Source: Promethearchaeota archaeon
GTDB lineage: Archaea; Asgardarchaeota; Lokiarchaeia; Sigyniarchaeales; SOKP01
Reading direction: 5' to 3'
Length of the DNA stretch: 24,913 bases
NCBI GenBank assembly: GCA_048938895.1
Contig: JBHLLU010000056.1
Span: 1 to 24,913 of the forward strand
The notes beneath the pieces were generated by a model. The model saw only the letters and a program-made list of their open reading frames with translations. It did no database searches and was not told the DNA's origin. How positions within the stretch are numbered: position 1 is the first letter of the stretch; each line of letters opens with the position of its first letter. This document shows, piece by piece, positions 1-24,913 of this stretch. The position numbers and the translations under genes were made by a program.

Positions 1-90
1 CCTGGTTATCAAGACATTGACTTAAAAAGAATCCACTCTGAAGATGATGATAACACTGTTGAGAAAAGTGGTGGTCCCAAATGGGATTAA
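1..90 (+). CDS. 3' end of a CDS entering the window (PGYQDIDLKRIHSEDDDNTVEKSGGPKWD*), product unknown
   Basis: Frame 1 is open from base 1 to TAA at 88-90 and is followed by A/T tracts (T run ~118-125). Confidence 0.55.
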   Translation, partial: PGYQDIDLKRIHSEDDDNTVEKSGGPKWD

Positions 91-263
91 CAGTTAAAAA
101 AATTCCATAACACTAAATTTTTTTTAGCTCTCTGTTTTATCTATAGTAATGATTTTACAAACCTTTAATTACTCTATTTCTTATAGAAAAATTGTAATAA
201 AATGTTTTTTAAATATTTTAATACTATTAAATTGTTATAAAGTCTTTTCAAGGAGAGATAGAT

Positions 264-785
264 ATGTTTGGCGACAGAAGAATGGAATTAGATCCAAAAG
301 ATTTGGCTTACATAAGTCGTGATGTTGATCTAAAATGGTATTCATTTTGGACTTTTCTTTTAGTTATTTCTGCTGGATGGTTTTTGATCTGGGTGCTTTT
401 TACTTTCGCATATTTTTTTTATGCTCCTACAGAATTATTTATTATGGGGATTGCGTTTTTAGGTATTGGTTTAGCTGCAAGTTTTGGATCTTTAATAATG
501 AAAAACGTTAAAGTACCCAAAAAACTTGATAAATACGATGAAAAAACAAAAATTTTGTTTACTGCAACAGAGAAAAAAATTTCAAGTTATTTAAGAACAA
601 ATATCGGTAATGCATATTCTAAACAGGCAATACTAACTAGATTACAAGATCAAGTTACCCATCCTTATTATAAGAAATATATAAAAAACAATGGTGAAAG
701 GATCTTAAATAATATGGTTTCTAATGGATTGGTTCAGACTGCTTGGAAGGGTGGAAAAATCCATTATTTTATAACAAAAGAATAG
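264..785 (+). CDS. Hypothetical membrane protein: two N-terminal TM helices plus a C-terminal winged-helix-like domain
   Basis: AGGAG RBS upstream. Hydrophobic segments at ~aa 26-54 and 58-80. C-terminus ISSYLRTN..AYSKQAI..ERILNNMVSNGLVQTAWKGGKIHYFI has wHTH helix/wing spacing. Confidence 0.7.
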   Translation: MFGDRRMELDPKDLAYISRDVDLKWYSFWTFLLVISAGWFLIWVLFTFAYFFYAPTELFIMGIAFLGIGLAASFGSLIMKNVKVPKKLDKYDEKTKILFTATEKKISSYLRTNIGNAYSKQAILTRLQDQVTHPYYKKYIKNNGERILNNMVSNGLVQTAWKGGKIHYFITKE

Positions 786-808
786 ACCGAGTAATTTGTG
801 ATTTAACT

Positions 809-1369
809 ATGGTCAAGAACCAAACTGGTTATGAAATAGAAAGGCTACCAAGACCAGGTTCAGCACTATATAACTTGAATCATCCTGATAATCAAATAAA
901 GAAAAAAACGTTAAAACGATATAAGAGAATAAATAAATATTTAGTTGTGCCCCTCTACAGAATAAGACTTCTACCACTTTTAGGATTTGGAAGGCTTTTC
1001 TTACTTTTAGCAACTAAAGGAAGAATATCTGGAAAGAAGAGGAGAACTCCATTAGAGTATCATAGGATTGATGGTATCATTACTATTTTTTCAGGAAGAG
1101 GAGAAGACTCAGGATGGATGAAAAATATACATGCTGATCCTGAATCAGTGTCGGTTAGACATGGTTTTCATTCATTTCACGCAAAAGTTGAATTCATAAA
1201 CGAGGAATCGAAAAAACTCAATATTGCCGAATGGTACGTCACTCATCATAGTAGATCTGCAAAAATGCTTTTTGGTTGGAATCCAAAGATCGATAATCCT
1301 GAATCTACAGATTTTAATAATTTGTTGAACCTCATATCAATTCTCCAACTTATACCTAAAGAGACTTAA
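809..1369 (+). CDS. Deazaflavin (F420)-dependent nitroreductase/oxidoreductase family (Ddn-like split barrel)
   Basis: Signature LLLATKGRISGKKRRTPL...SGRGEDSGWMKNIHADPESVSV matches LLLTT.GRKSG..R.TPL...W..NL.A.P.V. ATG at 809 is preferred over the TTG at 743, which overlaps the previous gene. Confidence 0.8.
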   Translation: MVKNQTGYEIERLPRPGSALYNLNHPDNQIKKKTLKRYKRINKYLVVPLYRIRLLPLLGFGRLFLLLATKGRISGKKRRTPLEYHRIDGIITIFSGRGEDSGWMKNIHADPESVSVRHGFHSFHAKVEFINEESKKLNIAEWYVTHHSRSAKMLFGWNPKIDNPESTDFNNLLNLISILQLIPKET

Positions 1370-1374
1370 TAAAC

Positions 1375-2619
1375 TTAAGATTGCTTTTCTAATTTGAAAA
1401 TTTTATCATTTTTCTTGACTGGAGAATCAACAGTAATTCCAATTGTTATCCTTTCATCTTTAGAAGAAACAGTGGGTGTTTCAGTTAAATTGCGTTTTTG
1501 TTTGATTTGAATAGAATTAATAGATTGTCTAAGAAATGTGCCAGTATGAGTACCGATAATAAAAATTTCATCTTTTAACTTAAGACTTCCTGATGTCAAT
1601 AAGATTTTTGCAGCTTTTTTCTCTGGAAAATAATTTAAAACCTTCCCCATTTCTACTTTATTATAATCTGAGATATTCCCATCATACTCTCTCTGAATTT
1701 CATTTCCAGTCGGTAATCCAAAATAAAATCCTGTAGAAAATCCACGATTATATACTTTCTTTAGTCTTTTTAACCATTCCTTGACTTTCTCCTTCGTGAA
1801 CGTATTTTCATAATATGATTCAATCGCTTCTTTATAACAAGAGGTTGCTTCTTCAATGTAAATGGGATCTCTCATACGACCTTCAATTTTAAAGGCATCG
1901 ATCTTAGCCTCAATCAATTTAGGAATATGTTCAATCATACAAAGATCTTTTGCATTTATAAAAAATATGCCATCGTAGAGTAATTCGTTATTTTGGTCAT
2001 CATATACACGCCATTTTCTTCTGCATGGTTGTACACATTTTCCTCGATTTGCAGAATAACCCTGAGACTGGCAGAGTTCAGCAGAAAAATAACATCGTCC
2101 AGATACCGAAGTGCACTGAGCACCATGTATAAAAGTTTCAATTTCAGCTCTTTCTACTTTCTGCTTTATTTCTTTAATTTGATCTAATAACAATTCTCTC
2201 GCTAGAATTAATCTTTGGGCTCCTATCGATTCATAAAATAGTGCTGATTGAGAATTTGAAATATTCGCTTGAGTAGAGATATGAAAATTTAAACCTCTTT
2301 CCTTAGCAAATTGGATTGCTCCAATATCGTGAACAATTACAGCATCGATTTCTGTTTCTACGGCTTTATCTAATATTTGTTCTAAAAGTGGTAGTTCATT
2401 TTCGTAAATAATAATATTCGTTGTTAAATACGCCTGAATATTATTATTATGACATTTTTTTACAATAGATCCCAAATCATCTAGTTTAAAATTGTCACTA
2501 TACATTCTCATGTTAAGGGATTCGACACCAAAATATACGGCATCTGTTTTACCCAACACAGCATTCAGAGATTTATGGTTTTTTAAGGGAGCCATCAATT
2601 CTACTCTTTTATTGGTCAT
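1375..2619 (-). CDS. Peptidase U32 family protein (TrhP/RlhA-like Fe-S RNA hydroxylation protein)
   Basis: Motifs ELMAP, DAVYFG, HISTQANISN, ILAREL, FIHGAQCTSVSGRC, NRGKCVQPCR, KDLC, FKIEGRMR and NRGFSTGFY, plus a C-terminal beta-rich domain. Confidence 0.9.
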   Translation of the reverse strand: MTNKRVELMAPLKNHKSLNAVLGKTDAVYFGVESLNMRMYSDNFKLDDLGSIVKKCHNNNIQAYLTTNIIIYENELPLLEQILDKAVETEIDAVIVHDIGAIQFAKERGLNFHISTQANISNSQSALFYESIGAQRLILARELLLDQIKEIKQKVERAEIETFIHGAQCTSVSGRCYFSAELCQSQGYSANRGKCVQPCRRKWRVYDDQNNELLYDGIFFINAKDLCMIEHIPKLIEAKIDAFKIEGRMRDPIYIEEATSCYKEAIESYYENTFTKEKVKEWLKRLKKVYNRGFSTGFYFGLPTGNEIQREYDGNISDYNKVEMGKVLNYFPEKKAAKILLTSGSLKLKDEIFIIGTHTGTFLRQSINSIQIKQKRNLTETPTVSSKDERITIGITVDSPVKKNDKIFKLEKQS

Positions 2620-2904
2620 ATTTTTTGCCCTACAAACATAATTATTTGTCTTTCATATAACTTCTTAAGTTTGATAAATGTAAAGTCTAAATTAAAAATA
2701 ATTCTAAATTGTGGTTTATAAAATTTAAATAAATTAATAGAATAAAGAGAAAAAAATTGAAGTACACAAATTTTTTGACATTTATGATAAGAGAACAATG
2801 ATTATTTATAAGACCACTTTAAAAAGATTTTTATCTATTGTAAATTTACTACAAACATTAAAGCTACGCTTTAATATAAACAATATATAAGGAGATTGTT
2901 AGAA

Positions 2905-3138
2905 ATGCCAGACAAATTTAATGTTGATATGACACTTCAAGAACTTCTTGATAATCCCGAATCAGAAAAATTCCTAAAGAGCCTTCCAGGAATGGCACAA
3001 ATGATTGAAAGTCCTCAAGCTCAAATGGCTATGGGCTTTTCACTTCGTCAAATTCAAGAATATTCTGAATCAATGGCTCCTGGACAATTCACAAAGGAAC
3101 AACTTGAACAAATTGACCAAGGATTAAAAGCTTTATAA
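2905..3138 (+). CDS. Small helical protein resembling the C-terminal helical appendage of some glycoside hydrolases (stand-alone)
   Basis: AGGAG at 2890-2894 about 10 nt before ATG 2905. Pattern TLQELLDNP...P...MAMGFSLRQI...TKEQLEQIDQGLKAL. Confidence 0.6.
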   Translation: MPDKFNVDMTLQELLDNPESEKFLKSLPGMAQMIESPQAQMAMGFSLRQIQEYSESMAPGQFTKEQLEQIDQGLKAL

Positions 3139-3165
3139 AATAGGTTAATCTCATAATTATCTCTA

Positions 3166-3240
3166 TTTTTTTTTATTTCTTTTAACTAAAATTATCTGTC
3201 TCATATGAGTAGATAATAAATAAAAAATAAAAGAAAAAAA
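3166..3240. terminator. Probable bidirectional terminator between convergent genes
   Basis: T-rich tract (3166-3183), imperfect inverted repeat ATTATCT..CTCATATGAG..AGATAAT (3191-3217) and A-rich tract (3218-3240), giving U-tracts on both strands. Confidence 0.55.
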
Positions 3241-3246
3241 TCAATT

Positions 3247-5502
3247 TTACTTTATCGGCCTACTATTGGCCTGAAATATAGGTCCTATAAACTGGGAATA
3301 TAATACACTATAAGCACTTTGATTAGACACGACAGCAATCATTTCAGCCTCTTTATCTGAATGAGGACATAGAATGACTTCTTCAGCATCACGAGTCAAT
3401 GCATAGAAATCTGATGGCGTCTGTAATTGTCGAAATTGTATATTACCAAGCTGCTTCATCTTAGTAAGTATCCCACCATACTGCTGAAGATCAAAATGGC
3501 TGGTGAGCATGAATCTCACAGCTTTCTTTTGAAAGGCGTATTCGGAAACTACCTGAAGTATCTCAGGAACCACTACAGGCATTACAATGATAATTGATGA
3601 TTTGACCCGATAAATAGCGTCTTTCATTACAGCAATCATGGCATCTCTTCCAATAACTTGCCATGTTGTTACTCTTGATATTTCTGGAATCGAGCTTGAA
3701 GCATTGTGAATATCGTTTAATTTATCTTCATTTGTTTCTCCAAGTTCAGTTGCATCATCAATGGAATTCATGAATTGTAAAGTAAAATCAGCAATTGCGT
3801 CTTTTACATTTTGAATGGTATCTCGAGTAGTATTTGAAAGACTGTTTTGGAGCGTTTTAGCGTTCTGTTCGTATTTTGTTTTATGATCTCCTAGCATGCT
3901 TGACAAGCTATTATCCATATCTTTTGCTTCAGCATCCCATAATCGAATTTCACTATCAATATTGTCTGAAGAATCGCGCTTAGCTTCTGTAAATTTAGTA
4001 TCTACTTCTCTCAACCAGTTTTCTTTAATGCCTTTTACCTCAGAGTCAAAATTTGTATAATGCCGTAAACTATTGTCTTTATGGATATTAATTGCTTCAT
4101 CATATTGTTTGTGATGTTGCTTTAATGAATTTTCTAATGAATCTTTTAGCTTTATATTTGTATCAGAACAATCCTTCACACCTGTTTGCAATGTATCGTC
4201 TACTTCGCCAGCTAAATCTGTAGCTAGATTTTCTAGTTGAGCATCTATAGTTTCTTTTGCTTTAAAATCGAGATCATTTGTTTCAGATTCTAAACCGTTG
4301 TTCTCATTTACCATAATATCTGTTAAGTCAGATTTTATTTGTTCGGTAGTCTCTCGAGTATTGGCGATATAATCATCGCTAGTTTTCGTGAAATCCTCTT
4401 TCATAGGTTTTGTGTAAACCAAAATATTCTGAATGGTTGTTTCATGACGTGCTTTATATTTCTTTTTTTTACCCATCCATAAAAATCCTTTTTTAGCCAT
4501 ATCTTCAGAAAAATCAGTGAATCGATTTGCATGTTCGAGTAAATTATCTATTAAAGTTAGTGTCATACTTTTAAATTCATTTGTTTGTTCATTTAGAGTT
4601 CGATGTCGATCATCAACGGTAGCTTTTAATCTGGTTTGTAGAGTATCTGTTGTATTTTTCACATGGATTGTATGTTCCTTTAGGATATTTGAAATCCTTT
4701 CTTTTAAATCAGAGACAACTTTATCCATACGTTCAAGATATTTTTCTAATATTTGTTCTAATCTAGGTTTAAGCTGATTAGCAGTAGTTTTATGTCTTTC
4801 TACATGTTCATCTAAATCCCTTTTAAGCTCTCTATCTAAATCTTCAACTCTAGTTGAGAAATCCCTTAATAAATTTCCAATTAGTTCAGTTAAATGATCT
4901 TTTGTACTATTTATTTCTGTTTCATACTTATTGATATGAGTAGTTGAAATATTCTGTAAATTTGTATTTAATACATTCAATACTGAATGAAGTCTTCCTT
5001 CAAGAGCTTTAGATGTTTCATTAAATCGATTAGTTGCTTTATCAATAGTATTCTTTTTTATAGAATTTTTTGAATCTGAATCTTCGAAGAAATTTTTTAT
5101 TTGAGAATCAACAGCATTTTCTACTTCTCCAAGACTTTTATTTTGTATATTTTCAAGTTTCTCAAAACGATTAGATTGATCAGTTAATATTGAATCTTTT
5201 ATTCTAGCAATTTCATTTCTAAATAATTCTGATTCACTTGTAAATAATTCAAAAAAAGGTTCTAAAGGAATAAATCGTGGAACAATGCCTTCAACCCTTT
5301 TTAGAAAATTCCTTTCGACCAACCAATCAGTAATTTCTACTATTGATTCGTATTGTATTTCCTCGTTATCTACTGCTAATGTCATAAATACCTCTGATAT
5401 GGATGCACGTGGAACTCTTAGATATGCTAAATAGACATTTATCTGCTCTTCGCTAAATCCATATCGAGTAAATACTTCCTTAGTGAATTCTTTTAATGAC
5501 AT
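3247..5502 (-). CDS. TrmB-like protein: N-terminal wHTH, ~520-aa coiled coil, C-terminal TrmB effector/PLD-like domain
   Basis: N-terminal YGFSEEQINVYLAYL...LVERNFLKRVEGIVPRFIPLEP resembles the TrmB HTH. C-terminal TWQVIGRDAMIAVMKDAIYRVKSSIIIVMP...RDAEEVIL resembles the TrmB C-domain. The middle is Pro-poor and heptad-rich. AAGGAG RBS upstream. Confidence 0.75.
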   Translation of the reverse strand: MSLKEFTKEVFTRYGFSEEQINVYLAYLRVPRASISEVFMTLAVDNEEIQYESIVEITDWLVERNFLKRVEGIVPRFIPLEPFFELFTSESELFRNEIARIKDSILTDQSNRFEKLENIQNKSLGEVENAVDSQIKNFFEDSDSKNSIKKNTIDKATNRFNETSKALEGRLHSVLNVLNTNLQNISTTHINKYETEINSTKDHLTELIGNLLRDFSTRVEDLDRELKRDLDEHVERHKTTANQLKPRLEQILEKYLERMDKVVSDLKERISNILKEHTIHVKNTTDTLQTRLKATVDDRHRTLNEQTNEFKSMTLTLIDNLLEHANRFTDFSEDMAKKGFLWMGKKKKYKARHETTIQNILVYTKPMKEDFTKTSDDYIANTRETTEQIKSDLTDIMVNENNGLESETNDLDFKAKETIDAQLENLATDLAGEVDDTLQTGVKDCSDTNIKLKDSLENSLKQHHKQYDEAINIHKDNSLRHYTNFDSEVKGIKENWLREVDTKFTEAKRDSSDNIDSEIRLWDAEAKDMDNSLSSMLGDHKTKYEQNAKTLQNSLSNTTRDTIQNVKDAIADFTLQFMNSIDDATELGETNEDKLNDIHNASSSIPEISRVTTWQVIGRDAMIAVMKDAIYRVKSSIIIVMPVVVPEILQVVSEYAFQKKAVRFMLTSHFDLQQYGGILTKMKQLGNIQFRQLQTPSDFYALTRDAEEVILCPHSDKEAEMIAVVSNQSAYSVLYSQFIGPIFQANSRPIK

Positions 5503-5707
5503 TAATTTATCTCCTTAATTGATATAAAATTCAAATTAAAATAATTTTAAGATGAATTCCATATAAATATTTTAATTTGAATATCTTTAATAATATTTTC
5601 AAAATCATAATATAAAAACTTAAACTTCAACATTTCAATTTTTATCTTCTTACAATCCTAAAATTCCTAGCGTTCTTACTTCAAAATGAAATATGAGAGA
5701 TAAATTC

Positions 5708-6208
5708 TTATTCATTCTCTAAAATTAGGTGTCTTGCGAAATTAACTAAACCATCAGCAGAAATTATCTCTTCTATAAATGATGGGATCTTATTAAATAT
5801 AAGTTCAATATTTTTAGAAAGATTTTTTACAATCCCTTTGGTAAATATAATTTCCAAATCATCACCTGTAGTAATAGCTTTAATATTTTGAAGTTCAACA
5901 ATGGGTAAGCCTATATTTATTGCATTTCTAAAGAATATCCTTGCAAAAGATGGTGCAATTATGCATTTCATACCTGCTGATTTAAGAGCAATGGGTGCCT
6001 GTTCTCTACTTGAGCCACATCCAAAATTTGCGTCAGCCACTAAAATTGAATAATTAAATTTTTTTGTTTTTTCCATAAAATTGGCATCCAAATCTTCCAT
6101 ACAGTGTTTGGCTAAATATTCAGAACTTGAGTTAGTTAAATATCTTGCTGGTATAATAAGATCTGTATTTAAGTCTTTCATATCATATTTTATAACCTTA
6201 CCAATCAT
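5708..6208 (-). CDS. leuD: 3-isopropylmalate dehydratase small subunit
   Basis: Motifs DLNTDLIIPARYL, NFGCGSSREQAP and SFARIFFRNAINIGLP. The specificity loop YLTN lacks the Arg of HacB-type YLRT. Alternative GTG start at 6211. Confidence 0.88.
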   Translation of the reverse strand: MIGKVIKYDMKDLNTDLIIPARYLTNSSSEYLAKHCMEDLDANFMEKTKKFNYSILVADANFGCGSSREQAPIALKSAGMKCIIAPSFARIFFRNAINIGLPIVELQNIKAITTGDDLEIIFTKGIVKNLSKNIELIFNKIPSFIEEIISADGLVNFARHLILENE

Positions 6209-6218
6209 CACATTCCCT

Positions 6219-7493
6219 CTATATATCTTCTGGTGATGTTATGTATCCCTTAACCGCTGAAGCAGCAGCGATTGCAGGATTTGATAAATATACTTCACTT
6301 TCAATATGACCCATCCTCCCTACGAAATTTCTATTTGTTGTAGAGATTGCTTTTTCTCCTGCAGCAAGAATACCCATGTGCCCTCCCAGACAGGGGCCAC
6401 AGGTTGGTGTTGAAACAATAGCACCCGCATCAATGAAAACCTCTATTATACCTTCTTTTAAGGCTTGAAGATATATCTGCTGAGTACCAGGTATAATTAT
6501 ACACCTTACATTTTGATTAATTTTATGTTTCTTTAAAATACTTGCAGCAACCTTCAGATCCTCAATCCGACCATTGGTGCAAGAACCTATGATCGCTTGA
6601 TCTATATCTATTCGCATATTACTAACTTCTGAAATAGGCTTTGAATTTTCAGGTAAAGATGGTAAAGCAACCTGGGGTTCGATGCTTTTACAATCTAATT
6701 CTATAGTCTCGATATATTCTGCATCAGTGTCACTTCCATAGATTTTATATTTAGAAATAGTCCTCTTTTCTATATAATCTAATGTAATCTTATCAGGTTC
6801 TATTATCCCATTTTTAGCGCCTGCTTCAATTACCATGTTACAGATTGTTAATCTATTATCCATTGATAAGTTTCTAATAACATCCCCTGCAAATTCAATT
6901 GTTTTATAAGTTGCACCATCAACACCTATTTTTCCAATAATATACAGAATCAGATCTTTCCCCGAAACCCATTGATTTAATTTTCCTGAAAATATAAATT
7001 TCATCGACTCAGGTATTTTAAGCCAACATTTTCCTAATGCCATTGCGACACCTAAATCTGTAGAACCTACACCAGTAGAAAAAGCACCTAACGCTCCATA
7101 TGTACAAGTATGAGAGTCAGCACCTATAAAAAGATCTCCTGGTGAGACTAATCCTTGTTCTGGTATAAGACAGTGTTCAATCCCACCGCGACCAACTTCA
7201 AAATAATTCAAAATATTATATTTTTGAGCAAAATCTCGGAGTATTTCACACTGTATTGCTGAGGCAACGTCTTTACTAGGTGTGAAATGGTCTGGAGTTA
7301 AAATGATGTTAGTATTATCAAAAACACTTTTTTCTGTGCCTTCAATAACTTTTTCAAAAACTTCGAATGCGATTGGTGCTGTAATGTCATTTGCCAAACA
7401 TCGGTCTATCTTAGCCAAAATAAAATCTCCTGCTACTGCAGATTTATTCTCACAGTGATCTCTTAAAATTTTTTCAGTTATAGTTAATCCAAT
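6219..7493 (-). CDS. leuC: 3-isopropylmalate dehydratase large subunit, 424 aa if started at ATT 7493
   Basis: Motifs DHFTP, GADSHTCTYGA, NMVIEAGAK, IGSCTNGRIEDL, CGPCLGGHMG and STTNRNFVGRMG. The conserved N-terminus xGLTITEKIL lies 25 codons upstream of the ORF-track TTG at 7418. Confidence 0.9.
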   Translation of the reverse strand: MGLTITEKILRDHCENKSAVAGDFILAKIDRCLANDITAPIAFEVFEKVIEGTEKSVFDNTNIILTPDHFTPSKDVASAIQCEILRDFAQKYNILNYFEVGRGGIEHCLIPEQGLVSPGDLFIGADSHTCTYGALGAFSTGVGSTDLGVAMALGKCWLKIPESMKFIFSGKLNQWVSGKDLILYIIGKIGVDGATYKTIEFAGDVIRNLSMDNRLTICNMVIEAGAKNGIIEPDKITLDYIEKRTISKYKIYGSDTDAEYIETIELDCKSIEPQVALPSLPENSKPISEVSNMRIDIDQAIIGSCTNGRIEDLKVAASILKKHKINQNVRCIIIPGTQQIYLQALKEGIIEVFIDAGAIVSTPTCGPCLGGHMGILAAGEKAISTTNRNFVGRMGHIESEVYLSNPAIAAASAVKGYITSPEDI

Positions 7494-7550
7494 CTTTAAT
7501 TCACCCTACTTCTCCAAATTTTTTTAAATATAAGTATCTAAAAGAGTTTA

Positions 7551-9173
7551 TTAGCTATTAGACGAGTTTTTTTTCTTAACTATCAAATTTAATCCCTTGA
7601 GAAGGGAAAGCACTGAACTCATTACAATATCTTCATGAGTGGCACTTGCCTTTACAATGTGATTGCTTTCAATATCCATGATTTCTATAGTAGTATGTCC
7701 TAACGCTTCGGTTCCCCCTGTTATTGCATCAATTTGGTAGTTCAGAAGTTTTATCTTACTCATTGGTTCGAAGCATTTTATGATTGCATTCACTGATGCA
7801 TCTACAGGTCCCACTCCCACCGAAGATGCTACCTTTTCAATACTATTCCCATTATTATCAATTTTTAAACGTACTGTTGAAGTAGGAGTAATTGAACCGG
7901 TTAAAACAGTTAACTCCTCGAGTTTCACAAATTGATCTTCTATAGGTAATTCCTCAAAAACATCTTTCAGAATTGCATAGAAATCTTCTTCTGTTACTTC
8001 ATGTCCTTTATCACCAAATGCTTTAACGTGTCCCATAATGTTAGAGAATTGTTCATCTGTTGTATGAATTCCTAGATCTTCTAATTTTGCCTTAAGAGCA
8101 TGTCCCCCAGTATGTTTTCCTAATTTTATCGATTGTTTAATTATATCCTCAACATTATCAGAACGCCTAATTCCTATTAATTCAGGGGTTATGGGTTCAT
8201 ATGCACGGGCATGTTGAATCATTGCATGCGCATGTATCCCAGATTCGTGAGCAAACGCATTCTGACCAATTAAGGGACTTAGACGACCAATAATAATTTT
8301 CCCCCCACATAGACTTTCTACTAATTTTGCAGTAGGAAAAATCAATTTTGTATTGATATTCATCGGGATCTGATACAAAGCATAAAGAGACATAGCGGTT
8401 TCTTCGAATGATGCATTTCCTGCTCTTTCTCCTAAACCTAATATTGTAGTTTGGGCTTCTGAAGCACCATTTTCAAATCCTGCTATTGTATTTGCCACAC
8501 CTAAGCCAAAATCATTATGGCAATGAACAGCAATCCTTACATTTTTAGGGAGTGATTCATAATTTTTTCTTACAATATGTCCATACGCGGTAGGAGAAAC
8601 TGTTCCTACAGTGTCTGGAATATTTATTCTCGTAGCTCCGCTTTCTACAGCTGCTTGATTCACATTAATTAAATAATCTAAATCTGAACGTGTAGCATCT
8701 TCAGCTGAAAACTGTATTTCATTATAATGTTCTTTGGCATAAGCAACCAATTCTGACACACTATTTCGTACTTCTTCTCTTGTCATTTTTAGTTTTTCTT
8801 TTAAGTGGAGATCTGAAGTAGCAATAAAAAGATGGATTGAATCCATATCTGCTTCAATTACTTTATCAATATCAATTTTTTTAATACGAGCTAACCCTAT
8901 TATCTCTGAATCTAATCCTAATTTTGAAATTTCTTTACAGGCGTCAAAATCTCCCTGAGAGATAACTGGAAATCCTGCTTCAATAACATCTATACCTAAT
9001 TCATTTAATGATTGAGCAATAGATAACTTTTCTTTTAAGGTAAAACTAATCCCAGGAGTTTGTTCACCATCCCTAAGTGTAGTGTCAAAAAAGTAGGCTT
9101 TCTGAGGTAAAATTAAATTTCCTCGTATTTTTTCCATCATGTCTGAGACCATAATGTCGGTTTTTTTATTCAT
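7551..9173 (-). CDS. leuA: 2-isopropylmalate synthase / citramalate synthase (LeuA/CimA family) with C-terminal regulatory domain
   Basis: Motifs DTTLRDGEQTPG, IEAGFP, FSAEDATR, PDTVG, HCHNDFG, GLGERAGN, AHESGIH, LGKHTG and regulatory GVGPVDA. LeuA versus CimA cannot be resolved by eye. Confidence 0.85.
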   Translation of the reverse strand: MNKKTDIMVSDMMEKIRGNLILPQKAYFFDTTLRDGEQTPGISFTLKEKLSIAQSLNELGIDVIEAGFPVISQGDFDACKEISKLGLDSEIIGLARIKKIDIDKVIEADMDSIHLFIATSDLHLKEKLKMTREEVRNSVSELVAYAKEHYNEIQFSAEDATRSDLDYLINVNQAAVESGATRINIPDTVGTVSPTAYGHIVRKNYESLPKNVRIAVHCHNDFGLGVANTIAGFENGASEAQTTILGLGERAGNASFEETAMSLYALYQIPMNINTKLIFPTAKLVESLCGGKIIIGRLSPLIGQNAFAHESGIHAHAMIQHARAYEPITPELIGIRRSDNVEDIIKQSIKLGKHTGGHALKAKLEDLGIHTTDEQFSNIMGHVKAFGDKGHEVTEEDFYAILKDVFEELPIEDQFVKLEELTVLTGSITPTSTVRLKIDNNGNSIEKVASSVGVGPVDASVNAIIKCFEPMSKIKLLNYQIDAITGGTEALGHTTIEIMDIESNHIVKASATHEDIVMSSVLSLLKGLNLIVKKKNSSNS

Positions 9174-9205
9174 TTCATTTAACCTTCTTAAATTTCATTA
9201 AAGTT

Positions 9206-9310
9206 TAACCCCCTCTCCTTTTCTATGAGAGAAAACGTAAGTCTTCTTCCATAGGAAAAAAAGGGTTATAATAATAATAATAAATCCAAAGTTAATTCAT
9301 TTAAACACAA
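9206..9310 (-). promoter_or_regulatory. Candidate leucine-sensing leader: Leu-rich uORF, U7 tract and long hairpin upstream of leuA
   Basis: Minus strand reads TTG TGT TTA AAT GAA TTA ACT TTG GAT TTA TTA TTA TTA TTA TAA, then CCCTTTTTTTCCTATGGAAGAAGAC-TTAC-GTTTTCTCTCATAGAAAAGGAGAGGGGGTTA (stem 9206-9268). Confidence 0.6.
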
Positions 9311-9550
9311 TCCTAATGAAGAGGAGCGCTTCGAAAAATTTTGAAGTGCAGAATTACTTATTTGTTGAAGCTTTTTCAAATCTCTCACATCAATAGAATC
9401 ATATTTTATAAAATAAATTATTTGTACTTTTAAAAACATTATGGTCATTATTTTCCAATTTTTAGAAATTCAATTGGGGAGAATTATTCCTTAACGCTTT
9501 TTATATCAAACTCATTTCTTTCAATTAGAAAAGAATTTGGTTATTTACAA

Positions 9551-10231
9551 ATGAAAAAAATAAATAAAATTTTAATTGGAGCTATTGCTTTTATCGCATT
9601 GTTTACAGTTTTAAGCACAAATACAGTGTTAGCATCAGAATCTTCTATTGATGTAAATGGTGATACCTATCAATATCAAGTCCAAGCGAATCATAGTGTA
9701 ATGTTCTCATTTCGACAGAGGACAAGATTAACCTTTGCTTCAAATGTTAATATTGAAGCAAACATCAATTGTGACGCATTGAGAATCGGTGTCAAGTATT
9801 TTGAAATGGAAGTTAACTGTGATCAAGATTTACAAATGAATATGACTTGTACTGAGGAACAAGTTCAACTAGGATTATTAAAAGGAGAAAGATATACAGT
9901 TAGAAATCGTCATAGACTTTTATATCAAGAAGGATTTTGTGTTTCAATTCAATGCAATAATTCAGGTGATATACAGGCTAAATTGAAGATACAAGCAAAC
10001 AATCAAAATCGAAAGGGAACATGGGCTTATTACGATGAGACTGCTGAAGAATGGGTTGGAGTTCCAACTACTGTGGAGGATGGATATTTAGTTACTGAAA
10101 CAGATCATTTCTCATATTGGACAATATTGAACCCCGAATCAGAAGATAATATCTTTTTATACATAGGGCTTATCAGTATTATTGGTATTCTTGGCGTGCT
10201 TACAGTTGTTCTTCTTAGAAGAAGAGAATAA
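9551..10231 (+). CDS. Secreted/cell-surface protein with signal peptide, beta-rich domain, HFS motif and C-terminal TM anchor
   Basis: MKKINK followed by a hydrophobic stretch and VLA signal peptide. WAYYDETAEEW...ETDHFSYWTIL. C-terminal TM followed by RRRE. Confidence 0.75.
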   Translation: MKKINKILIGAIAFIALFTVLSTNTVLASESSIDVNGDTYQYQVQANHSVMFSFRQRTRLTFASNVNIEANINCDALRIGVKYFEMEVNCDQDLQMNMTCTEEQVQLGLLKGERYTVRNRHRLLYQEGFCVSIQCNNSGDIQAKLKIQANNQNRKGTWAYYDETAEEWVGVPTTVEDGYLVTETDHFSYWTILNPESEDNIFLYIGLISIIGILGVLTVVLLRRRE

Positions 10232-10309
10232 AAGCATTAGAATTTTTAATTAATTTTTTTTTTTAAATTAAATTTAACCATATGTAAAATAATAAAAAAT
10301 TGAAAATAA

Positions 10310-11575
10310 TTGGGTTTTAAAGAATTCACTAACAGGACAAGGCGAAGAGCAAGCCTAATATTATTATTTTTATTCCTTATTGAGATAAATTTAGTTTTTT
10401 CAAATGCTTTAGCCCGAGTAGAGAATATTGCTGGGTTTCAAACGTCTGATACTGTTAATCCAAATGAATTTGTATCTTATCGTTTTCCAAATAATCTAAT
10501 TTTCGAAATCAATACAACTTCAAGGATAGAGCTCTCCATAGAATATGAAACTAAAATGAATAATCGTCAGAGTTTTTTTTCTATTAATACTAATGAAACA
10601 GTTTCATTACATATAACATCGAAAACACAAATGAAGAGTTATGGCTTTTCTCAAGCACCTAATTCTCCAAAAAAAGGGAATTTTAAGTTAAGGTATCAAT
10701 ATAATTGTATTTTTAAAATAAGAGCAAATTCAACAATAAAAAATCTCACAGTAATGTATCGAAAAATTAATCAATTTGGTTTAAGCTCAAAAATAAACTA
10801 TACATTAGCGAAATATGATTTAAGTCAAGATTCATGGGAATTAGTTGAGACAGAAGAAAAATTAAATCAAAGCGTCTCAGAGTTATACTTAGTAAGTTCT
10901 CTTTCTGAAATAGAAAGTGATACTGATTATTATATAACTCTTTTTGAATTTACTACAGAAAAATTCGATTGGACTTGGGTTATTTTTACAATTGTGATAG
11001 TTGGGGCATCACTCCTTTCGGTAGCTTTTTTAATATCAAAAAAAGATTATTTCCAGTATTTAAGACAAAGAACAGTGTCAATTGAGAAAGGTGCTCACAG
11101 ATTATCTTTAGACGAAGTATTGGAAAATGAGAATAGAAATAAAATTATCGATTTAATACTAAATGAACCGGGAATCCATTTTAATGAATTATTAAGAAAA
11201 ACTGGACTTGCTGCCGGAAATTTAGTATGGCATCTTGACATATTACAAACTTTTAAAATAATTGGAAAAAAAAGGATAGGGAATTTTATCGCATATTTTC
11301 CTTATTACCAGAAGAATCCAATTTCTAATATAGACTTGAAATTGCAGAAGAGTAAACTTACTTTAGAAATTTTGGAAATCATTGAGAAAGAACCCGGAAT
11401 TTGGAATAACCTAATAACTAAGAAATTTAAAGTAGACCATAAGACGATACATTATCACTTGAATAAATTACAAAATCTAGGGCTTATAAAATTAAAAAAA
11501 GATGGGAGAAAAAAAAAAATTTTTCCAAACCTTGAATCAGAATATTATAAATTTAAAAATGGGAACGATGATTAA
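10310..11575 (+). CDS. Membrane-anchored transcription regulator: extracellular domain, TM helix, cytoplasmic tandem winged-helix domains
   Basis: N-terminal signal/TM. TM WTWVIFTIVIVGASLLSVAFLI. Two wHTH repeats: ENENRNKIIDLILNEPGIHFNELLRKTGLAAGNLVWHL and EILEIIEKEPGIWNNLI..VDHKTIHYHLNKL..LGLI. Confidence 0.8.
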   Translation: MGFKEFTNRTRRRASLILLFLFLIEINLVFSNALARVENIAGFQTSDTVNPNEFVSYRFPNNLIFEINTTSRIELSIEYETKMNNRQSFFSINTNETVSLHITSKTQMKSYGFSQAPNSPKKGNFKLRYQYNCIFKIRANSTIKNLTVMYRKINQFGLSSKINYTLAKYDLSQDSWELVETEEKLNQSVSELYLVSSLSEIESDTDYYITLFEFTTEKFDWTWVIFTIVIVGASLLSVAFLISKKDYFQYLRQRTVSIEKGAHRLSLDEVLENENRNKIIDLILNEPGIHFNELLRKTGLAAGNLVWHLDILQTFKIIGKKRIGNFIAYFPYYQKNPISNIDLKLQKSKLTLEILEIIEKEPGIWNNLITKKFKVDHKTIHYHLNKLQNLGLIKLKKDGRKKKIFPNLESEYYKFKNGNDD

Positions 11576-11719
11576 GAATTTGGGTACCTCTGATTGTATT
11601 AACTACTATTCCCTTTTCAAATAAAGCTTTTTTTATATATTATATCTTATATTAATTGCATTTTTAATAGATTTAAGATATAAAAAGATCAAATCTTGCG
11701 TTTATAAGGGTATTATATT

Positions 11720-12223
11720 ATGATTGAACCTCAGAAATTATTAGACTTTATTAAAGAGAGAAGAAGTATAAGGGCATTTCTTGATAAATCGATCCCTGAC
11801 GACGAAATAGAGATGATTCTAGAAGCAGGACGATGGGCACCTTCTGCTTCAAATCGTCAACCATGGAATTTTATTTTAATTAAAAATAGAAACACTTTAA
11901 AGGAAATAGCAAAGGCTACAGGTTATGGATGGTTTATAGCAGAAGCTTCATTTGCTATAGCTATTGTCGGTAAACCAAGAACAAGCGGTAAATGGTATAT
12001 AATTGATACTTCCTTAGTTTCAATGAATATGATGCTTATGGCTTGGTCTTTAAATATTGGTACCTGCTGGATAGGCTCAATGAATAAAGAAAAAGTAAAA
12101 CAAATTTTGGGGTTGCAGAAAAACGACTATCTATTAACTGTTCTTCCATTTGGATATATTCAAGGAACAATTCCAGAACCTACTTATAGACACCCCCTAA
12201 AAAAGATTGTAAAGGAAATATAA
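11720..12223 (+). CDS. Nitroreductase family (FMN-dependent)
   Basis: Motifs RRSIRAF, ILEAGRWAPSASNRQPWNF, NMMLMAWSLNIGTCWIG and LPFGY. Confidence 0.92.
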   Translation: MIEPQKLLDFIKERRSIRAFLDKSIPDDEIEMILEAGRWAPSASNRQPWNFILIKNRNTLKEIAKATGYGWFIAEASFAIAIVGKPRTSGKWYIIDTSLVSMNMMLMAWSLNIGTCWIGSMNKEKVKQILGLQKNDYLLTVLPFGYIQGTIPEPTYRHPLKKIVKEI

Positions 12224-12281
12224 GTCCTTTTATACATAAATATATTTTCTCAATAAAATAAAGAAATTTTTAAGTGATAGA

Positions 12282-12794
12282 TTGACGGTTAAAATAGCAA
12301 TCTTGGGAGATACACATCTAACTTATTTTAAGAACTTACCTATACAGATGTTAGATGAAATTAAAGAAGCAGATTGGGTTATTCATGTAGGAGATTATAT
12401 AAATATAGATGTTTTAAATGGTTTAATTGAACTAAAAGGAGAGAAGTTTAAGGGTGTTTATGGGAATGCTGATCCAAGTTATATTAGGGATAAAATTCCG
12501 TCAAAAGAAATTATTGAAATATTAAGAAAAAGAATTGGATTTACTCATCCCCCGAGTGGTGGTTCTCATGAAATAATAGAATCTAAAGTAATAAATGAAT
12601 TCAAAGATGATAATGTCGATATTATCATTTTTGGTCACACTCATGATCCTCTCATAAAATACAGAGGTAAAAACTTATTAATTAACCCTGGAAAAGGATA
12701 TTTAGAATCAGGTCACTTTCAACCTCCAGCAACAATAATAATTCTCAATATTGATGATAAGGTTCGTGTAGAATTAAAAGAAATTAAATTCTAA
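12282..12794 (+). CDS. Metallophosphoesterase, YfcE/MJ0936/Vps29 family
   Basis: Motifs GDTH, IHVGD, GVYGNAD, FTH, FGHTH and INPG. TTG start. Confidence 0.88.
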   Translation: MTVKIAILGDTHLTYFKNLPIQMLDEIKEADWVIHVGDYINIDVLNGLIELKGEKFKGVYGNADPSYIRDKIPSKEIIEILRKRIGFTHPPSGGSHEIIESKVINEFKDDNVDIIIFGHTHDPLIKYRGKNLLINPGKGYLESGHFQPPATIIILNIDDKVRVELKEIKF

Positions 12795-12824
12795 TATACT
12801 ATAATAGAAAAAGAAAGGAAAAGT

Positions 12825-13373
12825 CTAGAGTATGAATATCGCTGCTGCTAATACAGAAGCCCATTCATTTTCATTCCTCACTGTAGCATAGGCAGTAATA
12901 TTTTTTGTTTCAACTATCTTTCCTCCCATTTTAAATACTTCCTTCTTTTCATCATAATTCGCATCTGGATCAAAAGGAATACCCAGCGTTGTAGCTAACA
13001 TTTCAGCAGCTAAATCTTCAGCAGTATCTCCAGCATTTTCTGGTTTAACACCAAAAGTGTGATGTTCAGCTAAATATCCATATTGGCTTTTCTCAGCTGG
13101 TTTTGCTACACCAATTGAAGCACATATTAGGCGATTATATTCATTCGATTCAGATCGGGCTAACACAGCATATATGATCTGACCAGGTCGAAGTTGTTTC
13201 AATCCATCCGCTTTTGAAATTTCAATGCAATATGGTGGAAAGATTGAAGATACATTTACAATATTAAATTTTTCAATTCCTGCTTTTCTAAGCGCTTGTT
13301 CAAAAGCAGCTAGCTTAGATCTGTGAAAGCCTTCACCTTTAACAAAGAATACTTTCTTTGGGACTAACGACAT
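12825..13373 (-). CDS. pdaD: Pyruvoyl-dependent arginine decarboxylase
   Basis: VPKKVFFVKGEG, AFEQALRKAGIEKFNIVNVSSIFPP (Ser-Ser self-cleavage site), YGYLAEHH and AEDLAAEMLATTLG. Confidence 0.9.
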   Translation of the reverse strand: MSLVPKKVFFVKGEGFHRSKLAAFEQALRKAGIEKFNIVNVSSIFPPYCIEISKADGLKQLRPGQIIYAVLARSESNEYNRLICASIGVAKPAEKSQYGYLAEHHTFGVKPENAGDTAEDLAAEMLATTLGIPFDPDANYDEKKEVFKMGGKIVETKNITAYATVRNENEWASVLAAAIFIL

Positions 13374-13706
13374 GGCTTACTCAAAATTTTTTTATAATTC
13401 TAAGTTAAGATTTTAATATAAAAGATTATATTTAAAATTATTCGAAATATTAATAATTTATTCAAGGCTATAACATTTAAATCGTTATTAATATTCTTAA
13501 CTTGAACATAAATTAATTTATTTTTAGTTAATGCTAAATAGGATAATTTATTCGGATTAAATTAATACAGTGAGTACAATTTTTACAATACATCTTTTCA
13601 ATATATTAAATAAGGCATGTACTAGTTTAGACTAACCAATCTTTAAGATTTTTAGAAAAAGATAAAATAAAACAATTTAAAACAGTTAAAGCATTTAATC
13701 ATATTT

Positions 13707-14696
13707 ATGAATACTCATCAAAAAGAAGATTATTTGATTAAAAAAGTGCAACCTTTTGATGTATCAGATATAAAAAATGCAGATGATATTTTAATAGCCT
13801 TAAAATACTGTGGATTTCAGGGTAGGAATCTGGGTATTGCACTTGATATATTTGAAAAAATTGTATGTGATAAAAACATTTTAACTGTCCTAACAGTTTC
13901 AGGTGCGCTAATTCCAGCAGGTATGGGAGAATTAATAACAGTACTTATGGAACATGATCTTATAGACGTTTTAGTTACTACGGGGGCCAATATCACCCAT
14001 GATCTAGTAGATGCTAGTTGTAATATCGGACATTATCTTGGAAGTTCTAATGTGGATGATGATGATTTATTTAAATTCCGAATTAATAGAATTTATGATA
14101 TTTTTCTTCCCGAAGAGAACTATTCCGCAGCAGATAAGAATCTGTTTAAAATGATTCAATCTGTTTATAAAACTAAAGACATTCAAACCACACCCTCTGA
14201 ATTCTTAAAAGAAATTGGTAATAAAATAGAAAGTAGAAGTATTTTATCTATGGCTGCTAAAAAGGATATCCCTATCTTCATTCCCGCTTTTTCTGATTCT
14301 GAATTATCATTGAAACTTTTGAAATATGCATATTATGAAGGATATGATTTTCAATTTGATATCTTACAGGATGTGAAAAATTTTGCGGATATTGTGCGAA
14401 AATCAAAAGATTATGCAACAATTATAATTGGTGGTGGGGTTCCAAGAAATTGGGCTCAGCAAATATTTCCCATGTTAGATGAACTTGATCACATTGAAAG
14501 AATGGGTTATAATTACTCTATTAGAATACATACTGCTACAGAATATGACGGAGGTCTTTCTGGGAGTACATTTTCCGAAGCAAAATCATGGGGAAAATAC
14601 ACTTCAGAATCGAAACATATTAGTGTATGGTGTGATGCAACTATCGCCCTCCCTATTTTAGTTACGGGATTATTGCAGAGATTGAAAATAATTTAG
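13707..14696 (+). CDS. dys: Deoxyhypusine synthase family protein
   Basis: Motifs GFQGRNLG, SGALIPAG, TTGANITHD, INRIYD, PAFSDS, GGGVPRN, DGGLSG and EAKSWGK (catalytic Lys), plus DATIALP. Confidence 0.88.
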   Translation: MNTHQKEDYLIKKVQPFDVSDIKNADDILIALKYCGFQGRNLGIALDIFEKIVCDKNILTVLTVSGALIPAGMGELITVLMEHDLIDVLVTTGANITHDLVDASCNIGHYLGSSNVDDDDLFKFRINRIYDIFLPEENYSAADKNLFKMIQSVYKTKDIQTTPSEFLKEIGNKIESRSILSMAAKKDIPIFIPAFSDSELSLKLLKYAYYEGYDFQFDILQDVKNFADIVRKSKDYATIIIGGGVPRNWAQQIFPMLDELDHIERMGYNYSIRIHTATEYDGGLSGSTFSEAKSWGKYTSESKHISVWCDATIALPILVTGLLQRLKII

Positions 14697-14702
14697 AAAT
14701 TT

Positions 14703-15992
14703 TCAACCATTCTCTAATTTTATTACTTCTTTTAACACTCTATGTGCTTTTTCTCTCTTTTCTTCTTCAAGTAAGCATTCTGTGACCTTCCAGAACCTAT
14801 ATTCGTGATGAAAATAAGCAGGGCAATTAATTCGAATATCTTCAAGACAATCTGTTATTTGCCAACATTGAAATAGATCATTTTCAAAGACCTCATGGAG
14901 TTTTTTAGGAAGTTTTTTATAATTGAATTTAGTTTCTTTTAGGTATGAATCTAAACTGTTAGAATTGTAGGTGTTCCAAAATAACACAATTTTATCCTTA
15001 TTTTCAGGTAGAGTTAGAAAGTCAAAAAGTGCTGCCATTACTTTACCTGTATACGTTGTATCTAAACTAAATCCTTTATTTTTTCCTTCTAATTCAAACA
15101 CTTTATCTACCGCATTTTGGCTTTTTAAAGTCTTTATTCCGTATCCTGAACCAAGATACCCTTTTATAAAATTAAAATCTTCTTCACTAATTTTTAATCT
15201 TGGAACATTTTTATCTTGTTTATGCAACAATTTAATTGCTTTATTAGCATTTCTAATAACTGCAGAAGAATTAGAAGTCAACTCGGTATAAACTGAAACA
15301 ATATTAATTCTTGAATTTAACCCTAATAACCTACATCCAGCAACTAAACCAGCACTTGAGCCTGTTGATGCTCCAGCAATAAAGATTTCATCTGGTTTAG
15401 GAATAAGTTTTCTATCTATTTGTTCTTTTAATTCAAGGGCAGCATTAATAAATCCAATCGTTCCTAATGATGTTCCAAAGCCAAAAAGAGGAGATCCTCC
15501 TGGAAACATAAAATAATATTTTGGCTTACGTATTTGAAACAGTAAAGCCTTTATGAAAGTAGTTATATCACTTCCCCCAGGATGAAGTTTTGCTCCAAAA
15601 TAGTCAAATAATAGTAATGAACGTTGGACATGCCAAGTAATCGGTTGAGAGAATAAGAAAATATTACACTTTAAGGATAATTTATTGCATATAATAGCAC
15701 AAGCTAGTCCATGATTTGTTCCAATACCCCCAAACGTCACAATTCCAATCTTTTTTTTCATTAATGCATTTCCAAATATAAATTCAAATTTTCGGAGTTT
15801 ATTACCCCCATAAATATTATGAATTTTGTCATCTCGTTTAATGTAAATCTGACCATTATTTAGTTTTAAATAATCTTCTAAATTATGCAATCTCTCCACA
15901 GGGCTAGGAGCATTGGTTAGTAATGGAATCCATGGAATTTTTTCCTTTAATCGAGGATAGACATTGAATAAAAGAGGTTCTTTTCTTACCAT
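14703..15992 (-). CDS. PLP-dependent ACC deaminase / D-cysteine desulfhydrase family enzyme with Cys-rich C-terminal extension
   Basis: YIKRDD..YGGNKLRKFEF (PLP Lys), TNHGLA, PGGS, STGSSAGL, GSGYG, LDTTYTGK and LFWNT. Confidence 0.85.
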   Translation of the reverse strand: MVRKEPLLFNVYPRLKEKIPWIPLLTNAPSPVERLHNLEDYLKLNNGQIYIKRDDKIHNIYGGNKLRKFEFIFGNALMKKKIGIVTFGGIGTNHGLACAIICNKLSLKCNIFLFSQPITWHVQRSLLLFDYFGAKLHPGGSDITTFIKALLFQIRKPKYYFMFPGGSPLFGFGTSLGTIGFINAALELKEQIDRKLIPKPDEIFIAGASTGSSAGLVAGCRLLGLNSRINIVSVYTELTSNSSAVIRNANKAIKLLHKQDKNVPRLKISEEDFNFIKGYLGSGYGIKTLKSQNAVDKVFELEGKNKGFSLDTTYTGKVMAALFDFLTLPENKDKIVLFWNTYNSNSLDSYLKETKFNYKKLPKKLHEVFENDLFQCWQITDCLEDIRINCPAYFHHEYRFWKVTECLLEEEKREKAHRVLKEVIKLENG

Positions 15993-16014
15993 AATCTCAG
16001 TTAAACCCCTAAAT

Positions 16015-16911
16015 TTAATTTAGGATATATCCATTTTCTTTCATAGTTATTATCCCATCTCTAAGGAATTTATCGAAATGCTTTTCAATCATGACCAATC
16101 CTGAAATCATTTCAAAGGCGTGATTATATCTTTTATAAATTAAATTTTTGCCCTTTAGATCAATTGGTTGAATAGGTTTCTTTTCAGAAAAATTAGATAA
16201 TATTCTTTCATCTCTTTTATGAATTATCAATTTGAAATTATCAAGTTCAGACTGAATTTCTTTTTTTCCAAATACAGGATTTTTATGACCTACTACAGCA
16301 ATCTCAGCATTTAAATCTTTTAGTTTTTCAATTGACTTTTCATATTCAATTAAATCAGAATCAATTGTTGCATAGTATGGAAATTTTGTTAAATCCATAT
16401 CTCCAAAAAATGCAATTTTTGAATGTAATTCAATAAACCCACAATGTCCAGCCGTGTGCCCGGGTATATGGATAACTTTCATTGACAAATCATCATCTAT
16501 ATCTATAATTTCATTATCTTCAATAAATCTTGATATCTTAGTATTTTTCATGCCAAAAAGATCAAATAGAACCCTAAATTCCTCCCCTGCCTTTGTACCG
16601 CCAACTTTATAATAGGGTAGCATCTGTTCAATATCTTCAATTGGAATCTTATCCTTTTCGTGGCATAGGAAACTTAAATTCTGAAATATACTATTACCAG
16701 ATACATGATCCTCATGCCAGTGGCTCAAGACTACTATATTGATTTGAAACTGTCTTCTTACTCTTTTTAACCGACTTAACGAAATTCCTGTGTCTATTAA
16801 ATAATCTCCAACAAGCAAAGAGTGGGAAAAAGGATAATTTCCTCTCCGTTCTCCTTCTAAAAAATAGATATTATGAAATTCATCAGATAAAGATTGAATA
16901 AAATCATTCAT
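16015..16911 (-). CDS. Metallo-beta-lactamase-fold hydrolase
   Basis: Motifs LIDTG, SHWHEDHVSG, HIPGHTAGH, FFGD and VVGH. Confidence 0.88.
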   Translation of the reverse strand: MNDFIQSLSDEFHNIYFLEGERRGNYPFSHSLLVGDYLIDTGISLSRLKRVRRQFQINIVVLSHWHEDHVSGNSIFQNLSFLCHEKDKIPIEDIEQMLPYYKVGGTKAGEEFRVLFDLFGMKNTKISRFIEDNEIIDIDDDLSMKVIHIPGHTAGHCGFIELHSKIAFFGDMDLTKFPYYATIDSDLIEYEKSIEKLKDLNAEIAVVGHKNPVFGKKEIQSELDNFKLIIHKRDERILSNFSEKKPIQPIDLKGKNLIYKRYNHAFEMISGLVMIEKHFDKFLRDGIITMKENGYILN

Positions 16912-17025
16912 TATGATTCATAATTTTGAGAAATTTAAACGATTTAGTTTTCTTAAAGTTTGGGATTAAGCTTGAATAATTGGAATAATAGTGATTTAAT
17001 ACTTGACTAAATTGTAGGGGTTTTT

Positions 17026-17247
17026 ATGGTTCAATTGAAAAAATTAATTAAGGGAACTCTACTAAAATGCCCAAATAAAATTATGTATTACTTCTGTCCA
17101 AATTGTTCTTCCAAGAAAAAACCAATGCTTATAAATTATTTTCCGCCTATTACTGCTAAATGTTTAGAATGCGGATATGTAAATACAGAAAAAAAATTTA
17201 TAAAAGAAGAGCTTCGTCAAAATTCACCACTCAATTATTCTCATTGA
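17026..17247 (+). CDS. Small zinc-ribbon protein
   Basis: CPNC...CLECGY knuckles. AGGGG RBS-like sequence upstream. Fills the gap between flanking genes. Confidence 0.55.
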   Translation: MVQLKKLIKGTLLKCPNKIMYYFCPNCSSKKKPMLINYFPPITAKCLECGYVNTEKKFIKEELRQNSPLNYSH

Positions 17248-17278
17248 GTGGATCTATTTACTTTTTTTACATTTCCTT

Positions 17279-18754
17279 TTAGTAACTCTTAGCAATGTAA
17301 ACTGTGCATCTTGCGGGTTCTCCACAAATTAAACAAGTAGCGAATTCATGTTTCTCTTCATCTACTTTTTTCCCACGAACTTCTCCACCAATTTCTTTTT
17401 CAACTACTTCAGCACATCGATAACCATCCATATCGATTGAACAGAAACCGCAGCACACTATTTTGCCATTATTAATTGCTTCGATTGCTGCATCTTTTTC
17501 ATATACACACTCAACCTGAGATTCAAAATCAGTTAGTGATTTCTCCTTAATTTCACTTGTATAATTGTTTGCAATTCTGTCAATAACAGAAGTCAAATCA
17601 GAATCGTTAATTTTCAATTTTTCACCATTGTGACGTTTTACTATAACTAATTGTTTCTTTTCTATTTCTTTTGGTCCTACTTCGATTCGAATAGGTACTC
17701 CCTTTAATTCCCAATAATAGAACTTATTACCAACAGATTCATCAGAATCATCCAATTTGACAATATATTTCTCCTTAAGAAGATTTTCTATTTCTCTCGT
17801 CTTCTTTAAAATAATATCTTCTTTACCTTTAAAGAATATGGGTATTATAACTATTTGAACTGGAGCTAGATCAAAGGGGAGCACTAAGCCTTTATCATCC
17901 CCGAGATATGCAATCATAGCACCATAATTCCTACTTTGAGCCGGTCCATAACAGGTTTGATACCCATATTTCTCCTCTCCGTCTGCATCAATATATTTAA
18001 CGTTAAAAGCTTTTGAGAATTTTTGACCTAATAGATGCGTTGAAGGTAATTGTAATACTTTCCCAGATCCCATTAATGCGTCAGCAGCATAAGTGTGAAC
18101 AGCGCCAGCAAATTTGTCCCATTCTGGTCTTTGAAAAAAGATTATAGGGACGCAACATTCATCCCGAAGAATCTGGTATGTACTCTCCATATCTTCTTTA
18201 ACTTGTTCTATAGCCTCTTCCATTGTAGCAAAAACATTATGAGATTCAATCCAATGAAATTCCCTTGCTCTAAAAAATGGTCTTGTCATCTTCCCTTCGT
18301 ATCTCCAAACCTGACATGAAAGATATCTTTTAAAAGGTAGATCTTTGTAACTTCTTATCCATAAAGCGTACATCTGATATAATGCAGTCTCACTAGTTGG
18401 TCTCAGCGCTAAGCGTTCTGGTAATTTACCTGAACTCCCTGCTTCTGTTACCCAAAATACTTCCGGGGCAAAGCCTTTAACATGTTCTGCTTCTATTAAG
18501 AAATTTGATTCAGGAATTAGAGAGGGCATAGTTAAAGGGAGGTGCCCTTTTTTATCTAGTAGTTCTTCTGTTTTATGATACATCTTCCTAATTGTAAGCG
18601 TAGCCCATTCTCTGTAAACTACAAAACCCTTAATGTTATATCTAATGTCACTAAGTTCTGCTTTATTGATCAATTCAGTAAACCATCCAGAAAAGTCTTC
18701 CTCTTTTGGAACTGTTATTCCCGTTAATGGGACTTCCTTCTTCTTTTTTGCCAT
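17279..18754 (-). CDS. proS: Proline--tRNA ligase, archaeal/eukaryotic type
   Basis: FSGWF, EAEHVKGFAPEVFWVT, LALRPTSET, RYEGKMTRPFFRAREFHWIESH, KFAGA, LAPVQIVIIP, YWELKGVPIRIEVG and C-terminal Zn domain ending AKSY. Confidence 0.97.
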   Translation of the reverse strand: MAKKKKEVPLTGITVPKEEDFSGWFTELINKAELSDIRYNIKGFVVYREWATLTIRKMYHKTEELLDKKGHLPLTMPSLIPESNFLIEAEHVKGFAPEVFWVTEAGSSGKLPERLALRPTSETALYQMYALWIRSYKDLPFKRYLSCQVWRYEGKMTRPFFRAREFHWIESHNVFATMEEAIEQVKEDMESTYQILRDECCVPIIFFQRPEWDKFAGAVHTYAADALMGSGKVLQLPSTHLLGQKFSKAFNVKYIDADGEEKYGYQTCYGPAQSRNYGAMIAYLGDDKGLVLPFDLAPVQIVIIPIFFKGKEDIILKKTREIENLLKEKYIVKLDDSDESVGNKFYYWELKGVPIRIEVGPKEIEKKQLVIVKRHNGEKLKINDSDLTSVIDRIANNYTSEIKEKSLTDFESQVECVYEKDAAIEAINNGKIVCCGFCSIDMDGYRCAEVVEKEIGGEVRGKKVDEEKHEFATCLICGEPARCTVYIAKSY

Positions 18755-18822
18755 AGGAATCTATTTAAAAAAAGACTTTAAAAGATAAATATTTTATGAG
18801 TAAGCTTCTAAAAATCCCTGTT

Positions 18823-19809
18823 TTATACTACTTCTTTTGTTCTAAAATCATCTAAAATTTGCTCTAAATCATGATATAATTGGGGATAAAGTTTTGAAAA
18901 TAAGCGATACCAATCAAGCCCAATCATCCCTCCAGCAATAAAACATAGAATAACACCTATTAAAACAATTACTTCATGGTGTAAATTGAAAATTTCATTT
19001 GGTAAAAAGTCAGTCCCGTGAATGAACATGTTTAGTGCAATGGAATTTAATAAGATTCCAAAGGGATAATATAAACCTCTGGGAAATTTAAAAAATTGCA
19101 AAGAATCTTGAGAGATTTGATTGAATATAGGTGAAATTCTTGTTATTACTTGATCTTGTCTCTTTTCGATGAATTTCAATCTAACTACATCTCTCCTATC
19201 TCTTATAACTAGAAAGCTTCCACTAAATAGAAACAAAAATAACAATATCATTTCTACGGCAAGAAAGATCCTCAACTGTTTCCTTAAAATTTCATATTGG
19301 ATCATTATAAGTCGAATAAACCACAAAATAAGTGCGATTATAACAAAAATAATTCCTACAAATCCTTCATGCACATGATAATTCCTAATAATTTTACGCT
19401 TTCTTTTAGGATTAGAGTTATTCCTGATATATTTAATAATATATAAATTCAACCCTGGAGATAATATAGCCATACTTAATACAGCAGCAGAATGTCTTAT
19501 CATGCTCCAATTCCATACCCCGAGATCAATTTTAAATATTTCAAGTAAATAAATACCAATCCATACAAATGTTCCAAATGGTACTAAAATGTTAAAAATG
19601 GTTATATAATGGTTAAAATCGATGAGAAACAGTAGAGTAAAGAAGAAAAAAATAAAAAATGTAATTGTAATCATCCAATTTGCATTTACAGTAAATGAAT
19701 ACCATACATGGTGTTGATTATAATAAAAAAAGTTATATAAAACAAAATAACTTAGAATTAGGAGAAATAGAAGAATTACTGCTTTTAAAACAGACTTTAG
19801 TTCTTTCAT
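18823..19809 (-). CDS. Polytopic membrane protein of unknown function
   Basis: About 8 hydrophobic segments and a YHVHEG motif before one TM. ATG at 19809, with an alternative TTG at 19812. Confidence 0.7.
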   Translation of the reverse strand: MKELKSVLKAVILLFLLILSYFVLYNFFYYNQHHVWYSFTVNANWMITITFFIFFFFTLLFLIDFNHYITIFNILVPFGTFVWIGIYLLEIFKIDLGVWNWSMIRHSAAVLSMAILSPGLNLYIIKYIRNNSNPKRKRKIIRNYHVHEGFVGIIFVIIALILWFIRLIMIQYEILRKQLRIFLAVEMILLFLFLFSGSFLVIRDRRDVVRLKFIEKRQDQVITRISPIFNQISQDSLQFFKFPRGLYYPFGILLNSIALNMFIHGTDFLPNEIFNLHHEVIVLIGVILCFIAGGMIGLDWYRLFSKLYPQLYHDLEQILDDFRTKEVV

Positions 19810-19911
19810 CAAAATCTTAAATATAATTAGTTAAACTAATTTAAGAATGTTGATAACTATGATTGTAACATCAGTTAAGAAAAAAAGAATAAAAGATTCA
19901 GTTTAATTAAT

Positions 19912-20652
19912 TTAATCGGGAAGTAGTTTTGCATTGGTAATGACAACATCATTCTTAATTATCGACTTATACTTTTTTGAATCTAAAAATTTCTTGATTT
20001 CTTGACCTACCTTCGCTAAAATCCTATAATCTTGATCTTCACTAATATCGAAAATTATCATTGAATTTGCAGATTCTAAATCTTCCTTTGATAGTGAATC
20101 TGCTACATCAATTACCACTGAACTAGCACCGGCAACTGTACCAATTTTTTTAATCTCTTCTTCAAGAGAACCAAATGTAAAATAATTTCTACTTTTTCGC
20201 TCTATCTTTTCTATTAAAACACGTTCTAAATTCTGTCGAGAATTCTGGTCATAGAAGGCAGTTAATTCTTGAGCACATATCATTCGATACTTCCCAGAAA
20301 TCAAGTCGTTTTTATCACCAATGAAATCTATTAGATTATCATAATATTCTTGGTCGATATTCTGGAAGTTTTCAACATTTCTCACTAAATCTGTTAATTT
20401 AAAAATCAAATCATAATAAAATTTCAAGGTAGATTTAATATCTAATTTATCATTCATTTCTTTTATTTCAGGGTAGTATTTTTTAAGTATTAGGTTTATG
20501 TTATGGTTGAAATCAGCACATAACTTAGCGATTTCATTAATATCTTTTACCGATTTTTTCTTTAGTTGAATAAGGAGAGAAATATCCAAGGAAGATAACT
20601 GATCAAATACTTCCTTTATCTTTGTAGTATATTTTTTTTCTATATAGCTCAT
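19912..20652 (-). CDS. Hypothetical soluble, largely helical protein
   Basis: Long ORF with typical codon style. ATG 20652 (MSYIEKK) is preceded by AAGGGT. Confidence 0.7.
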   Translation of the reverse strand: MSYIEKKYTTKIKEVFDQLSSLDISLLIQLKKKSVKDINEIAKLCADFNHNINLILKKYYPEIKEMNDKLDIKSTLKFYYDLIFKLTDLVRNVENFQNIDQEYYDNLIDFIGDKNDLISGKYRMICAQELTAFYDQNSRQNLERVLIEKIERKSRNYFTFGSLEEEIKKIGTVAGASSVVIDVADSLSKEDLESANSMIIFDISEDQDYRILAKVGQEIKKFLDSKKYKSIIKNDVVITNAKLLPD

Positions 20653-20773
20653 ACCCTTATAAAATAGATAAAAATTCACCTATATAACATTATTTATTCA
20701 ATTAACGCTATGAAAAAGAGGAATATAAAGGTGAAATGAAACAGAAATCTTTACAGAGATTTTATTTTAAGGA

Positions 20774-21967
20774 TTAAAGGAAGAATATTTTCGTCGCGGT
20801 CATAACTGCTCCACTAATAATTGGGACTGTAAAATTATCATTTATTCCAATGGGTAATAATTCAATTAATGGGGCTGCAATCCCACCGGAAATTAAGATA
20901 ATTAAAGCAATATCAATAGAAGAATAAAGAATGAATCCGAAGATAATAACTGATCCAATATAGGCAAGAGTTCCCTCAAGTGTCTTTTCGAATATCTTAT
21001 GGCGACCATATGCTAATCCAAATATTTTACCAAACATATCACCAAAAACTAAAAAAACTAAGGCAGTAATAGCAATTTCAATTTCAAAGAAAAGCACTAT
21101 AATAAAGGTAGATAATAAAAAAATTGTCATGGAAGAGAACTTTTTTTCTTCACCTTTTCTAAAAATTGCTTTTGTTTTTTCTGTTAGCAAAACATTTGTT
21201 TGCTTGTGAAGAAATCGAAAAATATCAAGAGCTATAAAACATAAACTTACAATTCCTATAACCATAAGCCCAAGTTGAACATCTATAAAATAAAATATGA
21301 GAAATAGCATTGATAGAGGTCTTATTGCTACCCTCCACCAATTGGCTAAGAATTCCTCATCAATAATTACCAATTTCTTCTCAGTAATCACTTTATACAA
21401 CCCAATACTACCAATGTGCACAAGAACTATTACAAAAAAAATGTTAAAACTACTTGTAGGATAGAGTATAAATACAGAATATCCAAGCAATGGAAATAGT
21501 ACCATTGGGAGCAAGCTACCTGCTTTTGATATATAAGTAAAAATTATAACAAGGATTAATAAAAAGATTAAAACGTAAAAAATTCCAAAACTAATAGTTA
21601 AATAATTAACAAGATAATAAAGAAGTAATCCCGTCGCAGTGGCATTACCTTGACCACCCCGGAAATTTAAATAAAAAGGAAATACATGCCCGATAATTAC
21701 AACTAAACCACTAATCTGAATGAAAATAAAATCTGCACCTAATGAATATGCTATTAACATTGCTAATAATCCCTTTAACATATCGTATAAAGCAGTTGGA
21801 ATAGCATAGGATAGACCTAAAACTTTATACACATTTGAAGTTCCAGCGTTCTTGGTACCTTCTTCTCTAATATCAATCCCTTTTATTTTGCCGAAGATAT
21901 ATGCAGGTAATATAGCACCAAGTACATATCCTATTATTATACTCAATGCTCCTATAAAAATATTCAT
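20774..21967 (-). CDS. Fusion of PlsY-like glycerol-3-phosphate acyltransferase and CTP-dependent lipid kinase (phytol/diacylglycerol/dolichol kinase-like), copy 1
   Basis: PlsY motifs DIREEGTKNAGTSN, DMLKG and GHVFPFYLNFRGGQG. Kinase motifs WWR, FRKGEEKKFSS, FGDMFGKIFG..YGRHK..KTLEG and NDNFTVP. ATG 21967 follows a GGTG RBS. Confidence 0.82.
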   Translation of the reverse strand: MNIFIGALSIIIGYVLGAILPAYIFGKIKGIDIREEGTKNAGTSNVYKVLGLSYAIPTALYDMLKGLLAMLIAYSLGADFIFIQISGLVVIIGHVFPFYLNFRGGQGNATATGLLLYYLVNYLTISFGIFYVLIFLLILVIIFTYISKAGSLLPMVLFPLLGYSVFILYPTSSFNIFFVIVLVHIGSIGLYKVITEKKLVIIDEEFLANWWRVAIRPLSMLFLIFYFIDVQLGLMVIGIVSLCFIALDIFRFLHKQTNVLLTEKTKAIFRKGEEKKFSSMTIFLLSTFIIVLFFEIEIAITALVFLVFGDMFGKIFGLAYGRHKIFEKTLEGTLAYIGSVIIFGFILYSSIDIALIILISGGIAAPLIELLPIGINDNFTVPIISGAVMTATKIFFL

Positions 21968-22151
21968 GATACACCACTTACGCAAATATTAATCTATACT
22001 TGGATTGAAATAATATAAACATATATGGTAGAATACTATATAATATAAAAAAAGAAGAAATTCACTTAATCAATATTATATACTTTTTAACTCCTTTTTT
22101 TTAGCCTATATTCAATTATAATTAGAGGTTACTAATTAAAAACTTCTAATT

Positions 22152-23360
22152 TTAAAGACCAAATGCTATTAAAGCGGTCATAGTTGAGCCGCTTATTATC
22201 GGGACGGTAAAATTATCATTGATTCCTAACGGAAGTGTTTCAGAAAGAGTTGCTGCAACACCTCCTACTATCAGAATAAACAAATTGATATCCAACATAG
22301 TATAAAGAACATATATACTAATAACTACAATACCTATATACGCAAGCGTTCCTTCAAGAGATTTATCAAAATATTTATGTCGTCCAAATGCTAATCCAAA
22401 TATTTTACTAAACATATCACCAAATGTAAGAAAAACCAATGCAGTAATAGCAATTTCAATCTGAAATAGTAATAGTATTATAAATGTAGAAATTAAGAAG
22501 ATAGTCATTGAGGAGAATTTCTTTTGCTCATCTTTTCTAAAAATCACCTTTATTTTTTCCGTTAACAGCGCATTCGTTTGTTTATGAAGAACTCTAAAAA
22601 CATCTAGAGAAATAAAGCATAAACTAACTATTCCTATTAGAATAAGAGCTACTGTTCTAGAATAGACAAAATAAAATAATAAAAACAGAAGAGCAACCGG
22701 TCTTATCGCAACTCTCCACCAGTTAGATTTAAATCGTTCGTCTTCAATCTTAAACAATTTTAATAAAATGATAATATATATTCCAAAACCGAACAGGAAA
22801 GTAAGGATAATCCAGGAATAAATGTTATAAGGGTTATCAGGATAAAGTAGGTAAATTGTATATCCATATACGGGTAATGGGAAAACCATTGGCATGGATT
22901 TTTTAACTCTGGAAGCCATATAAAATATCCCATAAATACAGCCCAAAAATATTATTATGTAGAAAAATTCAAAACCAAACCAATATTGAGTGAACATATA
23001 AAACAACATTAGTCCACTAGCAGTCGCAATCCCCTGTCCCCCGCGAAAATTCATATAAAAAGGTAAAATATGCCCAACAATCGCTGCCACTCCACTAAGG
23101 TGAGCAAATGCAATATTGGCACCCATGGCAAGGGCAATAAATATGGCGATTATGCCCTTTAATGCATCATAAAACGCAGCGATAAGCCCGTAATGAAAGC
23201 CTAAAACAAGTGTAAGATTTGAAGTTCCAGCATTTCCTGTTCCCTCTTCCCGTATATCGATCCCTTTCAATCTCCCTAAAAAATAACTAGGATTAACTGT
23301 ACCTAAAAGGTATCCGATTAGAATTCCCAAAATTCCAATTAATACATGAAATAAGTCCAT
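22152..23360 (-). CDS. Fusion of PlsY-like acyltransferase and CTP-dependent lipid kinase, copy 2 (tandem paralogue)
   Basis: DIREEGTGNAGTSN, DALKG and GHILPFYMNFRGGQGIATA, then FGDMFSKIFG..FGRHK..KSLEG and NDNFTVP. Confidence 0.82.
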   Translation of the reverse strand: MDLFHVLIGILGILIGYLLGTVNPSYFLGRLKGIDIREEGTGNAGTSNLTLVLGFHYGLIAAFYDALKGIIAIFIALAMGANIAFAHLSGVAAIVGHILPFYMNFRGGQGIATASGLMLFYMFTQYWFGFEFFYIIIFLGCIYGIFYMASRVKKSMPMVFPLPVYGYTIYLLYPDNPYNIYSWIILTFLFGFGIYIIILLKLFKIEDERFKSNWWRVAIRPVALLFLLFYFVYSRTVALILIGIVSLCFISLDVFRVLHKQTNALLTEKIKVIFRKDEQKKFSSMTIFLISTFIILLLFQIEIAITALVFLTFGDMFSKIFGLAFGRHKYFDKSLEGTLAYIGIVVISIYVLYTMLDINLFILIVGGVAATLSETLPLGINDNFTVPIISGSTMTALIAFGL

Positions 23361-23471
23361 AGATTCACACTTAAGTTATTAATAATCTATCATTACTTTA
23401 AAATAATAAAAAGGTTAAGGTCTTCAAAATATTAAAATAAAAAAAATTAATCATCAAATTATCGAGATAGT

Positions 23472-24644
23472 ATGAACCCAAAAGAACGTGTTAAAGCAGC
23501 AATTCGCTTCATTAATCCAGATAAAGTTCCTGTTTTTAATCTAGTAGCAGGAGATGTTTTTCCCTTACCTATAACATACTCTAAGAATTGGAAACCTGGG
23601 TGGAATGAAGGAGAAGAAGAATTATTTCCTCACATTAGAGGTGTTTTCGAATGGAACAGACCTAATTGGGCTAATAAAAATCCAGATTATGATGGAAATA
23701 AGTGGAGAAAAATACCACACGAAGAAATAGATGAATGGGGTTGTATATGGAATATGAAAGGAAATGATCAAAATATGGGTCATCCTGGGAGAGCTTCATT
23801 GCTTAATTGGAAAAATTACGATAGGTATATAGAAAAATATAATCCAAATGCTAATGATAGGACCAGATTTGAATTCGCTCTTAAATTAAAAAGTACTCTT
23901 AATGAGGATCTTTACTTAATGTTAATATTACCAACACTTGGACCATCTCAGGTCGTAGCTGCTATGAGAGGTTTTAATACATATTTAATGGATCATAAAA
24001 TTCATCCACAAGAACTTAAACAAGCACTAGAACTAGTCGCAGATTATCATGTTAAATTAATGAAAGCTTCTTTTAGATTTGGATTAAATCCCGATGGAAT
24101 TTGGTTAGTAGATGACTTAGGAGAACAAAAAGGACCATTTTTTGGTCCAAAATTATTTAAAAAACTTTATGAGTCTTCTTATAAATATATTATTAATGAA
24201 GCCCATGCTCTTGGAATAGAAGTACATCATCATTGTTGTGGAAAAATTGATCCACTATTACCTGTTTTAATAGAATGGGGCCTTGATTCCATTGAGCTTG
24301 ATAGTCCAAGAATGAGTGGATATCCAGACTTAAAACCTTATCGTGGCAGAATAATGTTTTGGTCCTGTGTTAATATTCAGTCTATATATACTCAAGGCAA
24401 ACCAGAAGAAGTAGAACGAGAGGTATGGCATATGATAAGGAATCTTGGTACTAAAAATGGTGGTTTTGGAGCGTATTTTTATCCCACTCCTAAGGATCTA
24501 AATACCCCACGAGAGAATATTAAAGCTTTTGAGAGAGGTCTTAAAAAATATGGAGTTTATTCAAAAATCCCTCCCCATTGGTGGGATTACCCAATAAACA
24601 AAGTATGGAATAATTTTGATGTCCCATCTCTTCCACCGTTATAA
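23472..24644 (+). CDS. Uroporphyrinogen decarboxylase / MtaA-CmuA methyltransferase superfamily protein
   Basis: Motifs MNPKERV...PDKVP, DEWG, MRG, DDLG, HHHCCG (Zn-type HxCG) and GKPEEVEREV. Confidence 0.82.
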   Translation: MNPKERVKAAIRFINPDKVPVFNLVAGDVFPLPITYSKNWKPGWNEGEEELFPHIRGVFEWNRPNWANKNPDYDGNKWRKIPHEEIDEWGCIWNMKGNDQNMGHPGRASLLNWKNYDRYIEKYNPNANDRTRFEFALKLKSTLNEDLYLMLILPTLGPSQVVAAMRGFNTYLMDHKIHPQELKQALELVADYHVKLMKASFRFGLNPDGIWLVDDLGEQKGPFFGPKLFKKLYESSYKYIINEAHALGIEVHHHCCGKIDPLLPVLIEWGLDSIELDSPRMSGYPDLKPYRGRIMFWSCVNIQSIYTQGKPEEVEREVWHMIRNLGTKNGGFGAYFYPTPKDLNTPRENIKAFERGLKKYGVYSKIPPHWWDYPINKVWNNFDVPSLPPL

Positions 24645-24865
24645 TGTATAAAAAGTTTAAAATCTTTAATAATAATTGCATTCAAAAATTTCTCTGATTA
24701 ATTACCTTGAACCATTCCTTTGACTTTTTTTACAGAATGTTCTATTTAAAGAGAAAAAAAGATAAGAAAATTATTTTTCTTATTAGCATATAAGTAAAAT
24801 TGTTTACAAGATATAAACTCTTAAAAATTTAAAATAAAAAGAAATAAATAAAAAAAATTTGTATT

Positions 24866-24913
24866 CTAATTACTCAGTTCTGGTAAATCTTTCGTAAAGA
24901 TTCTCCGAATTAC
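24866..24913 (-). CDS. Possible 3' end of a minus-strand CDS entering from beyond the window
   Basis: Frame VIRRIFTKDLPELSN* ends at TAG 24866 and is followed by a minus-strand U-rich tract. A second frame is also open, so the frame is uncertain. Confidence 0.3.
   Translation of the reverse strand, partial: VIRRIFTKDLPELSN

Follow-up and report, generated by a model that had tools for sequence, protein, structure and literature searches.

The leuA-leuC-leuD operon of the Asgard archaeon analysed here is probably controlled by a leucine-sensing leader peptide, i.e., a ribosome-mediated attenuator. The element is a small open reading frame (9379-9266, minus strand) that lies directly upstream of the three genes on the same strand and closes with a run of leucine codons. 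Its reading as an amino-acid-sensing leader peptide is strongly supported by comparative evidence; no RNA run containing this DNA was listed for window positions 8700-9480, and in the absence of expression data both translation of the leader and its response to leucine are inferred. The signature of ribosome-mediated attenuation is recognised because the leader ends in leucine at a leucine operon and has isoleucine and tryptophan equivalents at their own pathways. A preliminary description of this DNA had proposed a leucine leader-peptide attenuator, and both comparative tests of that proposal were positive. Leucine runs with synonymous changes in a conserved frame precede leuA in all 51 usable related loci. 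Analogous leaders, kept in relatives, are found elsewhere in the genome, for isoleucine before citramalate synthase and for tryptophan before the trp operon and trpB2.

The leader reading frame and its leucine codons

The window, i.e., the whole stretch of 24,913 nucleotides that was analysed, belongs to a genome of 4,649,629 bases (4.65 Mb) in 174 contigs, with 31% G+C. Its minus strand reads, in order, TTG 9310-9308, TTG 9289-9287, GAT, five TTA codons and TAA, and a gap of 92 nt separates this stop from the ATG of leuA (9173-9171). The (TTA)5 run and TAA from 9283 to 9266, and their distance from leuA, were described as such before and are plainly seen in the sequence. The start is a different matter: it had been placed at TTG 9310, giving 14 amino acids, or at TTG 9289, giving 7, whereas the start column of the alignment holds ATG for the majority of relatives, with TTG 9379 in its place in the window. 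Because TTG 9379-9377 aligns with the ATG of the relatives, the leader is taken to comprise 37 codons (Table 1). An in-frame GTG at 9388 is an alternative start, and the frame of the leucine run is open for 60 codons from ATG 9448, forming a 60-aa ATG ORF. The leader has no strong Shine-Dalgarno sequence of its own. Upstream of it, TTTTTAAAA is a candidate TATA box by inference only, no transcription start site having been mapped; relatives show a similar TATA-like element at equal distance. The leuA product carries the HMGL-like, HCS_D2 and LeuA_dimer domains. Pfam returned no match for the leader peptide, and no Rfam family reached its gathering score in the window.

The window also encodes, some 1.1 kb upstream of leuA, a 421-aa protein (10310-11575, plus strand) with C-terminal HVO_0163-type and winged-helix HTH domains. 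It is possibly a transcription regulator, and no link to the leader has been shown. Between the two lies a 226-aa ORF (9551-10231) pointing away from the leader.

Table 1. Features of the leucine leader locus and of the related leaders elsewhere in the genome. Positions without a prefix are those of the window.
Feature	Position	Strand	Basis or remark
Candidate TATA box, TTTTTAAAA	9428..9436	-	read from sequence; ~25 nt 5' of P1 5' strand
P1 helix, 5' strand (5' UTR, upstream of leader start)	9390..9401	-	pairs with 9308-9319
P1 helix, 3' strand (leader codons ~21-24)	9308..9319	-	alignment pairing
P2 helix, 5' strand (leader codons 3-5)	9365..9372	-	pairs with 9327-9334
P2 helix, 3' strand	9327..9334	-	alignment pairing
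Leader ORF, 37 codons + stop, TTG start, MKKLQQISNSALQNFSKRSSSLGLCLNELTLDLLLLL	9266..9379	-	start column alignment; Leu run in 51/51 loci
Five TTA Leu codons (sensor codons), final sense codons of leader	9269..9283	-	sequence and codon signature
Leader stop TAA	9266..9268	-	sequence
P3, long hairpin abutting stop	9211..9265	-	C9265 to G9211; dG -23.7 kcal/mol
Shine-Dalgarno of leuA, GAAGGT, inside conserved motif AAATTTAAnnAGGTTAAA	9182..9187	-	
leuA, 2-isopropylmalate synthase, 540 aa	7551..9173	-	NCBIfam NF002085, 565 bits vs cut-off 517
leuC, 3-isopropylmalate dehydratase large subunit	6219..7418	-	TIGR02083, 653 bits vs cut-off 611
leuD, small subunit	5708..6211	-	3' of leuC
Ile-rich 21-codon leader, MRLVLIPIVGITILLIIIGII	G000:C75:6612-6677	-	106 nt before citramalate synthase; locus L099
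Citramalate synthase (cimA), first step to isoleucine	C75:4886-6505	-	TIGR00977, 684 bits vs 450
Trp leader, MSTVKIFSWRWQCWWRV	G000:C53:28352-28405 = L157:6953-7006	-	195 nt before trpD ATG (L157:6757)
Second Trp leader, MKLATTPEWCWQWPWRWR, 5 Trp	G000:C67:9640-9696 = L159:241-297	+	148 nt before trpB2
Stand-alone trpB2-like gene	L159:446-1861	+	behind MKLATTPEWCWQWPWRWR
Arg-rich small ORF, ...PRNQRSARRRR	G000:C75:13064-13159 = L160:1665-1760	-	119 nt before argJ-like gene

The closest public leuA loci are 74-95% identical and come from Promethearchaeota/Promethearchaeia MAGs, i.e., Loki-type Asgard archaea. Fifty-two related Promethearchaeota loci were retrieved, and 51 of them are usable; L068 is not, as it lacks the 5' end of leuA. 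Each of the 51 contains a small ORF with a terminal leucine run in an open frame, with 4-8 leucines among its last 8 codons and with the stop 82-132 nt, mostly 87-98 nt, from leuA. A search of genomes of the same order found a leucine-run ORF in 11 of the 16 loci having upstream sequence, its stop mostly lying 86-94 nt before leuA (362 nt in L009, which contains Ns); the five loci without one are L012 and those of the G+C-richer families f3 and f4. Besides the 51 loci, four loci of the sister family f2 have a small ORF ending in a leucine run, as does the single-contig sister-family genome G055. The sets of 16 and 51 loci share some genomes and are not independent, because some of their records are the same genomes. 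In five other Asgard families, no ORF with a Leu, Ile or Val run was found within ~750-870 nt upstream of leuA homologues (18 loci); leuA may not be the first gene of an operon there.

The codons themselves reveal what is being conserved. When the final 8 codons of 53 unique leaders are pooled, 333 of the 424 specify leucine, and positions -1 to -4 are leucine in 47, 49, 51 and 50 of the 53 leaders, respectively. All six leucine codons are in use (TTA 243, CTT 38, TTG 19, CTC 19, CTA 12, CTG 2), and phenylalanine accounts for only 3 of the 424. TTR outnumbers TTY by 262 to 3 and CTY outnumbers CTR by 57 to 14, in a genome where TTT makes up 78% of the phenylalanine codons and TTA, the commonest leucine codon, 46% of the leucine codons. 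Because TTY is avoided and CTY is freely used, selection acts on the encoded leucine rather than on a U/A-rich RNA; at the level of codon usage, the comparison shows that selection keeps the end of the leader ORF coding for leucine. The remaining two frames of the run read mainly Tyr/stop or Ile/Phe/Thr. A shifted isoleucine frame, previously considered as a fit to a CimA role, is not the conserved one, and the isoleucine leader lies elsewhere, before cimA.

These observations refute the idea that an AT-rich trinucleotide repeat merely happens to precede leuA. A genome with 31% G+C in which TTA is the preferred leucine codon would be expected to lend itself to such accidents, and the preliminary description had cautioned that (TTA)n arises easily in AT-rich DNA. 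Yet runs of (TTA)≥5 on either strand occur at just 6 loci in the 4,649,629 bases, the leader run included, so that the leucine run cannot be regarded as a common AT-rich microsatellite. Moreover, the run recurs in the 51 related loci with non-TTA leucine codons in the same frame, and chance retains practically no standing as an explanation.

Conserved RNA helices P1, P2 and P3

Three helices accompany the reading frame, and covariation in the alignments shows that all three are conserved, as far as comparison of sequences can establish. P1 and P2 are nested and enclose the leader start. In a plain MAFFT alignment of 49 sequences (A4), 71.3% of the cells of P1 and P2 are paired, versus 33-48% when the partners are slid, and 18 of the 20 pairs show changes on both sides. 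The P1 duplex has an average z-score of -2.4, with 27 of 53 values below -2, and P2 covaries through forms such as CUUCAA/UUGAAG, ACUCAA/UUGAGU and CCUCAGA/UCUGAGG. The P3 hairpin forms in all 53 unique leaders with a mean dG of -19.6 kcal/mol (range -27.9 to -10.7), beginning 0-5 nt and ending ~50-58 nt past the stop. In A3 (47 sequences), every one of its 19 pairs is changed on both sides and the share of paired cells is 84.4%, versus 64% in shuffles and 47-60% with slid partners; this alignment was fitted to a covariance model and leans towards structure. The stop codon had been described as the first pair of the hairpin, but P3 begins at C9265 and abuts the stop instead. Because P3 starts 0-5 nt past the stop, a terminating ribosome must open its base.

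Other structural searches delimit what can be said of these helices. A covariance model built from 15 genus-level sequences (R1) has matches where expected in the window and in 50 of the 51 loci, and none in 28 outgroup leuA loci from other archaeal phyla, in L012 or in L014-L017. As a guide to distribution it is poor, because it misses L062 and the four sister-family leaders L009-L011 and L013. RNAalifold returned no structure on a global MAFFT alignment of whole leaders, a null result attributable to the varying length of P3; on the genus-level alignment, it recovered the outer P3 stem only.

The two arms of P3 differ markedly in composition. The 5' arm is 83% pyrimidine, CU-rich and anti-Shine-Dalgarno-like, and the 3' arm is 81% purine, GA-rich and Shine-Dalgarno-like, often followed by GTTAAA like the true leuA ribosome-binding site (RBS). 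This composition is never flipped in any clade among the window and 52 relatives. Such strand asymmetry is not explained by a purely structural role and remains unexplained. A second mini-ORF 3' of P3 (MKFKKVK, ending beside the leuA ATG) was considered and rejected, as four relatives, inspected by eye, have no start there.

Counterparts for isoleucine, tryptophan and possibly arginine

A genome scan for a codon run followed by a stop, a hairpin and a gene returned 31 candidates. Among them is a reading frame rich in isoleucine before cimA (Table 1). On the 3' side of its stop, a small hairpin (the stop plus AATTTC with GAAATT) competes with a longer one, GAAATTTTAAACTC/GGGTTTGAATTTC. Of 25 orthologous loci of the order, 15 have such a leader before cimA when at least 5 Ile are required among the last 10 codons. 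In L108, a 16th, the stop is replaced; L107, a 17th, is cut by the contig end, and the 8 G+C-richer or distant loci have none. Isoleucine takes up 98 of the 150 final codons (ATT 84, ATA 9, ATC 5), and ATG does not occur among them. In the sister family f2 (G036:C350, L011/L121; G055:C1:3541929-3545493, L158/L120), cimA lies directly 3' of leuA on the same strand. The presence of an isoleucine leader in the leuA-cimA gap of this family implies two sensors in series, perhaps on one transcript.

Tryptophan is represented twice. The operon behind MSTVKIFSWRWQCWWRV has the order trpD-C-F-B-A-E-G, and this leader contains 4 Trp in 17 codons, tryptophan making up 1.1% of codons genome-wide. Its RNA would form a GGCGT/ACGCC hairpin with the stop in the loop, followed by a long-range helix of ~17 bp. 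Leaders precede the trp operon in all 11 assessable relatives (15 loci fetched), eight with 3-4 Trp and three with 2, and their last Trp codons pair with the sequence just 3' of the stop. The second leader, MKLATTPEWCWQWPWRWR, precedes a stand-alone trpB2-like gene, and at least 3 Trp among the last 12 codons are found in 20 of 30 orthologous loci. At least one single-contig genome of the sister family, G055, carries leucine, isoleucine and tryptophan leaders together.

An arginine leader is only a weak candidate. The small ORF in question precedes a gene that we take to be argJ-like from its sequence, without a family call, and has 6 Arg in its last 11 codons, using both CGN and AGA. The peptide is recognisable in 3 close relatives, where it has only 2-4 Arg; a count of 4 Arg is reached in 3 of 8 loci. 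In the same genome, no leader was found before hisG, three other HMGL paralogues, the TPP enzymes, ilvC, two ilvD genes, leuB or the pheA cluster. At G000:C123, a Trp-rich frame turned out to lie antisense to a Pro-rich ORF and was discarded, and scanning the genome generically for short ORFs rich in rare residues gave too much noise.

The biosynthetic genes for Leu, Ile, Trp and Arg are themselves patchy across the order. At E≤1e-100, leuA was found in 7 of the 24 further genomes from the same genus. Across the order, 19 of the 80 other genomes searched have trpE, and trpB2 is present in 72 of 81. Many relatives in the order may be auxotrophs.

The run of codons matches the pathway at four separate loci, i.e., Leu at leuA, Ile at cimA and Trp at both the trp operon and trpB2. 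This match is what neither a membrane peptide nor a riboswitch would predict, and it makes it very improbable that the ORF encodes a functional small hydrophobic protein, or that the helices form a protein- or ligand-binding element, with a leucine run that senses nothing. The conservation of the peptide beyond the run (e.g., SLGLCL), a tail as hydrophobic as those of small membrane proteins and the very existence of three conserved structures would all be compatible with such a function. However, much of the peptide conservation 5' of the run overlaps the strands of P1 and P2, and this coincidence indicates that it reflects constraint on the RNA. Moreover, the peptide has no Pfam match and the region no Rfam family.

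A possible read-out and its relation to known leaders

How a stalled ribosome would be read out is far less certain than the leader itself. In one alternative, the ribosome stalled in the leucine run frees the leuA RBS from an inhibitory pairing, and the controlled step is the translation of leuA rather than the completion of its transcript. The same logic has been reported for C-terminal codon tracts in mycobacteria (bioRxiv 10.1101/834739), and the minimum free energy fold of the window does pair the leucine run with the A/U-rich spacer 3' of P3. However, the leucine tail is no more complementary to the RBS region than expected from partners that are shuffled or mismatched (mean z +0.32, with 0 of 53 below -2; -5.8 kcal/mol with the own partner versus -6.3 kcal/mol with crossed ones), and pairing between the P3 5' arm and the RBS is likewise unsupported (mean z -0.08, 2 of 53 below -2). 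The modelled unpaired probability of the RBS rises slightly, from 0.55 in the free RNA to 0.63 with a ribosome on the leucine run and 0.61 with a ribosome at the stop, and a stalled ribosome raises accessibility by more than 0.1 in 20 of 53 leaders. Translational control is disfavoured because most of the RBS is unpaired whether or not a ribosome is stalled, and we regard it as unlikely.

Classical transcription attenuation fares no better in its bacterial form. No second, mutually exclusive structure was found: the ORF middle and the 5' arm of P3 pair with a mean z of -0.5, and 3 of 53 values lie below -2. This pairing looked plausible by eye in two clades and is unsupported across the 53 leaders. 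Nor is a role of the hairpin as a bacterial-type terminator supported: no terminator-like site is called at P3, which is followed by only 2-4 U, and 36 of 53 leaders lack any T≥5 tract between the stop and leuA. Given these results, no intrinsic terminator is conserved, be it of the bacterial or of the canonical archaeal type. The possibility that the spacer contains a second leuA promoter was set aside, by inference only, as its TATA-like motif is too near the conserved ATG.

What these results leave is a model of transcriptional control that rests on analogy and geometry only. The transcript would start 5' of P1 and comprise, in order, the leader start enclosed by P1 and P2, the five leucine codons and the stop, P3 directly past the stop, an A-rich spacer of ~35 nt, the RBS and leuA. 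When charged tRNA-Leu is scarce, the ribosome is inferred to stall in the leucine run just 5' of P3, allowing P3 to form behind RNA polymerase; when leucine is plentiful, it would reach the stop, where its leading edge would prevent the G+C-rich base of P3 from closing. Intact P3 would then be the ON state, as the bacterial 2:3 antiterminator suggests by analogy: it would pack the untranslated spacer, hide the pyrimidine-rich 5' arm and shield the uncoupled polymerase from premature termination or cleavage until a ribosome loads on leuA. This termination or cleavage would probably be factor-dependent, of the FttA/aCPSF1 type. Termination of archaeal elongation complexes takes place at oligo(dT) tracts or through FttA, a factor that favours U-rich nascent RNA and requires transcription to be uncoupled from translation (PMC13681488). 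The scheme keeps the logic of the 2:3 antiterminator and would dispense with the 3:4 terminator hairpin. That intact P3 acts as a stall-permitted anti-terminator is a tentative proposal, to which we give somewhat less than even credence.

Leader-peptide attenuation is the textbook case of bacterial transcription-translation coupling, and the enterobacterial leuL, trpL, ilvL and hisL are classical ribosome-mediated transcription attenuators with leader families in Rfam. As in these systems, the archaeal leader is a short same-strand ORF directly before the first biosynthetic gene, has consecutive cognate codons and belongs to a family serving several amino acids in one genome; as with region 2 of trpL, a helix starts within the ribosome footprint of the leader stop. 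The Asgard leader differs in its host and in having no Rfam match at gathering score. Unlike leuL-type leaders, it also lacks a terminator hairpin with a U run and any demonstrable alternation of antiterminator and terminator, its sensor codons are the very last of the ORF, and the additional helices P1 and P2 enclose its start.

Two further systems invite comparison. Leaders of the tnaC type control factor-dependent (Rho) termination, and tnaC senses free tryptophan via the nascent peptide rather than tRNA charging; archaea, to our knowledge, lack Rho. Common to tnaC and the Asgard leader are a decisive ribosome position at or next to the leader stop and a pyrimidine-rich stretch directly 3' of it. 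The archaeal counterpart of Rho would be FttA/aCPSF1 (PMC13681488), whose role here is inferred. Leaderless short ORFs with polycysteine tracts in mycobacteria, the 'Cys ribulon', likewise use codon tracts of a single amino acid to control cognate operons via ribosome pausing; in that system, the stalled ribosome keeps the downstream RBS from being sequestered in a duplex (bioRxiv 10.1101/834739). Such a duplex, the mark of translational attenuators including the erm/cat leaders, was not found in the Asgard leuA leaders. Altogether, the leader resembles leuL, trpL, ilvL and the mycobacterial polycysteine short ORFs in function. It falls outside the bacterial RNA families, since it lacks an Rfam match, a terminator and any demonstrable alternation.

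A search of full texts, supplements excluded, retrieved no paper on leader-peptide attenuation in archaea; the matches concerned bacteria or unrelated uses of 'leader peptide'. These Asgard archaea very probably gauge their amino-acid supply with the ribosome, a form of control so far described only in bacteria. The leaders supply natural sensors for Leu, Ile and Trp and annotate small ORFs missed by gene callers. As a set for several amino acids, they offer a concrete and testable case for asking if the ribosomes of archaea regulate transcription or the fate of transcripts, and they bear on how archaeal control could work without bacterial-type terminators. The single-contig genome with leucine, isoleucine and tryptophan leaders means that this question may be open to experiment. 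It is possible, though we hold it as a rather doubtful extrapolation, that Loki-type Asgard archaea possess a ribosome-read regulon covering at least Leu, Ile and Trp, possibly Arg, in which a stall-permitted hairpin would counter termination or cleavage by FttA/aCPSF1. If true, this would be the first natural regulatory use of archaeal transcription-translation coupling, in the lineage closest to eukaryotes.

Follow-up and report, generated by a model that had tools for sequence, protein, structure and literature searches.

Two genes in tandem on the minus strand of the window, the 24,913-nucleotide stretch of DNA analysed here, each encode a membrane protein of about 400 amino acids that joins an N-terminal PlsY-family domain to a C-terminal domain resembling lipid kinases. 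The sequence-only reading had described two paralogues of this length and domain composition, and both open reading frames are present. The features of the locus are:

20774..21967, minus strand: gene A, PlsY/kinase-like fusion of 397 aa, counted from an ATG at 21967; stop codon at 20774-20776
21371..21967, minus strand: PlsY-family domain of gene A, about residues 7-205 of the 403-aa frame
20777..21370, minus strand: putative CTP_transf_1-superfamily lipid-kinase-like domain of gene A, about residues 206-403
22152..23360, minus strand: gene B, paralogous fusion, 402 aa, 59% identical to gene A
22752..23360, minus strand: PlsY-family domain of gene B, about residues 1-203
22155..22751, minus strand: putative lipid-kinase-like domain of gene B, about residues 204-402
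19912..20679, minus strand: soluble protein of about 250 aa (255 aa), on the strand of gene A and 94 bases downstream of it

The open frame of gene A covers 20774..21985 and would yield 403 aa if started from the TTG at 21985; because the database copy (P0005, the window's own protein on record) has 397 aa, translation probably begins with the ATG at 21967. The identity of the two whole proteins is distributed unevenly: 70.7% (140/198) between the kinase-like halves versus 45.5% (92/202) between the PlsY halves, which bears out the earlier impression that the paralogues are more alike in the kinase half. The PlsY half of gene B is the more diverged one, with a leucine at the place of Arg45 of bacterial PlsY and a phenylalanine where gene A has His190. 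Since the divergence lies mainly in the PlsY half, the paralogues probably differ in acceptor or lipid.

The attribution to an archaeon is also supported: the nearest relatives bear the names Promethearchaeota, Loki-, Hod-, Hermod- and Thorarchaeota, and archaeal genes on the contig show conserved synteny. A homologue of the protein encoded at 19912..20679 occurs in 50 of 76 loci with a fusion; it may be a partner or a case of conserved synteny only. For this protein we obtained no Pfam match, no usable Atlas match and no PDB sequence match. In 32 of the 76 loci the fusion has a carboxylesterase-like alpha/beta hydrolase gene (BD-FAE) upstream. Among 14 public runs containing part of the stretch, none is listed as RNA.

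The main lipid pathway of the organism is the archaeal ether-lipid pathway: its genome encodes GGGPS, a UbiA-family prenyltransferase, geranylgeranyl reductase and CarS, the last as a separate gene with PF01864 matches of 69 and 52 bits on contig C5. The genome encodes six further kinase-like paralogues, one of which (253 aa) clusters with geranylgeranyl reductase, GGGPS and UbiA prenyltransferase genes; its relationship to the fused domain is remote (48 versus 254 bits with the same profile; BLASTP E 0.003). Six Fe-ADH_2 candidates for G1PDH turned out to be ordinary iron alcohol dehydrogenases (NF002022 25-32 bits on four and none on two, cut-off 413), and the best GpsA candidate matches the Rossmann N-terminus only (44 bits, cut-offs 257-473). 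A glycerol-phosphate dehydrogenase of either type was thus not recognised in this genome, which means not found rather than absent.

The PlsY-family half and its acceptor site

The assignment of the N-terminal halves is direct. PF02660 (G3P_acyltransf) matches those of genes A and B with 117.3 and 85.9 bits (cut-off 24.1), and the sequence of Aquifex PlsY (PDB 5xj5) is matched with E-values of 3.6e-18 and 1e-18. PlsY was the sole match found by Foldseek for the full-length model (5xj7: E 3.1e-06, TMt 0.67, 192 columns), in agreement with the seven-helix PlsY fold. The PlsY equivalog model TIGR00023 scores both proteins at 98.9 and 90.8 bits, under its cut-off of 137.2.

Residue conservation was counted in 98 unique fusions, using the numbering of Aquifex PlsY for this half. 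Residues T44, N46, K54, H100 and G110-G111-Q112-G113 of gene A correspond to S35, N37, R45, H92 and G102-G103-K104-G105 of the Aquifex enzyme. In PlsY, His92, the G102-G103-x-G105 loop and Ala107 form the acyl-phosphate site, termed the phosphate hole (PMC5700162, accessible text). This site is kept in the fusions, the window genes included: H92, G102, G103 and G105 are found in 98/98 and A107 in 94/98. Many further positions of the PlsY half are invariant across 27 diverse copies.

The acceptor side looks different. The clamp for the phosphate of glycerol 3-phosphate (G3P), consisting of Ser35, Arg45, Lys104 and Asn180, is 89-95% conserved in 7,288 PlsY homologues (PMC5700162, Table 2). Among the 98 fusions, Lys104 is replaced by glutamine in 77 and kept in 6, arginine occupies the place of Arg45 in 24 and serine that of Ser35 in 18, and Asn180 has no conserved counterpart; at the S35/R45/K104 positions gene A reads T, K, Q and gene B T, L, Q. 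Motif 3 (H177, N180), whose His177 binds the 2-OH of G3P, could not be aligned consistently in the fusions, and the HMM alignments to 5xj5 end near residue 165, short of this motif. His190 of gene A was aligned with the canonical His177 in one MAFFT run but not in a larger one; its column holds H in 49, Y in 36, F in 12 and L in 1 of the 98 fusions, gene B having F. The place of Thr41, the acyl-carbonyl binder of PlsY, is variable, which could mean that the donor is something other than an acyl-phosphate. A threonine one position earlier is invariant in 96/98 fusions and might take over this role.

The fusion resembles bacterial PlsY (Aquifex aeolicus, 5XJ5-5XJ9) in Pfam family, seven-helix fold and phosphate hole, but differs from it by the second domain of about 200 aa, the Ser35/Arg45/Lys104/Asn180 clamp that is not kept, a motif 3 that does not align consistently and the low TIGR00023 score. 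These residue comparisons establish, at the level of sequence, that the N-terminal half is a PlsY-family transferase which keeps the acyl-phosphate hole and has an acceptor pocket unlike the bacterial G3P clamp. The assumption that this half acylates G3P is not safe, given that the clamp defined for PlsY (PMC5700162) is not kept, and the acceptor is uncertain because of this remodelling.

The kinase-like half

Placing the C-terminal half is less straightforward. A Pfam and NCBIfam scan of both C-terminal halves up to E≤10 gave no direct family match, including PF01148 and PF01864, and Foldseek of the domain model returned nothing at E≤0.001 (best match E 0.094). The evidence is transitive. Stand-alone relatives of about 190 aa exist, 3 of the 54 listed carrying the JGI name dolichol kinase, and among relatives at E-values of 1e-23 to 1e-5 weak matches to PF01148 (CTP_transf_1) appeared in 9/19 and 11/36 of those scanned, two of which exceeded the 24-bit cut-off. 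A profile of the domain, 197 positions long, matched TmCdsA (4q2g) with E 0.014; the match spans positions 80-156 and thus the GD..G..GR..K[ST]LEG stretch. The domain model (pLDDT 87.3) retrieved, from 48,161 chains, CdsA 4q2e first (Z 9.9, 174 aligned, rmsd 6.8) and CarS 5guf second (Z 7.7, 97 aligned, rmsd 2.6); as a third, unrelated chain reached Z 7.2 and such Z-scores can arise by chance for helical bundles, this ranking is supportive rather than decisive. Taken from profile, fold and transitive evidence, the C-terminal half is predicted to be a member of the superfamily of CTP-using intramembrane enzymes that includes CdsA, CarS and the dolichol, phytol, prenol and diacylglycerol kinases, with the motifs of the kinase branch. 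Of the two domain families named in the sequence-only reading, the acyltransferase was thus recovered outright, whereas the CTP_transf_1 assignment rests on this indirect support.

The motif residues named in that reading (GD..GRHK..K[ST]LEG..DN) are real: D316, G323, G327, K334, E337, G338, E375, D383 and N384 are invariant or nearly so in the 98 unique fusions. Over the whole domain, R218, E279, G338, E375 and N384 occur in 98/98, D316, G323, G327, E337 and D383 in 97/98, and K334 in 96/98. The motifs of this half in gene A are WWRVAIRP, E279, FGDMFGKIFGLAYGRHK, KTLEG, E375 and NDN. The aspartate of the GD motif aligns with an aspartate-bearing stretch of TmCdsA, and the CTP-dependent kinase activity of Dgk1p requires such a conserved aspartate, D177 (PMC2459266, accessible text). 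For the prenol kinase PfPolK, a CTP clamp of Arg29-Lys30-His33 has been proposed (PMC10849223, accessible text). The N-terminal arginine of the fused domain, Arg218, would stand at the place of this clamp; where the stand-alone relatives read R-K-x-x-H (K in 31/36, H in 25/36), the fusions read R-V-x-x-R, and the equivalence of residues to PfPolK and Dgk1p is one of motif, not of alignment.

Two cationic residues adjoining the catalytic aspartate are specific to the fusions, namely K320 (96/98) and H329 (80/98), with A/E/S and I/T in the stand-alone relatives. Together they would suit an anionic substrate. To our knowledge, no member of the kinase branch phosphorylates a carboxylate.

The fused domain is like the CTP-dependent lipid kinases (Sec59/DOLK, VTE5, FOLK, PfPolK, Dgk1p) in core size, helix count and the GD..G..G..K..K[ST]xEG and DN motifs, and unlike them in its R-V-x-x-R, its own Lys320 and His329 and the attached PlsY. 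With CdsA (4Q2E/4Q2G) and CarS (5GUF) it appears to share the CTP-binding core by profile and fold, but the match is weak and partial, PF01864 is missing and the domain is shorter than CdsA.

Distribution, donor supply and origin of the fusion

PlsX, a supplier of acyl-phosphate to bacterial PlsY, was found neither in the organism's own genome (98.7% complete) nor in any of the 151 Asgard genomes sampled, which supports the earlier idea of a PlsX-independent supply. PF02660 is present in 41 of the 151 genomes. The 16 holders in the window's family all have frames of about 400 aa and thus fusions; among the 25 from other families no frame exceeds 288 aa, which corresponds to stand-alone PlsY. 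DegV/FakB scored over its cut-off in 24 and Dak2 in 22 of the 25 genomes with stand-alone PlsY, whereas in the fusion family DegV was found in 0/26 and Dak2 in 1/26 genomes; this complementary pattern sets one clade against about six families and comprises few independent events. DegV was likewise not found in the organism's own genome. Two Asgard genomes (G107 and G135) show a row of Dak2, DegV and PlsY genes on one strand. Because the fusion family has only the fusion and no DegV, the fused domain may be said to occupy the place of a fatty-acid kinase. FakA/FakB of Firmicutes and others resembles it in proposed role only, as a source of acyl-phosphate from free fatty acid for PlsY. The two systems share no homology, Fak being soluble, ATP-dependent and two-component (Dak2, DegV) and the fused domain integral-membrane and presumably CTP-dependent.

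The fusion is patchy even among close relatives, being present in 16 of the 41 genomes of the window's own family and missing from a 99%-complete genome of the same genus, whereas a PlsC-like protein occurs in 38 of these 41 genomes whether the fusion is present or not. Because of this patchiness the fusion looks like an accessory or salvage gene rather than a core route with a bearing on the lipid divide. Of the lipid genes proposed for comparison, plsX was not found, PlsC-like genes are widespread in the family, and G1PDH and GpsA went unrecognised in the genome.

The architecture persists in Asgard archaea and in six or more named bacterial phyla; the 16 bacterial copies found come from Aminicenantes, Latescibacterota, Calditrichota, Thermotogota and others. 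In a FastTree phylogeny with midpoint root, the Asgard copies group in a single clade lying within the bacterial copies, which contradicts the view of the fusion as an archaeal invention and makes it look bacterial in origin. In 4 of 5 bacterial host genomes the fusion coexists with canonical PlsY (178-181 bits) and PlsX (311-360 bits), and DegV was found in 3 of the 4 bacterial hosts tested; in those bacteria the fusion is not a replacement. A strong GGGPS/PcrB match (131-162 bits) occurs in 3 of the 5 bacterial fusion genomes.

Among bacterial loci with stand-alone PlsY, three (L100, L118, L163) have a DegV+Dak2 gene and a fourth (L092) a DegV gene directly upstream of it, L100 and L092 carrying the PlsY type nearest to the N-terminal half of the fusion. 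Fak genes thus precede PlsY directly in several bacteria and two Asgard genomes and are missing where the Asgard fusion is present. The neighbours of eight bacterial fusion loci revealed no shared lipid operon; an acetate-kinase-family gene lies directly upstream of the fusion in L089, as one suggestive neighbour only. A split form, with a stand-alone variant PlsY beside a stand-alone kinase-like gene, was seen neither in two loci (one each from genomes G001 and G003) nor in 79 loci around PlsY relatives, where every kinase-like match was a fusion.

Possible reactions of the fused protein

Our tentative preference is that the fused kinase-like half makes acyl-phosphate from free fatty acid for the PlsY half, as an accessory route. 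Each gene would encode one polytopic membrane protein with two active domains. The kinase-like half would phosphorylate a lipid within the membrane, using CTP, and the lipid phosphate would be passed on to the PlsY half, which would move the lipid moiety to an acceptor and release phosphate. The substrate would most likely be a free fatty acid, converted to acyl-phosphate, so that the fused domain would take on the job of PlsX or of the FakA/FakB fatty-acid kinase; the acceptor would probably be a different alcohol or a glycerol phosphate whose mode of binding has changed, and the route would serve scavenging or remodelling. That the fused kinase supplies the phosphorylated donor, as had been proposed from the sequence, fits the DegV/Dak2 complementarity in Asgard archaea and the conserved cores of both halves, but sits less well with the bacterial hosts, most of which keep PlsX and PlsY. 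The Fak genes directly upstream of stand-alone PlsY in bacteria, the fusion-specific cationic residues and the hydrolase upstream of many fusions also speak for it. The more specific claim, in which the domain is an integral-membrane CTP-dependent fatty-acid (carboxylate) kinase that hands acyl-phosphate to a PlsY with a rebuilt acceptor pocket and thereby opens a third route independent of ACP, PlsX and Fak, is possible, and we hold it with somewhat less confidence.

The kinase-like half might instead phosphorylate a lipid alcohol such as geranylgeraniol, phytol, dolichol, mono- or diacylglycerol or a dephosphorylated archaeal ether lipid, which would make the protein a salvage or hybrid-lipid enzyme. 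We consider this somewhat less likely than the fatty-acid reading. It agrees with the known chemistry of the family, since PfPolK, VTE5, FOLK, DolK and Dgk1p all act on hydroxyls, namely those of dolichol, phytol, farnesol/geranylgeraniol and diacylglycerol (PMC10849223, PMC2459266, accessible texts). The three relatives named dolichol kinase, the GGGPS/PcrB matches in bacterial hosts, the non-conserved Thr41 and the largely lost charged G3P clamp point in the same direction, as does the 253-aa paralogue in the ether-lipid cluster; that paralogue, however, is only a distant relative of the fused domain, and the threonine next to the Thr41 place might stand in for it. The halves could be coupled in two ways: either a prenyl or other lipid monophosphate sits in the PlsY phosphate hole and is then transferred, or the PlsY half esterifies a non-phosphorylated alcohol that the kinase half then phosphorylates. 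The chemistry of PlsY is acyl transfer from a mixed anhydride, and we know of no precedent for this fold transferring an alkyl group from a prenyl monophosphate. Moreover, the Asgard complementarity and the Fak-PlsY operons point to fatty acids.

It is improbable that the C-terminal half is a CdsA/CarS-like cytidylyltransferase making a CDP-lipid, be it from the lysophosphatidate-type compound produced by the PlsY half or from phosphatidate. All relatives of solved structure are such enzymes, TmCdsA being the profile match and CdsA and CarS ranking first and second by fold. Language-model look-alikes are annotated automatically with terms like phosphatidate cytidylyltransferase, which at a score of 0.89 is no more than a lead. 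But the CdsA match is limited to the shared CTP-binding stretch, the genome has a separate CarS whose family PF01864 does not match the fused domain, and the domain ends in E..NDN where CdsA presumably has its C-terminal signature. A cytidylyltransferase would also leave PlsY without a source of acyl-phosphate in a lineage lacking PlsX and DegV. Slightly less probable still is that one half only is catalytic, the PlsY-like half being a degenerate anchor or lipid-binding module for the kinase or the reverse, with no channelling. The loss of canonical G3P-clamp residues, the sub-threshold TIGR00023 scores of both proteins and the state of gene B (L for Arg45, Q for Lys104, F for the histidine at gene A position 190) would fit a decaying domain, but the strict retention of His92 and the glycine loop, the many invariant PlsY-half positions and the persistence of the architecture across archaeal and bacterial phyla disfavour it, because such conservation is not expected of a decaying domain.

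Asgard PlsY homologues have repeatedly been cited as a hint of bacterial-type ester lipids in the archaeal ancestors of eukaryotes (PMC6431249, PMC6737245, PMC13400652); the accessible portions of these papers do not address the source of acyl-phosphate without PlsX or the double-length PlsY of one family. In the openly accessible literature searched we found no mention of a PlsY/kinase-like fusion. With the fusion in one family, Fak genes beside stand-alone PlsY elsewhere and a changed acceptor site, the question of the donor for Asgard PlsY is now testable. Its bearing on the lipid divide is tempered by a fusion that looks bacterial in origin, is patchy and occurs together with an archaeal ether-lipid gene set that is complete. 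Should the kinase half prove to be a fatty-acid kinase, a well-known superfamily would gain a new enzyme activity, and scavenged fatty acids could serve one Asgard family and several bacterial phyla as material for ester-linked or mixed lipids.

The two fusion genes and their PlsY half

Each of two open frames in the window encodes a PlsY domain (N-half) joined to a domain resembling lipid kinases (C-half):

20774..21985, minus strand, gene A, open frame of 403 aa read from a TTG
22152..23360, minus strand, gene B, open frame of 402 aa

The frames are separated by 166 bases, and because the recorded protein of gene A has 397 aa, the ATG at 21967 is its most likely start. The two proteins share 59% identity across 373 residues. 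When cut at residue 205, they are identical in 45.5% (92/202) of the N-halves and in 70.7% (140/198) of the C-halves, which bears out the observation of the sequence-only reading that the paralogues are more alike in the kinase half.

Gene A and gene B matched PF02660 (G3P_acyltransf) with 117.3 and 85.9 bits at a Pfam cut-off of 24.1, and the solved PlsY of Aquifex aeolicus with E-values of 3.6e-18 and 1e-18, respectively. An AlphaFold model of the full length, built from a 27-row alignment (mean pLDDT 79.8), matched PlsY structures by fold (5xj7, E 3.1e-06, TMt 0.67). Both proteins are below the NCBI PlsY equivalog cut-off (98.9 and 90.8 vs 137.2 bits). In the Aquifex enzyme, acyl-phosphate is bound by His92 and Thr41 together with the backbone of residues 104-107, the phosphate of G3P is clamped by Ser35, Arg45, Lys104 and Asn180, and its 2-OH is contacted by Ser142 and His177 (PMC5700162).

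These residues were mapped via HMMER alignments onto 98 unique fusions (82 Asgard, 16 bacterial). His92 and the glycines 102, 103 and 105 are present in 98/98 and Ala107 in 94/98; the place of Thr41 varies, the preceding residue being Thr in 96/98. Judged by these residues, the donor site is intact, whereas the acceptor clamp is not retained. The place of Lys104 is occupied by Gln in 77/98 and by Lys in only 6/98, Arg45 is kept in 24/98, and at Ser35 a Ser is found in 18/98 and a Thr in 62/98. Gene A carries T, K and Q at the places of Ser35, Arg45 and Lys104, and gene B T, L and Q. Stand-alone PlsY proteins in the same alignment (n=61) have Ser35 in 56, Arg45 in 57 and Lys104 in 53 sequences. 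At motif 3 (His177, Asn180) the alignments of fusions to PlsY disagree; His190 of gene A corresponds to Phe in gene B. It is therefore not safe to assume that the PlsY half acylates G3P. Given that the donor site is kept and the acceptor clamp changed, the N-half is a conserved transferase of the PlsY family and very probably can still bind a lipid phosphate, but the label "glycerol-3-phosphate acyltransferase" is not justified. This is the name carried by the full-length relatives (60-95% identity), for which only PF02660 is precomputed.

Assignment of the kinase-like half

The domain architecture proposed from the sequence was confirmed by PF02660 for both N-halves, but a Pfam and NCBIfam scan of both C-halves gave zero matches even at E<=10, and their kinase-like nature is indicated by profile, fold and relatives. 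A word-indexed search yielded stand-alone relatives of about 190-213 aa (E 1e-23 to 1e-5), three of which carry the JGI name 'dolichol kinase' and 9/19 of which gave sub-threshold matches to PF01148 (CTP_transf_1). With a profile of the C-domain and its relatives, 11,785 cluster representatives were retrieved at E<=0.001; among the best 150 of these, 22 proteins of 389-416 aa matched in their C-terminal half, and PF02660 was present in 4/4 of those scanned. PF01148 was matched by 11 of 36 proteins scanned, two of them above cut-off. The C-domain profile also matched Thermotoga CdsA (4q2g) with E 0.014, spanning FGD..a..G...GR......K[ST]LEG. When a model of the C-domain only (pLDDT 87.3, pTM 0.82) was compared with 48,161 chains, CdsA 4q2e came first (Z 9.9, rmsd 6.8 over 174 aligned) and the archaeal CarS 5guf second (Z 7.7, rmsd 2.6 over 97 aligned). 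An unrelated chain was third at Z 7.2, and scores in this range, those of CdsA and CarS included, can arise by chance for helical bundles. The top Foldseek match of this model had E 0.094.

Within the C-domain of the fusions, Arg218, Glu279, Gly338, Glu375 and Asn384 are conserved in 98/98, Asp316, Gly323, Gly327, Glu337 and Asp383 in 97/98 and Lys334 in 96/98, and this core is also kept in 36 stand-alone relatives. Conserved in the fusions only are Lys320 (96/98) and His329 (80/98) beside the presumed catalytic Asp. The stand-alone relatives carry R-K-x-x-H where the domain begins, similar to Arg29-Lys30-His33 of the malaria prenol kinase, the proposed 'charged clamp' of its CTP site (PMC10849223), whereas the fusions have W-W-R-V-x-x-R-P instead. 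Yeast Dgk1p is a CTP-dependent diacylglycerol kinase with a 'cytidylyltransferase domain' and a required conserved Asp (PMC2459266), of which Asp316 is likely the counterpart. As several weaker lines agree, we conclude from sequence and predicted fold that the C-half is a member of the CTP-using CdsA/CarS/lipid-kinase superfamily; by motif, it most resembles the kinase branch.

An identity of the fused domain with CarS was rejected, since the window's genome (G000) encodes a separate CarS (PF01864, 69 and 52 bits, contig C5). Five further proteins of this genome (343-390 aa; contigs C67, C65 and C28 and a tandem pair on C99) join a kinase-like C-terminus to an unrelated membrane N-terminus of about 170 aa. 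Together with the two fusions and a gene on contig C101, this superfamily branch has eight members in the genome besides CarS.

Occurrence of the fusion and its lipid gene context

Full-length relatives are found in Promethearchaeota, Loki-, Hod-, Hermod-, Thor- and Odinarchaeota MAGs. When species-representative genomes were scanned with patterns as seeds, 75 loci were obtained, mostly Asgard, with several records labelled bacterial that include Latescibacterota and Caldithrix. Further bacterial holders came from a second scan: Aminicenantes, Cytophagia, a PVC-group bacterium, Thermotogae and Stahlbacteria. As the scans rely on short patterns, this range is a lower bound. The fusion is thus not restricted to Asgard archaea, 16 of the 98 unique fusions being bacterial. 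In a FastTree phylogeny, all 82 Asgard rows group in a single clade (support 99), which midpoint rooting places within the 16 bacterial rows. This topology suggests a bacterial origin of the fusion and a single entry into Asgard archaea. It fits the inference by Coleman et al. that archaeal PlsY came from bacteria (PMC6431249). Within Asgard archaea the gene multiplied: 7 loci other than the window carry tandem pairs and 4 carry tandem triples, and gene A and gene B each have their own orthologue, in identical tandem order, in another genome (locus L017).

The genome of the window (4.65 Mb, 98.7% complete, 7.5% contamination) has no PlsY domains other than those of gene A and gene B, and searches for PlsX and DegV found neither. 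Its ether-lipid set looks complete and archaeal, with GGGPS, a UbiA-family prenyltransferase, geranylgeranyl reductase and CarS. In the genome check proposed earlier, a PlsC-type protein was present, PlsX was not found and, GGGPS notwithstanding, neither G1PDH nor GpsA was recognised among the best candidates tested. The PlsC-type protein has 555 aa and two tandem acyltransferase domains (TIGR00530, 162.6 bits).

Contig C53, 28578-30245 (locus L096, 8578-10245), minus strand, double PlsC-type protein beside the tryptophan operon
Contig C101, 11000-19000 (locus L093, 1751-7014), minus strand, ether-lipid cluster

The cluster consists, in this order, of a URO-D/MtaA-like gene (394 aa), a kinase-like CTP_transf_1 paralogue (253 aa), geranylgeranyl reductase, GGGPS (PcrB, 196 bits) and UbiA prenyltransferase; the 253-aa gene may encode a prenol or ether-lipid kinase. 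A double-PlsC frame of about 560 aa occurs in 38/41 genomes of the window's family vs 16/41 (10/24 high-quality) for the fusion, which is lacking in a congeneric genome that is 99% complete. The fusion gene is therefore accessory, and it does not form an obligatory pair with the PlsC-like protein.

Around the fusion and, for the last entry, in the ether-lipid cluster, the following genes were found:

19912-20679, minus strand, 255-aa soluble protein without family match, downstream of the fusions; a homologue is directly downstream in 50/76 loci
18823-19812, minus strand, 329-aa polytopic membrane protein without family match, downstream of the fusions; kept in 9/76 loci
23472-24644, plus strand, URO-D/MtaA-like paralogue next to the PlsY-kinase pair
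Locus L093, 5830-7014, minus strand, URO-D/MtaA-like paralogue adjoining the kinase-like gene in that cluster

Prolyl-tRNA synthetase and TFIIB recur in 44 and 43 of the 76 fusion loci, so the neighbourhood is largely inherited synteny. The 255-aa protein and a 571-aa carboxylesterase-like alpha/beta hydrolase (BD-FAE, 32/76 loci) are possible partners. The two URO-D/MtaA-like paralogues are 53% identical, with a homologue near the fusion in 5/76 loci. In a bacterial locus (L089), an acetate-kinase-family (ASKHA) gene (2885-3952, plus strand) stops 37 bases ahead of the fusion on the same strand.

Possible source of the phosphorylated donor

Among 151 genomes sampled across the Asgard phylum, PlsX was found in none and PF02660 in 41. 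In the window's family there are 16 holders (15/25 and the window's genome), and all of their frames, apart from fragments, are fusions of about 400 aa; the other 25 holders, from seven further families, have no frame longer than 288 aa and hence stand-alone genes, some scoring up to 180 bits over the entire profile. DegV (FakB) was above cut-off in 24 genomes, all within these 25, and in 0/26 genomes of the fusion family; the 100 other-family genomes without PlsY gave just two weak sub-threshold matches. Dak2, the kinase domain of FakA, was present in 22/25 holders of stand-alone PlsY vs 1/26 fusion-family genomes. In two genomes, Dak2, DegV and PlsY are consecutive on the same strand (G107, C17:12237-14606; G135, C16:109522-111879), a row that looks like a fakA-fakB-plsY operon. 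Genomes of the other families have up to 15 DegV matches and up to three stand-alone PlsY genes (six in one genome). Because DegV and Dak2 accompany stand-alone PlsY and the fused domain is found where DegV is missing, Asgard PlsY is accompanied throughout by a kinase that could produce its donor: Fak or, in the window's family, the fused domain.

In bacteria, a DegV+Dak2 gene is directly upstream of PlsY in three loci (L100, L118, L163) and a DegV gene in another (L092); the PlsY of L100 and L092 is the stand-alone type nearest to the fusion N-half. The bacterial fusion is an addition and not a replacement, since canonical PlsY (178-181 bits) and PlsX (311-360 bits) coexist with it in four of five genomes searched, the fifth being a 0.8-Mb fragment, and DegV in 3/4 tested.

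The likeliest mechanism, proposed here tentatively, would be a relay between the two domains. The C-half would take CTP at the cytoplasmic face and phosphorylate a membrane-embedded lipid, the lipid phosphate would shift laterally to the N-half and enter its phosphate hole, and the N-half would hand the lipid part over to the hydroxyl of an acceptor, releasing phosphate. The lipid would most likely be a free fatty acid, which is favoured by the complementarity with Fak and by the Fak-PlsY operons. This complementarity is the strongest support for the earlier proposal that the fused kinase supplies the PlsY donor, although it reflects few independent events and does not directly reveal the substrate. 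FakA is related to dihydroxyacetone kinase, so there is precedent for a switch from alcohol to carboxylate in a kinase family, and Lys320 and His329 would suit an anionic substrate.

To our knowledge, every characterised kinase of the C-half family acts on a hydroxyl. The main rival, possible but doubtful, is that the kinase half, like its relatives, phosphorylates a lipid alcohol, and that the intermediate shared by the two halves is prenyl-phosphate or an acylglycerol. A strong GGGPS/PcrB match in 3/5 bacterial fusion genomes is consistent with such an isoprenoid link. It is less likely that the C-half is a cytidylyltransferase or that the fusion contains a dead domain.

That Asgard archaea have PlsY homologues is known and widely discussed (PMC6431249, PMC6737245, PMC13400652). 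In the literature searched, no mention was found of a second, kinase-like domain on the PlsY of one Asgard family, of the altered G3P clamp in that PlsY, or of stand-alone Asgard PlsY genes accompanying Fak genes. If the relay indeed starts from a free fatty acid, the fused kinase would represent a new enzyme activity.
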